This document shows positions 1-64,000 of a stretch of 64,000 nt of DNA, piece after piece. The translations under genes were made by a program, and so were the position numbers. This stretch comes from an uncultured Clostridia bacterium. GTDB taxonomy: Bacteria > Bacillota > Clostridia > Christensenellales > CAG-314. Location: positions 1,732-65,731 of the forward strand of contig CANQGO010000006.1 in assembly GCA_947623225.1 (NCBI GenBank), in the 5' to 3' direction. Positions within the stretch are counted from its first letter, which is position 1. Each line of letters begins with the position of its first letter. Below the pieces are notes generated by a model. It made no database searches and had not been told where the DNA came from. It worked only from the letters and a program-made list of their open reading frames with translations.

Positions 1-148
1 TGCGTAAGCATGTTTATGATCGAGCACAAAAAAAATAGTTTTTTTCAAATAAAATTTATGATATATATGGAAATGTGAATTTCGGTGTGATATAATTCAG
101 TTGTAAATAGCAATAAAATATTGCGTTATACAATTTACGGAGGCGTAT

Positions 149-1345
149 ATGCAAAGAAAAAAAGAATGTGTTGCAATGCTGCTTGCAGGGGGACAGGGAA
201 GTAGGCTTTATGCATTGACCAACAATATTGCAAAACCGGCGGTCGCATTCGGAGCGAAGTATCGTATAATAGATTTTCCGCTGAGCAACTGCATCAATTC
301 CGGAATAGATACAGTGGGTGTGCTGACTCAGTACGAACCGTTGGAATTGAACGAATATATAGGGAACGGACAACCGTGGGATCTGGACCGTACCTTCGGC
401 GGAGTTCATATTTTGTCTCCATATCAGGCGAAGAAAAAATCATCCTGGTATGAAGGGACGGCAAACGCCATCTTTCAGAATATGGGATTTATGAAGAAGT
501 ACAATCCGGACTATGTATTGATACTCTCCGGCGATCACATATACAAGATGAATTACGCCAAAATGTTGCAAGCGCATATATCCACAGGAGCGGACTGTAC
601 CATAGCCGCCATCGAAGTGCCGCTGAGCGAGGCGTCTCGTTTCGGAATTTTGAATATAAACCCGGACGGTTCCATCTATCAGTTCGAGGAAAAGCCGAAG
701 GCACCGAAGAGTAACCTTGCCTCCATGGGAATATATATTTTCACAGCAGAAAAATTGTATAAATACTTGCAGGAGGACGACAACGATCCCAACTCAAGTA
801 AGGATTTTGGCAAAGACGTGTTGCCCGCAATGCTAAATGCCGGAGAAAAAATGTATTCGTACTTGTTTGAAGGGTATTGGAAGGACGTTGGGACAATTCC
901 AGCGTTGTGGGAGTCAAACATGGACTTGCTCGGAGCGGATCCTCTGTTCGACGTGGCTGATCCATCCTGGAAAATACATTCGCGCAACCCTCTCGCTCCG
1001 CCTGAATATATCAGTGAAACGGGCGAAGTGGACAACTCTATGATAGCACTCGGTTGTGAGATATACGGTCAAGTCACCAACTCTGTCTTGTCCAGCAACG
1101 TGATCGTGGAGGAAGGCGCAGTTGTAGAGGACAGCGTGATCATGTCAGGCACCGTGATCAAGAAGGGCGCAAAGGTGCTTTATTCCGTGATAGATGAGAA
1201 CGTCATCGTCGGAGAAGGCGCGGTGATCGGCGAGAACAAAGAGAATGCAAAAGGTATAACCGTATTGGGAAGGAATATGCATGTTTCCGCCGACGCTGTG
1301 GTAGAAAGCGGCAAAATAATCGATAAGGACTACAAGGGGGAGTAA
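149..1345 (+). CDS. glgC: glucose-1-phosphate adenylyltransferase
   Basis: 398-aa ORF with the LAGGQGSRL nucleotidyltransferase G-loop and a C-terminal hexapeptide-repeat region. A GGAGG SD lies upstream. It heads a glgC-glgD-glgA cluster. Confidence 0.9.
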
Positions 1346-1348
1346 GTC

Positions 1349-2464
1349 ATGGCACGCTCGGCAGTAGGTGTTATTTTTACTAATATACAGGATAAAAATA
1401 TTCCGGAACTTTCTTCGCGCAGAACGATGGCGTCCATTCCGTTTGCAGGAAGGTATCGGCTTATAGACTTCGCGCTGTCCAATCTGGTCAATGCCGGCAT
1501 CACAACAGTCGGGATCGTAACTCAGAAAAATTACCAATCGCTCATCGACCACCTGGGAAGCGGCAAAGATTGGGATCTTGCTCGCAAGGACGGCGGAATC
1601 ATTCTTTTGCCGCCATACAGCAATGAAACCGATGCACCATACAAAAACAGACTGGAAGCGTTGATGGGTATAACGGGATTTTTGCAACGCAGAACGGAAG
1701 ATTACGTAGTGCTGTATGACGGAGACGGTGTGTCGCGGCTGGATATAGCCGACGTGGTGCGTTATCACGAAGAAACACATGCGGATATAACCTTGGTCTA
1801 TCGTAAAACGGACAGCGTAGAATCTCACTACTACATAACGCTCGATCCGGACGATACGGGTAGGATCAATTCCCTGCAAATCAACCCCAAACTCGATAAT
1901 AAAAAAGATATAAACCTCTACATTAACGTAATGGTGGTCCAGCGTGAATACTTAATGGGGTTGATCCAGAATGCCGTGCAAAGCGGATTCTCCAGTTTCG
2001 GCAGAGACATTCTTGCAAAACATGTGGGATCTATGCGTATATTCGGTTATAGATTCGACGGATACTATGCGGGGATCACCTCGCTATCAAGATATTTCAA
2101 ATACAGCATGGAGATGCTGGATAAAGATATACGTGACGAATTGTTCGGTGCGAGAGATATCTATACCAAGGTAAGAGACTCGGCACCGTCCAAATATATC
2201 GCAGGTGCCGTCGTCAAGAATTCGCTTATTTCAGATGGTTGTATCATAGAAGGAACTGTCGAAAACAGTATATTGTTCAGAGGCGTGAAGGTCGGCAAAG
2301 GAAGTGTGATCCGCAACTCGGTGCTTATGCAGGAAACGGTGATAGGCTCTTCCGTACAAATGGATTGTGTCATCACGGATAAAAATGTAGTAATAAGAGA
2401 TCGGCGACATCTTTCGGGCTGCGAAGAATTGCCTTATTTCATCGCCAAAGGAAAAATGCTGTAA
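1349..2464 (+). CDS. glgD: glucose-1-phosphate adenylyltransferase, GlgD regulatory subunit
   Basis: 371-aa GlgC paralogue lacking the canonical G-loop (FAGRYRLIDFALSN). It sits directly downstream of glgC, as in Firmicutes. Confidence 0.85.
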   Translation: MARSAVGVIFTNIQDKNIPELSSRRTMASIPFAGRYRLIDFALSNLVNAGITTVGIVTQKNYQSLIDHLGSGKDWDLARKDGGIILLPPYSNETDAPYKNRLEALMGITGFLQRRTEDYVVLYDGDGVSRLDIADVVRYHEETHADITLVYRKTDSVESHYYITLDPDDTGRINSLQINPKLDNKKDINLYINVMVVQREYLMGLIQNAVQSGFSSFGRDILAKHVGSMRIFGYRFDGYYAGITSLSRYFKYSMEMLDKDIRDELFGARDIYTKVRDSAPSKYIAGAVVKNSLISDGCIIEGTVENSILFRGVKVGKGSVIRNSVLMQETVIGSSVQMDCVITDKNVVIRDRRHLSGCEELPYFIAKGKML

Positions 2465-2475
2465 AGGAGGATCGA

Positions 2476-3906
2476 ATGAAAACAAAGAAAAGAATCCTTT
2501 TCGTCGCATCGGAAGCGGCTCCGTATATAGCCACCGGCGGATTGGCAGAGGTGATAGGATCACTTTCAAAAGCGTTGGCGAAAACGGGCAAATATGACGT
2601 GCGCGTAATGTTGCCTTTATATATGGATATCAAACAGGATCTCCGTGACAAATTCAGATTCATCGGGAATACGACTGTGCCCGTTGCCTGGCGCAATCAG
2701 TACTGCGGCGTATTTGAATATATTTCCGAAGGCGTCACGTATTATTTCCTTGATAACGAATACTATTTCAAAAGAAAGGGCTGTTACGGACACTTCGACG
2801 ACGGAGAACGTTTCGCTTTCTTCTGCAGAGGTGTGCTGGAAATATTTCCTTTGGTGAATTTCTTCCCACAAATAATTCATTGCCATGACTGGCAATCGGC
2901 TCTTACGGCGATATATCTGAAAACGATATATTCATCCCAAAATGGCTATTCCGATATCAAAACCGTATTCACCATCCACAATATAGAATATCAAGGTAAG
3001 TTCTCTATGGACAATCTGCAATGGCTTTTCGGCATTGACGGTTACCATCAGGGTCTTGTGGAATACAACGGCTGTATAAATCTCATGAAAGGCGCGATAG
3101 AGTGCTGCGATAAGTTCACTACCGTGTCTCCGGGATATGCTCAGGAGATAAAAGATCCGTATTATGCACACGGGCTGGATGGGATAGTGCGCAGAAATGA
3201 GCACAAACTGTGCGGAATTCTGAACGGAATAGATACAGAGTATTATAATCCTGCGACAGACAAGGCGTTGTTCGCAAACTACAGTGCCGAGGATCTGACT
3301 CCAAAGGGCGTGTGCAAGGAGCAGTTGCAGCGTATGCTCAATCTGCAAGTCCGACCGGATACACCAATAGTCGCTATGATAACAAGACTTGCCGATCACA
3401 AGGGACTTGACCTTGTGACAGCGGTGATAGATGAGGCTCTGGACAATGACATGCAATTCGTCATACTCGGCACAGGCGAGGGATATTACGAGCACTATTT
3501 CGCCGAGTTGGCTTCACGCCATCAGCAGCAGGTCGCAGCGATCATTGCCTTCAACCCGGAACTTTCCAGGCAGATCTACTCCGGCGCGGATATATTCCTG
3601 ATGCCATCCAAGAGCGAGCCGTGCGGTCTGGCGCAGATGATATCATCTGTATACGGAACAGTAGCATTGGTGCGCGAAACGGGTGGCTTACGAGATAGTA
3701 TTGTTCCTTATGGGGCAGGAGGAAACGGTTTCACTTTCCGTAACTACAACGCGCATGATATGCTCTATGTTTTGAAAGAAGCATTGGCTTTGTACCGCGA
3801 TCGTACCAAATGGACGGCCCTCGTGCACAAAGCAATGACTACCGATTTCACCTGGAAGACCTCCGCTGTCAGATATTCCGAATTATATAACGAGCTATTG
3901 GCGTAA
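2476..3906 (+). CDS. glgA: glycogen synthase (ADP-glucose type)
   Basis: 476-aa ORF with the N-terminal FVASEAAPYIATGGLAEV motif and a GT5 C-terminal region. An AAGGAGG SD lies upstream. Confidence 0.9.
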   Translation: MKTKKRILFVASEAAPYIATGGLAEVIGSLSKALAKTGKYDVRVMLPLYMDIKQDLRDKFRFIGNTTVPVAWRNQYCGVFEYISEGVTYYFLDNEYYFKRKGCYGHFDDGERFAFFCRGVLEIFPLVNFFPQIIHCHDWQSALTAIYLKTIYSSQNGYSDIKTVFTIHNIEYQGKFSMDNLQWLFGIDGYHQGLVEYNGCINLMKGAIECCDKFTTVSPGYAQEIKDPYYAHGLDGIVRRNEHKLCGILNGIDTEYYNPATDKALFANYSAEDLTPKGVCKEQLQRMLNLQVRPDTPIVAMITRLADHKGLDLVTAVIDEALDNDMQFVILGTGEGYYEHYFAELASRHQQQVAAIIAFNPELSRQIYSGADIFLMPSKSEPCGLAQMISSVYGTVALVRETGGLRDSIVPYGAGGNGFTFRNYNAHDMLYVLKEALALYRDRTKWTALVHKAMTTDFTWKTSAVRYSELYNELLA

Positions 3907-3934
3907 TTTATCTATTGCTATCTTAAAATTTCTT

Positions 3935-3972
3935 TACCTTCCGTATGCGGTGTACTTCCGGAAGGTATTTTA
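3935..3972 (+). terminator. rho-independent terminator after glgA
   Basis: Stem TACCTTCCG / CGGAAGGTA followed by TTTTA. Confidence 0.6.
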
Positions 3973-4077
3973 TGGATCTATGTTTGAGCGTGCGCCCAAT
4001 GTCGCAAATGTGGGGGTGTAAGTTATTTTTTCAAAATAAAATTGAGTTGGTCGATTCCTCTATCTGTGGCAGAACTA

Positions 4078-4106
4078 TTGACATAAACTGCGACCTTTGA
4101 TATAAT
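4078..4106 (+). promoter_or_regulatory. sigma-A type promoter (TTGACA-17-TATAAT)
   Basis: Perfect consensus hexamers with a 17-nt spacer, about 60 nt upstream of the 4166 ORF. Confidence 0.6.
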
Positions 4107-4165
4107 GAATTCGAGCAGGAGAAGACACTCATCACTAAAAACGTAGCTTAATTTCAAATAGGGGG

Positions 4166-4798
4166 TTGGAACCCATAGAAAAGAATATTTCCGTTGTCGA
4201 TGAATTCGGCGAAAAATATGAAGCGACCTACCCTAAAAGGGCAAAAGGTCTTGTAAAAAAAGGCAGGGCACGCTTCGTAGACGATAATACAATTTGCCTT
4301 GCGTGTCCGCCTGACAAAAAGGAGGATACAAAAATGTCTGATAGCAATATCAAAAATGAAGAAGGCATAAAAGATAAGAACGTCAAGTCGTCCACCGTAG
4401 TCAATGAGAAGATCATTGCCGATGACGTGCCGGAGTTGACCGTCGGTTATATACTCAAACAGATCGAGAAGATCCGTACGGACAACGAACACATTATCAA
4501 GGCACTTGATTCTTTGACAAATTTAACTGCGTCGCAGTTTGACTCTGGTGCAGAAAAAGCAAAGGGAATAGCCGAAATCGTAAAGTGTCGCGAAGCGACA
4601 AACTTGCAATTGATAAACTTTTACGAAAAGCTCTATCTTGATATCAATCCGACGAGCAACGTGTTCGGTATGGACGGCTTTCGTTTGTCCGACTTTGTCA
4701 CTGCAATAGAACGTATTGACGGCGGCGGTGTGATAAATAGAGAGACGGGTGCCTCGTTAAAGAATATCCTGATCGATGCATTGACTAAAAGGTTATAG
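4166..4798 (+). CDS. hypothetical protein (start uncertain; alternative ATG at 4334)
   Basis: 210-aa ORF opening with TTG directly abutting AGGGGG, which is poor spacing. The in-frame ATG at 4334 has an excellent AAGGAGG SD 8 nt upstream. I recognise no motif. Confidence 0.5.
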   Translation: MEPIEKNISVVDEFGEKYEATYPKRAKGLVKKGRARFVDDNTICLACPPDKKEDTKMSDSNIKNEEGIKDKNVKSSTVVNEKIIADDVPELTVGYILKQIEKIRTDNEHIIKALDSLTNLTASQFDSGAEKAKGIAEIVKCREATNLQLINFYEKLYLDINPTSNVFGMDGFRLSDFVTAIERIDGGGVINRETGASLKNILIDALTKRL

Positions 4799-4912
4799 AC
4801 GTTTGATAAAATGATTTCCACCAAGGGTGTAAGTCACGTTGTATGTCTTTTGGCTTTATGAAATGGCGGGAGACCAAGTAATCTCCCCGACCAAAAATTG
4901 ACTCAGTCACTT

Positions 4913-4955
4913 CCTCTTCCTGCTACGGTAAAGCAGCGGGAAGAGGTTTTCTTTT
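4913..4955 (+). terminator. rho-independent terminator
   Basis: Imperfect GC-rich stem CCTCTTCCTGCT / AGCAGCGGGAAGAGG followed by TTTTCTTTT, about 115 nt after the 4798 stop. Confidence 0.6.
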
Positions 4956-5322
4956 ACATGCAAATTTATTTTTTTGTCCGAAAAAGAGTCTTTACTCCAT
5001 CTTTTTTCTCACACCCCAACATTTATTATAGAACCTATTTTATTGTATAATCTATATATTTTTGAGTAATTTCTGTATAAATTACCTCACAAAAGTTTTG
5101 ATTCATAAGATAATATGTCAGACATATATTATTTTCTTTTAATTTTATGCTGTAGTTCTTATAAAAATCGAATAAAAAGATATGCAAATGGAGAAAATGA
5201 AGACAGCATGAAATATCCGAAACAAAAAAAATATGGAAGCAACAGTGATGAACGCGAAACGTTATTCCCTGTGTTTTTCGAAAACAAAAGTGTAGATAAT
5301 CCATCTGAAAGGTAGTGTAAAA

Positions 5323-5772
5323 ATGGCAATGAACGGTGAGATAACTCGAGACAATTACAAAGCATACGTCTTTGAAAAGATGCCCAAAAGCTCACATTGG
5401 AAGAATATGATCTGGGCTTTTTTGATAGGCGGAACGATATGTGCGATCGGGCAGGGTTTTATATTTCTGTACTCAATCTGGTTCAGTACTCAGGACGCTT
5501 CGGTGCTTGCATCGGCAACGCTTGTGTTTATCGCCGCGATGCTGACGGGATTCGGTGTGTATGACAAGATCGGACGTTTTGCAGGCGCGGGATCGACCAT
5601 TCCGATCACCGGTTTTTCCAATGCCGTCGTGTCGCCTGCGTTAGAATTCCGTGCGGAAGGCTATATCTATGGCGTTGGTGCGAAAATGTTTTTGGTGGCG
5701 GGACCTGTAATTGTAAACGGCGTCACGGTATCTGTCATAATCGCGCTGCTTACGTTGCTATTCGGAGGCTGA
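5323..5772 (+). CDS. spoVAC: stage V sporulation protein AC
   Basis: 149-aa multi-pass membrane protein (WAFLIGGTICAIGQG, GAGSTIPITGFSN). It is first in a spoVAC-AD-AE arrangement. Confidence 0.85.
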   Translation: MAMNGEITRDNYKAYVFEKMPKSSHWKNMIWAFLIGGTICAIGQGFIFLYSIWFSTQDASVLASATLVFIAAMLTGFGVYDKIGRFAGAGSTIPITGFSNAVVSPALEFRAEGYIYGVGAKMFLVAGPVIVNGVTVSVIIALLTLLFGG

Positions 5773-5773
5773 G

Positions 5774-6775
5774 ATGGAATATTACAAGAAACGAACGTTA
5801 TCTTTTTCCAATGTATACGTGACGGAAGGGTATACAGTGGCGGGGCCGAAAGAAAACGACGGACGTTATAAAGGTTTTTTTGACTTCGCGCTGGAGGATG
5901 ATATGTTTGCGCAAAATACCTTCGAACGTGCAGAACGCAAAATGTTTGAGCATGCCATAGAGGGTGCTATTGCCAAAGCAAATCTCGATGAGCGTGAAGT
6001 TGATGCCGTGATAGCCGGAGATCTGCTCAATCAAATAGTATCGGCTTCCTTTGCGGCGAAGAAAAATCACGCAGGATTTCTCGGAATATACAATGCCTGC
6101 GCCACGTTTGTAGAAAGCCTTATAATTGGCTCATCCATGCTTAATAACGGACTGGAGCATGTAGTATGCGCGGCTGGAAGTCACTTTTCTACGGCGGAGC
6201 GACAATACCGTTATCCGTTGGAGTTGGGCGTGTTGCGTTCGCCCGTGACGCAGTGGACGGCGACGGGCGTCGGCGCAACGGTATTGTCCAACAGAGCGGA
6301 ATGTACGCTTCCGCGCATCACACGAGCGACTCTGGGACGAGTGGTGGACTACGGCGTGATGGATACCAACAATATGGGCGCGGCAATGGCACCTTCCGCA
6401 TGCGATACGCTGGTAACATATTTTCGGGATACGCAGACGCAGCCCAACGACTACGATGTGATATATACAGGGGATCTCGGTAAACTCGGAAGCGATATAT
6501 TGATGGATCTGACGGACCAGGAAGGGTATGACGTGTCCGAAAAACTTCATGACTGCGGAGCGTCTCTATATTGGGACGAGCAGCAGACCTATCAGGGCGG
6601 AAGCGGAGCGGCTTGCTCGGCATTGGTATTCAATAGCGTCCTGCTTGGGCGTATGCGCAGGGGAGAATATAAAAGAATATTATTAGCCGGTACCGGCGCA
6701 CTCATGAGTCCGACGACATCCTTTCAGGGCGACAGTATACCGGCAATTACTCACTTGGTGGAGGTTTGTATATAA
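5774..6775 (+). CDS. spoVAD: stage V sporulation protein AD
   Basis: 333-aa thiolase/ketoacyl-synthase-like fold protein, translationally coupled to the flanking spoVA genes. Confidence 0.85.
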   Translation: MEYYKKRTLSFSNVYVTEGYTVAGPKENDGRYKGFFDFALEDDMFAQNTFERAERKMFEHAIEGAIAKANLDEREVDAVIAGDLLNQIVSASFAAKKNHAGFLGIYNACATFVESLIIGSSMLNNGLEHVVCAAGSHFSTAERQYRYPLELGVLRSPVTQWTATGVGATVLSNRAECTLPRITRATLGRVVDYGVMDTNNMGAAMAPSACDTLVTYFRDTQTQPNDYDVIYTGDLGKLGSDILMDLTDQEGYDVSEKLHDCGASLYWDEQQTYQGGSGAACSALVFNSVLLGRMRRGEYKRILLAGTGALMSPTTSFQGDSIPAITHLVEVCI

Positions 6776-7146
6776 TGGATATGTTTTTGATGTTTGTCAA
6801 AGCATTTGTGATAGGAGGTGCTATCTGCCTTATAGGACAGATAATAATCAACTTTACCCACTTGACTAACGGCAAAATACTTGTGCTTTTCCTCGTGATA
6901 GGTGCCGTATTGGAAGCATTCGGCTGGTACGGCAAACTGGTCAAGTTCGCAGGTGCCGGCGCAAGTGTGCCTATATCCGGATTCGGGTATGCATTGGTGC
7001 ATGGTGCGGTACAAGCCGCAAAACAAGATGGAGTGTACGGTGCGCTGTCGGGAGGACTGGCGGCTTGTGCAATGGGAGTAAGTATTGCGATCGTGTCCGG
7101 ATATATAGTGGCGGTACTATTCCATCCGCATACTAAAAAGAATTAG
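6775..7146 (+). CDS. spoVAE: stage V sporulation protein AEb
   Basis: Small membrane paralogue of SpoVAC (FAGAGASVPISGFG). The ATG at 6775 overlaps the spoVAD stop (TAATG), with GGTGGAGG upstream. The ORF track begins at TTG 6766. Confidence 0.8.
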   Translation: MDMFLMFVKAFVIGGAICLIGQIIINFTHLTNGKILVLFLVIGAVLEAFGWYGKLVKFAGAGASVPISGFGYALVHGAVQAAKQDGVYGALSGGLAACAMGVSIAIVSGYIVAVLFHPHTKKN

Positions 7147-7195
7147 TAACTTTTGCCGTTGGAACCGAATATAATGTGAAAAAAGGTCACTTGAT

Positions 7196-7879
7196 ATGGC
7201 GTGCTATTCGGTGGTACGAGAGACGGATAAACAAAAAAAGAGGCGCAAGCGCAAACGGAAAATCGTCACTTTTACAGCAATGACGGTTTTTCTTGCTATT
7301 TTATTCGCACTGTTTTTTTACCGTCGTTCTATGAATCCGGTAATACTTGATATCGCACAAACAAGAGTCAAGGCGGAGACGACATTGGCGATCAACGAGG
7401 CTGTTTCTGCGGTGCTCGCCGACAATGTGAATTATACGCAATTTGTCAATGTGGAGCGTAACGCACAAAACGACATAGTCTTGTTGAGTGCGAATAGTGC
7501 GTTGGTAAACGATCTGGCACGCGACGCGGCAATAGTCACTCAGCGGAAATTGGAAGAGATAAAATCTTTTGAAGTGGCTATCCCCATAGGCACCCTGTCA
7601 GGGATACCCTTGCTGTCCGAACTCGGGCGACGTGTGGCAGTCACGGTTGCGCCCATAGGCAAAGTCAATTGCAATTTTACTTCGACATTCGAGGCGGCAG
7701 GCATCAATCAGACGCTTCACAGAATATATATCAATGTGGAAAGTTGTGTAGACCTTATAATTCCTTCATCTCACACAAGGCTGGAGACAAACACGCCTAT
7801 TTTGCTGTGTGAAAGCGTGATCGTGGGAAAGGTCCCGGATACCTTTTTGCAAGGAGGACTTGTATTGGGACGGGCGTAG
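7196..7879 (+). CDS. yunB: sporulation protein YunB-like
   Basis: 227 aa with a basic N-terminus, a single TM segment and then a YunB-like region (ILDIAQTRVKAETTLAINEAV...). The assignment is from memory of the family. Confidence 0.5.
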   Translation: MACYSVVRETDKQKKRRKRKRKIVTFTAMTVFLAILFALFFYRRSMNPVILDIAQTRVKAETTLAINEAVSAVLADNVNYTQFVNVERNAQNDIVLLSANSALVNDLARDAAIVTQRKLEEIKSFEVAIPIGTLSGIPLLSELGRRVAVTVAPIGKVNCNFTSTFEAAGINQTLHRIYINVESCVDLIIPSSHTRLETNTPILLCESVIVGKVPDTFLQGGLVLGRA

Positions 7880-7952
7880 TTCTTTTAAGCCATCTAATTG
7901 TGCTATCCCACAAAATAAAGTATTTATTAAAAATAATATTTGGATAAAACTG

Positions 7953-7981
7953 TTGTCAAGAATATTTTTTTTTGGTATACT
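7953..7981 (+). promoter_or_regulatory. sigma-A type promoter (TTGTCA-17-TATACT) for the pheST leader
   Basis: Near-consensus hexamers with a 17-nt spacer, just upstream of the T-box leader. Confidence 0.6.
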
Positions 7982-7989
7982 GATAAAAA

Positions 7990-8226
7990 ACGATGACGAA
8001 GCATAAGATTTTGCGGCAAATATAGTTTCAGAGAGCGAACGTTGGTGGAAAGTTCGTCTATACGCAAAAGATATTCACTTTCGAGTTCGGGCGGTGAAAG
8101 TAAGTAGTCGCTTGCGGTTTGTTTCCGTTATAAAACAAAAGAGGAAAAGCCGCTTTTCGCGCCTTTCGAATTTAGGTGGTACCGCGACAATTATCGCCCT
8201 AAACCGTGTGGTTTGGGGCTTTTTTA
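7990..8226 (+). promoter_or_regulatory. T-box leader (tRNA-Phe responsive) with terminator/antiterminator
   Basis: Stem I elements AGAGAG and GGTGGAAA are present. UUC candidates for the specifier are at 8074-8076 and 8080-8082. The conserved T-box AATTTAGGTGGTACCGCG is at 8169-8186. A terminator GCCCTAAACC..GGTTTGGGGC plus T-run ends near 8226, upstream of pheS. Confidence 0.85.
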
Positions 8227-8236
8227 GGAGAATATT

Positions 8237-9250
8237 ATGACAATTGCAGAAATCAAATCGTTATTCGAGGCAGACATATCAAATTGCGCAAGTCTTGCGG
8301 AATTGCAGGAACTGAAAGTCAAATATCTTGGCAAATCAGGCTTGCTGACGTCGCTGTTGAAAAGCATAAAGAACTTGCCTGCGCAAGAGCGTCCCACGTT
8401 CGGTGCGAAGGTGAATGAACTGCGCAATGAGATGGAGAGCCGCTTCGCCGACAAAGCCGTACTGCTCAAATCGAGCGAAATGCAACGTCGTTTGCAGGAA
8501 GAGCGGGTGGACATCAGTCTGACCGATTGTCCTTCGCGCGGTGCGTTGCATCCCGTCACACTGATAGAGAACAGGATTGGCGAATTGATGACAGCACTTG
8601 GCTTTGAAGTGCTGTCGGGTCCGGAGATAGAGACGGACTATTACAATTTCGAGGCACTCAATATTCCATACGATCACCCGGCACGGGATATGCAGGACAC
8701 TTTCTATATCACGGACAGCATATTGTTGCGTACGCAAACCTCTGCCATGCAGGCACGTGTGATGGAGCACCGCAAGCCGCCATTGAAAATACTCTGCCCG
8801 GGCAAAGTCTTCCGTTCGGATAGCGACGCGTCACATTCGCCCGTTTTCCATCAGATCGAAGGATTAGTCGTGGACAAAAATATTACGTTGTGCGACCTGA
8901 AGGGTACGCTGGAATATATTGCGGCGCATCTGTTCGGACCGCAGACAAAAGTCCGTTTTCGTCCGTCCTTCTTCCCGTTCACGGAGCCGAGTGTAGAAGT
9001 GGATCTGACGTGCAGCAACTGTGGCGGAACGGGCTGCTCGCTATGCAAGGGGACCGGATGGATCGAAGTTCTCGGTGCCGGCATGGTCAACCCATTTGTG
9101 TTGGAGAATTGCGGGATCGACAGCAAAAAATACAGCGGATATGCATTTGGCATAGGCGTAGAACGCGTCGCCATGATAAAATATGGCATTCCGGACATAC
9201 GCCTTTTCTACGAAAACGATCAACGTTTTCTTAAACAATTCGCTAAATAG
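8237..9250 (+). CDS. pheS: phenylalanine--tRNA ligase alpha subunit
   Basis: 337 aa with class II aaRS motifs (FRPSFFPFTEPS, GFGIGVERVAM). Confidence 0.95.
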   Translation: MTIAEIKSLFEADISNCASLAELQELKVKYLGKSGLLTSLLKSIKNLPAQERPTFGAKVNELRNEMESRFADKAVLLKSSEMQRRLQEERVDISLTDCPSRGALHPVTLIENRIGELMTALGFEVLSGPEIETDYYNFEALNIPYDHPARDMQDTFYITDSILLRTQTSAMQARVMEHRKPPLKILCPGKVFRSDSDASHSPVFHQIEGLVVDKNITLCDLKGTLEYIAAHLFGPQTKVRFRPSFFPFTEPSVEVDLTCSNCGGTGCSLCKGTGWIEVLGAGMVNPFVLENCGIDSKKYSGYAFGIGVERVAMIKYGIPDIRLFYENDQRFLKQFAK

Positions 9251-9262
9251 GAGAATTAAAAG

Positions 9263-11644
9263 ATGAAAGTACCTCTTTCTTGGTTAAAAGATTTTGTGGA
9301 TATAAATGTAGATATTCAAACATTGTGCGACAAGATGGTGCGAATCGGTCTGGAAATAGAAGAAGTAAAATACCTGGGCGAAAATGTCACAAATGTCAAG
9401 GTGTGCTGTATCCGACAGATCGAGCAACACCCCAATGCGGAAAGACTACTATGTTGTAAAGTGGACATAGGTGGGGAAATAATACCCATTGTTACAAACG
9501 ATCACCACGTAAAAGTAGGCGACAAGGTCCCTGTCGCGTTGCATGGCGCCGATCTTGCCAACGGGATGCATATCACAAAAGGAAAGATGCGCGGCGAAGA
9601 GTCGTGGGGCATGTTTTGCGGCGCGGAAGAGTTGGGGATCAATTCGGATATGTACCCCAATGCGGACATTGACGGCGTGCTTGTATTGGATCCGAACGCC
9701 AAGGTGGGCGAAGATATCCGAGCGGAAGTAGGCATAGATGACTATGTACTGGACATAGATGTGACGGCGAACAGGCAAGACTGCAACAGCGTACTCGGCA
9801 TAGCAAGAGAAGTCGCTGTAGCCATTGGCACAACTTGTCACGAGCCGAATATAGACTATACCGAGTATGATACTCCTACGCAGTCACTTGTCAGCGTCGA
9901 CGTTGATGCTTCGGATATATGTCGGGGATACTATATGCAGGGCGTGACGGATGTTACGATCGCAAAATCGCCTGTATGGCTGACCTCTCGCCTTGCCAAA
10001 GTGGGGTTGCACGGGATAAACAATATAGTAGATATTACCAACTATGTATTATATGAGATCGGACAGCCTATGCACGCCTTTGATCACAATGACATTAGCG
10101 GTCATCGTATAATTGTGCGCAGAGCAGCAAACGACGAAAAAATCATATTGCTTGACGAAAAAGAATATGCCTTGCAGAATAGCGATCTGGTCATCGCCGA
10201 TCGAAATCGAGCGATAGGACTCGCCGGTATAATGGGCGGAGAAAACTCGGAAATCAAAGAAAGTACTACATACGTTCTGTTTGAGTCCGCAAGTTTTTCT
10301 CGTATGAATGTACGCCGTACCGGACACAGACTGGGCGTCAGATCCGATTCTTCGGCGCGTTTCGAGAAAGGAATAGACACATATACAAACAACCTCGGAC
10401 TTTCGAGAGCGTTGCATCTGGTGGAACAACTCGGCTGCGGTAAAGTGACTCGTGGGCGCATATCCATAGGGGAAGTCGCTGCGTCAAAAGAGATCGTATT
10501 TGATAAAAGACGCATAGCCAAGTTGCTTGGCATCAAAATACCGGATGAACGCGTTGTCTCTATACTCGGAGCATTGAATATCCACGCCGAATTGGACGGA
10601 AACACCTTGAGGTGCTTGATCCCGCCGTACCGTGACGACATAGTGCGAGATTGCGATATAGTGGAAGAAGTCATTCGGGTATACGGGTATGACAACATAA
10701 AAGGTACGTTGATGCCGAAAACGCAGATAACCTGCGGCGGAAAAACGGTAGAAGATGAGCGTATAGACTCGTTGAAAAACGTTCTGAATGGCATGGGATA
10801 CAATGAGTGCATATTCTACCCATTTGCCGGCAAGGCCTTGTTTGACAAAGCGTCGATATCGCCTGTGGATGAGAATGATTATATAAAGGTGATCAACCCG
10901 ATAGGCGAAGAACTCTCCATGATGAACCTAAGTCTTGCTCCGAATATGCTGCAGTGTGTGGCATTGAATTTGTCGCGCAAAAATGCAAACTTGCGCTTGT
11001 TCGAAGTGGGTAAGGTGTATCTGTCAGAGGAGTTGCCCCTTGTGGAATTACCCTATGAACAAAGGCGGCTCTCTGTCTGCGCAACCGACATAGACTTCGA
11101 TACCTTCCGGAGCAATATCCTGCAGACCGTGCGCTCCGCGACGGATAAAAATGTGCGGTCGGTTCGCTCAAGTTGCAATATCCTGCATCCCGGCATATCA
11201 GCGGATATGCTGATCGAGGGAGCGATGGTTGGCTCTTTCGGTAAACTTCATCCGCAAATAGCAGCCAATTTCGATATAGACACGGACTGCTGGTATGCGG
11301 AGATATACTTGGATAAATTGTTCGATCATGCGCGAGGCGAGATCAAATATGAACCTTTTGCAAAATTCCCGTCGATAAGCAGGGACTTCGCTTTGCTGTG
11401 TGACGAAGAAGTGGCTGCGCAGGACGTTCTCAATGAATTTATGACATTGCCGCTGGTGGAGAGTGCAGAGCTATTCGACGTGTATCGCGACGAAAAACTC
11501 GGTGTAGGAAAAAAGAGCCTTGCCATCACGGTAATATTCCGCGACAGAAACAAAACGTTGCAAGACAGCGATATAGAAAAACAAAGCGGCAAGGCACTCC
11601 GTACCCTTAAAGAAAAATACAACGTAGTCTTGCGTGAGCAGTAA
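9263..11644 (+). CDS. pheT: phenylalanine--tRNA ligase beta subunit
   Basis: 793 aa with an N-terminal tRNA-binding domain followed by B3/4, B5 and FDX-ACB-like regions, immediately downstream of pheS. Confidence 0.95.
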   Translation: MKVPLSWLKDFVDINVDIQTLCDKMVRIGLEIEEVKYLGENVTNVKVCCIRQIEQHPNAERLLCCKVDIGGEIIPIVTNDHHVKVGDKVPVALHGADLANGMHITKGKMRGEESWGMFCGAEELGINSDMYPNADIDGVLVLDPNAKVGEDIRAEVGIDDYVLDIDVTANRQDCNSVLGIAREVAVAIGTTCHEPNIDYTEYDTPTQSLVSVDVDASDICRGYYMQGVTDVTIAKSPVWLTSRLAKVGLHGINNIVDITNYVLYEIGQPMHAFDHNDISGHRIIVRRAANDEKIILLDEKEYALQNSDLVIADRNRAIGLAGIMGGENSEIKESTTYVLFESASFSRMNVRRTGHRLGVRSDSSARFEKGIDTYTNNLGLSRALHLVEQLGCGKVTRGRISIGEVAASKEIVFDKRRIAKLLGIKIPDERVVSILGALNIHAELDGNTLRCLIPPYRDDIVRDCDIVEEVIRVYGYDNIKGTLMPKTQITCGGKTVEDERIDSLKNVLNGMGYNECIFYPFAGKALFDKASISPVDENDYIKVINPIGEELSMMNLSLAPNMLQCVALNLSRKNANLRLFEVGKVYLSEELPLVELPYEQRRLSVCATDIDFDTFRSNILQTVRSATDKNVRSVRSSCNILHPGISADMLIEGAMVGSFGKLHPQIAANFDIDTDCWYAEIYLDKLFDHARGEIKYEPFAKFPSISRDFALLCDEEVAAQDVLNEFMTLPLVESAELFDVYRDEKLGVGKKSLAITVIFRDRNKTLQDSDIEKQSGKALRTLKEKYNVVLREQ

Positions 11645-11665
11645 AAGCCATAAGGAGCATTCAGA

Positions 11666-13912
11666 TTGACGAAGAAACGAGACGTTGAAATACTTGCGCC
11701 TGCCGGAAGTACAGAGCAACTGATTGCGGCCGTGAACAACGGTTGCGATTCGGTATATCTCGGTTTGGCAAGTTTTAATGCTCGAATGAAGGCTCCTAAC
11801 TTCACCTCAGACAATATTGCCGAGTGGATAGACTACTGTCATGTATTCGGCGTAAAGGTATATGTCGCAATCAATACGTCGCTGAAAAATTCCGAATTCG
11901 ACAATGCTGTCGAGATGCTCCTGGACGTATATAACAAGCACGCCGACGGAGTCATTCTGACAGACACTGCACTGATACAGATCGCCGCCAAATTGCCAAA
12001 GCCCTTTGATATCGTAGCGAGCACGCAACTCAATATACATGATGCTTATGGTGCGGAGTTTCTGCTGGATATCGGTGCGACGACCGTGGTGTGCGCACGC
12101 GAATCGGATATAGATTCAATACGCAATATCGTTGCCACCGGGATCAAAGCAGAATGTTTTATACATGGTGCTACATGCGTTTGTCAGTCGGGACAGTGTC
12201 TGTTCTCATCGATGGTGGGAGGCAATAGCGGCAATCGCGGCCTTTGCGCGCAACCGTGCCGAAAGAAATATTCGGCAAACGGCGGCGAGTATAAATATCT
12301 GCTTTCGGCGAGAGACTTGTGCGGACTGGACGTTGCGAAGGAATTGTATGAGGCGGGAGTAACCACTTACAAGATAGAAGGCAGAAACCGTCGGGCTGAG
12401 TATGCCGGTATCACGTCCGAAGTATACGGAAAATTGTTTGACAATGGGTTCAATTACAATGACAATGACATTGTCAGACTTAAAGAAATATACAATCGCG
12501 ATATGAGCGAATTGACATATCTGCACGGAGGTGCAGAGCGTATCATTTCGCCCGATTCGCAAAACCATACGGGAGTACCGGTGGGGATCGTGCGTAATGG
12601 CGGCATAGAAAGTACGGTGCCTATAACCAAGGGCGACGGTTTCAAAATCATGAACGAAGGCGTCGAGGTGTGCGGAGGCGTTGCACTGGAAAGCGGAAGA
12701 GGACGAATTGCCGCAGAATTCAGCGGAGTCGTCAAAAACGGCATGAGTGTAAGGCGGACCACTTCGATTGCTCTATGTGATGAAATAAATGCCGTAAAAA
12801 AGAGATTGTCCATATCATTGCAATTCGTAGCAAGACATGGAGAACATGCCCGGCTGAAAGCGGTGTATGAGGAGATTTCTGCCGAAGTTGTATCGGACTA
12901 CCTCGTACAGCAGTCACAAAAGATCCCCACAACTGTGGAGGAAATCGACAAACAATTACGAAAAACAGGCAATTCATACTATACTATTTCAGACATAGAT
13001 ATCGGAATCGACGAGGTCTTCCTTGCGAAGTCTCAAATAAATGAATTGCGGCGCGCTGTGATTGAAAAACTGACAAAGGCTATTTCAGACAAGTACAACG
13101 ACCAATTCCGTGCGCGTAATGAGGTGGATATCAAGCGATTTTGCGATGAAAATCTTATTCAGATACCTAAAAATATCGCGGAGAATTGTCTGGGCGTCAT
13201 TTGTTACGATACTTGTCAACTTGACAAAGTCAGTGACGCGATATACAAAATATATAAACCGGAACACATAAATTCGCAAACACTGGAAATTTCCCAAAAG
13301 TCGAACGTATACCTGGACATTCCCTCTTTTACGGATAGCGGGGATTTGTATGGGTTGCTGAAGGAAACGCCGACAGCATTGGTTTGTCATAATCTCGGAC
13401 ACGTTCAATTGTCGAGAAAACTCGGTCTTCACTATATCGCAGGAAGCGGGTTGAATATATACAATGACAGAATGGCAACCCAATTTGCCGACGCAGACAC
13501 TTTTGTGTATTCGACAGAACTCTCACTCAACGAGATCCGTCGATTTGCCAACCAGGGTGGTCTTATTTTTGTGGATGGGGCAATCACATTGATGAAATTC
13601 GTACACTGTCCATATATGGTCTCTCTGGGGAGTCGTTGCGACAAATGCATGGCGGGTCGAAAGCTGATATACACGGATGAGCAAGGAAATCGATTCGAGA
13701 TAGTGCGTCGCAAGGACAAGCGATGCACATTTGAGCTGATAAACGGCAAAAAGCTCTCGGTTTCTTCACGACTGGCTGTCGGCGGCCGATATATGATCGA
13801 CTACAACGAGGCGGTCTTGCGACATTATACAATGCTCAATAAGGGAATAAACGATGGTTACATTGAGAAGGAACCGTATACCAAGGGCAGACTGACAGAC
13901 GGTGTGAAATAA
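11666..13912 (+). CDS. U32 family peptidase (large, DUF3656-type C-terminus)
   Basis: 748 aa starting at TTG with an AAGGAG SD. The N-terminal U32 region (ILAPAGS..., YKIEGRNR) resembles collagenase-like U32 proteins. Confidence 0.8.
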   Translation: MTKKRDVEILAPAGSTEQLIAAVNNGCDSVYLGLASFNARMKAPNFTSDNIAEWIDYCHVFGVKVYVAINTSLKNSEFDNAVEMLLDVYNKHADGVILTDTALIQIAAKLPKPFDIVASTQLNIHDAYGAEFLLDIGATTVVCARESDIDSIRNIVATGIKAECFIHGATCVCQSGQCLFSSMVGGNSGNRGLCAQPCRKKYSANGGEYKYLLSARDLCGLDVAKELYEAGVTTYKIEGRNRRAEYAGITSEVYGKLFDNGFNYNDNDIVRLKEIYNRDMSELTYLHGGAERIISPDSQNHTGVPVGIVRNGGIESTVPITKGDGFKIMNEGVEVCGGVALESGRGRIAAEFSGVVKNGMSVRRTTSIALCDEINAVKKRLSISLQFVARHGEHARLKAVYEEISAEVVSDYLVQQSQKIPTTVEEIDKQLRKTGNSYYTISDIDIGIDEVFLAKSQINELRRAVIEKLTKAISDKYNDQFRARNEVDIKRFCDENLIQIPKNIAENCLGVICYDTCQLDKVSDAIYKIYKPEHINSQTLEISQKSNVYLDIPSFTDSGDLYGLLKETPTALVCHNLGHVQLSRKLGLHYIAGSGLNIYNDRMATQFADADTFVYSTELSLNEIRRFANQGGLIFVDGAITLMKFVHCPYMVSLGSRCDKCMAGRKLIYTDEQGNRFEIVRRKDKRCTFELINGKKLSVSSRLAVGGRYMIDYNEAVLRHYTMLNKGINDGYIEKEPYTKGRLTDGVK

Positions 13913-13943
13913 TGTTTTGCGTGAATAACGACGGTGGAACAGT

Positions 13944-16316
13944 ATGATAAATGAAAAAACACTCAATAAACTTCAATATTACGACATATTGCAGGCTGTA
14001 AGCACTTTTTGCGTAAGCAGTATTGCCAAACGCAAAATACAAGAACTGCGCCCTGCGTCAGACTTCGAAACCGCTCGAAATATAATAGAGGAGACGGATC
14101 AGGGGTACAGACTATTTCAATATGAGACCTCTTTTGATCTGTCTGTAGACGACGTGAGTGAGATATGCGAATTGGCGCGCGTCGGCTCCTGCCTGTCCAT
14201 GAAGCAACTTTTGCAAATCATGCGCGCATTGCGTACTTCCAGACATTTGCAGACAGCGTTGTTTGAAGAGCGCGGAATAGATATATCTTTGTTGCAAGCC
14301 AGAGCATACGCACTATACGCAGACAAGCAACTCGAAGAGGATATAGACTTTGCCATCTTGTCCGACGACGAAATGAACGACAAGGCATCGGATGACCTGT
14401 ACGCCGTACGCAAGCGTATAAAAGCCATCAATGCCGATATCAAGCAAAAATTGCAGAGTTATACCAAAAGCAGTGAGCTGTCCAAGTATTTGCAAGATAG
14501 TATTGTCACGATGCGCAGCGATCGCTTTGTCATTCCGGTCAAGCAGGAATACAAGTCTTTTGTGCCCGGCATTGTACACGATCAATCGTCTACGGGGGCG
14601 ACTTTGTTTATTGAACCCATGGCGATAGTCCAGCTCAACAATTCACTGAGAGAGGCTATGCTCGAAGAAAAAGCCGAGATGCAGAGAATTTTGCAAGCAT
14701 ATACGGACAGGGTGACGCCTATCGCGGCGCGGATCGCGACCTCGGTAGATACGGTGAGTGACATTGACGTGATTTTTGCCAAAGTAAAGTATGCCTTGGA
14801 AAACAGGTGCACGCTGCCGCGGCTGAACAGAAACGGAATAATAGACATCAAGCAAGCACGGCATCCGCTTATAGACAAGAGCAAAGTAGTGCCTATCTCC
14901 GTCAGGTTGGGAGCCAACTATGACGTGATAGTCATAACCGGACCAAATACCGGCGGCAAAACGGTCACTCTCAAAACCATCGGACTCATGTGCGCAATGG
15001 CTATGGCAGGGCTGTTCGTTCCATGCCGTGAGGAGAGCGAAGTGTCCTTTTTCGAGGATATCTTGTGCGATATCGGTGATGAGCAAAGTATAGAGCAAAA
15101 TCTGTCCACCTTCTCCGGGCATATCTCCAATCTGCGGGATATACTCGATATGTGCGGCACCGGACACTTGGTGCTTATAGACGAGGTGGGGGCGGGAACG
15201 GAACCGAATGAAGGTGCGACATTGGCTCTCGCCATAACAGATTTTCTGCGCAAAAGCGGCGCAAAGTGCGTGATAACGACGCATTACGGCGCGCTCAAAG
15301 AATACTCTCTGACTACAGAACGCGTGGAAAATGCCTCGATGGAGTTCGATTTGAAAACACTTGCCCCGACATACCGGCTGATAATGGGTGTGCCGGGCAG
15401 TTCCAATGCAATAGCTATCGCGTCAAAGTTGGGACTCAGGCAGGACGTCATTGAGTTTGCAAGGAGAAATGTTTCTTCGGAGAAACTCGCCTTTGAGAAG
15501 GTTTTGCAAAATGCTGACAAGATCCGAAAGGAATATGAAGAAAAATCCGCAATGCTCGACGAGGAGAGAAGGCAGTTGCGGGCTGAAAGAGAAAAAACGG
15601 CGCAGCTGAACGGCAGTCTGCAAAACGAACGAGACAAATTGCTGAAAAAATCAAGGGAAGACGCGAAGGAGATCGTAGCCAAAGCCAAGCAAGAAGCGGC
15701 AGAGATCGTGGCGGAGATAAAGGAAATACTTGCGAAAGAAACCGTTTCCGATAAAGACTTGTTTGCTGCTCGCAACGCCGCGAAGCGACTTGACGCTGTG
15801 ACTATCGAGTCGGACGACGACTCCGACGAGACGATCTTTACAGGAGATAGGGTCAAATATGATTCCATCAAAATAGGCGATAGTTTATATTCGCGTAAAC
15901 TGGGAGTGCAAGTGACTGTATTGGATAAACGCAATAAGTCACGTATTCGTGTGAGATGCGGCAGTATCACTACGGAAGTGCCTGCGGACGACCTGTACGA
16001 AAGTGTGGTGGAAAGAAAAACGAAACAAAAAACGTCTCGAGGAACGGGACGCGCCACCATAAATAATTCCAGTTTTTCCAACGAAATAAATGTGATAGGG
16101 CAGACCGTAGATGACGCTATAATGAATGTAGATGAATTTATAGACGCGGCTGTCATGGCGGGGTTAAAGCAGGTATGGATCATCCACGGAATGGGAACTG
16201 GTCGCCTCAGAGCGGGGCTGCATGAACATTTTCGCCATCATCCCAATGTGGCAGAATTCCGTCTCGGTACTTACGGAGAGGGTGAAAGCGGCGTAACAGT
16301 GCTAAAACTCAAATAA
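13944..16316 (+). CDS. mutS2: endonuclease MutS2
   Basis: 790 aa with Walker A GPNTGGKT, a coiled-coil linker and a C-terminal Smr domain (IIHGMGTGRLR). Confidence 0.9.
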   Translation: MINEKTLNKLQYYDILQAVSTFCVSSIAKRKIQELRPASDFETARNIIEETDQGYRLFQYETSFDLSVDDVSEICELARVGSCLSMKQLLQIMRALRTSRHLQTALFEERGIDISLLQARAYALYADKQLEEDIDFAILSDDEMNDKASDDLYAVRKRIKAINADIKQKLQSYTKSSELSKYLQDSIVTMRSDRFVIPVKQEYKSFVPGIVHDQSSTGATLFIEPMAIVQLNNSLREAMLEEKAEMQRILQAYTDRVTPIAARIATSVDTVSDIDVIFAKVKYALENRCTLPRLNRNGIIDIKQARHPLIDKSKVVPISVRLGANYDVIVITGPNTGGKTVTLKTIGLMCAMAMAGLFVPCREESEVSFFEDILCDIGDEQSIEQNLSTFSGHISNLRDILDMCGTGHLVLIDEVGAGTEPNEGATLALAITDFLRKSGAKCVITTHYGALKEYSLTTERVENASMEFDLKTLAPTYRLIMGVPGSSNAIAIASKLGLRQDVIEFARRNVSSEKLAFEKVLQNADKIRKEYEEKSAMLDEERRQLRAEREKTAQLNGSLQNERDKLLKKSREDAKEIVAKAKQEAAEIVAEIKEILAKETVSDKDLFAARNAAKRLDAVTIESDDDSDETIFTGDRVKYDSIKIGDSLYSRKLGVQVTVLDKRNKSRIRVRCGSITTEVPADDLYESVVERKTKQKTSRGTGRATINNSSFSNEINVIGQTVDDAIMNVDEFIDAAVMAGLKQVWIIHGMGTGRLRAGLHEHFRHHPNVAEFRLGTYGEGESGVTVLKLK

Positions 16317-16389
16317 ATTACTGCAAAAAATAATGAAAACAGAGATATCTATTTCAGACATACTATCTTAGAGGCGACAAAACAAATTT

Positions 16390-17529
16390 ATGATACATTA
16401 TTTTGACAATTGCGCGACCACACGAGTGGATGACGACATCAATGAACTTATTGTCAGGTATAATTCTGACAAATATTTCAATCCGTCAGCGCGTAGTTCG
16501 TACAGCCTGGAAGTGGCAAACGATATTGCCGACGCAAGAGAGCGAATAGCAAAAATACTATATGCCACAGACGGTTCGATTCTCTTCACTTCGGGCGGCA
16601 CAGAATCGGATAACCTTGCCATCACAGGCGCGCTACGAGCCAAGCGCGGCAATATAGTTGTCACGGCATCGGAGCACGCTGCCGTATACAACGCTGTGAC
16701 CGAACTGGGCAGCAAAGGATATGACATACGCTGCGCCGCCACACTTACCGACGGGCATATAGACACAGAAGATTTCCTTTCCAAAGTGGATGACGAGACT
16801 ATCCTTGCATGCTTTATGCATGTCAACAACGAAACGGGGGCAGTCAACGATATAAAGGCTATAAACAGATCGGTCAAAGGTAAAAATCCCAAAACGGTCA
16901 CATTCTCCGACGGAGTGCAGGCGGTGGGCAAGATCCCCGTCAACCTACGCGATCTGGGCGTGGATATGTATTCCTTCTCCGGTCACAAGATACACTGCAC
17001 AAAGGGCATTGGCGCACTCTATGTAAAAAACGGCGTGCGACTTGTTGCTTCCATGCACGGAGGAGGGCAGGAAAAAGGCCTACGCTCGGGTACGGAGTTC
17101 GTCGCCGGGATCGTTGCGCTTGCCGCGTCGGTATCCAAAGCGGCACAACTTGTGTCGGGCAATACGGAAAAGTTTCTCAACTTCAAACAGGTGATCCGCT
17201 CGGCATTGTCAGACATTTCGGATATGAAAGAAAACTGTACGAGAGAAGTTTCCCCCGCGATAATGTCTATGGCATTTGCCAATATCCGCGGCGAAGTGCT
17301 GTTGCATATGCTGGAAAGATACGAAATAATAGTGGGAACAGGCTCGGCATGCAGTTCAAAGAACAAGCAAAGTCGTATCGCAAAGGCTATAGGATTGGAT
17401 CCGGACTATTCAGAAGGATTGATAAGGATAAGTTTCTCAAAATACAATTCTCCGGATGAAGTACAACTTCTCGGAGATAAATTGGCGATATGCGTAACGG
17501 AACTACGCAAGACTATGCTGGGAAAATAA
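16390..17529 (+). CDS. cysteine desulfurase (NifS/IscS family)
   Basis: 379 aa with PLP-lysine motif SFSGHK and catalytic Cys loop GSACSS. It is paired with thiI downstream. Confidence 0.85.
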   Translation: MIHYFDNCATTRVDDDINELIVRYNSDKYFNPSARSSYSLEVANDIADARERIAKILYATDGSILFTSGGTESDNLAITGALRAKRGNIVVTASEHAAVYNAVTELGSKGYDIRCAATLTDGHIDTEDFLSKVDDETILACFMHVNNETGAVNDIKAINRSVKGKNPKTVTFSDGVQAVGKIPVNLRDLGVDMYSFSGHKIHCTKGIGALYVKNGVRLVASMHGGGQEKGLRSGTEFVAGIVALAASVSKAAQLVSGNTEKFLNFKQVIRSALSDISDMKENCTREVSPAIMSMAFANIRGEVLLHMLERYEIIVGTGSACSSKNKQSRIAKAIGLDPDYSEGLIRISFSKYNSPDEVQLLGDKLAICVTELRKTMLGK

Positions 17530-17539
17530 AGAGGTAGAT

Positions 17540-18691
17540 ATGAAAGTAATTATAATCAGATATTCGGAGATCCATCTCAAAGGCAACAACAGAGACTTTT
17601 TCGAAAGCGCGCTCGTCTCAAATATCAAGACGGTTTTGAAAGATTTTCGATATGAGTTTGCGCGCAGTAATGCCAGATATATCATTCGTGAATTCGACCA
17701 AGAGCGTCTGTATGACATAGTCGACGCAATAAAGAATGTATTTGGCGTTCATTCTCTGAGCATAGCGGAAGAGGTTTCCTCTGACCTCAATGAGATATCT
17801 CGTGCGGCGTTGCTGTTTGCCCCTCAAAGCGGTACTTTTAAGGTCAATACAAACCGTGCGGACAAACGTTTCCCGCTTAGATCCATGGAAGTATCGGCAG
17901 AAGTCGGTGGGGATATTCTCGAGGCACATCCGAATCTGAAAGTGGACCTGTATAATCCCGAGCACACCGTCTCTATAGATATCCGGGAAAACGGAAAGAC
18001 TTTTGTCTACAGCGAAACGATCAAGGCTGTCAACGGCATGCCTGTCGGAACGGGAGGAAAGGGTATAGTGATGCTGTCCGGCGGAATAGACAGTCCCGTC
18101 GCGGCGTATATGATGGCGAAACGCGGAATGACGCTCCGCGCCGTTCATTTTCACAGTTTCCCTTATACAAGTCTCCAAGCACGTCAAAAGGTACTGGATC
18201 TGGCGAAGATCATAAAAAAATATACTCTGCACATGACGGTAGACGTGGTCAGTTTCACCGAGATCCAGACAGCGATCCATGAGCAGTGCCCCGAAGAATA
18301 CATGATAACAATAATGCGCAGATTCATGATGCGTATTGCCGAAAGGATAGCGAAACTGCACGGAGCAGGTGCTGTCATTACCGGGGAAAGTCTCGGGCAG
18401 GTCGCCAGTCAGACGCTGGAAAGCATCACGAGTACGAATTCCGTTGCGTCAATTCCCGTATTTCGCCCTTTGATCGGCTTTGATAAGGACGAGATTATAG
18501 AGATTTCTCAAAAAATCGGAACGTTCGATACGTCTATCTTGCCGTATGAGGACTGCTGTACCATCTTTTTACCAAAGCGTCCGGTCACAAAACCGAGGCT
18601 GGAGCATGTGCTGAAGGTGGAGAGCGTGCTGGACGTGGATACGTTGGTGGAAAATGCCCTGTCCTCTATAGAATCTGTGGTCATCGAGTGA
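17540..18691 (+). CDS. thiI: tRNA 4-thiouridine(8) synthase ThiI
   Basis: 383 aa with a THUMP region and the PP-loop SGGIDSPVA. Confidence 0.9.
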   Translation: MKVIIIRYSEIHLKGNNRDFFESALVSNIKTVLKDFRYEFARSNARYIIREFDQERLYDIVDAIKNVFGVHSLSIAEEVSSDLNEISRAALLFAPQSGTFKVNTNRADKRFPLRSMEVSAEVGGDILEAHPNLKVDLYNPEHTVSIDIRENGKTFVYSETIKAVNGMPVGTGGKGIVMLSGGIDSPVAAYMMAKRGMTLRAVHFHSFPYTSLQARQKVLDLAKIIKKYTLHMTVDVVSFTEIQTAIHEQCPEEYMITIMRRFMMRIAERIAKLHGAGAVITGESLGQVASQTLESITSTNSVASIPVFRPLIGFDKDEIIEISQKIGTFDTSILPYEDCCTIFLPKRPVTKPRLEHVLKVESVLDVDTLVENALSSIESVVIE

Positions 18692-18693
18692 CC

Positions 18694-20895
18694 TCAGCCC
18701 CAATACCAAAAATCTGTCAGATCGGGGAAATGCCGCGGAGTCGTGTCGGACTCGCAAAAATATACTGTTATCGGCGGAGTGGTGTATACAAGTTTGTTCT
18801 TCTTGTACAACTCCGCGAAAAATGTGGTATCGGCGTCTATCGTACAGCGATATTCGCCTTTTTCCATGCTCAATAGTTCATTGCCGCTTTCCGTCCGACG
18901 ATACAGCCGCCATTCTCCGTCAGTTTGAGGCAATGTCACTTGTATGCGGTTTGAGTCGGAATGAATATCTGGTACGTAGTCATACCGTTCCTTGACAATT
19001 GTTTGCTTGGGTTGGTTGCCGATATCGAACCAGAACTTTTCCCCGCTGTCACATTTTGTGACCAATTGATTGTCGTATAGATCGTCTTTATCTATATCTA
19101 ATCTCACCACGGAAGAGGGCGGAAGAAAATCTGTGGGAGTGTGTTTTGCGTATACATATTTCAGTAATTTTTGTGAAAATTCACACGGCGCGGTGGCTCC
19201 GTTGACGGAGTTGGGCAAGTCGCCGCTGTACCATGACACAAAAGTGTGCTCGGTAGTGTATCCGGCCACCAGCGCGTCCGTGTTGCCCTTTTGATCGCCG
19301 ACGGTGCCCGTTTTCGCCGCTATCTGATATTTTCCGTTTTTCAATGCCTTGGCGGTGCCTACATTCACGGTATTGACCAACATATCCGTCATCAAATAGT
19401 TCGCACCGGAACGGAATATGCGCTTGTTCTTCGGCTCGCGTGTGTATATCAAACCATGTGTGCTGTATATATTCTTGATAAAGCCTATGTCGTTGCAACG
19501 CCCATCGTTGGCAAGTGTAGCATAGCACTTGGCGAGGGTGAATATATCCATTCCTCCTTGCGCGTTACCAAGCGCGAGCGACAGGTCCTGTTTTCCGGAT
19601 ATGCCGAATTGTTCAAGATATTGCTCGGATATTGGCAGTGTGAGAGCATTCAATGTCTTGACCGCAGGCACATTCAGACTCTTGGCTACGGCATATTTCA
19701 CCGTCGTCCAGCCGTTGTATCCACTCGCATTGGTCGGTCTGTATCCGTTGAAATCCGTCTCTTCATCCAGTATGGGTGACGCTTGGGTGATTATTTTCTC
19801 ATTGAGCGCGGGCGCATATACTGCGATCGGTTTCAACGCGCTCCCCACCTGACGCCGAGTCCCCGCCGTTTCGCCTTTTAGTATACACGCCTCGATCCCG
19901 CCGCAGTTGTCAAGTAAAATGGCAGACAGATCGGCAGGATCGCCGCCGGAAGTCATAGTGGAGTCGCTTCGTGCCATATCCACCAATTGCCGCTGTATCT
20001 CGGGATCGTAATATGTCTCTATCACAAAGTCCGATTTGGCAAGTTGTTGCGGGGTCATATTGAGTAGGCGGCATGCCTCTTGCATAACGAGATACATATA
20101 ATTGCGTTCGGGGCGAAGAGTCTGCGGACAATAATGTATTTCTTCTTTGCATGCGCTGTCAAACTCATCGAAATCCACGAATTCCTGCTCGAGCATGAGA
20201 CGTAAAACGGTATCTCTGCGAGATTTGCATCTGTCGGTGTTTTTGTCGGGAGCATAGACATTGGGTGCTTTTATCATCCCTGCCAATACGGCACTCTCCG
20301 CCAGGCTCAACTCGGAAGCACTTTTGTTGAAGTACACATTTGCCGCGCTCTCTATGCCATAGGCGTTTCTGCCGAAATATATTGTATTGATATACATTTC
20401 GAGAATTTCTTCTTTGCTGTAAGCCTTCTCCAGTTCCTTTGCCAGCATCATTTCGTTTATTTTACGACGGATCGTCTTGGAATTGTCCAGGTGAGTGTTT
20501 TTGATAAGTTGCTGACTTATTGTAGACGCGCCCTCTTTATAACTGCGACTGCGCAGGTTATGCAGGAGTGCGCCGACTATCCGTCGCTCGTCTATACCGT
20601 GATGGCTGAAAAAGCGTTTGTCTTCAACGGCGACAAAGGCGTTGTACGTATAGTCGTGCAGCGCGGCAAGCGGTATTTGCTTGTAATTGTTGATATACAG
20701 CGGCTCGGCAAGAGCCTGACCGTCGTCGTCCAGCACGGTCAATGCGGTATATACTTGATTCAACTTGCTGCTGTCGAATTGGACAAAGCCATCGGACTTA
20801 CGAAAATATCTCAGGCAGATGACGCCTGCAAGTACCGCAAACAACATAACGCATGCGGTGATCCCGAAAATAATTTTGATGATTTTTCCTTTCAT
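18694..20895 (-). CDS. class A penicillin-binding protein (PBP1A family)
   Basis: 733 aa with an N-terminal TM, GT51 motif EDKRFFSHHGID, and transpeptidase motifs SALKP and KTGT. A C-terminal extension of about 110 aa is unassigned. Confidence 0.9.
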   Translation of the reverse strand: MKGKIIKIIFGITACVMLFAVLAGVICLRYFRKSDGFVQFDSSKLNQVYTALTVLDDDGQALAEPLYINNYKQIPLAALHDYTYNAFVAVEDKRFFSHHGIDERRIVGALLHNLRSRSYKEGASTISQQLIKNTHLDNSKTIRRKINEMMLAKELEKAYSKEEILEMYINTIYFGRNAYGIESAANVYFNKSASELSLAESAVLAGMIKAPNVYAPDKNTDRCKSRRDTVLRLMLEQEFVDFDEFDSACKEEIHYCPQTLRPERNYMYLVMQEACRLLNMTPQQLAKSDFVIETYYDPEIQRQLVDMARSDSTMTSGGDPADLSAILLDNCGGIEACILKGETAGTRRQVGSALKPIAVYAPALNEKIITQASPILDEETDFNGYRPTNASGYNGWTTVKYAVAKSLNVPAVKTLNALTLPISEQYLEQFGISGKQDLSLALGNAQGGMDIFTLAKCYATLANDGRCNDIGFIKNIYSTHGLIYTREPKNKRIFRSGANYLMTDMLVNTVNVGTAKALKNGKYQIAAKTGTVGDQKGNTDALVAGYTTEHTFVSWYSGDLPNSVNGATAPCEFSQKLLKYVYAKHTPTDFLPPSSVVRLDIDKDDLYDNQLVTKCDSGEKFWFDIGNQPKQTIVKERYDYVPDIHSDSNRIQVTLPQTDGEWRLYRRTESGNELLSMEKGEYRCTIDADTTFFAELYKKNKLVYTTPPITVYFCESDTTPRHFPDLTDFWYWG

Positions 20896-21014
20896 ATACC
20901 GATATTTTTTGCTATTTGTGTTTTTATATTTATTTCTCTTGAAAAAATATTGAATATAGAGTAAAATATATTATAATTGAAAGTATAGTGCGAGTTTACG
21001 CATTGGAGGGACGT

Positions 21015-22331
21015 GTGAAATATTTCATACACACATACGGTTGCCAGATGAATATCCACGATTCGGAAAAAATCGCCGGGATATTGGAATCGATGGGATA
21101 TACGGTCTGCGACAAGGCGGAGGACGCCGATATCATAGTGTTCAATACCTGTTGCATTCGTGAAACTGCAGAGCAAAAGATATACGGACATATAGGGCTT
21201 GTCAAAAAACTGAAGAGAGAAAAACCCGAACTCATCACAGTGGTGTGCGGTTGCATGTCTCAGCAGGAGGGCGTGGCTGCAAAAATACGGGAAAGCTATC
21301 CGTTTGTGGATATAGTGTTGGGCACGGGTAATCTGAATTTGTTGCAAGACGCCATAGTCGCGGCGCAAAAAAAGAGAAAATTTGTCGACGTGAACTTCAT
21401 GCAATACAAGGAAGAGGACTTCCTTACCTCTCGCACAAGTTACCCTAATGCTTGGGTCAATATAAACTACGGCTGCAACAATTTCTGCACATATTGTATA
21501 GTACCCTACGTGCGCGGAAGAGAACGCAGCAGACGGTCCGAAGATATAATAGCGGAAGTGCGCAACTTGTTGTCAGAGGGATACAAGGAGATCACGTTGC
21601 TCGGACAGAATGTAAATTCCTACGGACACGATCTGGATTCCGACATATCGTTTGCTCAACTTTTACATAAGCTCGGGGCTATGCCCGGCAAGTTCCGCCT
21701 GCGTTTCATGACCTCTCATCCAAAAGATCTGTCTCAGGATGTCATAGACGCAATAGCGGAATATCCCAATATATGCGACAATATCCATCTGCCGGTGCAG
21801 AGCGGCAGTACGGAAATATTGCGTAAAATGAACAGGCACTATACCCGCGACGATTATTTTGCCATTGTGGATAAGATACGCGCGAAATTGCCTGACGTGG
21901 GGATCACTACAGACATAATGGTGGGGTTCCCCGGTGAAACGGAGCAGGATTTCGAAGACACGCTGGACCTTGTGCGTAAGGTAAAGTTCAGCTCGGCATT
22001 TTGCTTCGTATATTCGAGACGAAAAGGTACTCCGGCATACTCTATGGAGCAGATACCTTATGCCGTCAAGAAAAAACGCATCACCGAGCTGATCGCCTGT
22101 CAGAACGAAGTCACCAAGCAGATAAGTCAATATATGGTAGGCAAGCAATATGAGGTGTTGGTGGAGGGCGAGAACTTTCACTACAAGAACACAATGTGCG
22201 GCAGGACGGAGAGCGGCAGGTTAGTTAATTTTCAATGCGATCCGTCTCGTATAGGAGAATTTGTCACGGTCAAGATAGAGCGCGCGAGTTCTGCCACGCT
22301 ATGGGGCAGTATAGTTACGGAGGAAAAATGA
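21015..22331 (+). CDS. miaB: tRNA-2-methylthio-N6-dimethylallyladenosine synthase
   Basis: Has a UPF0004 N-terminal domain (YGCQMN), radical-SAM CNNFCTYC and a TRAM C-terminus. I prefer GTG 21015, which follows a GGAGG SD; the ORF track starts at 20988. Confidence 0.9.
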   Translation: MKYFIHTYGCQMNIHDSEKIAGILESMGYTVCDKAEDADIIVFNTCCIRETAEQKIYGHIGLVKKLKREKPELITVVCGCMSQQEGVAAKIRESYPFVDIVLGTGNLNLLQDAIVAAQKKRKFVDVNFMQYKEEDFLTSRTSYPNAWVNINYGCNNFCTYCIVPYVRGRERSRRSEDIIAEVRNLLSEGYKEITLLGQNVNSYGHDLDSDISFAQLLHKLGAMPGKFRLRFMTSHPKDLSQDVIDAIAEYPNICDNIHLPVQSGSTEILRKMNRHYTRDDYFAIVDKIRAKLPDVGITTDIMVGFPGETEQDFEDTLDLVRKVKFSSAFCFVYSRRKGTPAYSMEQIPYAVKKKRITELIACQNEVTKQISQYMVGKQYEVLVEGENFHYKNTMCGRTESGRLVNFQCDPSRIGEFVTVKIERASSATLWGSIVTEEK

Positions 22332-24925
22332 ACGATAAACTTTCACCAATGATGAAAAACTACTTGCAGACCAAAGAAATGTACAAGGACTGCATCTTGT
22401 TGTACAGGTTGGGCGACTTCTACGAAATGTTTTTTGAGGACGCGGAGAAGGCGAGCAGGATCCTCGATCTGACTCTTACGGGCAAAAATTGCGGATTGGA
22501 CGAACGCGCGCCCATGTGCGGAGTGCCATATCATGCGGTTGATACATATATCGCCAAGTTGATCGCCGCAGGCGAAAAAGTGGCTATATGCGAACAGCTG
22601 AGCGAGCCTAACGGCAGGCAGTTGGTGGACAGAGACGTAGTGCGCGTCATAACTCCCGGAACGGTCATGGACAGCAATATTCTGGACGACAGCAGGAGCA
22701 ATTTCATTGCAACGGTATGCCTTATGTCCGAAAAGATCGGCGTCGCGCTGTGCGATATAACTACCGGTGACGTATTCGCTTCGGAATTTTCCGCCGCTGG
22801 CTATATTAAAGATCTGCAAGAATTCTTGGTAAGTTATAAACCTGCCGAAGTGTTGGCAAATTCAGACGCGATTGCCTTGTCGAGTGAACTCGAATGCGTC
22901 AAGGCGGGCTATATACCGCGGTTCTCCGACTACAACGAAGGTTTTGATAAGCGCGCTGCCAAAGAAAGACTGTTGCAACACTACAAGGTTGCCACGCTGG
23001 ACGGTTTCGGACTGCAAGGAAAGGGCGTCGCGCTGTGTGCGTGCGGTGCCTTGTTGAGTTATCTGCAAGAGACTCAGAAACGCGATCTGCCTCATCTGAA
23101 GCCGATAAAGTATATAGAAAAAAGCAACTATATGTCCATCGACATAAAGACGCGCAGAAATCTCGAATTGACGGTAAGCTATCGCGAAGGGACCAAGAAG
23201 GGCAATCTGCTGTGGCTTTTGAACAAAACGGCAACAGGTATGGGGGCGCGCACTCTTGCAAGCTGGATCGACCGTCCGCTGCAGAAGCCGGCTCAGATAA
23301 ACGCCCGACTGGACGGGGTAGAGGAATTGTACAAAGGGTATCTTGTTCGTTCGGAAATATCCAAGCAGTTGCGCGGATTCAATGATATAGAGCGGCTTTC
23401 GGGCAAGATATCGTATAACAATCTCACGCCCAAAGACTGCATTGCTCTCAGGGATTCGCTGGCTATCTTGCCGCAATTCAAGAATCTGCTTGCCCGCGCA
23501 CAAAGCAAGATCCTGCGAGACATAGATAGCAATATCCACTTGTTGCCCGAGGTGGTCGATCTGATCTCCCGAGCCATCAATCCCGAAGCACCTGCGTTGA
23601 TTAAGGATACTACGGACTATATTCTGCCCGGATACAATGCCGAATTGGATGAGATATACGACCTCGCCAGAAACGGCGGAGCGCGGATATCCGCACTGGA
23701 AGAGTACGAGCGTAACCGTACCGGTATCAAAAATCTGAAACTGGGCTACAACAAAGTATTCGGCTACTACTTCGAAGTGACCAATTCCATGCTGGGAGCG
23801 GTACCTGCCGACTTTATTCGTAAGCAGACTCTGACCAATGGCGAACGCTTTGTAAGCCCCGAACTAAAAGAATTGGAAGAGAAAATGTTGACGGCAATGG
23901 AAAACAAAGTCAAACTGCAAAAGAAGTTGTTTGACGAGTTGCGCAACATGTTGCTGCAGTATATACCGGCAATACAACAGACTGCCAAAGCAATTGCCGC
24001 ACTGGACTGCCTCGTCTCGCTGGCGACTGTAGCACAGACCAATGATTATTGCCGTCCCAAGATAAACACCTCCGCTCGGCTCAACATAGTCGAGGGCAGG
24101 CACCCGATAGTGGAGTGTTATATAAAACGTGAAAATTTCATCGCCAACGACGTCAATCTGGACACGGACGAAAACCGTACAATGATCATCACCGGACCCA
24201 ATATGGCGGGCAAGAGCACCTATATGCGCCAAGTCGCGCTGATCACATTGATGGCGCACATAGGCTCATTCGTCCCTGCCAGGAGTGCCGACATTCCCAT
24301 AGTGGACAAGATATTCACCCGCGTGGGTGCAAATGACGACATTGCCTTCAATCAAAGCACCTTCATGGTGGAGATGGTGGAAGTGGCAAATATATTGAAC
24401 AACGCCACAAAAAACAGTCTCATCATCCTCGACGAAGTAGGACGCGGAACGTCCACCTTCGATGGTCTGTCTATAGCATGGGCAGTCATGGAGTATGTCT
24501 CCAAAAATATCCGTGCAAAAACGCTCTTTTCTACTCACTATCACGAATTGACCGATCTCGAAGGACGTGTGGACGGAGTGAAAAACTACCGCATCACCGT
24601 CAAAGAACTGAACGGTACGGTGGTATTCTTGCACAAGATCGCTCGTGGCGGTGCCAACAAGAGTTTCGGTATAGAAGTGGCTGCACTTGCCGGTGTGCCC
24701 GATGAAGTGTGCGCCAGAGCCAAAGAAATAGTTACGATGCTGGAAAATAGCAATGTAAGTCTGAATCTCGACGAGATAGAACATATAAGCGAGACGCGGC
24801 AAGTAAACAAAACTTCTCGCGAGGTCAGTTCTGTCCTGAGAGATCTCGATATGAACAGGATTTCACCGATAGAGGCATTCGATATTCTTAATACATTGGT
24901 TAAAAAGGTGAAAGAAAATGGGTAA
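22328..24925 (+). CDS. mutS: DNA mismatch repair protein MutS
   Basis: MNDKLSPMMKNYL start, with ATG 22328 overlapping the miaB stop (ATGA). Walker A is GPNMAGKST. The ORF-track start at 22235 is an upstream extension. Confidence 0.95.
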   Translation: MNDKLSPMMKNYLQTKEMYKDCILLYRLGDFYEMFFEDAEKASRILDLTLTGKNCGLDERAPMCGVPYHAVDTYIAKLIAAGEKVAICEQLSEPNGRQLVDRDVVRVITPGTVMDSNILDDSRSNFIATVCLMSEKIGVALCDITTGDVFASEFSAAGYIKDLQEFLVSYKPAEVLANSDAIALSSELECVKAGYIPRFSDYNEGFDKRAAKERLLQHYKVATLDGFGLQGKGVALCACGALLSYLQETQKRDLPHLKPIKYIEKSNYMSIDIKTRRNLELTVSYREGTKKGNLLWLLNKTATGMGARTLASWIDRPLQKPAQINARLDGVEELYKGYLVRSEISKQLRGFNDIERLSGKISYNNLTPKDCIALRDSLAILPQFKNLLARAQSKILRDIDSNIHLLPEVVDLISRAINPEAPALIKDTTDYILPGYNAELDEIYDLARNGGARISALEEYERNRTGIKNLKLGYNKVFGYYFEVTNSMLGAVPADFIRKQTLTNGERFVSPELKELEEKMLTAMENKVKLQKKLFDELRNMLLQYIPAIQQTAKAIAALDCLVSLATVAQTNDYCRPKINTSARLNIVEGRHPIVECYIKRENFIANDVNLDTDENRTMIITGPNMAGKSTYMRQVALITLMAHIGSFVPARSADIPIVDKIFTRVGANDDIAFNQSTFMVEMVEVANILNNATKNSLIILDEVGRGTSTFDGLSIAWAVMEYVSKNIRAKTLFSTHYHELTDLEGRVDGVKNYRITVKELNGTVVFLHKIARGGANKSFGIEVAALAGVPDEVCARAKEIVTMLENSNVSLNLDEIEHISETRQVNKTSREVSSVLRDLDMNRISPIEAFDILNTLVKKVKENG

Positions 24926-26843
24926 AATAAAACTTCTTACTTCATCTGTATACAACAAATTATCTGCAGGTGAAGTAGTGGAAAGACCGGTCGGAGCAGT
25001 AAAAGAACTCGTTGAAAACAGCATCGACTCGGGCGCGAACAAGATCGTAATAGAAGTCGTCAATGGCGGCTTCGATCTGATATCCGTCACCGACAACGGC
25101 TGCGGTATGCAGTCGGATGACATAGAATTGGCATTTGTAAAACATGCCACAAGCAAACTGCGCAGCGTCGAGCAACTTTCCGCTATAGAGACGTTGGGCT
25201 TTCGAGGAGAAGCGTTGTCCAGCATAGCGGCAGTATCAAAAGTGACGATGACGACGCATTTTTGCGACGACGAAATGGGCGTGCAGGTCACTGTGGAGGA
25301 CGGCAAAATAATTGACAGAAAGTTCGTCGCTGCCAACGTCGGCACCAAGATAGAAGTGCGCGATCTGTTCTATAATATGCCCGTTCGAAAAAAATTCCTC
25401 AAAAGTCCCACGTCGGAAGGTAGCGAGATAACCAAATTCGTTTCCAAACTTATACTTACCAACGCTACGCTTGAGATAACATACATATTGGATGGCAAGA
25501 CGGTATATCACACAAACGGCGAGGGGTTGGATGAAGCGATCTTCACCGTATTCGGCTCGAACTATCTGAACAATTGCCTGGAAATAAAAAGCAATATCTC
25601 CGAAGGTATGGTCATAGAAGGGCGTATCGGCACTCCGGAGTATACCAAAGCCAACAGAAACTATCAATGCTTGTCCGTAAACGGCAGAATGATAACGGAT
25701 GCCAATATAACTGCGTCCATCATGCAGGCATACAAGCCTTACCTGATGAAGCATCAATTCCCCGTATATGTCTTGGATCTGACTATACCGTGCGACCTGG
25801 TAGACGTCAATGTCCATCCAAAGAAAAGCGAAGTTCGCTTCGCCAAACCGCAAATGATATGCGGAATGTTTTATCACTGTGTTGAGCATGCGCTGAGCGA
25901 GTATGTGCAAGCGCACGCGGCACAGACATTCTTTGCCGATACTACGGAAGGTGGATCCGAGCAAAATAACTATACTCAGGAAGATCTGTTCGGTGTGATC
26001 AATCAGCTTGCGTCCGAAGGCAATCTGGAGTATATGAACCGCGATCAAATAACGGCAGTGGACCAGATGGAGAAGTCTACCGAAAAGGCCGACATGCAAA
26101 CAAACTATCAGGCACTATTGGATTTCTACGATCAGGAGATGAGCGTCAAAAAAATGCGGATGGCGTACGGAATGGACGAACCGACCGTATCCTCAGTGCA
26201 GCAAGCCCCGCCCACATGGCTGAATCCGATGACGTCCGATACGACGATTACCCCTTCGTTGACAGAAGAAGATATGCTGTTCGACAGGGCGAAGATCCTG
26301 GGAGTGGCATTCACTACCTATTTGCTGCTGGAACTGGATGACAAACTGATCCTCGTAGATCAGCACGCGGCACATGAGCGCATATTGTTTGATAAATTCA
26401 TGGCAAATCCCTCCAAAAACATGCAGCAGGTGCTTTTGCCGTATGTATTCAACGTGCAGGAGGCGGAGAAGGAGTTCATAGAAGAGAATATGCAAAATAT
26501 TCTCGCCGCCGGTATCGAGTTGCAACGATTCGGCGAGAACACATACCGCATAGTCGCAGTCAATACCCTGTTGGCGGACATGGACATGAAGAAATTCGTC
26601 GAGTTTTTGTTGGCGTCGATAGAGGAATACCGACTGGACGATCGCACGCTGATCGTGGAGAAAATGGCTAAAAAGGCCTGCAAGGCAGCCGTCAAAGCGG
26701 GATATACTCTGAATGAATATGAGATCAAATATATTCTCACACAAGTACGAGACAACAAAATAATCCAATGTCCGCACGGCAGACCGGTATTCGTGACATT
26801 TTCCAAGTCGCAACTGGAGAAAATGTTCAAGAGGATAGTCTGA
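24918..26843 (+). CDS. mutL: DNA mismatch repair protein MutL
   Basis: 641 aa with a GHKL ATPase N-terminus (ELVENSIDSGA, GFRGEAL) and the MutL C-terminal dimerisation/endonuclease region. Confidence 0.95.
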   Translation: MGKIKLLTSSVYNKLSAGEVVERPVGAVKELVENSIDSGANKIVIEVVNGGFDLISVTDNGCGMQSDDIELAFVKHATSKLRSVEQLSAIETLGFRGEALSSIAAVSKVTMTTHFCDDEMGVQVTVEDGKIIDRKFVAANVGTKIEVRDLFYNMPVRKKFLKSPTSEGSEITKFVSKLILTNATLEITYILDGKTVYHTNGEGLDEAIFTVFGSNYLNNCLEIKSNISEGMVIEGRIGTPEYTKANRNYQCLSVNGRMITDANITASIMQAYKPYLMKHQFPVYVLDLTIPCDLVDVNVHPKKSEVRFAKPQMICGMFYHCVEHALSEYVQAHAAQTFFADTTEGGSEQNNYTQEDLFGVINQLASEGNLEYMNRDQITAVDQMEKSTEKADMQTNYQALLDFYDQEMSVKKMRMAYGMDEPTVSSVQQAPPTWLNPMTSDTTITPSLTEEDMLFDRAKILGVAFTTYLLLELDDKLILVDQHAAHERILFDKFMANPSKNMQQVLLPYVFNVQEAEKEFIEENMQNILAAGIELQRFGENTYRIVAVNTLLADMDMKKFVEFLLASIEEYRLDDRTLIVEKMAKKACKAAVKAGYTLNEYEIKYILTQVRDNKIIQCPHGRPVFVTFSKSQLEKMFKRIV

Positions 26844-27745
26844 TGAGAACGTTCGTAGGCATAACGGGAACGACTTCCGTCGGCAAATCCGCCGTCGCGG
26901 TGCAACTTGCCAAGCGGCTTGGCACGGAGATCATATCCGCAGACTCCATGCAGGTATACAAAGGCATGGATTTAGGCACAGCCAAGATCACTCCGCAACA
27001 GATGCAAGGCGTCGTGCACCATATGATAGATATCGTGGAGCCTACTGTAGACTTTTCGGCGTATCTCTACCGTCAGGAGGCTTCGCGGATCATAGACGCA
27101 ATGCCCTCCTTGCCCATCGTGGCGGGCGGAACGGGATTTTACTTCGACAGTATATTGTATCCACCGGAATTCGGCTGCGCGACGGCGGAACGCCACGCAG
27201 AACTATGCCGGATATACCAGACGGAAGGACTTGAACCGCTGGTGCGCATGCTGTGCGAAGCGGATCCCGCGTCGGCGAAAATAGTGGACTGTCGCAACTA
27301 CAAACGAGTGATTCGCGCGATAGAAATCGCAGAAAGCGGTCAAAGCCGCGCCGAAGGACACGGGCACACTCGACCGTTGTATGATATGCGACTGTTCGTA
27401 TTGCAACGAAACAGAGCACAACTCTATAGTAACATAGAACACCGGGTGGACGAAATGGTGCAAAACGGACTCGTAGAGGAAGTGCGCTCATTGGTGGCAA
27501 AATACGGATATATACAGACGCCCGCATTCGAGGCAATAGGCTACAAGGAGATGATCTCCTTTTTGAAAAACGATATATCTCTACCCGAAGCAATAGAACA
27601 AGTCAAAATAAACACACGGCACTATGCGAAAAAGCAAATAACCTATTATAAAAGAATGAATGTCGCCGAGTATATCGACGTTGACGGCAAGACATCCGAA
27701 GAAATAGCGGATCACATATACGAAAGAATTAAATCTATTGCGTAA
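26843..27745 (+). CDS. miaA: tRNA dimethylallyltransferase
   Basis: MRTFVGITGTTSVGKS P-loop start overlapping the mutL stop. The ORF-track start at 26768 lies inside mutL. Confidence 0.9.
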   Translation: MRTFVGITGTTSVGKSAVAVQLAKRLGTEIISADSMQVYKGMDLGTAKITPQQMQGVVHHMIDIVEPTVDFSAYLYRQEASRIIDAMPSLPIVAGGTGFYFDSILYPPEFGCATAERHAELCRIYQTEGLEPLVRMLCEADPASAKIVDCRNYKRVIRAIEIAESGQSRAEGHGHTRPLYDMRLFVLQRNRAQLYSNIEHRVDEMVQNGLVEEVRSLVAKYGYIQTPAFEAIGYKEMISFLKNDISLPEAIEQVKINTRHYAKKQITYYKRMNVAEYIDVDGKTSEEIADHIYERIKSIA

Positions 27746-27831
27746 ATATAAATAATTTGTCCACGAAATTACTACAAAAATTGATAAAATAAAGAATACT
27801 ATGTCAGTAATAGTATTTGCAAAGAGGAATA

Positions 27832-29040
27832 ATGAAGGCGGAAATAGCAGAAGCATTGGCAAACACCAAGGAGACTTTCGAAAAACTGGACGAAATCGCT
27901 CTGTACAATCAAAAGAAGGTAATAGAGGCCTTCGGCAAAAATAAAGTGGCACTCAGACACTTCGGCGGAACGAGCGGATATGGATCCGACGACCGGGGAC
28001 GGGAGACGCTCGGAACGGTACTGGCAGACATATTCGAAACGGATAGTGCCATCGTCAGTCCGCTGATAGCGTCAGGAACGGCAGCCATAACCATAGCTCT
28101 GTTCGGCGTATTGAGACCCGGAGATACGGTCTTGTCCGTCACGGGACGTCCTTACGACACGCTGACCGACGTTATATATAAGGAGGGCGTTGGTAGCCTG
28201 GCGGACTTCGGTATATCATTCGAATCCGTCGATATGCAAAACGGAAAGGTGGACTATCCCGCCGTAAAACGGCGTCTGAACGAACAAAATGTGCGGATGG
28301 TCTATATCCAACGTTCACGCGGATACTCATGGCGAAACGCGCTTTCTATAGAGCAAATCGGTGAGATCTGCGCTTTTGTGAAGAAAATTTCGCCTAAAAC
28401 GCTCATTTTCTGCGACAATTGCTACGGGGAATTCGTCGAAAAACAGGAACCGACGGCTGTCGGCGTGGATCTGTGCGCCGGTTCATTTATCAAAAATATC
28501 GGCGGTGGGCTTGCTCCCACGGGCGGATATGCGGCAGGTCGCGCAGATCTTATATCACTTGTCGGAGGTCGACTGACGGCACCTTCCATCGGAATGGAGG
28601 TCGGCAGTTATCAATCAGGCTATAGGCTCTTTTACCAAGGCATATTTATGGCTCCGCATGTTGTAAATCAGGCGTTGAAAATATCCACATTGTTCTCCTA
28701 TATCCTTACTGAGCGGGGATTTGACGTGTTGCCGCGTCCCGGAGATACGCTTGGAGACATTGTGTGCTCGATAAAACTCGGCAATGCCGACAATATGGTC
28801 AAATTTTGCCAGGCAATACAGTCGGTATCGCCCGTGGATGGCTTTGTGAAGCCAGAGCCGTGGACTCAGGCAGGATACTCGGACAAAGTGATCATGGCGG
28901 CGGGCTGCTTTGTGGAAGGCGCGTCCATAGAACTTAGTTGCGACGGACCCATCAGAGAACCTTATACGGTATATTTACAAGGCGGCTTGACGCTCGAGCA
29001 CGGCATTTTGGCACTCGAACGGGTGCTTGAGAGCCTCTGA
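27832..29040 (+). CDS. PLP-dependent YnbB / aluminium-resistance family protein (Cys/Met-metabolism fold)
   Basis: About 402 aa. The N-terminal region FGGTSGYGSDDRGRETL is typical of the YnbB-like family. An AGAGGA SD precedes ATG 27832. Confidence 0.75.
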   Translation: MKAEIAEALANTKETFEKLDEIALYNQKKVIEAFGKNKVALRHFGGTSGYGSDDRGRETLGTVLADIFETDSAIVSPLIASGTAAITIALFGVLRPGDTVLSVTGRPYDTLTDVIYKEGVGSLADFGISFESVDMQNGKVDYPAVKRRLNEQNVRMVYIQRSRGYSWRNALSIEQIGEICAFVKKISPKTLIFCDNCYGEFVEKQEPTAVGVDLCAGSFIKNIGGGLAPTGGYAAGRADLISLVGGRLTAPSIGMEVGSYQSGYRLFYQGIFMAPHVVNQALKISTLFSYILTERGFDVLPRPGDTLGDIVCSIKLGNADNMVKFCQAIQSVSPVDGFVKPEPWTQAGYSDKVIMAAGCFVEGASIELSCDGPIREPYTVYLQGGLTLEHGILALERVLESL

Positions 29041-29163
29041 GTACAACTTTTACGCCGAAATACGGCTTTGTAAAGCAATTTTGACATGATCGTAAAACTT
29101 TTTTGGTAGAAAATCACGGACGAATGTAATATAATCCTCAAAAAATAGTTTAGGAGGGTTACT

Positions 29164-29370
29164 GTGAAACGATATTACGTTCTTGCCGTATTGGCGGCCA
29201 TTCTGATCGCCGTAGCGTGCATCGTACATGTTACGATTGCTTACATTAGCATTTTGAATTCAGCCTCAAGTGCGCCGGCTTCGGTGGCATTTTTGATTGC
29301 AATTCCGTATGCTTTGGCGGATTTGGCCGCGATCGTAGTCGCAATTATCTTAAAAAAGAGGGTAAAATGA
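29164..29370 (+). CDS. small two-TM membrane protein
   Basis: 68 aa with a GTG start 7 nt after AGGAGG and two hydrophobic helices. Its stop overlaps the next start (ATGA). Confidence 0.5.
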   Translation: MKRYYVLAVLAAILIAVACIVHVTIAYISILNSASSAPASVAFLIAIPYALADLAAIVVAIILKKRVK

Positions 29371-29993
29371 TTCAATTTGGGCAAAAACTTGCACAGTTGA
29401 GAGAAGGCAAGTGCCTTTCTCAAGAGCAACTTGCAGAGCAGTTGGGAGTTTCCCGCCAAACGATCTCCAATTGGGAAAACGACAAGGTAAGTCCCGACGT
29501 GAATATGGCTGCACAAATCTGCCGTTTTTTCGGTGTGGACATGAACGCCTTGTTTTTGGCCGACGACGGATCGACCACGGTAAACTCGGACACTCAAGGC
29601 AAGACGCAAGCGACTGCACAAAAAACGAACAGCATAGAAGTCAATCTGGGTATCTGGAAAACGTCTTTAGTGATAAGTATTGTTATGTGCATCGTGTTTG
29701 CCGCCTTGACGATTTTGGCAGCATGCCTACTTGCCGACAATGCACAAGGCGAAATAAACAGCACATTGGAACTAGGCAAGGACGCCTCCGGCTCGGCGTT
29801 TTCATCGACACTTTCCGTAAAATCCATTTTGACCATTGCAGGGCTTTGCTTTGCAGGTGCCGCAACGGTTTTCTCGGCGGTGATGCTGATCATATCTGCC
29901 ATAATGTATCAACGCTGCAAAAAGGCAATAGAGTGCCTCTCCGAGCCTAAGCAAAAGCGTGATGCAAGCGACAAAGTCGAAGAGACAGAATAA
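29367..29993 (+). CDS. membrane-anchored XRE-family HTH transcriptional regulator
   Basis: 208 aa with an N-terminal Cro/C1 HTH (LSQEQLAEQLGVSRQTISNWENDKVSP) and two predicted C-terminal TM helices. Confidence 0.75.
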   Translation: MIQFGQKLAQLREGKCLSQEQLAEQLGVSRQTISNWENDKVSPDVNMAAQICRFFGVDMNALFLADDGSTTVNSDTQGKTQATAQKTNSIEVNLGIWKTSLVISIVMCIVFAALTILAACLLADNAQGEINSTLELGKDASGSAFSSTLSVKSILTIAGLCFAGAATVFSAVMLIISAIMYQRCKKAIECLSEPKQKRDASDKVEETE

Positions 29994-30329
29994 ATCATTG
30001 AGGGTCGCTTTTGGATAAAAAATAACGTGGCAGAATTTTTTAATACGGAACCATTAAAGATCGACAAGAGAATTTGGGCAATTCGAGGAAAGTCTCGAAA
30101 TGCTCATTTTTTTATTTGATAAAATTTTAGGACATTTCAGCAGTGCTTATCTGGATAAGGTTTTAAAGCAATTTAATAATGGCTTTGATTATCCAAAATT
30201 AGTCCGGCACATTATGGATATTGAGTAAAAAACTGACCTTCAAAATGACGTTCTGACTGAATGTGCCCGGCGGTCACGGAAAAAAAAGGAGTTATTGAAG
30301 GGCAAAATTTTGCCGGAACCGCTCTTTTT

Positions 30330-30375
30330 GCACATATCTATTCGCAAAAGTTGCCTTTTGCGAATAGATATGTGC
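30330..30375. repeat. perfect 21-bp-arm inverted repeat (4-nt loop)
   Basis: GCACATATCTATTCGCAAAAG-ttgc-CTTTTGCGAATAGATATGTGC. It is flanked by the smaller palindromes GGCAAAATTTTGCC (30301-30314) and GTGTG..CACAC (30378-30394). Confidence 0.9.
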
Positions 30376-30529
30376 TTGTGTGAAGTCTCCACACAAAATA
30401 ATCCGCACCACCGCGGCGCGTCGTTGAAATGCCGTCCCGGGGAATAACACAGCTGAAAATTTTGCGAAATTGCCATGAACACCGCTGTCATGACGCGCCA
30501 AGCGGTCTGTTCTAAAGAGCACATTACGC

Positions 30530-30558
30530 TTGATTAAAAGGTATATGTATGTTATAAT
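30530..30558 (+). promoter_or_regulatory. sigma-A type promoter (TTGATT-17-TATAAT) upstream of the TIR gene
   Basis: Consensus -10 and near-consensus -35 with a 17-nt spacer. This implies a leader of about 140 nt before ATG 30706. Confidence 0.55.
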
Positions 30559-30705
30559 TGTAATAGTTATGCCAAGGCGGACGCACGACTGCTCTGCGGC
30601 TATCACAAACTGCTACATTAAACTATGCGTAAACTAGCATAGAAAACGGATCATCGCGGTAAATGCACCGCCATTCTTGCAAATCGCAAAGGAGGTTATT
30701 GACAA

Positions 30706-31611
30706 ATGATCGCATATGAAGGGAAAGAGCCTTATGTTTTTGCCTCTTATTCTCACAAGGATACCGACCGGGTACTCAGGCTCATCACTCTGCTCAAACA
30801 AAAAATGTGCAGGATCTGGTATGACGACGGACTGACGCCGGGCGAATCCTGGAACGATGATATTGCACGGCATCTGGTCGGTTGCTCGCAATTTCTTGTA
30901 TTCATATCGCCCCACTCTGTCGTGTCGAAATATGTACTCTCGGAGATCAACTACGCGCTTGCCAAAAACAAAAATATTCTGCCCGTCATACTGAGCAAAA
31001 CGACGCTGCCGCCGGGACTGGAGATGATGCTGAGTACCATCCAATTCCTCGACGTCTCCGATATCGATGACGTGAATAAGTCCGTGGGTATGATAGCCGA
31101 GTCCTTGAACGCTTCCGTTTTTTCCGTTGCAAAGGCACCGTTCTTGGAGGATCTGGGGTATGCCTTCTACATGCACACTCGAGACGTTGACAGAAAGAAT
31201 ACCGGCAAATGCTGCGCCGCTACAGTTTTTTGCAGGGATGAGCACGAAAATGAGGTGGAACTATTTGATCTGCAGAGGCTCGGCGCATATGACGCTTCGT
31301 ACAACCTGTCCTCTGTAGAGCCTGTCAAAGACTACTTCTACACCGGGAAGATACAAGGGATTTACCAGATAAATATCGTCGGGCGATTCTCGCTCGAGTA
31401 TCCGCTGTACGGACCGGATGTGGACGTCTTGCTTATTTTCATATTGAGAATACCACGTCACGGAGCACCCACTCTGAAACTCGTAGACTATCAATATGTA
31501 AATGCGTTTGCATCCCTTGACTATGAGGATGAGGAAGATCCGGATACCCTCGGCGAAAAAGGTTGGAGCACGCAGATAAAGGAATATTTAGAAAAAATAT
31601 TGTGCAAATAG
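30706..31611 (+). CDS. TIR-domain protein with uncharacterised C-terminal domain
   Basis: 301 aa. Residues 1 to about 130 carry TIR hallmarks: YVFASYSHKD, RIWYDD, and FLVFISPHSVVSKYVLSEINYA with Glu80 at the catalytic-glutamate position. I recognise no motif in the C-terminal ~165 aa. Confidence 0.8.
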   Translation: MIAYEGKEPYVFASYSHKDTDRVLRLITLLKQKMCRIWYDDGLTPGESWNDDIARHLVGCSQFLVFISPHSVVSKYVLSEINYALAKNKNILPVILSKTTLPPGLEMMLSTIQFLDVSDIDDVNKSVGMIAESLNASVFSVAKAPFLEDLGYAFYMHTRDVDRKNTGKCCAATVFCRDEHENEVELFDLQRLGAYDASYNLSSVEPVKDYFYTGKIQGIYQINIVGRFSLEYPLYGPDVDVLLIFILRIPRHGAPTLKLVDYQYVNAFASLDYEDEEDPDTLGEKGWSTQIKEYLEKILCK

Positions 31612-31661
31612 CGGGCTTGGTTTGACTTTTGCCTATATAATAGCAATTGCACGGAGGAAAT

Positions 31662-32363
31662 ATGTCTATCGAAACGCTATGCGACGAAATCGATTCGAAG
31701 TATGAACAGCTAAAGGCGATACTGAACACTGCAGATCTGAGTAAAATAATAGAAACCGCTCTGGAAATGCATGCTTTGGTCCATCCTTCCGCGATTTCAG
31801 GCATAGCAGATAAAACAATTGCCGATCACGTACTGGAGTACATGATGCAAGGCAATCAAAACGAACTTGTTCCGAGAAAAAACTTCGACGCCTATGCACT
31901 ACGACGGTACCGCTATCGTGCCTCTTGTTTGGCAGTTTTGGCACACATACCGTATAGAGGATCTTGTCACCAATATCTTGTTGGGAAACAGGCCGCAGAT
32001 ATTTAACTCTGAATGGCAGCGTAGGATAGGCTCACCTATTGCAGATACCGGCAATGCTTTGGAATATAATGAAGCGATAGCGTTCGGCAAAGCCATCAAC
32101 ACAGATGAACTGCTCAACTATATGATAGCCGTAGGCAAAAATACGAGAGAGATCATCCGCTCGCCGACCATGGAGAAGATACGATCATGGCACCTGAAGA
32201 ATGGGTCATGCGTATCCTCGAAGAAGGCGGCGTCACTACGGATTTTCGCTCGGTATGGCTGTTGGTGTTTGGGGGAAGGCTGACCGGAGGCGGAATGATC
32301 TTGACACCACTTACATGCCATCACACGATGCACCTTTTTGCTTGCTTGGACAAAATACGCTGA
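31662..32363 (+). pseudogene. DinB-like (DinB_2/DUF664-type) gene disrupted by two compensating frameshifts
   Basis: Three colinear ORF pieces: frame 0 (31662-32006), frame +1 (31867-32283) and frame 0 again (32187-32363). The middle piece reads PLVWQFWHTYRIEDLVTNILLG and the last CHHTMHLFACLDKIR, which are DinB-like His-containing helices. The first shift coincides with the A6 run at 31877-31882. Confidence 0.45.
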
Positions 32364-32373
32364 ATGAATACGA

Positions 32374-32925
32374 TTGAAAATGTTTACAGGTGCTTTTAAC
32401 AAGAAAAACAACTTCTATGACAGAAAATGGGTGCATGACAGATGGGGCCTGACATACACCATCGATCAAACATTATTTGAAGCAATTGCCGACAAAATCA
32501 GGCAAATTTTAGGCGAAAAAACGAAATATACGGTACAGGACGCATACGCTTATTTTCGTATTGCTTACCATGCGTATCAGATAGACTACCGCCAATTTTA
32601 CAACTATTGCAGTAGCGAGAAGGTAAAATATGCGGATTTGACACAGCCGACCATAAGCAACGACAACGATATCGAACTGCTGGCGGAAGGATCCGGTCGG
32701 TTTTTCTCATATCTCGTGGACGAACATTTTACAAACGAAAAGGCTCTCACGCTGGTGATAGATAACAGTACCGTTCGCGAGTTGTTTTCAACTGCCTCGC
32801 GTGACAATATCATATTGGTCATAGGCTCTTTTGACGAAGCGACCATCAATTCAATGAAAGTTTTGCTCAGTCCTAATATTCCAGAGATCGAATACGCGCT
32901 GGAATTTTTCAGACTACACTGCTGA
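32374..32925 (+). CDS. hypothetical protein
   Basis: 183-aa ORF starting 10 nt after the DinB-like stop. It has no obvious SD and no recognised motif. It is AT-rich, like the neighbouring genes. Confidence 0.5.
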   Translation: MKMFTGAFNKKNNFYDRKWVHDRWGLTYTIDQTLFEAIADKIRQILGEKTKYTVQDAYAYFRIAYHAYQIDYRQFYNYCSSEKVKYADLTQPTISNDNDIELLAEGSGRFFSYLVDEHFTNEKALTLVIDNSTVRELFSTASRDNIILVIGSFDEATINSMKVLLSPNIPEIEYALEFFRLHC

Positions 32926-33014
32926 CCGCGTCCACTGTTGCGGCGTTTCCATTGTTGTTTTTAACTATCCCATTGCACTACTCTTCCGTATATGCAAAAA
33001 TTGTTCAATAATTA

Positions 33015-33055
33015 TTCGTAAAATATTTGCTTTACGAATAGATATTCGTTATAAT
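33015..33055 (+). promoter_or_regulatory. promoter (TTGCTT-17-TATAAT) with overlapping operator-like inverted repeats
   Basis: The -35 is at 33027-33032 and the -10 at 33050-33055. IR1 is TTCGTAAA-n8-TTTACGAA (33015-33038). IR2 is CGAATAGATATTCG (33035-33048), inside the spacer. Confidence 0.5.
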
Positions 33056-33124
33056 ATTGGCAGATCCTATTTTTTTTGCAGAATTTGCAAGAAATAAAAT
33101 TCAAGTCGACATGGGGAGACGGAT

Positions 33125-34189
33125 ATGAGTCAGACATATTTCAACGGCAGAGACGCCGAAAATCTCGAGAAATTGGATAGAATACTGGAGGAGGATCTGC
33201 CGGAATTTTGCAGAGAATACTTCGTCGGCATATCTTCCAATACAACTCCGCTGACGCGGCTGAACTATGCATACGACATACGTACATTTTTCAAGTACCT
33301 TGTAGCCAAAATAGCGCGATTTCGCGGGAAAAGTACCAAGGACATAACGCCGGAGGATATAGAATCCCTATCGCCGTTTGAGATAGAGGCATATCTCAGC
33401 TACGTAGAGATATATCGCAAAGACGGCAATATCGTAAAAAACGGAGAGCGCGGCAAGAGCAGAAAACTTGCCGCCATCCGCTCCATGGTGAAATATTTCG
33501 AAAAGAAACAGCTGATACGCTACAATCCTACAGCCTCCGTCGATACGCCCAAACTGCACGAGAAGGAGATCATAAGGTTGGATGGCGACGAGATAGAGAC
33601 CATGCTGGACGTGGTAGATACGGGAGACGGACTGACGGCGCGTCAGCAAAAGTACCAGGAAAACACCCGCATACGGGATCTGGCGATGGTCAGTTTGCTA
33701 CTCGGTACCGGTATCCGTGTAAGCGAATTGGTTGGTATCGACATCTCCGACGTGAACTTCGACGATCTGAGTTTTGTAGTGACGCGCAAGGGCGGGGCGC
33801 GCGTTATATTGTACTTTTCCGAAGAGGTCGCCGGGTATCTGCGCGACTACTACGACATGAGAACAGCGGACGAGTCGGTGAAAAACGAGCCTGCACTATT
33901 CCTGTCATTGCAAAAAAGGCGTATCACCACCCGTGCGGTGGAGAATATTGTCAAAAAATACAGCCTCGTCGCTACGCCGCTGAAGCATATAACGCCGCAC
34001 AAGTTGCGCTCTACTTTCGGCACGCAACTCTACCGCAATACAGGCGATATATACGTCGTAGCGGACGTATTGGGGCACAAGGATGTCAACACGACCAAGC
34101 GGCATTACGCCGCGATCACAGACGATATACGGCGCAACGCGTCGGTAAAGGTAAGTCTGCGCAAACCTCCAAGAGACGAAGATGATTGA
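33125..34189 (+). CDS. tyrosine recombinase (XerC/XerD-like, phage-integrase family)
   Basis: 354 aa with an N-terminal SAM-like domain and catalytic-domain residues (R in LLLGTGIRVSEL, HKLRSTF, GHKDVNTTKRHY). Its stop overlaps the hflX start by 8 nt. Confidence 0.85.
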   Translation: MSQTYFNGRDAENLEKLDRILEEDLPEFCREYFVGISSNTTPLTRLNYAYDIRTFFKYLVAKIARFRGKSTKDITPEDIESLSPFEIEAYLSYVEIYRKDGNIVKNGERGKSRKLAAIRSMVKYFEKKQLIRYNPTASVDTPKLHEKEIIRLDGDEIETMLDVVDTGDGLTARQQKYQENTRIRDLAMVSLLLGTGIRVSELVGIDISDVNFDDLSFVVTRKGGARVILYFSEEVAGYLRDYYDMRTADESVKNEPALFLSLQKRRITTRAVENIVKKYSLVATPLKHITPHKLRSTFGTQLYRNTGDIYVVADVLGHKDVNTTKRHYAAITDDIRRNASVKVSLRKPPRDEDD

Positions 34190-35441
34190 GAACAAGATAA
34201 AAATAGAGAATGTAGCCCTTATGTATGTGGAATTGCCGTCGGCGAACTCCGAGCAGGATATATACGAGCTGACGGAGCTTATCCACACGGCGCAGGGGGA
34301 AGTGCGGTTGCAATGCACTCAGAAAAGAAATTCGCTTGACCCGACCACGGTCATAGGCAAGGGCAAATTGGACGAATTGAAGAGAGCCATCGAGTTGTCC
34401 GACGAGGATATTCACCTGGTTATATTTTCCTGTCCGCTGACGTCCACGCAACGCGCCGCGCTGAAGAAGGAACTGGAATGTGACGTTATAGACAAGATTG
34501 ATCTGATCCTGGATATATTTGCACTGCGAGCCACCACCGCCGAGGGTAAAAAACAGGTGGAATTGGCGCAACTATCGTACAATCTCGCCACCAAACCGGA
34601 AGGCGACTTTTCCCGACAGGGCGCAGGTATAGGTACACGCGGTCCGGGAGAAACGAAGTTGGAAACAAACAAGCGCACGGCGCGTGAAAGGATATATCGT
34701 CTGCGGCAGGAACTGAAAGAAATAGAAAAACACCGTATGCTCACGCGCAAACAGCGCGAAGAAAACGGGATATTCACCGTGTCGCTCGTGGGATATACCA
34801 ACGCGGGCAAGTCTACTCTGTTCAACCGTCTGACACGTTCCGAAGTATATGCCGACGACAAACTCTTCGCCACGCTGGACACCACCGTACGCAAAATGAA
34901 GATGCCGAACAACGTAGAGATCCTGCTGTGCGATACCGTGGGATTTATCAAGGATCTGCCACATGCACTGCTGGACGCGTTCAAATCTACGCTGGATGAG
35001 GCCGCGCGTGCGGATCTGCTGTTGAATGTCTGCGATATATCCGACGAAAACGTCGAAAAGCATATAGAGGTCACGGAAAATACGTTGGCAGAATTGGGTA
35101 CTTACGCTCCCATCATCCGCGTATACAACAAATGCGACAAGGCCGCACGTACGAAATTGTCGGATAGCACCATATACTCCGATACGCCGTCCGTATTCAT
35201 CTCTGCCAAAACAGGTAAAAATACGGATATATTGCTGGAAAAGATACAAAGTTATCTGATGAGCAAATATTCCGTCATGACATTGTGCGTCCCGTTGGCG
35301 GAGACCGCCGCCCTGCTCTCCACGCTGCACGCATACAATGCGCAATGTCGGGATGTCGAGTACGGCGAGGGATCCGCCACTATGCAAGTGGTAATTGCCA
35401 AAAGATACGTCCCATTGATAGCAAAATACATTAAATTCTAA
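34182..35441 (+). CDS. hflX: GTPase HflX
   Basis: 419 aa with G motifs GYTNAGKST, DTVGF and NKCD, plus the HflX N-terminal domain. Confidence 0.9.
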   Translation: MIENKIKIENVALMYVELPSANSEQDIYELTELIHTAQGEVRLQCTQKRNSLDPTTVIGKGKLDELKRAIELSDEDIHLVIFSCPLTSTQRAALKKELECDVIDKIDLILDIFALRATTAEGKKQVELAQLSYNLATKPEGDFSRQGAGIGTRGPGETKLETNKRTARERIYRLRQELKEIEKHRMLTRKQREENGIFTVSLVGYTNAGKSTLFNRLTRSEVYADDKLFATLDTTVRKMKMPNNVEILLCDTVGFIKDLPHALLDAFKSTLDEAARADLLLNVCDISDENVEKHIEVTENTLAELGTYAPIIRVYNKCDKAARTKLSDSTIYSDTPSVFISAKTGKNTDILLEKIQSYLMSKYSVMTLCVPLAETAALLSTLHAYNAQCRDVEYGEGSATMQVVIAKRYVPLIAKYIKF

Positions 35442-35447
35442 AAAAAT

Positions 35448-35461
35448 AGAACAAAAGTTTC
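35448..35461. promoter_or_regulatory. LexA (Cheo-type) box candidate
   Basis: AGAACAAAAGTTTC matches the Firmicute consensus CGAACnnnnGTTCG at GAAC-n4-GTTT. A weaker element, GAACGATCGTGT, lies inside the lexA promoter spacer (35482-35493). Confidence 0.55.
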
Positions 35462-35470
35462 TTTTTGGGC

Positions 35471-35499
35471 TTGCATAATATGAACGATCGTGTTACAAT
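35471..35499 (+). promoter_or_regulatory. lexA promoter (TTGCAT-17-TACAAT)
   Basis: Good hexamers with a 17-nt spacer. The -10 ends 6 nt before the lexA ATG. Confidence 0.55.
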
Positions 35500-35505
35500 G
35501 ATCAT

Positions 35506-36111
35506 ATGAAAAAAGGTGACATTCGCTTAGAAGAAGTATACAACTATATAAAACAGTTCATAGACGACAACGGTTTTCCGCCTTCGGTGCGAGAGATAGG
35601 CGAGCAATTTTCCATGAAGTCCACGTCCACCGTGCACTACTATCTTGAGAAATTGCGCAACAAAGGGCTTATATCTCAGAACACAAGCAGAAGGCGCGCA
35701 TTCACCGTAACGAACAAATCGAGAGGACGCGCAAACTTCGTGCCCATGATAGGCACCGTCAGCGCAGGCAAGGGAATGCTGGCGACGGAGAATATCGAAG
35801 GCGAATTTCCTCTGCCGCAAGATATGTTCAACGGGAGCGATCTGTTTATCCTGTGCGTAGAGGGCGACAGCATGACGGAGGTCGGTATATCCGACGGAGA
35901 CTATGTGATAGTCCATTCGCAATCGAGTGCCGAGATAGGCGAGATCGTCGTTGCGCTGTGGCAAGATAAAGCAACGGTCAAAAGGCTACGCGCCACTTCG
36001 CCCAATCTCGTGCTTCACCCGGAAAACAGCAGCATGGAAGATATAGTCATAGAACCGAGCGACGAACCGTCCATTTTGGGCAAGGTAGTCGGCTGCATAA
36101 AGAAATTCTGA
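35506..36111 (+). CDS. lexA: LexA repressor
   Basis: 201 aa with a winged-HTH N-terminus (GFPPSVREIG) and the S24 autopeptidase Ser/Lys dyad (VEGDSM ... VKRL). Confidence 0.95.
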   Translation: MKKGDIRLEEVYNYIKQFIDDNGFPPSVREIGEQFSMKSTSTVHYYLEKLRNKGLISQNTSRRRAFTVTNKSRGRANFVPMIGTVSAGKGMLATENIEGEFPLPQDMFNGSDLFILCVEGDSMTEVGISDGDYVIVHSQSSAEIGEIVVALWQDKATVKRLRATSPNLVLHPENSSMEDIVIEPSDEPSILGKVVGCIKKF

Positions 36112-36124
36112 TCAGATTTGATAC

Positions 36125-36152
36125 GGCGGTGCCATAAGGTGCCGCCTTTTTT
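36125..36152 (+). terminator. rho-independent terminator after lexA (possibly bidirectional)
   Basis: Stem GGCGGTGCC / GGTGCCGCC followed by TTTTTT. It lies between the convergent lexA and 36161-36913 genes. Confidence 0.65.
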
Positions 36153-36160
36153 ATACAATT

Positions 36161-36913
36161 CTAACTCATCAGACTTTTCAAAATACCGTATCGCTCCAAT
36201 TCGCGCGCACATTCGCCCGCATTCCGAACGTATCTGTCCATAAAGCAGGCATGCGCACGATCATGCAGCGGGTGAGAAAAGTGTGCAAAACCGTGAGCGA
36301 TCACATACCTGCGCAGATGCTCGGGCAACTGCGCTATACGAAAATCAAAACAAAGTACACGCTTGCTCGCCAGAGAACAACTGACCCAGAAATCGATATT
36401 GTCTTTATATTCTATCCTGGTGGGACACAGCGACGCCTCGCTGCCGAAATTTGCCACCTCTTCGGAAATACGAGTATTGTCTATGTGCTTGAGAAAACCC
36501 TTGACGGCTTTGGCTATGGACTCCCGCGTTTCGTAATATTTCTCTGCGATATACAGCGTCTCCCCGTCGAGATAGGTCTTGCGTTTCGTCGGGCGAATAT
36601 CCACCGTAACGCCGAGTATCAGCGTCTTTTTGCCTGCAAACAACTCACGGATCATCCCGCCGTCAGCGCATTCGTCGGTATGTTCCTTTTGTGCAACTGA
36701 TTCTACAGCAGATGGTTGATCGCGCGTCTCCCTGTGCGCGCTTATCCATTCGCTGTGACGTTTGATGATCTGTCGGAGTTTTCTGTCGGACAGGAACATA
36801 TTGGCAACCACTTTGAGCACGCCGTCCTCTACACGCATCTGTACTATTCGCTTGACTGTACGAGTGACTTCCACTTTCATACGTAAAAAGATACACCGGA
36901 CATGCCCGATCAT
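36161..36913 (-). CDS. YgjP/DUF45-like metallopeptidase-fold protein with degenerate HExxH (HGFAH)
   Basis: 250-aa ORF; an internal start at MKVEVT is possible. The C-terminal region VIAHGFAHFSHPLHDRAH aligns by eye with the DUF45 HELxHxxxxNH motif, but Gly replaces Glu. Confidence 0.6.
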   Translation of the reverse strand: MIGHVRCIFLRMKVEVTRTVKRIVQMRVEDGVLKVVANMFLSDRKLRQIIKRHSEWISAHRETRDQPSAVESVAQKEHTDECADGGMIRELFAGKKTLILGVTVDIRPTKRKTYLDGETLYIAEKYYETRESIAKAVKGFLKHIDNTRISEEVANFGSEASLCPTRIEYKDNIDFWVSCSLASKRVLCFDFRIAQLPEHLRRYVIAHGFAHFSHPLHDRAHACFMDRYVRNAGECARELERYGILKSLMS

Positions 36914-37008
36914 ATTTATATGTTTTGTATAATACGGCGGAATATTGTCAAAAGAGCCGAATTCTCAACAAGTTTGCCAATCTATGTCAGTAATAGTAGT
37001 TTAAGGTA

Positions 37009-37037
37009 TTGACTTTTTTATGCATATATTCTACAAT
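37009..37037 (+). promoter_or_regulatory. sigma-A type promoter (TTGACT-17-TACAAT)
   Basis: Strong hexamers about 20 nt upstream of the AAGGAGG SD of the PadR-like gene. Confidence 0.6.
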
Positions 37038-37056
37038 ATTCGCAAGGAGGTTGAAC

Positions 37057-38421
37057 ATGAGCGGTGATTTTACCTTTTTGAAGGGAAATATCGAAACAAT
37101 TATTTTGTGCTCACTGTACAACGGCAACAAGTACGGCTACGAAATCGCAAAAGAGATAAAAGAGCGTACAAACAATCGCTATGAGATCAAGCAACCCACG
37201 CTCTACTCCTATCTGAAGAGATTGGAAGAGGACGATCTGATCGTATCGTATTGGGGAGAGAACTCCAACGGCGGTCGTCGACGCTACTACGCGTTGACCA
37301 AGACGGGACGTACCAATTGTGAGCAATTTATCTCCGAATGGCAATACCAACGCTCCGTATTGAGCGAGTTGGTGGACGGCACCGCTACCGGTGTGGAGAT
37401 ATCGCAAGAGGACGCCACTCCGCTATTCGGACGGCGCAGCCCTCGCAAGAACAAGCGCAACGAGTTCCAGGAGGAAATGAATCAGCAGGACGAGATCGCG
37501 CGTCGCTTGCGTGAGCTGACGGGAGCAGATGACACCACTGCCGCGACCGAGGAAGCGGACGAACAGCCCGTCGAAGAAACTGTCGAGGAGCCATCAGAAC
37601 CGGTCGAGCAGCCTGTGACAGCAGAACCCGAGCCTGCACCGGAATCCGTATCGGAGCCGGAGCCGCCCGTCTTGGCGGAAGAACCTGCGCCTGTGGCGGA
37701 AGAACCTGTCGAAGATCCGCTGGCACGCTTCGAAGTCAATCAAGATAATGCAGAGGACTTCATGCAGGACTTCGACGAGAGAGCGCGCGAAGTTACGGAT
37801 CGTCAGCCTGCCGAAGGTGAGAACTATCAGCACATTCTGAATAATATCATCGGCGATCAACTCGATGACGTGGACAGAACGACCGTAGACGCACCGGCTG
37901 CAACTTATTACGAGGACAGGCATGCCGCATTGGAGGACGTCGCAGACAATCTCGCCAAAGAAGGAATACGCCTGCGTATATACAACCATGCAACCGCTAC
38001 ATACAAATCGAAGATGCTCATACCTCAGGCGAAGGTATTATGCGAGACTTCCTGGCTCACGTACATAGTTGCGATCATCTACTTCGGAGTATTTGCGCTG
38101 TGCTCCATCTCCGTTGGCAATTGGCAACCCTTCATCATTGCTCTTGCGATACTGATGCTGGTGCCCATCGGCTTCACCATATACGCCATCGTAGATCCTA
38201 CTCGCAAAAACAAGCCTGCATTTAATTTCAAGATCGCAATGATCATCGCAGGTGCCGTGTGCGTGATAATAATTCTTGCCTCGATAGGCATAAGCGCACT
38301 GAGCAATGTGGAGTTCAGCAATTTCGAGCAGACTTCTCGCAGCATAATGGTACCGCTTGGCGTAGCGATCCTCGTGCCCACATTCATCGGCATATACGAA
38401 GTACTATACAAGCAATATTGA
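37057..38421 (+). CDS. PadR-family regulator fused to an acidic Pro/Glu-rich linker and a 4-TM C-terminal domain
   Basis: ATG 37057 follows an AAGGAGG SD. The N-terminus is a PadR winged HTH (GNIETIILCSL..GYEIAKEI..QPTLYSYLKRLE). An EP-rich stretch of about 100 aa follows, then four hydrophobic helices. Confidence 0.75.
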   Translation: MSGDFTFLKGNIETIILCSLYNGNKYGYEIAKEIKERTNNRYEIKQPTLYSYLKRLEEDDLIVSYWGENSNGGRRRYYALTKTGRTNCEQFISEWQYQRSVLSELVDGTATGVEISQEDATPLFGRRSPRKNKRNEFQEEMNQQDEIARRLRELTGADDTTAATEEADEQPVEETVEEPSEPVEQPVTAEPEPAPESVSEPEPPVLAEEPAPVAEEPVEDPLARFEVNQDNAEDFMQDFDERAREVTDRQPAEGENYQHILNNIIGDQLDDVDRTTVDAPAATYYEDRHAALEDVADNLAKEGIRLRIYNHATATYKSKMLIPQAKVLCETSWLTYIVAIIYFGVFALCSISVGNWQPFIIALAILMLVPIGFTIYAIVDPTRKNKPAFNFKIAMIIAGAVCVIIILASIGISALSNVEFSNFEQTSRSIMVPLGVAILVPTFIGIYEVLYKQY

Positions 38422-38440
38422 TCGAAAAACTTACAATACA

Positions 38441-38478
38441 AAACAGCATTTGCATCGGTTTCGCGAATGCTGTTTTAT
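38441..38478 (+). terminator. rho-independent terminator after the PadR-like gene
   Basis: Stem AACAGCATT / AATGCTGTT followed by TTATTG. Confidence 0.55.
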
Positions 38479-38502
38479 TGTTGCGAGTTTGAAGTCAAAT
38501 AT

Positions 38503-38561
38503 AAAAGCGTCGGAATATTGCCGACGCTCTACTCTTTGCATGGCAGGGGAGACGCGATTCG
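38503..38561 (-). repeat. 59-nt duplicate of the tRNA-Trp 3' end plus its terminator
   Basis: By eye it is identical to 38689-38747: AAAAGCGTCGGAATATTGCCGACGCTCTACTCTTTGCATGGCAGGGGAGACGCGATTCG. Confidence 0.9.
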
Positions 38562-38685
38562 TAAGGAGTGCGCAAGTCGGTTGTCGTGAATGAAACTTAT
38601 TGCACGACGGAATAGGGATCGCTGCGCTTTGCGCCGATCCCGTCACACGCCAACCGAGGTTGCGGGTTTGAATCGCGTCATGCAT

Positions 38686-38714
38686 TAAAAAAGCGTCGGA
38701 ATATTGCCGACGCT
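38686..38714 (-). terminator. rho-independent terminator downstream of tRNA-Trp
   Basis: On the minus strand, stem AGCGTCGG / CCGACGCT followed by a T-run (the A-run at 38686-38691 on plus). Confidence 0.7.
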
Positions 38715-38726
38715 CTACTCTTTGCA

Positions 38727-38801
38727 TGGCAGGGGAGACGCGATTCGAACACGCAACCGGCGGTTTTGGAGACCGCTGCTCTACCATTGAGCCACTCCCC
38801 T
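38727..38801 (-). tRNA. trnW: tRNA-Trp (anticodon CCA), CCA 3' end encoded
   Basis: The reverse complement reads AGGGGAGTGGCTCAATGGTAGAGCAGCGGTCTCCAAAACCGCCGGTTGCGTGTTCGAATCGCGTCTCCCCTGCCA. It folds as a cloverleaf with a 7-bp acceptor stem, anticodon loop CUCCAAA and T-loop TTCGAAT. Confidence 0.9.
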
Positions 38802-38902
38802 AAAAAATTATGTCGCAAAACATTTGCAACTTTGGGTACTTTAATATTATAATGTAAAGGAAATTTTATGTCAATTGATACGGCAAAAATAGTTTGGAAA
38901 TT

Positions 38903-39367
38903 ATGAAGAAAGTTACAATTTACACGGATGGAGCCTGCTCGGGCAATCCCGGTATCGGCGGATGGGCGGCGGTACTCCTCTACAACAGTGCCAAAAAAGA
39001 AATAAGCGGCTACGACAAAAGCACCACTAACAACAGAATGGAACTATTCGCTGTCATACAGGGGCTGAGATGCCTGAATCAACGCTGCGAGGTGGAGATA
39101 TGCACGGATTCGCAATATATCGCCGACGCCTTCAATAAGGGCTGGATCGCTGCTTGGCAAACCGCCGGCTGGAAGACCGCGTCAAAGAGCGAAGTGAAAA
39201 ATCAAGACCTATGGAAGGCACTCATATACGAAGTGAACAAGCACAATGTCCAATTCGTCAAGGTCAAGGGACATGCGGACGTGGAATGGAATGAACGCTG
39301 CGACGAATTGGCGCGCAGTGAAATAGAACGTTATCGTAAATTAACAGACGGCGCGGGTGAAAATTAG
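38903..39367 (+). CDS. rnhA: ribonuclease HI
   Basis: MKKVTIYTDGACSGNPGIGGW start, with a conserved DEDD-type RNase H fold (NNRMEL, TDSQY, GHADVEWNERCDELA). The ORF track starts at TTG 38894. Confidence 0.9.
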   Translation: MKKVTIYTDGACSGNPGIGGWAAVLLYNSAKKEISGYDKSTTNNRMELFAVIQGLRCLNQRCEVEICTDSQYIADAFNKGWIAAWQTAGWKTASKSEVKNQDLWKALIYEVNKHNVQFVKVKGHADVEWNERCDELARSEIERYRKLTDGAGEN

Positions 39368-39379
39368 CGGAAATATTAA

Positions 39380-39409
39380 AAGGGAGCAGGATATGAGACC
39401 TGCTCCCTT
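39380..39409. terminator. bidirectional terminator hairpin between rnhA and rny
   Basis: AAGGGAGCAGG-atatgaga-CCTGCTCCCTT, lying between convergent genes. Confidence 0.6.
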
Positions 39410-39431
39410 TGATCTTACTCGATAACCGTCA

Positions 39432-41042
39432 TCACTTGGCGTAGTCCACGCTACGCGTCTCGCGGATGACATTCACTTTGATCTGTCCGGGATATTCCAA
39501 CTCGCTCTCTATGCGGCGAGCGATATCGTTGGCAAGCAATACGGTGGATTCGTCATTGACCTCTTCAGGCTTGACGATGATACGGATCTCGCGTCCTGCC
39601 TGTACAGCATAGGATTTCTGTACGCCCTTGAAGGAATTGGCTATCTCCTCCAGTTTTTCCAGACGCTTGACGTAGTTTTCCAACGACTCTCTTCTTGCTC
39701 CGGGACGTGCACCGCTGACCGCGTCTGCAGCCGCCACTATGACCGCCTCCACCGTCATCGGCTCGACATCGCCGTGATGGGAAGCAATACAGTTGACAAC
39801 TTCCTTGCTCTCCTTGTACTTCTTGGCAAGGTCGGCACCGATCTGCATGTGCGTACCCTCTATCTCCTGGTCCACTGCCTTGCCGATATCGTGCAGCAAT
39901 GCGCCTCTCTTGGCAAGAGCCACGTCCAGTCCAAGCTCGGACGCCATGATCCCGGCTATATAGCTTACTTCTATAGAGTGACGAAGTACGTTCTGACCGT
40001 AACTGGTGCGGAACTTCAATCTACCCAGCAACTTGATCAATTCCGGATGCAGACCGAATACGCCCGTGTCGAAGGACGCCGCTTCGCCTTCGTCCTTGAT
40101 GGTGATCTCCATGTCGCGCTTGACCTTCTCCACCATCTCCTCGATACGTGCCGGGTGGATACGTCCGTCGGAGATCAGCTTCTCTATCGTGATACGCGCT
40201 ATCTGTCTGCGTACCGGGTCGAATCCCGAAAGAATGACCACCTCGGGAGTGTCATCGATGATCAACTCTACGCCTGTGGCGTTCTCGATGGCACGAATGT
40301 TTCTGCCCTCGCGGCCAATGAGCCGTCCCTTCATCTCGTCATTGGGAAGGGGTACCGTAGTGACAGTCATCTCGCTGACTTGGTCGCTTGCGCAACGCTG
40401 TATGGCGGTAGCGATGATCTCACGCGCTTTTTGCTCGCCGTTTTGCTTGGCTTCCGCCTCTATCTTGCGTACAAGTCCCGCAGCATCTCTGCGAGCATCC
40501 GAGACCATACCGTCGATAAGCAACTGCTTGGCTTCGTCCTTGGTAAGTCCTGCAACGCGCTCCAACTCTTGCTGGATCTTCTCTTCGGACTTGTCCAACT
40601 CCTGCGCACGCTTGTTCAACTCGCCCTGCTGGGAGATAAGTTGCTTTTGCTGAACGTCTATCTGGTCGAGTTTCTTGAGAAGCATCTCTTCTTTCTTGTC
40701 CAATGCTTCCTCTTTCTGACTCATACGGTTCTCTTGCTTGGCAAGTTCGCCGCTGCGTTCCCTTATCTGACGTTCTGCTTCGTTTTTCTGTCTCTGAGTT
40801 TCTTCTCTTGCCTCTCTGATGGCATCATTTTTCAACGATTTGGCTTCTTCGCGAGCAAAATCCAGTATCGAATCTGCCTGCTCCTGAGTGGAGCCGATCT
40901 TACGATTTCTATATCTTCTATATATGCAGATCCCTGCGCCCACACCTGCTCCTGCGAACAAGATCGCAACTACGGGCAACAAGATCCAGATCCAAGAAGG
41001 AATAGTACTTTCGGCAAGGAAGAATGTTAGCAATGATTGCAT
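39432..41042 (-). CDS. rny: ribonuclease Y
   Basis: N-terminal TM, coiled coil, KH domain and HD domain (HDIGK, SHHGD). I prefer the MQSLLTFF start at 41042, which has a GGAGGA SD; the ORF track extends to 41087. Confidence 0.95.
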
Positions 41043-41095
41043 AATTGATTCCTCCTGAAATTTCATTGCGATAGTACATACTATCACTAAATAAT

Positions 41096-41124
41096 ATTTT
41101 AACCATTTTATGCCAATATGTCAA
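41096..41124 (-). promoter_or_regulatory. sigma-A type promoter for rny (TTGACA-17-TAAAAT on minus strand)
   Basis: Consensus -35 with a 17-nt spacer, about 50 nt upstream of the rny ATG. Confidence 0.55.
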
Positions 41125-41174
41125 GATATAAATAAATATTTATTATAAAACATCAGAACTCTATAAAATACAAT

Positions 41175-41252
41175 AAAAAAGACGCGCCGACGGTACTTAA
41201 ACCGCAACAGGGATCGGCTGATAGCCTGCGCCCACTTCGCAACGCATCTTCA
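41175..41252 (-). ncRNA. candidate ~80-nt structured small RNA or leader (unclassified)
   Basis: It has its own promoter (TTGACT-16-TGaTATACT, 41259-41286 on minus). The 5' GAAGAUGCG pairs with the 3' CGCGUCUUU, followed by a U6 run. Three internal hairpins are possible. A separate rny promoter lies downstream. Confidence 0.3.
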
Positions 41253-41258
41253 GTCGAT

Positions 41259-41286
41259 AGTATATCATAAAATAAACAAAAGTCAA
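41259..41286 (-). promoter_or_regulatory. promoter with extended -10 (TTGACT-16-TGaTATACT, minus strand)
   Basis: Hexamers read on the minus strand, immediately upstream of the candidate small RNA. Confidence 0.45.
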
Positions 41287-41868
41287 CAAGAATGTCTCTA
41301 TCTCCCATATACAAATCTACTTTCAACGCCGATAAATCGTATTTTCAACGGATATTTATATGCCAACAGCATAAAATCTTGTTTACAATAGCGGAAATAG
41401 AATCATTATAGAATACTATGTCAGACGTACTATTATAATTATAATACTTTTACCTGCTTTGCTCCAACAACACCGTATTTTCTGGAAAACCATTGTTTTC
41501 TAGTAAATTGTTCCGTATATATCATACTGCAGACATTTTTGAAGACAGACTTCGAATATTGGAGTTGATCGATCTGGAGTAGCAAGATATTATACACAGC
41601 GGTATCTAACACATTCGCAGTTCGACGCACACACATGCAAATAAATAGATAATTCCGACCCAAAAACAACCGCATCGTTAAAATATTTCATAGCAGAACT
41701 GCCATAGTCACGCGGACATAGCGCGATACCGGAAGAACATAAACAAACCGCCCTTGCCCGGCAAGTTTACGCGCTGTTGCTATCAGCAGCAGCTCAAGCA
41801 ATTGCACCACAAGGTTTCTTTGTTCATAGTTAAACCGCCTGGACACTACAAGCATTGCTGGCTTGCGA

Positions 41869-41900
41869 TAAAAAAGAGCAGAAAACGCACTTCTGCTCTT
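41869..41900 (-). terminator. rho-independent terminator after recA
   Basis: On the minus strand, AAGAGCAGAA-gtgcgtt-TTCTGCTCTT followed by TTTTT. Confidence 0.75.
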
Positions 41901-41933
41901 GTGATAATCATATATCAGGCTGATGAGTTTGTT

Positions 41934-42953
41934 TTACTCCGCCGGGTCCTCGGACTCTGTAGGAACGGGATTGAGTTTTGCTTTGATCTTATCGGAAAGA
42001 AGATCCATCACCTCTGGGTGTTCTTCGAGATACTTCTTGGCGTTTTCGCGTCCCTGACCGATACGTTCGCCGTTGTAACTGAACCAGGAACCGCTCTTTT
42101 CTATAAATCCGTTTGCCACTGCCATATCCAGCACGCAGCCGGAGTTGGAGATGCCCTTACCGAAGATGATCTCGAATTCCGCTGTCTTGAAGGGCGGAGC
42201 GACCTTGTTTTTTACTACCTTGACGCGAGTCTTGCTACCCACTATCTCAGTACCATCCTTGACTTGGTCCACTTTGCGCACGTCGAGGCGCACGCTGGAA
42301 TAGAACTTCAATGCCTTGCCGCCAGTCGTGGTCTCGGGATTGCCGAACATGACGCCGATCTTGTCGCGCAATTGGTTGATGAAGATAATGCATGTATTGG
42401 ACTTGTTGCCCACGGCTACGATCTTGCGCAAAGCCTGGGACATAAGTCTTGCCTGTACGCCCATATGGCTGTCGCCCATCTCGCCTTCCAATTCTGCGCG
42501 AGGGGTCAACGCGGCAACGGAGTCCACTACCACCAGGTCTATGGCGTTGCTGCGCACAAGGTAATCGAGTATTTCCAATGCCTGCTCGCCGTTGTCCGGT
42601 TGAGAAATGTACAATTCGTCGAGGTTGATACCCAGATTGGATGCATACACGGGATCGAGTGCCTGCTCTGCGTCTATGAACGCGGCAGTTCCGCCCATCT
42701 TCTGCACTTGCGCTATCACGTGCAGCGTGACGGTGGTCTTACCCGAAGCCTCCGGTCCGTATATCTCTATGATACGTCCCTTCGGCAGTCCGCCCACGCC
42801 GAGTGCCACGTCCAGCGGCAAGCAGCCTGTAGGAATGACCTCTATATTGCGAGTGGCGGCATAACTGCCCAATTTCATTATGGATCCCTTGCCGAATTCT
42901 TTCTCGATCTGAAGGATAGTTTGCTCTAATGCTTTTTTCTTATCGTCAGTCAT
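41934..42953 (-). CDS. recA: recombinase RecA
   Basis: 339 aa with Walker [10 protein letters not shown] and canonical RecA sequence throughout. Confidence 0.97.
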
Positions 42954-42983
42954 AGTGATTCTCCTTTATAATATGCAATTTAT

Positions 42984-44144
42984 TTACTTGGTGAGGGTCC
43001 TGAGCACGAGATAAAGTGCCATATTGGTCGCCTGAGCGCGGATATTGTTCCTGCTGCCCGAGAATATATTTCTGTATACCGATACACCGTTTTCGGTGGC
43101 TATGCCTATATAGCAAAGTCCTACAGGCATGTTGTCTGTGGCTGTGGGACCGGCATAGCCTGTGACAGATACCGCGACGTCCGTGCCGTTCTTGATGAGA
43201 CCGCGCGCCATCTTCTCCGCCACCTGCTGTGATACCACGCCGTGCTCGTCTATAAAGTGCGGATTTAGCCCGAGTCGTGCGCACTTGGACGGAACGGAAT
43301 AGGTGACTACTCCCTCGTACAGAACGCTGCTCGCACCCTCTATATCCACAATTGTAGACGCGATCAGTCCGCCCGTCATGGATTCTGCCGTAGAGAGCCG
43401 CTTGCCGAACTTCTTCATCAGATCCACTACCGCGCGAGCCAGGCTGCAGTCGGAGTTGGCATACAGAAAACTGCCGAACAGCTCCTTCACCTTTCTGTCC
43501 GTCTCGGCGACTGCACTCTTGCTGCACTTGGGCGGGAATGTGAGAATGATCTTTGTGTCCAGATTGATTGTTTCACACTTTCGTGAAACATACTTGCCCA
43601 ACTGCTCGAGTTTATCGCTCACCGCGCCTGCGCTCAGTCCGAATACCTTATATACAAGGCGCAGAACGCCGTCGGTATTCTTGAATAAGTCGGTATATAT
43701 GTAGTTCTCGTACGAAACGGAACACTCGCGAAGTTCGTCCGGCACCATATATACATGCGTTTTCTTGTACTCGCCGTAGCAGGTGCATTGGCAGCCATAC
43801 GAGCAGGCGTAGTGATTGAATGTCTCGGGAGCGATACATAACTTGTCCATTGCGTGCTGAGCGGGCAATGTGAGATTGGAAAGTTTGCAATATTCTTTCA
43901 CATTGCGCTCGGCGAACTTGTCGTAAAACATCGACAGCCCGAATGTCTCGGCGAACAGCGCGCTCATATCGCCTACCGTGCCCAGCATGATGAGGGCGTC
44001 GCAACCTATGCTGCCGCGCAGGTATTCCTCCGACGAATCATGGCTTTTGGATATAAACAGGTCGTATTCCACTATCTCGCCGTTCAACTTGTCGCACAGA
44101 TACTCCAGCGCACGGCTTTGCTCTCTTGCTAAAATCTTGATCAT
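42984..44144 (-). CDS. cinA: CinA family protein (competence/damage-inducible; PncC-type C-terminal domain)
   Basis: 386 aa. The C-terminal region is LSTAESMTGGLIAS...SVTGYAGP, typical of nicotinamide-nucleotide amidohydrolase. It sits upstream of recA as in Firmicutes. Confidence 0.85.
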   Translation of the reverse strand: MIKILAREQSRALEYLCDKLNGEIVEYDLFISKSHDSSEEYLRGSIGCDALIMLGTVGDMSALFAETFGLSMFYDKFAERNVKEYCKLSNLTLPAQHAMDKLCIAPETFNHYACSYGCQCTCYGEYKKTHVYMVPDELRECSVSYENYIYTDLFKNTDGVLRLVYKVFGLSAGAVSDKLEQLGKYVSRKCETINLDTKIILTFPPKCSKSAVAETDRKVKELFGSFLYANSDCSLARAVVDLMKKFGKRLSTAESMTGGLIASTIVDIEGASSVLYEGVVTYSVPSKCARLGLNPHFIDEHGVVSQQVAEKMARGLIKNGTDVAVSVTGYAGPTATDNMPVGLCYIGIATENGVSVYRNIFSGSRNNIRAQATNMALYLVLRTLTK

Positions 44145-44770
44145 CTGACTTCAAAAACCTTTTTGTTCTGCACCAGATAGATGATGCAGGACAGAATAGT
44201 GAGTATAACGGCTATCCCAAACAAAATAACGCCCAGCCATCTGCCTGCCATATACAACGCCTTGTACTCGGAGATGACTGTGATTGGGTCTACCGCGTTG
44301 ACCGCGTTCAGCAGTATCAGAACAGGTAAAGAGATATCCTGAAATACCGTCTTGATCTTGCCGTACATATTTGCCTGCACGACCACGCCCTTGGACGCGG
44401 CTATCTGACGCATGGCACTGATAAGCAATTCCCGGGCTATAATGACTATACCGCCGACGGCGAGTATGATCCTGCCCCATACGGACCAGTTGAAGGATCC
44501 GGTATTCACGGACAGCGGATCTGTAGCCACTATGCAGAACAACGCCGCGCATACGAGAATTTTGTCCGCGATGGGGTCCAGCAACTTGCCCAGGTCGGTG
44601 ACCATATTGTATTTGCGCGCTATATGACCGTCCAGAAAATCGGTAAATGCCGCCAATACAAACAGTCCGACGGCGATGGGTGCGCACCACCAATATGGCA
44701 GGAAATACGCCACGATAAACAGCGGCACCATACATATTCTCAACGTGGAAAGTTTGTTGGGTAAGTTCAT
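44141..44770 (-). CDS. pgsA: CDP-diacylglycerol--glycerol-3-phosphate 3-phosphatidyltransferase
   Basis: 209-aa membrane protein with the CDP-alcohol phosphatidyltransferase motif DFLDGHIARKYNMVTDLGKLLDPIADK. Confidence 0.9.
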   Translation of the reverse strand: MNLPNKLSTLRICMVPLFIVAYFLPYWWCAPIAVGLFVLAAFTDFLDGHIARKYNMVTDLGKLLDPIADKILVCAALFCIVATDPLSVNTGSFNWSVWGRIILAVGGIVIIARELLISAMRQIAASKGVVVQANMYGKIKTVFQDISLPVLILLNAVNAVDPITVISEYKALYMAGRWLGVILFGIAVILTILSCIIYLVQNKKVFEVR

Positions 44771-46092
44771 AATATTGCCTCTCCGCTAAGGTCGTACTCC
44801 TGCGCACCGTCTATGCGCACGTCGCAAAAACTGCCTACCGACAATGCCTCTCTCGAAGAAATGTACACATTGCCGTCTATCTCGGGCGTCATGAAGTACG
44901 TCCTGCCTCTATAGAAATGACATTCGCCGTCGCTGCCTTCGTATTCGTCCACGATACAGCGATATACTCTGCCTATATCTTCACGATTGAGTTGTGCGGC
45001 GACCTGCCGCTGCGTCTTGTACAACTGTCGGACATAGCGTTTTTTTGTACGCTCCGGCACCTGTGCATCGAAACGCGCCGCGGCAGTGCCCTCTTCTCGG
45101 GAATACGGGAAAAATCCCACATTGCGCAGACGGTATTCCCGCAGAAATTCGTCCAGTTCCTTCAATGTATCCTCTGTCTCTCCCGGGAACCCGCATATAA
45201 AGGTGGAACGCACCGCTATCTGCCTGTCGGCGAGTTTTTTCAAAAGCGAGCGAACGGCTGCACCGTCGGAACGCCTGTTCATCTTCTTTAATATGCCGTC
45301 GTCTATGTGCTGCAGCGGGATATCCACGTAATTGACCACTTTATCGTTGGAAGCGATCTCGTCTATAAGCGCGTCGTCCATCAACTCGGGATAGCAATAC
45401 AGCAATCTTATCCACTCTATCCCCTGTACCGCCGACAATTCATGCACCAATTGCGCCAATCGCGGTTCACCGTACAGGTCCACACCATAACGCGTGGTAT
45501 CCTGCGCCACAAGTATCAATTCCCTGACGCCCTTGTCTGCCAACTCGCGTGCTTGTCCGAGTATCTGTTCTCTCGGTACCGAGCGGTATCTGCCGCGTAT
45601 ATAAGGAATAAGGCAATATGTACAGAAATTGTCACAGCCGTCGGCTATTTTCAAGTAAGCGACATGCGGCTGAGTTGTCAGGATACGCGAACCGAACGTC
45701 AGTCCGTCGGAGCAGGTATTGTACAACTTGCGCGAGCCGCCCAGCGTATCGGAAACGATACGGCATATATCGTCGTATTCGTACGTGCCCACTATGGCGT
45801 CCGCCTCGGTCAGGTCCTTGTACAATTCCTGCCCGAACTTCTGCCCGAGACAGCCCGTCACTATGATCTTTTTGCAGTGCTCGGACTTGTAGTGCGCCAT
45901 CTCCAGCACCGTGTCTATCGCTTCCTTGCGCGCCGATTCCAGAAAGGCACATGTGTTCACTATGATCACGTCGGCAAGGCTCGGGTCGGACACTATCTCG
46001 TATCCGCCGCGAACGAGGTTTGCCAACATGACTTCGGTATCCACACGGTTTTTGTCACAACCGAGCGACACCACTCCTACCTTGACGCTCAT
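44767..46092 (-). CDS. rimO: ribosomal protein S12 methylthiotransferase RimO
   Basis: 441 aa with a UPF0004 domain (LGCDKN), radical-SAM CDNFCTYC and a TRAM domain. Confidence 0.9.
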   Translation of the reverse strand: MSVKVGVVSLGCDKNRVDTEVMLANLVRGGYEIVSDPSLADVIIVNTCAFLESARKEAIDTVLEMAHYKSEHCKKIIVTGCLGQKFGQELYKDLTEADAIVGTYEYDDICRIVSDTLGGSRKLYNTCSDGLTFGSRILTTQPHVAYLKIADGCDNFCTYCLIPYIRGRYRSVPREQILGQARELADKGVRELILVAQDTTRYGVDLYGEPRLAQLVHELSAVQGIEWIRLLYCYPELMDDALIDEIASNDKVVNYVDIPLQHIDDGILKKMNRRSDGAAVRSLLKKLADRQIAVRSTFICGFPGETEDTLKELDEFLREYRLRNVGFFPYSREEGTAAARFDAQVPERTKKRYVRQLYKTQRQVAAQLNREDIGRVYRCIVDEYEGSDGECHFYRGRTYFMTPEIDGNVYISSREALSVGSFCDVRIDGAQEYDLSGEAIL

Positions 46093-48926
46093 ATCTCATC
46101 ATCCAACTCGGGGAAGATATTGTCCAGTTCTTCCAACGTGATTTGTACACGCAACGGTTTTGAGTTTGGCTCGCTGGGAGACAAAGTCTCTACATAGCCC
46201 ATTCTCTGCAATGTATCCATGATACGTCCGGCACGGTTGAAGCCGATGCCGAGACTGCGTTGAATGGACGCGATGGACGCTCTGCCGCCCTGCTTTTCCA
46301 ACCAGAAACGCAGTGCTTTCTTGCAATACGGGTCTATGTCTTTGCCTTCGTCCTTGCCCTCTTCCTGAGCCTTGGCTTCTTCTTGCTGCTTCTGCGAGAC
46401 GAATATCTCTTCGGATATGTTCTCGTCGTAGTACAACTCGTTCATCTCGCGTGTGTAGTCCACCATTCCGCGAATCTCGTCATTGGATACGTACGCGCCC
46501 TGCACGCGCAGCAACTCCGCCGAGCCGGGAGACATGAACAGCATATCGCCCTTGCCCAGCAACTTTTCCGCGCCGCCGCCGTTGATGATGGTCACGCTGT
46601 CGGCAGGCGAGGAGACCTTGAGTGCCATACGGCAAGGAAGGTTTGCCTTGATCGTACCGGTGATGGTCTTTACGTCGGGACGCTGAGTAGCCAAGACGAT
46701 ATGGATACCTGCCGCTCTGGATTTCTGTGCCAGACGTTGCAGTTTGCTCTCGAATGCCTGCTTGCTCGCCGCCATCAGGTCTGCCAACTCGTCCACGATG
46801 AATACGAGATAAGGCATCTTCTGCGCCAGACGCGGATTGATACGGGCGTTGTACTCGCCGATATTGCCTACGCCGTTTTTGCGGAACAGTTGATAGCGCG
46901 CTTCCATCTCATTGATGAGGTAGTCCATGCCCGCGAGCGCGTCCGCGGGCTGCGTGATGGTCTCGCTGGTGAGCATGTGCGGAATACCGTTGTAGCGTGA
47001 CAGTTCGACAAACTTTGGGTCCACCATCACGAAACGAAGATATTCCGGTCCGTATCTGTACATAAGGCTGACGATGAGGCAGTTCAGAGCCACGCTCTTG
47101 CCCGATCCGGTCGCGCCTGCGATCAATAAGTGCGGCATCTCTGCCAGGTCGGAGACGATGACCTTGCCCGTTATATCCTGACCTATGGCAAATACGAGTT
47201 TGCCCTTTGCCTTCTTGAAGGCGTCGGACTCTATTATACTTCTGAGTACTACGGGACGCTTCACTTTGTTGGCGACCTCTATACCCACCTGATTGGTACC
47301 TTGCACGGGTGCCTCGATACGTATATCGTCCTGTGCCTCCACGCACGCCTTGATATCGTCGGAATAACTTGCGAACATATTCATACGCGTCTTTTGGGAA
47401 AGCACGTTGAACATATACCTCGTCACCGACGGTCCCACTATGGTATCGGCAAGTTCCACCTTGATACCGAATACCGCCAGCTTATTGGTGATAGCCTCCG
47501 CCGCACGTGCACGCGAATCCGCCTCGGTATCCTCCACTATGGTGATATCGTTCAGCAGGTCCACAACGGGCGGAACGTACTTGGGATATTTGTGTATCTT
47601 TGCCTGACTTTCTTCCAACTCTTTGCGCGGTACCAGGTCGATCTTGGTCTGCACGGCGGTACCGGCAGACGTCTCGATGACGGTCTCGCCCTCCACAGGC
47701 ACCAACTCATCACCTCTCGAATCGGATTCCTCCGCCCGCTGCGGTTCTTCGGTGTGCTCCTCAGACTCCCCAACGTTGTCGGACGTATCGTCTGTGTAAC
47801 TGTCCTCGACAAAGGACATATCGTCCTCTTCTTCCGCTATATCCGCCATATCCACGTCGTCGGAGTCCGCATCGTCGGATCGCGGCAACGGATCAACGTC
47901 GACGGTATCCACAACGATCGGAGACACGTCAGCCATGTCCTGCGGCTCGTCCGCAGGTGTATCTGAGGTTATCTTCCAGTCCGAAGCCTCCTCATGCTGT
48001 TCCGTAGTCGAGCCATAGGAGCCATCCGGGACAATGAATCCCTCCTCACGCGGCTGTTCCTGTCGAGGCTCTTGCTGCACGGGACGGAAGAAACTGTTGC
48101 CGCCGCTCGGTCTGTCCGTCGGCTGAGAAGGCTCGGCGTCGCTGCCGAACAGAATGTCGGACGCGCTGCTTGTTGTGGTCGGCTTCGGCGAGGGATCGTC
48201 CAGTGTAGACTGAGGTGCCACGTCGTACACGTCTCTTGTAACTCTGTCCGGGAAAGGACGATCGCCGAACAGCACCTCACGCGCTCTTTCGCGGTCGTCG
48301 TCTACCGGAGATACGGTGACGGGCGATACGGATATGGTATCGGGACTCGGTTCTATGTCGCTACGGACGGGTGCCGACTGCAAGGTCAACTTGCCCGTGA
48401 AGTAGGAATAGAAGAAATCACCGATGAAGTACACGGATACCCCCAGCAGTGCGACGATGACGATCATCGCGCCCCATACGGACAGTCCGTGTGTGAGTGC
48501 CCAGCATATGCAACCGAAAAATACACCGCCGAAGGTGGGAACGCCCATGACATTGTCATAATAGTTGTACACAAGTTGCACATAGCCCGTGCCCGTATCG
48601 TTGCGGAATTCATTGCTCATCAGGTACGTCGTGGTCAGCGTGTGCACGAAAAGCACGATCGCCACAAAAGTCAGTACAAAGAATACGGCATACCTGACGG
48701 GCACCTTCAGACTCTTGCCTGCCAGCACGAAGGAGCATATGACTATGACCGCCGCCATCATGCCGTAAAAAGACATTCCGAATGTGCCGAGGAAGAAGTT
48801 ACCGAAGTGGCGGAATCCGCCCTGCGCATATCTTCCGCTGAATGCGAAGATCACAAGCAAAGTAGCCACACATATGCCCACTATGCTTGCAATCATTTTC
48901 CCTTTTGAAACAGTACGTGACTTCAA
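46089..48926 (-). CDS. ftsK: DNA translocase FtsK/SpoIIIE
   Basis: N-terminal TM helices, a long acidic low-complexity linker, a motor domain with GATGSGKS and a gamma (winged-helix) C-terminus. I prefer TTG 48926, 7 nt after GGAGG; the ORF track extends to 48956. Confidence 0.9.
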   Translation of the reverse strand: MKSRTVSKGKMIASIVGICVATLLVIFAFSGRYAQGGFRHFGNFFLGTFGMSFYGMMAAVIVICSFVLAGKSLKVPVRYAVFFVLTFVAIVLFVHTLTTTYLMSNEFRNDTGTGYVQLVYNYYDNVMGVPTFGGVFFGCICWALTHGLSVWGAMIVIVALLGVSVYFIGDFFYSYFTGKLTLQSAPVRSDIEPSPDTISVSPVTVSPVDDDRERAREVLFGDRPFPDRVTRDVYDVAPQSTLDDPSPKPTTTSSASDILFGSDAEPSQPTDRPSGGNSFFRPVQQEPRQEQPREEGFIVPDGSYGSTTEQHEEASDWKITSDTPADEPQDMADVSPIVVDTVDVDPLPRSDDADSDDVDMADIAEEEDDMSFVEDSYTDDTSDNVGESEEHTEEPQRAEESDSRGDELVPVEGETVIETSAGTAVQTKIDLVPRKELEESQAKIHKYPKYVPPVVDLLNDITIVEDTEADSRARAAEAITNKLAVFGIKVELADTIVGPSVTRYMFNVLSQKTRMNMFASYSDDIKACVEAQDDIRIEAPVQGTNQVGIEVANKVKRPVVLRSIIESDAFKKAKGKLVFAIGQDITGKVIVSDLAEMPHLLIAGATGSGKSVALNCLIVSLMYRYGPEYLRFVMVDPKFVELSRYNGIPHMLTSETITQPADALAGMDYLINEMEARYQLFRKNGVGNIGEYNARINPRLAQKMPYLVFIVDELADLMAASKQAFESKLQRLAQKSRAAGIHIVLATQRPDVKTITGTIKANLPCRMALKVSSPADSVTIINGGGAEKLLGKGDMLFMSPGSAELLRVQGAYVSNDEIRGMVDYTREMNELYYDENISEEIFVSQKQQEEAKAQEEGKDEGKDIDPYCKKALRFWLEKQGGRASIASIQRSLGIGFNRAGRIMDTLQRMGYVETLSPSEPNSKPLRVQITLEELDNIFPELDDEI

Positions 48927-49071
48927 ACCGTCACCTCCTTGCACTATCTCGTCCACGAGGACACAGATATTACACTATATAAGAATTATTATACTATAAT
49001 GTCGGTAAATAATCAACAGTTGAAAATCAAAGTATAGACTATTTTTTTTACTATTCTGCGTGCCGCTCGGC

Positions 49072-50340
49072 TCAGTCGTGCAAGGCGTGTAAGTCCAATT
49101 GCGCCACGGCGCGATAGTCGGCATTGCGCGGTCCCACATATGCAGACGCGTGCGGCTGAGAGAATATCTTCCTCGCCACTTCCGCTATATCTGCCTCCGT
49201 CACCGCTCGGTAACTGTCCACTTCCTTGTCCGCGTCGTACCGCTCGTTCATCTTCAGCATGGATCTGCCGTACAGGCGCATAAGCGTCATATTGCTTTCG
49301 ACATTCATATACAACGAATTGATCGCCTGCATACGCGCACGCTTGAGTTCCCTTTCGGTGATACCGTCGCGTAGCAATTTGTCTATCTCTCCGCCTATCA
49401 GCTCACATACTCGGGCGCAGTTCTCCGGACTCAGACCGGCATATATCTCGAAGGTGCCGCAGTTTGAGTAATAGGACGGATAAGCGTATACGGAATAAGC
49501 CAATCCGTTCTGCTCGCGCACTACCTGATTCAGCCGACTGGACAGTCCGCCGCCCAGAATGGAAGCCAGCATGTTGTTGGCACAGCGTTGCCCGGCACCC
49601 AGAGGGAAACCGCCCCAGGCAAGTTGGATATGGGACTGCTCGGTATGCTTGAATCTATGCAGAGATCTTGCGCGATAGGTCACCTCCGGCTCTGCCGGAT
49701 ACGGCTCCGAGTGAGTATAATATTGCTCGAAATACCTGTCTACCAGTCTGTCCACCTCGTCGGGGTCGAATTTGCCGCAGACGGACACCACCGTAGCGCG
49801 GGGAAGATAGTGCTTGTTTTTGAAAGCGAGAATACTATGTCTGTCGGCATTGCGGATATTGCCTATACTGCCGAGAATGGTCCTGCCCAACGGCTGTCCG
49901 TAGAACAGTGCCTCGGATATGAGGTCCTGACTCACGTCGTCGGGTGTGTCGTTGCACATTTTGATCTCTTCGATGACGACGCCCTTTTCCCTTTCCAGTT
50001 CCTCTTCCGGTACGGACGCGTTGAAGTACATATCCGCGAGTATGTCCATGCACCGTTCCAGGTCGCTTGCTACCGACTTGGTATAGAAACATGTCGTATC
50101 TTTTGCCGTATATGCGTTGATATTCGCGCCCATATCGTCTATCTCTTCGGATATCTGCAGGCATGTACGCCTGTCGGTGCCCTTGAATACGAGGTGCTCT
50201 ATGAAGTGAGAATAGCCGTTGTCTGCGGCGGTCTCGCGCACGCAGCCCACGTCGACGAATACGCCGAGGGATACGGTATAGCAGTCCGTTTGCTTGCCTA
50301 CCAGTCTCAATCCGCTGGGATATTGTTTGTAGATGTCCAT
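49072..50340 (-). CDS. M16 family (insulinase-like) zinc peptidase
   Basis: HFIEH (HxxEH) motif near the N-terminus. The MDIYKQYPSG start is at 50340. The ORF-track extension to 50538 overlaps the upstream gene. Confidence 0.8.
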   Translation of the reverse strand: MDIYKQYPSGLRLVGKQTDCYTVSLGVFVDVGCVRETAADNGYSHFIEHLVFKGTDRRTCLQISEEIDDMGANINAYTAKDTTCFYTKSVASDLERCMDILADMYFNASVPEEELEREKGVVIEEIKMCNDTPDDVSQDLISEALFYGQPLGRTILGSIGNIRNADRHSILAFKNKHYLPRATVVSVCGKFDPDEVDRLVDRYFEQYYTHSEPYPAEPEVTYRARSLHRFKHTEQSHIQLAWGGFPLGAGQRCANNMLASILGGGLSSRLNQVVREQNGLAYSVYAYPSYYSNCGTFEIYAGLSPENCARVCELIGGEIDKLLRDGITERELKRARMQAINSLYMNVESNMTLMRLYGRSMLKMNERYDADKEVDSYRAVTEADIAEVARKIFSQPHASAYVGPRNADYRAVAQLDLHALHD

Positions 50341-51110
50341 ACTTCTCCTATATTCGCGCTGACGGGTACGACGGAAAACCCGTGCTCGCGATAATATGCT
50401 ATGATCCTGTCCAATGCGTCCCGCGTGTGTGCCGTGGGGTGCATAAGTATCAATTCTCCGTCGCTTGTATTCTTGGTGGCGCGGGAGTACACAGTCTCGC
50501 TGTCCTTGTCCCGCCAGTCTATGGTGTCGCGCGACCACATGACCGTCTTGTAGCCGTTGTCCGAAGCCGCGCGCAGCGTCTCCGTGCCGAAGTCACCGCC
50601 CGGCGGAGCGAAAAGCGTCATGTTCACGCCGCTGTACTCCAGCACGAGTTTGCCGCAGGCGTTGATCTCGCGGACATTTTCCGCATAGTCCAACTTGCTG
50701 TGCTCCTTGTGCGAGTAGCCGTGATTGCCTATCTCGTGTCCGTGCGCCACCATCCGACACAGCACCTCGGGATAGCGCGCCACCCAACTGCCGCCCACAA
50801 AGAAGGTTATTTTGATACCGTATTTGTCAAATATTGCCAAAATGTCATCGATATATTCCGTGCCCCAATATACGTTCATCATCAACGACACCTGCTTGCT
50901 GCCGCTGCCGCGGTATATGGGTGAGCCGTCGCCGCTGCTGAATACGTTGGTGGACGTGCCTACGAATCCGATCGCCGCCACCGCCGCAATGAGGGCTACG
51001 AGAATGACATTTGCCACGACGTGAGTAAACAATTTACCTTTCATATCTTCACCGCTATAACTATTAGTCCGCCTGAGTCGATCTACGATCGAGACAAGTT
51101 GCCAATTCAT
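50307..51110 (-). CDS. polysaccharide deacetylase family protein (YlxY/PdaB-like)
   Basis: 267 aa with an N-terminal TM and a NodB homology domain (TFFVGGSW, GNHGYSH). Its position after pnp matches ylxY of Bacillus. Confidence 0.8.
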   Translation of the reverse strand: MNWQLVSIVDRLRRTNSYSGEDMKGKLFTHVVANVILVALIAAVAAIGFVGTSTNVFSSGDGSPIYRGSGSKQVSLMMNVYWGTEYIDDILAIFDKYGIKITFFVGGSWVARYPEVLCRMVAHGHEIGNHGYSHKEHSKLDYAENVREINACGKLVLEYSGVNMTLFAPPGGDFGTETLRAASDNGYKTVMWSRDTIDWRDKDSETVYSRATKNTSDGELILMHPTAHTRDALDRIIAYYREHGFSVVPVSANIGEVWTSTNNIPAD

Positions 51111-51200
51111 TATATTAGTGAATAGTGAAATAAATATTTACTTTTCTATTTCAGCAAAAACACCCCGCTGAATTGCACAGCAGGGTGTTCGAGCCGTCTT

Positions 51201-53321
51201 TTACAGTTTTTTGATCAATTTGAGGTCGATACCCTTGTCGCTGACCTTGATCACCTTGACATGTACAGTGTCGCCGATATTCACGACGTCCGTCACCTTG
51301 TCCACGTGCTCCTTGGACAGTTTGGAAATGTGTATCATTCCGTCCTTGCCGGGAGCAAGTTCCACGAACGCGCCGAAGTTGAGTATACGCACTACTTCGC
51401 CGGTATATTCGTCGCCCACTTCCGGATCCTGAGCGATGGTCAGGATGAGTTTCTTTGCCTTGTCGGACATCTCGCGGTCGGGAGTGGCAATGAATACCGT
51501 TCCGTCGTCGGTGATATCTATCTTCACGCCGGTCATATCTATTATCTTATTGATAGTCTTGCCGCCGCTGCCGATGACCTCTCTGATCTTGTCCGGGTCG
51601 ATGGTGAAGGAAATGATCTTAGGCGCGTACTTGGAGAGTTCTTCTCTCGGTGCAGGCAGTACGGAGAGCATCTTGTCCAGAATGAACAGTCTGCCCTGAC
51701 GAGCCTGCTCCAGAGCGGTACGCAGGATATATTCGTCGATACCCTTGATCTTGATATCCATCTGTATAGCCGTGATACCCTTTGCCGTACCGGCGACTTT
51801 GAAGTCCATATCGCCGAGGAAGTCCTCGAGACCCTGTATATCGGACAGGATAGCCACCTTGCTGCCGTCTTCGGACTTCATCAAGCCCATAGCGATACCG
51901 GCGACAGGTGCCTTGATGGGTACGCCTGCGTCCATGAGTGCCAGCGTCGAGCCGCACACGCTCGCCTGAGACGTGCTTCCGTTGCTGCTGACCACTTCGC
52001 TGACCGTACGGATGGCGTAGGGGAATTCTTCTTCGCTGGGGATGACGGGTTCCAACGCTCTCTCCGCAAGTGCGCCGTGACCTATCTCGCGTCTGCCGGG
52101 GCTACGAAGGGGCTTAGCCTCGCCCGTAGAATAACCGGGCATGTTGTAATGATGCATGTAGCGTTTGAATGTATCGTTGTCGTCCAGGTTTTCCAGCTTC
52201 TGCACTTCGGATATGGTGCCCAACGTCGCTGTAGTGATGACCTGCGTCATACCGCGGGTGAATACGCCGCTGCCGTGCACTCTGGGCAATATGCCCGCTT
52301 CGCACCATATGGGACGGATCTCCGTCAGTGCTCTGCCGTCGGGACGAATGCCTTCGTTCAGGATACGCGCGCGCACCTTTTCCTTGGTCATCTTGTACAA
52401 TACGTCGCCTATGCTGTCCAGTACCTCGGGGTTTGTCTCGGCGAAATGCTCTCTGACCTTGCGCTCCACTTCGTCCTGGTTGGCTTGACGCTCGTATCTG
52501 TCGAATGTCTTGAGTGCTTCCGTCAGCATCTCGTCCGCATAGGGACGGATGATGGCTTCATGCTCTGCGGGAGGCAGATACAGTTGCACTTCCTTCTTGG
52601 GCTTGCCCACCTGCTCGCGGATCCACTCGATGAATTCGCACTGCTCCTTGATGGCTTCATGCCCGAACAGGATAGCGTCCAGCATCTCCTTCTCGGATAT
52701 CTCGTTGGCTCCAGCCTCCACCATCATGATGGCGTCCTTGGTGCCGGCGAGGTTAAGGTTCAGCAGACTCTTCTCACGCTGCTCCGCGTTGGGGTTGATG
52801 ATATACTCGCCGTCCACATATCCTACGACTACGCTGCCCGTGGGGCCTGCGAAGGGGATATCTGAAATGGTCAGCGCGATGGAGCTGCCCATCATGGCGT
52901 ACACTTCCGGCTGAATGTCCGGCTCTACCGACATGGCGGTAGCGATGACGGATACGTCGTTGAGGAATCCCTTCGGGAACAGCGGACGTATGGGTCTGTC
53001 TATAAGACGAGAGGTAAGTATGGCCTTGTCGCTGGCTCTGCCTTCTCTCTTTTTGAAACCGCCGGGTATTTTGCCGACGGAGTACATTTTCTCTTCGAAG
53101 TCTACTCCGAGCGGAAAGAAGTCTATACCGTCACGCGGCTTGTCTGCCAGAGTGACATTGGTCATGACCACCGTCTCACCGCAGGACACCATGACGGAAC
53201 CGTTTGCCTGCTCGGCATACTTGCCGACTTCTACGCTGACGGTCCTTCCGCCGATCTCCATTTGGAATATCTGGTAATCTCTATTACCGATCTTCCCGTC
53301 AATTCTCTTAAATTCTTGCAT
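51201..53321 (-). CDS. pnp: polyribonucleotide nucleotidyltransferase (PNPase)
   Basis: 706 aa with two RNase PH domains, KH and S1 domains. Confidence 0.97.
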   Translation of the reverse strand: MQEFKRIDGKIGNRDYQIFQMEIGGRTVSVEVGKYAEQANGSVMVSCGETVVMTNVTLADKPRDGIDFFPLGVDFEEKMYSVGKIPGGFKKREGRASDKAILTSRLIDRPIRPLFPKGFLNDVSVIATAMSVEPDIQPEVYAMMGSSIALTISDIPFAGPTGSVVVGYVDGEYIINPNAEQREKSLLNLNLAGTKDAIMMVEAGANEISEKEMLDAILFGHEAIKEQCEFIEWIREQVGKPKKEVQLYLPPAEHEAIIRPYADEMLTEALKTFDRYERQANQDEVERKVREHFAETNPEVLDSIGDVLYKMTKEKVRARILNEGIRPDGRALTEIRPIWCEAGILPRVHGSGVFTRGMTQVITTATLGTISEVQKLENLDDNDTFKRYMHHYNMPGYSTGEAKPLRSPGRREIGHGALAERALEPVIPSEEEFPYAIRTVSEVVSSNGSTSQASVCGSTLALMDAGVPIKAPVAGIAMGLMKSEDGSKVAILSDIQGLEDFLGDMDFKVAGTAKGITAIQMDIKIKGIDEYILRTALEQARQGRLFILDKMLSVLPAPREELSKYAPKIISFTIDPDKIREVIGSGGKTINKIIDMTGVKIDITDDGTVFIATPDREMSDKAKKLILTIAQDPEVGDEYTGEVVRILNFGAFVELAPGKDGMIHISKLSKEHVDKVTDVVNIGDTVHVKVIKVSDKGIDLKLIKKL

Positions 53322-53434
53322 CTTTTCTCTTTCTCCTTACTCTATATTTCCCTTGAAAAGCGTCATATATGCTTTTCGTAATTTGTCAAAATCAAGCGAC
53401 GGCACAGAAAATGCCGTGCACAGCAGGTGAATGC

Positions 53435-53479
53435 GAAAAAAGGGAGAAAAGGCGAGGATCGTTTTGCCCTTTCTCCCTT
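53435..53479 (-). terminator. rpsO terminator / pnp leader hairpin
   Basis: On the minus strand, AAGGGAGAAAGG...CCTTTTCTCCCTT followed by TTTTT. Confidence 0.7.
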
Positions 53480-53486
53480 GTCGACA

Positions 53487-53741
53487 TTACTTTCTCAGTC
53501 CCAAATCTGCAATGATCTTGCGGTATTTTTCAATGTCCGTCTGCTTGAGGTAATCCAACAAACCCTTTCTGCGTCCAACCATCTGCAGCAAGCCGCGTCT
53601 GGAATGGTGATCCTTCTGGTGGGTCCTCAAATGCTCGGTCAAGTGATTGATACGCTCTGTAAGCAGTGCGATCTGGACTTCCGGCGAACCTGTATCGCCT
53701 TCTTTTCTGCCATATCTGGCAATAATCTCTTGCTTTGTCAT
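53487..53741 (-). CDS. rpsO: 30S ribosomal protein S15
   Basis: 84 aa ([24 protein letters not shown]), with an AAGGAG SD. Confidence 0.97.
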
Positions 53742-53828
53742 TATCTTTTCTCCTTATTTATATTTGCCGCAATCTACGAAGCAGTCGGAGTCGTCTGGCT
53801 TCGGAGAATCGGTATATTGACTATATGA

Positions 53829-55910
53829 CTATTCCTCGTCCTTTTTGTCGGAGGTGACTACGTCCTCTCTGGGCAGCAGTGCCTTGCGGGACAGAGTGAT
53901 ACGCTTGTTCTCTTTGTCGAACTCCAGCACTTCCACTTCGATCTCGTCGCCTACTTTCAGAGCGGTATTGATATCGTCCAGCCACTCCCAGGATACATTG
54001 GATACGTGGAGCAAGCCGTCAATGTGCTTGTCCAACTCCACGAATGCGCCAAAGGGCATGATACGTGCGACTCTGCCGACTACGTGTGCGCCCACGGGGA
54101 ACTTCTCTTCCGCTATATCCCAGGGCTGCGGTTGCAGTTGCTTGTATCCCAAAGAGACTCTGTTCTTCTCTCTGTCCAGTGCAAGCACGACGAACTCATA
54201 GGTCTTGCCTATCTCCAGCACTTCGGCAGGTCCGGAGATGCGCTCCCAGGACAGATCCGTCGAGTGGGCAAGGCAGTCGAAGCCGCGCACGTCCACGAAG
54301 GCACCGAAGGGTGCGAATCTGAGCACTTTGCCGTCGACGATCTCGCCGACTTCTATATTGTTCCAGAACTCGTCCTCTTTGGCTTTCTTCTCGGCGAGCA
54401 GTATCTGCTTCTGGCTGGCGAAGATGACGCGTTTGCGATCGTCGATCTTGTCCGGTCCGCTCACCACGAGTCTCAGCGTCTTACCGAGATACTCATTGAG
54501 ATTCTTGACGTAGCCGATACGTATCTGAGACGCATGCACGATGACGGTGTAGCTGCCCAGCTTGCCCGTGAGGCACTCCTTGCCTACGCGAGTCATCATG
54601 ACCTGGAACTCGTTGCCCTGCTTGATGCCCTCGACAAGCGCGTCGTCCTTGTATCTCTCGTCTATGATCTTCTTAGAAAGAGTTATACCCTTCTCTACCG
54701 AAATGACGGCACAGTCCAGCGTGGTCTTTTCCGTATCGTCCGCTTCCATAGCCTCTTTCAGCTGCGCCTTCACTGCCTGATAGTCTCCGTCCATGGACAG
54801 TTCGTCGTTGGGAATGAAGCCTTCCTTCTTGGAACTGGGAATGCTGACGTACACGCCGTCGTCACTCACCAGCACTACACGGCACTTGACTTTCTGACCG
54901 AGTTTATATCTGTGGCCTTCCTTCATCTCGGAAACGGCTTTGGCAAGCATGGCTTCATTCTTGTCCATCACCTTTTCTTCCGTCGGCGTAGGCTCTTCCA
55001 CAGTCACTGCGTCATCTGTCACTACGTCCTCAGTCACGATTTCTTCGCGATCGGTCTCGACCGGCTCTTCGGATACAACCGTTTCTACGGTATCTTTTGC
55101 ATTTTCACTCATTGTTTTCAAAACCCCCTTGATCAACTCTGTCGGAGTTGATGCGCCTGATATTACACAGACATTTTTACATTTAGAAGTGTCAATATCC
55201 GCCGATCCGTCCGTCAATACAGTCCTGCAGTTTTGGGAAGCGATCTCGTACAGCCGTCTTGTATTGGAACTGTTCGCGTCGCCCACCACCACGGCAAGGT
55301 CGCATCGAGCGGATAGGAGTCGGGCATAATACTGCCTTTGTGAAGTAGTATAACAAATTGTATTAAATATTTCAAGCGTTTTGACGTGGTCTGTTGAAAT
55401 ATTTTGCAAACTTTTTTCAAAAAAGCGTGTATCGAAGGTGGTTTGGAACATGATCAGCACCTTTTCGGCGTCGTCGAGCACCAATTTGCCCTTTCCGTCG
55501 AAGACGATCGCCGAGTTGTCGCACCACCCGTTGATACCTATGATCTCCGGATGCGAGGCGTCGCCTATGAGCACTATCCTGTAGCCTTCGCGGTGATAGC
55601 GTCTTGCCTTCTGCTGGATGGCTCGTACCGACGGGCAGGTGGCATCCACTATCCTGATGCCCCGCGCAGCCGCCTTCTCGTACACGCTTTCCGGCGCGCC
55701 GTGCGCCCGTATGACCATAGTCTCGCCGTCCGGCACCTCGTCCACGCTGTCCACGGTGATCAAGCCCCTCTCGCGTAGCTGCTCGGACACGTGCTCGTTG
55801 TGCACGAGTTGCCCCAGACAGTATGCCCTGCCGCCTATGGACATTGCCTTGTCTATAGCGGAGGAAACGCCGTTGCAAAACCCGACTTCCTTGGGCAGCC
55901 ATATCTTCAT
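53829..55910 (-). CDS. ispH: bifunctional 4-hydroxy-3-methylbut-2-enyl diphosphate reductase / ribosomal protein S1
   Basis: 693 aa. The N-terminal ~280 aa are IspH-like (GFCNGV, conserved Cys). An acidic linker follows, then four S1 repeats. This fusion is common in Clostridia. Confidence 0.9.
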   Translation of the reverse strand: MKIWLPKEVGFCNGVSSAIDKAMSIGGRAYCLGQLVHNEHVSEQLRERGLITVDSVDEVPDGETMVIRAHGAPESVYEKAAARGIRIVDATCPSVRAIQQKARRYHREGYRIVLIGDASHPEIIGINGWCDNSAIVFDGKGKLVLDDAEKVLIMFQTTFDTRFFEKSLQNISTDHVKTLEIFNTICYTTSQRQYYARLLSARCDLAVVVGDANSSNTRRLYEIASQNCRTVLTDGSADIDTSKCKNVCVISGASTPTELIKGVLKTMSENAKDTVETVVSEEPVETDREEIVTEDVVTDDAVTVEEPTPTEEKVMDKNEAMLAKAVSEMKEGHRYKLGQKVKCRVVLVSDDGVYVSIPSSKKEGFIPNDELSMDGDYQAVKAQLKEAMEADDTEKTTLDCAVISVEKGITLSKKIIDERYKDDALVEGIKQGNEFQVMMTRVGKECLTGKLGSYTVIVHASQIRIGYVKNLNEYLGKTLRLVVSGPDKIDDRKRVIFASQKQILLAEKKAKEDEFWNNIEVGEIVDGKVLRFAPFGAFVDVRGFDCLAHSTDLSWERISGPAEVLEIGKTYEFVVLALDREKNRVSLGYKQLQPQPWDIAEEKFPVGAHVVGRVARIMPFGAFVELDKHIDGLLHVSNVSWEWLDDINTALKVGDEIEVEVLEFDKENKRITLSRKALLPREDVVTSDKKDEE

Positions 55911-56617
55911 GCGTCATCCTCCTGCGACCCTGTAGTCTCGGCAAGCGAACGCTCGTAAGCGTCCAACTTTGCCTGTTCCTTCTTGGTACGGCGGCGGCGA
56001 CGTACGCCCTTCTCCGCCAATATCTCGTTCAGGCGGATACGCAACTCGTCCACCTTGCGCCATATGACGGCGGTGGCTTCCTCCAGAGTGCTCTTGTCCA
56101 ATGTCTTGTCGTAGAACTCTTCCAACGTGAACTCGTCGCCCACTATCATATAGTTTTTGGCGAACGCCTTTGTCTTGTCCCAGATATAAAAAGGACGTAT
56201 GGGCGAGCGGGTCTTGATGGCGAAGAGAGCCGCGCCGGTATGGAACTCCTGCAGGCAGTCCACTCGCGGATTGCGCGTGCCCTCGGGAAACACGCATACG
56301 CTCCTGTCCTCCTTGAGCAGGCGCAGCACCTGCTTGGTCGCGCTCATATCCGCCTCGCCCCTATGTACCGGTACGCAATCCAGTCCGTGCAGTACCCATC
56401 TGAGAAAGGCGTTGTCGTCGAATTCCGATTTATACATAAATGAGACGATATTTTTCATTCTCATAGTATATACAAGCGGATCCCAACCGGATATATGATT
56501 GCCCACTATCAAACTTTTTTTGTTGGGGATATCACGTTCGCCTATCACCTTGACGGGAAACAGCGGCTTGCATAAGCACCGTGCGAACCTGACCAAAAAG
56601 TTGACGAATTTGTTCAT
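55907..56617 (-). CDS. plsC: 1-acyl-sn-glycerol-3-phosphate acyltransferase
   Basis: 236 aa with the NHISGWDP (HxxxxD) and FPEGTR motifs. Confidence 0.8.
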   Translation of the reverse strand: MNKFVNFLVRFARCLCKPLFPVKVIGERDIPNKKSLIVGNHISGWDPLVYTMRMKNIVSFMYKSEFDDNAFLRWVLHGLDCVPVHRGEADMSATKQVLRLLKEDRSVCVFPEGTRNPRVDCLQEFHTGAALFAIKTRSPIRPFYIWDKTKAFAKNYMIVGDEFTLEEFYDKTLDKSTLEEATAVIWRKVDELRIRLNEILAEKGVRRRRRTKKEQAKLDAYERSLAETTGSQEDDA

Positions 56618-56691
56618 CTGAACTCCTTTTTTATAAAAACTTGTCCATTATATGCTTGCTCGGCGAGAAACGGACCTACCGACGGCGAAGA

Positions 56692-57042
56692 TCAATCGAG
56701 ATCGCTGCGCAGAGCCGCCGCCCTTCCGAGATAGCAATGTATGCACTCCGATTGAGTAAGTCCCTCCGCCAGTACGCATACGCGAATGCAATGGTCGAGA
56801 CTGCCCGACACATTCATCTCCTGCAAGCACATCAGTGCCGCCTTGTCCAGAGCGAGGGTCTCACGCACCGCAGCCGCCGGATAGCAAGCGTCCAGATCCG
56901 CCGTGGCGGAGAAGATGACGGCGTTCACCTGCTCGGTCGTGAGCATGTTGCGCCGCATGATCTGCGTGACCAACTCCACCGCGCGCGCGGATATGTCCTC
57001 TGCCGTATTGTCCGCGCATATAGCACCTCGTATCGCTCTCAT
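56692..57042 (-). CDS. aroH: chorismate mutase, AroH class
   Basis: MRAIRGAI... start at 57042 overlapping the upstream stop. At about 116 aa it is typical of AroH. The ORF-track extension to 57165 is in the upstream gene. Confidence 0.8.
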   Translation of the reverse strand: MRAIRGAICADNTAEDISARAVELVTQIMRRNMLTTEQVNAVIFSATADLDACYPAAAVRETLALDKAALMCLQEMNVSGSLDHCIRVCVLAEGLTQSECIHCYLGRAAALRSDLD

Positions 57043-58259
57043 TTCACTCCTTTTGCCGCAGACGAACCTGCGACATACCCCGTGGACAGGGCTATCTGTA
57101 TATTGTATCCGCCCGTGTAGGCGTCCACGTCCAGCAACTCCCCCGCAAAGTACAGACCTTTGCACAGTTTGCTCTCCATCGTGGATGGATCGACGCCGCT
57201 CACCTCTACGCCTCCGCAGGTCACTATGCCATGCTCGACGTCGTCCAGCCCCTTGCAGTCGAAACTCAAGCCCTTGAGCGTATGCACCAATCTCGCGCGC
57301 TCGGCGACGGTGACGGAATGAACCTTTTTGTCAAAGGGTATCCCGCTCTGCAACACCACCGTCTCCACCAGCCGCTCAGGCAGCAACCCGTCCAATGCGT
57401 GAATGATATCCCGATTTTGCCGGGTGGAAAAATCTCGCACGATCCGCGCGTCCAACTTGTCCGCGTCCAGCGCGGGCTTTAGGTCTATATATACCTTCGC
57501 GCCGTGTATATCGTGCTTGTTGATCCTCGACGACAGCGTGAGCACTACAGGACCGTCTATCCCGTCGCGGTCAAATGTCATCTCACCGAATTCGCTGTCC
57601 GAGAAGTCGCCTGCACGTACATGCACGCACACATTTTTTAGCGACAGCCCGTCCAGATGCGCCGTGCCCTTGCACAAAATACGGCAGAGCGCGGGTCTTG
57701 CCGGGACTACGCCATGCCCCATAGAACGGGCAAATACATACCCGTCGCCCGTGCTGCCAGTGGCACTATAGCTTACGCCGCCGGTAGCCAGAATAACTCG
57801 GTCAAACGATAGTATGTCTGAAATAGTATGCAATAAAAAGCCATTTTCCTGATATTCTAATGCGGAAATCGGGGTATTAAGGCGTACTTTTACGCCCAAA
57901 CCGTCCAATTCGCGGGCGAAGAGTCTAATAACGTCGGAGGACTTGTCCGAGACGGGAAACACCCTTCTGCCCCGTTCCGTCTTGAGCGCGAGACCGCGCT
58001 GTCTGCAAAAGTCCACGGTATCCTCGGGCGAGAACTTATTGATCGCGCCGTACAGAAACTTGGGATTGGTTACTACATTGGCGATGAATTCGCGGGGCGT
58101 ACAGTCATTGGTCAGATTGCACCGTCCTTTGCCGCTTATGTAAAGTTTCTTGCCCAATTTCTCGTTTTTCTCAAAGAGCGTGACCCCTGCTCCCGCCTGC
58201 GCTGCCGCGATCGCCGCCATCATGCCGGCAGGTCCGCCGCCCACTACCGCTACAGTCAT
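57039..58259 (-). CDS. NAD(P)/FAD-dependent oxidoreductase, HI0933/YhiN (BaiN-like) family
   Basis: MTVAVVGGGPAGMMAA dinucleotide-binding start overlapping the surE stop (ATGA), with a C-terminal GLYFAGELLDVDAYTGGYN motif. Confidence 0.8.
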   Translation of the reverse strand: MTVAVVGGGPAGMMAAIAAAQAGAGVTLFEKNEKLGKKLYISGKGRCNLTNDCTPREFIANVVTNPKFLYGAINKFSPEDTVDFCRQRGLALKTERGRRVFPVSDKSSDVIRLFARELDGLGVKVRLNTPISALEYQENGFLLHTISDILSFDRVILATGGVSYSATGSTGDGYVFARSMGHGVVPARPALCRILCKGTAHLDGLSLKNVCVHVRAGDFSDSEFGEMTFDRDGIDGPVVLTLSSRINKHDIHGAKVYIDLKPALDADKLDARIVRDFSTRQNRDIIHALDGLLPERLVETVVLQSGIPFDKKVHSVTVAERARLVHTLKGLSFDCKGLDDVEHGIVTCGGVEVSGVDPSTMESKLCKGLYFAGELLDVDAYTGGYNIQIALSTGYVAGSSAAKGVK

Positions 58260-58999
58260 CTCTCCACCGCCTTGAGCGCGTCGATAGCGGAATAGTCCGT
58301 CCTGTCTATGGACAGGGGAGTGACGGTGATATAGCCCGACTCCGCGAGATACACGTCCGCCGCCTCTTCGACGACGGGCTTGCGCTTGCCTACGATCTTC
58401 AATGTGTTCACGTTCATCGGTTCGCAACCGTCCTCAAACAGGGGCTGAGCCGTGCTCTGCGGACAGACGCGCACGCCGAGTATCTGCTCTGGAGGCAGAT
58501 TGGGCACGTTGATATTCAAAAACATATTCGGTCGGATGCTGTCCGCCAACTGTTGCAGGTTCTTGGTCACGTAGTCCACCGCACCCCGGTAGTAGTCGCA
58601 ATGCTCCAATCGGGACAGCGCGATACTGCGCACACCGCACAAGGTGCCTTCCTCCGCCGCGCCGACGGTGCCCGAGCACATAAGTGCCCTGCCGAAATTA
58701 GCGGCGTTGTTGGGACCGGATATGAGCAAGTCAAAGTGCACGCCGAAGCGCAATATGGCTATACGCACGCAGTCGGCAGGCGTTCCGGAACAGCCGAAAG
58801 CCTCCTTTGCGCCGAAGTAGTCCCCGAGCGGCGTCAGACTGATCTCCTTGTTGTAGTTCATCGAGTGCGAGGAACCGGAGCGTTGCCCGTCGGGAGCGAT
58901 CAGGTACACGTTGTGTCCCAACTTTGCCAATTCGCCGCACAGCAACTGCAATCCCGCGCTGCGATGGCTGTCATCGTTCGTCAAAAGTATATTCATCAC
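58256..58999 (-). CDS. surE: 5'/3'-nucleotidase SurE
   Basis: 247 aa with the N-terminal ILLTNDDS motif. Confidence 0.9.
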   Translation of the reverse strand: MMNILLTNDDSHRSAGLQLLCGELAKLGHNVYLIAPDGQRSGSSHSMNYNKEISLTPLGDYFGAKEAFGCSGTPADCVRIAILRFGVHFDLLISGPNNAANFGRALMCSGTVGAAEEGTLCGVRSIALSRLEHCDYYRGAVDYVTKNLQQLADSIRPNMFLNINVPNLPPEQILGVRVCPQSTAQPLFEDGCEPMNVNTLKIVGKRKPVVEEAADVYLAESGYITVTPLSIDRTDYSAIDALKAVER

Positions 59000-59694
59000 A
59001 GATTTTTCAAATACTCCACTTCGTCATCCGACAGATATCTGTATCCGCCGCGCGCCAGTCCGCCCAGCCGCAGATCGCCCACAGCCACGCGCTTCAGAAA
59101 CTCCACTTCCTTGCCTACCGCTTCGAACATTTTCTTCACTTGATGATTTCTGCCTTCGTGTATGGTCACTTCGCAACGGGTATGGTGCTTGTCCTGCTGC
59201 AGGATCCTCACACGTGCGGGAGCGGTCTTGACGCCGTCTATCGTCACGCCCTTTTCCATCGTGATACGCTCCGCCTCCGTCAGCATGCCGCTGATACGCG
59301 CGACGTAGGTTTTGTTGATCTCGTTGCGCGGATGAGTGAGCCTGTTGGCAAGATCGCCGTCGTTGGTGAGCAGGAGCAGGCCTTCCGTATCGTAGTCCAG
59401 ACGTCCCACGGGATATATCCGCGCGGGAATGTCTATAAGGTCCAGCACCGTCTTGCGCCCCAAGTCGTCCTTGACGGTGGTCACGTAGCCCTTCGGCTTG
59501 TGCAGCATGATATAGTACTTTCTCTGAAGGGCTATCCGCTTGCCGTTGACCGTCACCTTGTCGCTATCCTCTACAAGCGTGCCCGGCTGCACGCGCTTGC
59601 CGTTGACCTGTACGGCTCCGTCGGCTATCAGCCTGTCGCATTCGCGTCTGCTGCCCACGCCGCAATCCGCCAAAAACTTGTTCAATCTGACCAT
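58996..59694 (-). CDS. rluB: pseudouridine synthase (RsuA/RluB family)
   Basis: MVRLNKFLADCGVGSRRE S4 domain and catalytic PVGRLDYDTEGLLLLTNDG. The ORF track extends to 59745. Confidence 0.85.
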   Translation of the reverse strand: MVRLNKFLADCGVGSRRECDRLIADGAVQVNGKRVQPGTLVEDSDKVTVNGKRIALQRKYYIMLHKPKGYVTTVKDDLGRKTVLDLIDIPARIYPVGRLDYDTEGLLLLTNDGDLANRLTHPRNEINKTYVARISGMLTEAERITMEKGVTIDGVKTAPARVRILQQDKHHTRCEVTIHEGRNHQVKKMFEAVGKEVEFLKRVAVGDLRLGGLARGGYRYLSDDEVEYLKNL

Positions 59695-59936
59695 ATTTCC
59701 ATCCCGAACGAGCAGGTGCTCCGCCCCGTCCGGGCGCAAATGCACATACTCCCAATTATAGTTAAATATATATTACATTCTTTTTCGGAAAAAATCAAGC
59801 CTTTGAGCAAAACAGCCCGCCGCAGCAAGCACTCGGGCTTAAAATATCCGCACGCAACGAGACGATCGCAGACCAAAAGAGCACGTCTCGGATGGGTACA
59901 TACGAAAAAAAAATAATAAAAACTAAAAAGGATGGG

Positions 59937-60004
59937 TTTTGCAAAATTCACAGAGGATGGCAGCCGACCAAGAGATCTATCTGCCGACAGAACTCGAGGG
60001 GAAT
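59937..60004. repeat. copy 1 of a ~70-nt tandemly duplicated intergenic element
   Basis: It starts TTTTGCAAAATTC and ends CTGCCGACAGAACTCGAGGGGAAT, with an internal hairpin GGCAG..CTGCC. Confidence 0.7.
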
Positions 60005-60060
60005 CAAAGTGACAGTGAAGTCATTGCCGGAAGTGGCAGTCTGATAAAACCAAAAAGAGT

Positions 60061-60131
60061 TTTTGCAAATATTCCCGCATGCCGGTAGCCGAGCCGGAAA
60101 TTGCGTTCTGCCGGCAAAACTCGAGGGAAAT
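60061..60131. repeat. copy 2 of the ~70-nt intergenic element
   Basis: It starts TTTTGCAAATATTC and ends CTGCCGGCAAAACTCGAGGGAAAT. The equivalent hairpin is CGGTAG..CTGCCG, keeping the pairing through a G-U wobble. Confidence 0.7.
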
Positions 60132-60136
60132 ATCAT

Positions 60137-60167
60137 AAAAAAAAGCAAGAAGAGTTCTTGCCTTTTT
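60137..60167. terminator. bidirectional rho-independent terminator after dacB-like gene
   Basis: GCAAGAA-gag-TTCTTGC, flanked by an A8 run upstream and a T5 run downstream on the plus strand. Confidence 0.75.
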
Positions 60168-60194
60168 CGTATTACAGAATATCGGAGATATCTC

Positions 60195-61223
60195 TCAGAA
60201 AGCACGCTCGAGCAGGGCGCACTCCCATATACGCACGCCGTCCAGCGTGACATACAGTTGCCTGTGCTCCACGTCCGTTTCGTAGTCCAACCGCTCGCCC
60301 GCCTTGACGGGATAGGAGAAGCGTTCGGGACAGTAGAGATACGTTTTTTCGCCTTTTTCCTGCGACGATAGGCAGATCTTGTTCTCCGGAATGACGGTCT
60401 GCAACGTGTACAGGTCAAAAGCCCTGCTCAGCATGTCCGCCGTCTCCTCGAACATAGGTCCGCAATTCAGCACTACCGCGACCACCTGCATGCCGTCGCG
60501 CGTGGCACTTCCCACAAAGCAGCGACCCGCCTTCTTGGTATAGCCCGTCTTGACTCCGTCGGCCCCGTCGAGAGAAGAAAGCATTTTGTTTTTGTTGAGC
60601 AATACCCGATCGTATTCCATACCGTCGTTGGAGATACGCGCCGACTTGGCGGAGACTATCTCGCGGAATTGCTCGTTTTCCAAGGCTGCGCAGGTCAATA
60701 CCGCCAGGTCGCGCGCCGTTGTATAATGCTCGTCGTCGTGCAAGCCGTGCGGATTGACGAAATGACTGTCCGTACAGCCGTACTTACGCGCCGCCTCATT
60801 CATAAGTTCCGCGAAGCCCTCCACGCTTCCGCTCACGTGCAGGGCAAGGGCTACGGCGCAGTCGTTGCCGCTGCGCAGCATGAGTCCCAGCAGCAGTTCG
60901 CCAACGGTCAGCCTCTCTCCTTCGCGCAGGTACACGGAGGAACCTTCTATACCCACCGCGCGGGAGTCCACCTGCACGATCTCGTCCGTATCGGCATGCT
61001 CCAGCACCGTCAGCGCGGTAACTATCTTGGTCGTGCTCGCCATGGGCAGACGCTCGTCGGCGTTCTTGGCATACAGCACCCGCCGCGAAGAGCGTTCCAT
61101 CACCACCGCCGCACGCGCGCTTGTTTCGAAAGCGTCGGCGTGGGCAAACGCGCCCACCGTTGCCAGTCCGAGACATATACAAAAGGCGGCGACCAGCATG
61201 ACATACAGCAAAGAACGTCTCAT
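60195..61223 (-). CDS. D-alanyl-D-alanine carboxypeptidase (S11, DacB/DacF-like)
   Basis: 342 aa with a signal/TM N-terminus and the motifs STTK (SxxK), SGN and KTG. Confidence 0.85.
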   Translation of the reverse strand: MRRSLLYVMLVAAFCICLGLATVGAFAHADAFETSARAAVVMERSSRRVLYAKNADERLPMASTTKIVTALTVLEHADTDEIVQVDSRAVGIEGSSVYLREGERLTVGELLLGLMLRSGNDCAVALALHVSGSVEGFAELMNEAARKYGCTDSHFVNPHGLHDDEHYTTARDLAVLTCAALENEQFREIVSAKSARISNDGMEYDRVLLNKNKMLSSLDGADGVKTGYTKKAGRCFVGSATRDGMQVVAVVLNCGPMFEETADMLSRAFDLYTLQTVIPENKICLSSQEKGEKTYLYCPERFSYPVKAGERLDYETDVEHRQLYVTLDGVRIWECALLERAF

Positions 61224-61226
61224 ACG

Positions 61227-61598
61227 CTATGCCTTGAACGCTCCCACCAGGTCCTTAGCCACGTCGAAGATCTTCTCGACGGTATTTGCCTTGTCCGCGT
61301 CGATGACCTGTACGCCCTTGTCGTCCACCACCAAAAAGCACACCGGCGTCAATGTGGCTCCTCCGCCCGAGCCGCCGGCAAAGTTGGCGTCGGTGCCGCT
61401 GCCGAAGCCGCGCTTGGCTGCCTTGTTACCATACTCGCCGCCGCCCGCCATGAATGCAAACGTCACCTGCGACACAGGCAATATGGTCGTACCGTCCATG
61501 GTGACGAGGGGCTGACCTATGATGGTATTCACTTCCGCGATCTTGCTCAGGTTGGTCACGGCTGTCTCCACTATCTCTCTGATCTGCGTGTTTTCCAT
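61227..61598 (-). CDS. ytfJ: sporulation protein YtfJ (GerW family)
   Basis: 123 aa (IIGQPLVTMDGTTILPVSQVTFAFMAGGGEYG), typical of YtfJ. Confidence 0.8.
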   Translation of the reverse strand: MENTQIREIVETAVTNLSKIAEVNTIIGQPLVTMDGTTILPVSQVTFAFMAGGGEYGNKAAKRGFGSGTDANFAGGSGGGATLTPVCFLVVDDKGVQVIDADKANTVEKIFDVAKDLVGAFKA

Positions 61599-62149
61599 TT
61601 TCTCACTCCTTGTCTAAGCAAACAAAATGACAGTTCCGCAACGCTCAGGCTGATAAGAGCGCGTATCTCCAGACGGCTCTTGCCCGTCGTCCCGTTGCAA
61701 TCGGTACACACCTGACAACGGCACAGACTGCACGCCACCGCCGTCGCCGCAGCGAATATGACATTGACTGCGAGCGGTCCGTAAACGGAGCGGGCCATAT
61801 CGCTGTATGCGCTCACATACACCTTCTCGAATGTAACGCATCTCAGCAGTTCCACGCCGCCCTGTCTGTCGATGGACTGCAAGCGTACCTGCGCATCTAT
61901 CGTGCCGTCACAGCACAGCGAGCCGCCCTCGAGCCTGACGCTCTCGTCGAATACCCGCAGTACTCCCAGGCGCACCAGAATGTGCGCGCTCAACTGTTCA
62001 TAGACGAGCGAAACGCTCATTTTCAGCCGTATCGGCGCAAATACCAGCAATAGGAACACCAGCGTTGCGGTTACAACTATCATCGGAGTTAGTTTGGTTA
62101 TATCTTCCTCTTTTATGCAAGACAAGGCGATTTTGCCCATAAAAAACAT
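61571..62149 (-). CDS. YtfI-like (DUF2953) membrane protein
   Basis: 192 aa with one N-terminal TM, sitting upstream of and overlapping ytfJ as ytfI does in Bacillus. The family call is tentative. Confidence 0.45.
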   Translation of the reverse strand: MFFMGKIALSCIKEEDITKLTPMIVVTATLVFLLLVFAPIRLKMSVSLVYEQLSAHILVRLGVLRVFDESVRLEGGSLCCDGTIDAQVRLQSIDRQGGVELLRCVTFEKVYVSAYSDMARSVYGPLAVNVIFAAATAVACSLCRCQVCTDCNGTTGKSRLEIRALISLSVAELSFCLLRQGVRKWKTRRSER

Positions 62150-62225
62150 ATTATGTTTGAAATAGTATCCTCTGTTTTCTCGAGAATGAGAGAACAGACA
62201 AATAAAAAAGGCGGGAAATGCGTAT

Positions 62226-62263
62226 AAAAAAGTGTCGGGTTGAAACCTTATACTTCACCCGAC
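62226..62263 (-). terminator. rho-independent terminator
   Basis: On the minus strand, GTCGGGT..ACCCGAC followed by ACTTTTTT, about 180 nt downstream of the 62446 stop. Confidence 0.55.
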
Positions 62264-62445
62264 GGAAAGTTTTCTACACGAGCGTAAAAAATTGAGTTCT
62301 TACTCGAATATAACAGTAAACAATTAACACACTACCGACTATACTTATGAGCAATAACGTCAACTATGAACCGTAACGTTTTTAACCACGGTGATCCGAA
62401 AGATCAGTTGCCTTAACAGGGCAGTGCTCGTGTAAAGGAAGAACC

Positions 62446-62937
62446 TTACAGGTCCACTTCTACCGTATTCAGCAGATTGGCTCTGTCTATAGCCACTTGC
62501 AGGCTGTTGATGGTCAGGCGCAGTTGCTCGTAGTCTCTTGCCGCCTGCTTGACGTCGTAGTTGCACTCGGTGATCTCCATCTTGCCGGCGAAACTGCTCT
62601 GCTGCACCTTTTGCTGACGGGCAGCCATCTCGGAGAGTATCTCCGCCTTGTTCTGCAACTGAGCCAGCATGACCAACGCCTCGCCTATGGTCACGCCGAA
62701 GCCTTCCACCTTCACCGTGCAGTTTGCCACTGCCAGCGCGTGACGGAGACGGCGGATCTTCTCGTCCAGCGCATCCACCTCTCTACGCGTCTCTTCGTAA
62801 CTGTACGTCGGGACTATCTTGCTCTCCTCCGTCTGGTATATGAAAGTGCTGTTGCTACGCTCTTGGCGCAGCAGGATACCTTTTCTGTTTTCCAGTTCCT
62901 TGATGAACTTGATAACTTCGCTATGGCTTATTTTCAT
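62446..62937 (-). CDS. hypothetical coiled-coil protein
   Basis: 163 aa with a good GGAGG SD and a predicted helical fold. The C-terminal IDRANLLNTVEVDL faintly recalls DIP1984-family proteins, but this is unconfirmed. Confidence 0.45.
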   Translation of the reverse strand: MKISHSEVIKFIKELENRKGILLRQERSNSTFIYQTEESKIVPTYSYEETRREVDALDEKIRRLRHALAVANCTVKVEGFGVTIGEALVMLAQLQNKAEILSEMAARQQKVQQSSFAGKMEITECNYDVKQAARDYEQLRLTINSLQVAIDRANLLNTVEVDL

Positions 62938-62953
62938 ATAAAAACCTCCGAAT

Positions 62954-64000
62954 TTATTTTATTTTTGCGTTGCGCTTGGGCTTATGCTCCCTGTCGCAGT
63001 CTATCAGAATGAGGGGGACGAGCATCTCCTTGGTAAGGGCTGTATGATGACCCTTGTGGTAATGCGGATCCTTCTTGGGCAGTATCATTATCTTGTTGGT
63101 ATAGGTGCCGGACGCCACGAAGTCGCCGAGCATATAGGCATAACCGCCTCTGTCGCCGAAGTAATTGCGAGCGATGAGGTCACGCGTGCGGAAAAGTACG
63201 AAGTCCTCGCCGTATTTCTCGCGGAAAAGCCGTGCAAAACGGGCTTTTTGTCCCTTTTTCACCTTGAAACAGGGGGAGCGGCTGTCCAGATAAGGCGGAC
63301 ACTCCAACAGCTCGTTCAACTCGTTGTCCTCGCCCCACTCCACATAGCCCGTCACGTCCACCTGACCGTGGTCGGCGGAGACGATGAGCAACGTATCCGT
63401 CATCTCCTGTGCCAGAGCGCGCAACTTCGCCGAGATATGCCTCAGCAGTTTGCTTGTGGCAGGACAGGTGACGCCGTATTCGTGCATGGTCCCGTCCGGC
63501 TCAGGGCAGTAGGCATATATAAAATGTTTGCCCTCGCTCCTGCACAGAGCGGTGACGGCGTCGAAAAACTCGTCCACACTGCCTATAACCGTATTGCGCG
63601 ACGGGTCGCAGGTCACGTACTTGGGGAATACCGTATGTACGGAATAGTCGGTGCGCGTCCCGTGATAGAAGTAGCAATCACCGTCGTCGTACAGTCCGCT
63701 GTCGAACTGCACCTCTTCGCCCGTCTGGGAGTCCCGTCCGGTGTATATGTCCACGTTGCGCCCTATTTGGTCGAAGTGCAGGCTCCAACCCAGCCAGCCG
63801 TGCTCCAGCGGAAGTTTGTTGGTGCACAGCGAGGTCGTGGCGTTGGTCGTGGTAGACGGAAATGTAGAGGTCAGCACCCGCGTCACGTGCGTGCGCAGAA
63901 AGTTGTCCGACGGCAGGTTGCACTCCAGCGGGTTCATCCCCATGCCGTCCATGCAGATATACACGACGTTGCGCGGATCGCGCTCGAGCATAGCCTGCAA
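62954..64000 (-). CDS. alkaline-phosphatase superfamily protein (nucleotide pyrophosphatase/phosphodiesterase-like), 5' end outside window
   Basis: At least 348 aa, with the reading frame open to the window edge. Metal-site-like motifs are present (YICMDGMG, STFPSTTTNATT, SADHGQ). Confidence 0.7.
   Translation of the reverse strand: MQAMLERDPRNVVYICMDGMGMNPLECNLPSDNFLRTHVTRVLTSTFPSTTTNATTSLCTNKLPLEHGWLGWSLHFDQIGRNVDIYTGRDSQTGEEVQFDSGLYDDGDCYFYHGTRTDYSVHTVFPKYVTCDPSRNTVIGSVDEFFDAVTALCRSEGKHFIYAYCPEPDGTMHEYGVTCPATSKLLRHISAKLRALAQEMTDTLLIVSADHGQVDVTGYVEWGEDNELNELLECPPYLDSRSPCFKVKKGQKARFARLFREKYGEDFVLFRTRDLIARNYFGDRGGYAYMLGDFVASGTYTNKIMILPKKDPHYHKGHHTALTKEMLVPLILIDCDREHKPKRNAKIK

Follow-up and report, generated by a model that had tools for sequence, protein, structure and literature searches.

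The question raised by this locus is what a TIR-domain protein of 301 amino acids does in an uncultured Clostridia bacterium when its C-terminal half resembles nothing that could be named and its gene stands apart from the partners of known TIR systems. The gene starts with ATG and occupies positions 30706..31611 of the forward strand (ORF list, stop codon included) in the window, by which the whole analysed stretch of 64 kb is meant. A strong Shine-Dalgarno sequence, AAGGAGG, was read 10 nt 5' of the start codon (30689..30695, forward strand), and a consensus scan found a promoter-like TTGATT-17 nt-TATAAT element with a TG extended -10 further upstream (30530..30558, forward strand, 10/12 match). 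A preliminary description of this DNA had credited the gene with its own consensus promoter. While such a site does exist, the 11 promoter-like matches observed around the gene are no excess over the 8.5 +/- 2.6 expected from shuffles. A regulatory RNA in the 700-nt gap upstream was considered as well and rejected, as Rfam returned two sub-threshold miRNA matches, which are merely the palindrome of site A described below.

A TIR domain with a catalytic glutamate and a beta-rich partner domain

The N-terminal half comprises a TIR domain (residues 1-135; 30706..31110, forward strand), which was assigned by Pfam TIR_2, Foldseek and AF2. All three motifs on which the TIR signature had been based are present, and Pfam TIR_2 (PF13676) covers residues 11-119 with an E value of 8.8e-21 and 75.1 bits at a cut-off of 28. 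Comparison of this half with known structures by Foldseek retrieved SARM1, AbTir, the SPARTA TIR, TLR and plant TIRs at E values of 1e-7 to 1e-4, the probability being 1.00 for many TIR structures. Its AF2 model has the flavodoxin-like beta-alpha pattern, and the full-length model reaches a pLDDT of 86.

Enzymatic (NADase) TIRs are marked by a conserved glutamate in the alpha-C helix that serves in catalysis, and Glu80 occupies this position. Translation places the codon of this putative catalytic residue at 30943..30945 (forward strand), as proposed before, and in alignments it falls on the W-x-x-x-E glutamate, the catalytic residue, of AbTir, BtTir, TIR-1/SARM1 and Cat1. Glu80 is unchanged in 30 close (A1) and 18 distant (A5) family members, and down to 26% identity it is invariant together with S14, Y15, H17, D19, D40, G46, W49 and S74. 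Conservation and AF2 furthermore point to a putative BB-loop, G42-LTPGESWN-D51 (30829..30858, forward strand). Its residues G42, L43, G46, S48 and N50 are invariant in the close family, G46 and W49 are invariant across the wide family, and the model is flexible at residues 43-47 (pLDDT <50).

The C-terminal ~165 amino acids had been described as beta-rich and unrecognised, and both parts of this description hold. For residues 136-301 (31111..31608, forward strand) AF2 predicts a domain of eight long strands and two helices with a pLDDT of 84.6 and a pTM of 0.81, and the sequence carries the signature motifs PF(146), LEYPLxGPD(230-238), LRIP(247-250) and DYQY(261-264). Searches against Pfam (25 members searched), NCBIfam, PADLOC, PDB sequences (profile) and PHROGs returned zero matches to this domain, and Foldseek found no structural relative in the PDB (best E 0.19) or in BFVD (best E 0.06). 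The top Foldseek rows, namely BPI/SPLUNC1, StARkin, LptE, VirB8-like and NTF2-like, were discounted and not counted as evidence because of E values above 0.19 and TM scores of at most 0.37.

A census of 1.84 billion (1.84e9) representative proteins yielded 19 clusters containing the C-terminal domain, every one of them TIR-fused, short or unscanned rows aside. The mean pairwise identity amounts to 0.27 for this domain compared to 0.40 for the TIR domain in the wide family, and to 0.50 compared to 0.55 in the close family, which indicates that the C-terminal domain evolves faster. Within it F146 and D238 are invariant, P233 is near-invariant and the YPLxGPD loop is conserved. We propose that the C-terminal domain is a sensor or regulatory domain of the TIR protein. 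The conserved positions and the loop could equally well belong to a pocket for a small molecule or to a core with a structural role only. The neighbouring TIR paralogues were also searched for a distant form of the domain, but their likeness in BLASTP is confined to the TIR domain, and a comparison of the C-terminal half of the paralogue at locus L003 by hhalign against A4 gave a probability of 0.6%.

Partner genes, relatives and neighbourhoods

No gene for ThsA, SIR2, SLOG, Macro, a cyclase, STING, Argonaute or a reverse transcriptase was found within the 64-kb window, so that the earlier statement on missing TIR partners holds for its whole length. Several PADLOC matches in the window were examined and dismissed: SspH, mad8 and HerA are cross-matches of housekeeping FtsK/SpoIIIE, Cas10 and Cas3 originate from the HD domain of RNase Y, and SspA and DndA most likely reflect a class-V aminotransferase of the cysteine desulfurase type (IscS). 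PADLOC and NCBIfam gave weak matches on the TIR domain alone, in agreement with the view that the protein lies outside any described TIR system.

This can be followed system by system. SPARTA TIR-APAZ, CBASS TIR-SAVED, Cat1 (CARF-TIR) and TIR-STING proteins likewise have their TIR NADase at the N-terminus and a sensor or adaptor domain behind it, and this group provided the top structure and sequence matches of the TIR half. In contrast to them, the C-terminal domain taken alone matches no APAZ, SAVED, CARF or STING structure, and Argonaute, cyclase or CRISPR genes are not present here. For SPARTA, PADLOC Aga_TIR (E 0.016) covered only the TIR domain, and full-length superposition on TIR-APAZ left an rmsd of 23-27 Å, which confines the match to the TIR half. 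For the TIR effectors of CBASS, Pycsar and type III CRISPR, PADLOC SAVED_TIR reached 26 bits over TIR residues 11-87 only, and the window holds neither a cognate cyclase nor a Cas10 other than the RNase Y match mentioned above.

A further comparison is with Thoeris, and it leads to a different reading of the protein, in which the TIR domain, similar to ThsB, would sense infection and make a cADPR-isomer or His-ADPR-type messenger. This would activate an effector encoded elsewhere or, for homologues located in arrays of TIR genes, a neighbouring TIR, STAND or HD protein. ThsB proteins are likewise small TIRs with variable additional parts, the Pfam ThsB_TIR model matches the 301-aa protein with 29 bits above its cut-off of 21, several PADLOC ThsB models match weakly (<=22.6 bits), and family genes occur with a tandem TIR-STAND gene (L021), a TIR-HD gene (L012) or a second TIR gene (L001). 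However, these ThsB matches are restricted to the generic TIR core, and NCBIfam Thoeris type III ThcB4 scored 15.5 bits at a cut-off of 220. What defines Thoeris is a ThsA effector gene beside ThsB, whereas neither a ThsA (SIR2/SLOG, Macro, TM or caspase-like) nor another effector gene is found in the window, and neither a ThsA nor any other effector-type gene is conserved beside the homologues. The adjoining TIR paralogues share the TIR domain only and vary between loci. Altogether, a ThsB-like signal generator is considered unlikely.

The relatives of the protein comprise 44 full-length homologues of ~300 aa with 37-69% identity, and among 185,579 species genomes 7 loci were counted. Every member of the family stems from a gut or rumen MAG of Clostridia, Christensenellaceae, Oscillospiraceae or Coriobacteriaceae. 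Carriage by phages was considered and rejected, as 2.9 million viral contigs (IMG/VR) yielded no relative. An all-vs-all BLASTP of the ORFs from 10 non-redundant loci revealed no conserved neighbour gene save TIR paralogues, and the small ORFs downstream of the TIR gene in the window, L005 and L011 are mutually unrelated. The absence of a conserved neighbour is consistent with a one-gene system.

Surroundings made up of housekeeping genes only had been named beforehand as a sign against a defence role. This was not what the neighbourhoods showed, as in 9 of 12 distinct contexts the family gene adjoins restriction-modification, Abi (AbiH), toxin-antitoxin (HicAB), integrase or other TIR genes, while the family is too small for defence-island enrichment statistics. 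The gene is accompanied by a type I restriction-modification system and LigD/Ku in L014, by MmeI and AbiH in L025, by two methylases and Trypsin_2 in L011, by an integrase and an RNA ligase, HD-kinase, VWA and protein kinase genes in L005, and by TIR, TIR-STAND, integrase and HicAB genes in L021. Further TIR paralogues adjoin it in L001, L012, where it stands in tandem with the TIR-HD gene, and L019. A gap of 1-4 nt separates the family gene from the end of the TIR gene before it in L021 and L001, and given the tandem arrangements at several loci the paralogues may co-operate with it. The remaining 3 contexts (L008, L013, L023) are housekeeping or uninformative.

These distributions also bear on a role outside immunity, either as an NAD-metabolising enzyme of a commensal, with products (ADPR or cADPR variants) that would affect the host or the surrounding community, as has been proposed for TIRs of gut microbes, or as an inactive scaffold. 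The confinement of the family to gut and rumen MAGs and the housekeeping surroundings at some loci would fit such a role, and gut-microbial TIR NADases that release v-cADPR-x are known (PMC9092222). The protein comprises, however, no signal peptide or secretion-associated domain, and the family is extremely patchy, with 7 of 185,579 species genomes. Its variable genomic position is what one expects of an accessory gene for defence and not of a metabolic one, and the gene often adjoins restriction-modification, Abi, toxin-antitoxin or integrase genes. Against a mere scaffold speaks the invariant catalytic glutamate. A non-immune function is thus regarded as quite unlikely.

The Xer-type sites at both borders

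What sets this locus apart most, and what the preliminary description lacks, is that the gene lies between two Xer-type recombination sites. Site A, ATCTATTCGCAAAA-GTTGCC-TTTTGCGAATAGAT, is a perfect 14-6-14 palindrome at the left border (30336..30369), and L028 and L074 have identical arms in the sites that precede their orthologous xer genes. Site B, AATTATTCGTAAAA-TATTTG-CTTTACGAATAGAT, forms the right border (33010..33043), and its arms are 3 positions off a perfect palindrome. The site family, described by the motif AWCTATTCGYAAAA-N6-TTTTRCGAATAGWT, is conserved upstream of orthologous xer genes, and its arms covary.

Between the sites lies a cassette of 2.64 kb without a recombinase gene. 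In addition to the TIR gene, its cargo comprises a DinB-family-like gene across two overlapping frames of 119 and 138 aa (31647..32283, forward strand, ORF list), of which the second matches the NCBIfam DinB-type mycothiol transferase with E=1.6e-5. The split gene is probably a pseudogene or the result of an assembly frameshift. It is followed by a 183-aa ORF (32374..32925, forward strand) without a family match, homologues of which were found beside no TIR relative and no xer relative.

Site B is located 82 nt 5' of a gene for a single tyrosine recombinase of 354 aa (33125..34189, forward strand; Phage_integrase E=6.6e-34). With 180.8 bits compared to a cut-off of 267 for NCBIfam XerS (NF003462), the protein falls outside that equivalog, and it is XerS/XerH-like in its length and its gene-linked site only. 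A recombination site next to the recombinase gene is the hallmark of XerS and XerH (PMC5357621), and in this respect the locus resembles XerS/difSL and XerH/difH, whereas the 14-6-14 palindrome is unlike difSL, difH and the classical 28-bp dif. More than 544 orthologue-like matches of the recombinase came from metagenomes, and this family of sites lies upstream there as well. The recombinase is presumed to be the chromosome-dimer resolvase acting on sites A and B. An integrase adjoining the family member P0003 was compared with it and proved not to be an orthologue.

The GC skew flips sign at ~36 kb, and the genes change direction between 36 and 39 kb. The cassette is located at the replication terminus, and its two Xer-type sites lie at the dif locus without an integrase of their own, both as in IMEXs and dif modules. 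The same arrangement of cargo is found in CTXphi, VGJphi, the gonococcal island and Acinetobacter pdif modules; the difference is that the cargo here is a defence-type gene and not a phage or resistance gene. In the syntenic loci L032 and L074 the site is empty, running amtr-site-xer with nothing between. In L035 and L086 it is occupied by inovirus-like (filamentous) prophages, which lie between a canonical and a hybrid site and show that IMEXs use this Xer-type site. The defence-type gene between Xer sites and the filamentous prophages at the same site in relatives together point to dif as an integration hotspot and, in these bacteria, to an Xer/dif system with one recombinase that is probably undescribed.

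The two empty loci give far better support to the accessory status of the region, which had been described as an AT-richer accessory islet. By synteny it is accessory, while the AT excess is only modest, with a GC content of 0.40-0.45 compared to 0.47-0.53 in the flanks and one block of 0.50 falling inside the TIR gene.

Regarding the age of the cassette, the central regions of sites A (GTTGCC) and B (TATTTG) differ, while the arms are self-consistent within each site. On both grounds a simple model of fresh integration was rejected, and the cassette seems to be old or to have become immobile. This very cassette was observed neither as a circle nor in empty form. In the first 26 loci around homologues of the TIR family no Xer-type site was found, and inverted-repeat scans of L014, L015, L021 and L025 gave none. 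The cassette probably arrived by Xer-mediated integration, in an IMEX-like or dif-module-like manner.

Toxin-antitoxin pairs are frequent cargo of Acinetobacter dif modules. By analogy, the TIR protein could be an addiction or stabilisation toxin of the cassette, namely a basally toxic NADase curbed in cis by its C-terminal domain or by a labile factor, which would serve to retain the cassette and only secondarily, if at all, to counter phages. The TIR gene is indeed the sole intact recognisable function in a cassette without replication or transfer genes, and both in the window and in L001 XRE-type regulators are encoded close by. However, no antitoxin-like neighbour is conserved, the Xer flanks are particular to the window copy when compared to 26 loci around homologues, and the XRE gene of the window falls outside the cassette (29367..29993, forward strand). 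Its product is an HTH protein of the XRE family (Pfam HTH_3 6e-16), whose C-terminal part comprises a membrane region. Homologues were found in none of 80 xer loci, and the empty loci with synteny likewise lack the gene. It is not conserved beside TIR homologues, and a connection with the TIR gene is unsupported. Such an addiction module is judged highly improbable.

Proposed mode of action and comparison with single-protein TIR defence

The TIR protein is probably an NAD-cleaving anti-phage suicide enzyme. The explanation that we favour, with a probability of roughly one half, is a self-contained, single-polypeptide TIR NADase of the abortive-infection type, similar to SpbK, with the C-terminal domain as its sensor and carried as cargo of the Xer cassette. 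The N-terminal TIR domain would act as an NAD+ glycohydrolase with Glu80 as the catalytic residue and the conserved BB-loop (residues 42-51), and activity would be expected only once TIR domains join into head-to-tail assemblies, as in other TIR enzymes. In the uninfected cell the C-terminal domain (136-301) would hold the protein dispersed or auto-inhibited. Binding of a multimeric phage component, or of another infection cue, to this domain would then lead to clustering of the TIR domains, and the clustered TIRs would deplete NAD+, possibly with formation of ADPR or cADPR isomers, so that the infected cell is halted. The gene itself is cargo of the 2.64-kb Xer-site cassette at the chromosomal dif locus.

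The model for this logic is SpbK (YddK of B. subtilis ICEBs1), a TIR NADase encoded by one gene, in which the non-TIR domain attaches to the phage portal and brings the TIR domains into clusters (PMC12847820). Both are polypeptides of ~270-300 aa combining a TIR NADase (predicted here) with a small non-TIR domain, SpbK needs no partner gene and none is conserved here, and both are carried on a mobile element, which is putative in the present case; by analogy, the non-TIR domain might here as well bind a multimeric phage protein and cluster the TIRs. In contrast, the sensor of SpbK is N-terminal and helical, while the putative sensor described here is C-terminal and beta-rich, so that the domain order is reversed. 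Furthermore, no SpbK chain is among the PDB sequence matches of the TIR protein at E<=0.01, and no specific sequence likeness was found.

The same comparison can be drawn with TIR-II, -V, -VI and -IX of E. coli, which are validated single-protein TIR defence systems dependent on the TIR catalytic residues (PMC11350192). According to their descriptions, these differ in comprising TPR or ATPase domains or a short TIR alone; a beta domain like the one found here is not reported for them, and they belong to a different phylum. Since single-polypeptide TIR defence is already established by SpbK and the E. coli TIRs, the novelty of the present family lies in its putative sensor domain and not in the principle.

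A more far-reaching version, which we hold to be rather doubtful, would have the previously unseen fold sense a phage protein directly and so drive the clustering of the TIR domains, and would have the single host Xer recombinase, as part of an undescribed XerS/XerH-like system that uses a 14-6-14 palindrome, move a minimal defence cassette into and out of dif. If this were true, dif in these gut Clostridia would be a hotspot for the integration of both defence genes and prophages.

In its simplest form TIR immunity relies on a single-polypeptide NADase, and few of the sensor domains of such enzymes are understood. The family described here is a compact case of 300 aa, in which a confidently predicted putative sensor domain is found with TIR domains only and has no known relatives. 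It originates from gut and rumen Clostridia, which are hard to culture and whose defence systems are poorly sampled. Once found, the trigger of the C-terminal domain would add a new mode of infection detection to those of the TIR enzymes.

The TIR domain and the unrecognised C-terminal domain

The TIR gene (30706-31611, + strand) begins with ATG, encodes 301 amino acids and is preceded by a Shine-Dalgarno-type AAGGAGG at 30689-30695 (+), so that the open reading frame of the preliminary description proved to be real. The consensus promoter ascribed to it could be located as TTGATT-17-TG-TATAAT at 30530-30558 (+), although such matches are not more frequent in this region than expected from shuffled sequence. 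The claimed TIR signature was confirmed by the Pfam HMM check, in which TIR_2 matched residues 11-119 (E=8.8e-21) and ThsB_TIR likewise scored above its cut-off. PADLOC and NCBIfam models, including ThsB, SAVED_TIR, PDC-S66, Thoeris III ThcB4 and retron-TIR, gave weak matches to the TIR core alone, all far below the family cut-offs, in agreement with the earlier placement outside the described TIR systems. In a profile search against PDB sequences, Glu80 (codon 30943-30945, +) was aligned with the glutamates of AbTir (WTNYELDG), BtTir (WTEYELNG), TIR-1/SARM1 (WVHKELKCA) and Cat1, which we take to be their catalytic residues; the assignment of Glu80 to the catalytic position therefore stands.

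The full-length protein was modelled confidently by AlphaFold2 (pLDDT 86.3, pTM 0.70), with residues 43-47, the presumed BB-loop, as the sole stretch below a pLDDT of 50. The Foldseek matches of the whole model were TIR-containing structures (SPARTA TIR-APAZ, SARM1, AbTir, TLR and plant TIRs), and since the long TIR-APAZ alignments showed an rmsd of 23-27 Å, the fit is limited to the TIR half. Modelled alone, the C-terminal domain (residues 136-301, C-domain) was also predicted with confidence (pLDDT 84.6, pTM 0.81) and comprised eight long antiparallel strands followed by two helices. Neither the PDB (Foldseek best E 0.19, TM<=0.37) nor BFVD (best E 0.06) contained a significant structural neighbour, and sequence searches of Pfam, PDB and PHROGs were negative, as anticipated from the earlier reading of this part as beta-rich and unrecognised. 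Based on the models and a structural comparison covering PDB and BFVD, the C-domain has no recognised relative and is at most a candidate for a new fold.

Distribution and gene neighbourhoods of the family

Screening 5.8 billion proteins yielded 44 full-length relatives of about 300 amino acids (37-69% identity), which originate from assemblies of Clostridia and Oscillospiraceae of the gut and rumen; more distant matches share the TIR domain alone, in fusion with FGE-sulfatase, LRR or other domains. Aligning 30 sequences showed that E80 and the loop G42-x-x-x-G46-x-S48-x-N50 are invariant, together with F146, Y195, D209, LEYPLxGPD (230-238), LR(I)P (247-250) and D261-x-x-Y264 of the C-domain. 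An alignment widened down to 26% identity showed invariant S14, Y15, H17, D19, D40, G46, W49, S74 and E80 in the TIR domain, and F146 and D238 in the C-domain. Compared to the TIR domain, the C-domain diverges faster in the wide set (mean pairwise identity 0.27 vs 0.40) as well as in the close set (0.50 vs 0.55).

A profile of the C-terminal 166 residues, run without word filter against 1.84 billion cluster representatives, detected the C-domain in just 19 clusters, nearly all of about 300 amino acids with a C-domain start near residue 136. Every complete C-domain protein scanned carried an N-terminal TIR_2, and two short entries without a TIR match appear truncated. One member (P0083, 457 aa) comprises an extra C-terminal YunG domain after the beta domain (PF24585, E=4.6e-29). 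Among 185,579 species, each represented by one genome, 7 family loci were found, hosted by Christensenellaceae, Clostridia, Eubacteriales, Oscillospiraceae and one Coriobacteriaceae MAG; 2.9 million viral contigs contained no relative.

Including the window, 12 distinct contexts of the family gene were compared, the others being loci of homologues. The gene stands in tandem with another TIR_2 gene, with XRE, SHOCT and BspA-LRR genes also present (L001-L004), or in the order integrase, TIR gene, RNA ligase, HD/AAA_33, two VWA proteins and protein kinase (L005-L007). Further contexts contain housekeeping tRNA-modification genes (L008-L010), HTH, two DNA methylases and Trypsin_2 (L011), uninformative small genes (L013), or a DnaB_2 protein and unknowns (L023). 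In L012 (2690-9298) the gene is flanked by a 999-aa TIR-HD protein and a 423-aa TIR membrane protein, in L021 (2279-6921) the order is TIR, TIR-STAND (NPHP3_N), family gene, integrase and HicAB, and in L019 (1207-5722) it is Uma2 nuclease, split family gene, BspA-LRR and TPR-TIR. The L019 copy consists of two ORFs (1207-1425 and 1490-2212) and is probably a decaying gene. L012, L019, L021 and L001 (7034-8909) thus hold arrays of two or three neighbouring TIR genes, whose non-TIR parts differ (STAND NTPase, HD, membrane, TPR, unknown beta domain); in L021 and L001, the stop of the preceding TIR gene and the start of the family gene are 1-4 nt apart. In L014 (5997-12609) and L025 (2847-10902) it occupies the same slot beside a LigD/Ku block, with differing restriction systems on the opposite side (type I HsdM in L014, an MmeI-type enzyme and AbiH in L025), which suggests a defence hotspot.

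An all-vs-all BLASTP of 10 non-redundant loci, addressing the earlier question of conserved flanks, showed no common neighbour except TIR paralogues, and these resemble the family proteins in the TIR domain alone. Accordingly, the family has the character of a one-gene unit located in DNA that is accessory, defence-rich or mobile, not of a member of a fixed operon.

The Xer-site cassette at the terminus

The islet is flanked by housekeeping genes, namely mutS, mutL, miaA and an aminotransferase gene upstream and hflX and lexA downstream. As stated before, no defence partner is nearby: 41 further window ORFs scanned contained no defence gene, the PADLOC matches falling on FtsK/SpoIIIE, RNase Y and, most likely, a cysteine-desulfurase-type protein. 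The islet is bracketed by two related Xer-type 14-6-14 palindromes, site A (30336-30369, ATCTATTCGCAAAA-GTTGCC-TTTTGCGAATAGAT, perfect) and site B (33010-33043, AATTATTCGTAAAA-TATTTG-CTTTACGAATAGAT), for whose 28-nt core pattern two occurrences were counted in the window, with 0.02 expected by chance. Site B lies 82 nt upstream of xer (33125-34189), which encodes a 354-aa XerS/XerH-like tyrosine recombinase. Inside the cassette, a DinB-family-like gene falls into two overlapping frames (31647-32283; ORFs of 119 and 138 aa), being a pseudogene or the product of a frameshift in the assembly.

For comparison, 80 metagenomic xer loci were taken from >544 matches, with recombinases 49-61% identical over their full length. 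Most carry a site of the family AwCTATTCGyAAAA-N6-TTTTrCGAATAGwT upstream of xer, and the arms co-vary between loci (TTCGCAAAA/TTTTGCGAA, TGCGTAAAA/TTTTACGCA, TTTCGTAAAA/TTTTACGAAA). Two loci (L032 and L074) keep the window synteny, (mutS-)mutL-miaA-aminotransferase-[one site]-xer(-hflX-lexA), with a single site and no genes in between, which corroborates the assignment of the TIR gene to an accessory islet. Neither this gene, both DinB-like ORFs nor the 183-aa cassette ORF (32374-32925) had a homologue in any of the 80 loci. The same holds true for two proteins encoded at 29164-29993, between the aminotransferase gene and site A: a small membrane protein, and an XRE-HTH protein that has a membrane region at its C-terminus. 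They make up a second accessory piece outside the site-bracketed cassette, which is also missing from the syntenic empty loci.

In L086 and L102, the canonical site is shifted by 5-6 kb with respect to L083 and L075, which match them in other respects. Since the insert carries genes for Zot (E=9e-21) and for a Rep of the filamentous-phage type (G2P 7e-15, or Viral_Rep), inovirus-like prophages occupy this dif-like site in related genomes (L086:377-5650, L102:163-6100, L035:94-6395; insert-free counterparts L083, L075 and L036). The L035 cargo lies between the canonical site and a hybrid one that shares its central region and right arm, and a similar hybrid site is present in L086; Xer-exploiting elements classically behave in this way.

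The single-recombinase systems XerS and XerH are characterised by a gene-linked site and a protein of ~355 aa (PMC5357621), and the window recombinase resembles them in both respects. However, its best NCBIfam match, XerS, remains below the cut-off (180.8 vs 267 bits). Together with the 14-6-14 sites, it probably forms a so far undescribed Xer/dif system with a single recombinase in gut Clostridia. A positive GC skew over the first ~36 kb gives way to a negative skew up to 64 kb, and gene orientation changes from mostly + to mostly - at 36-39 kb. Both changes, located at ~36000-39500 and thus at a distance of a few kb from the xer/dif locus, are the signature of a replication terminus; the window also contains an FtsK/SpoIIIE gene at 46089-48956. 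Relative to the window, L032 and L074, the mutS-mutL-miaA(-aminotransferase) block is inverted to the opposite side of xer in L027, L029, L030, L040, L048, L051 and L057, consistent with inversions centred on terminus/dif, as expected there. The GC content of 0.52-0.57 at 42000-64000, compared to 0.45-0.50 in the first 40 kb, reflects either replichore arms differing in composition or a contig joining different regions.

Our overall conclusion is that the dif locus holds a module of 2.64 kb with the TIR gene as its cargo. Since the central regions of sites A and B differ, each with self-consistent arms, and the DinB-like gene inside is frameshifted, the cassette looks old or immobilised and not recently integrated.

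Putative mode of action

The best-supported reading is that of a putative self-contained TIR NADase abortive-infection protein, in which the C-domain would detect infection and would govern TIR clustering. Among characterised proteins, SpbK is the closest analogue: its non-TIR domain docks on the SPbeta portal, driving TIR assembly and NAD+ depletion (PMC12847820), although its domains stand in the opposite order. In E. coli, too, TIR systems made of one protein have been validated (PMC11350192). No specific similarity was detected, and assignment to the SpbK or E. coli families is not claimed. Alternatively, the protein could be a signalling TIR of the ThsB type whose effector is unlinked or varies, a commensal NADase without an immune role, or a cassette-addiction toxin. 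Taken together, these three explanations are less well supported because the family has no conserved partner of any kind, its distribution is accessory and patchy, and no Xer sites were found around other members in the 26 loci scanned. The preliminary view of a candidate TIR defence protein is supported as far as computation goes.

While one-gene TIR defence proteins are known, the unrecognised putative sensor domain is new here, and the Xer-site cassette at the terminus, previously unnoticed, is of independent interest.
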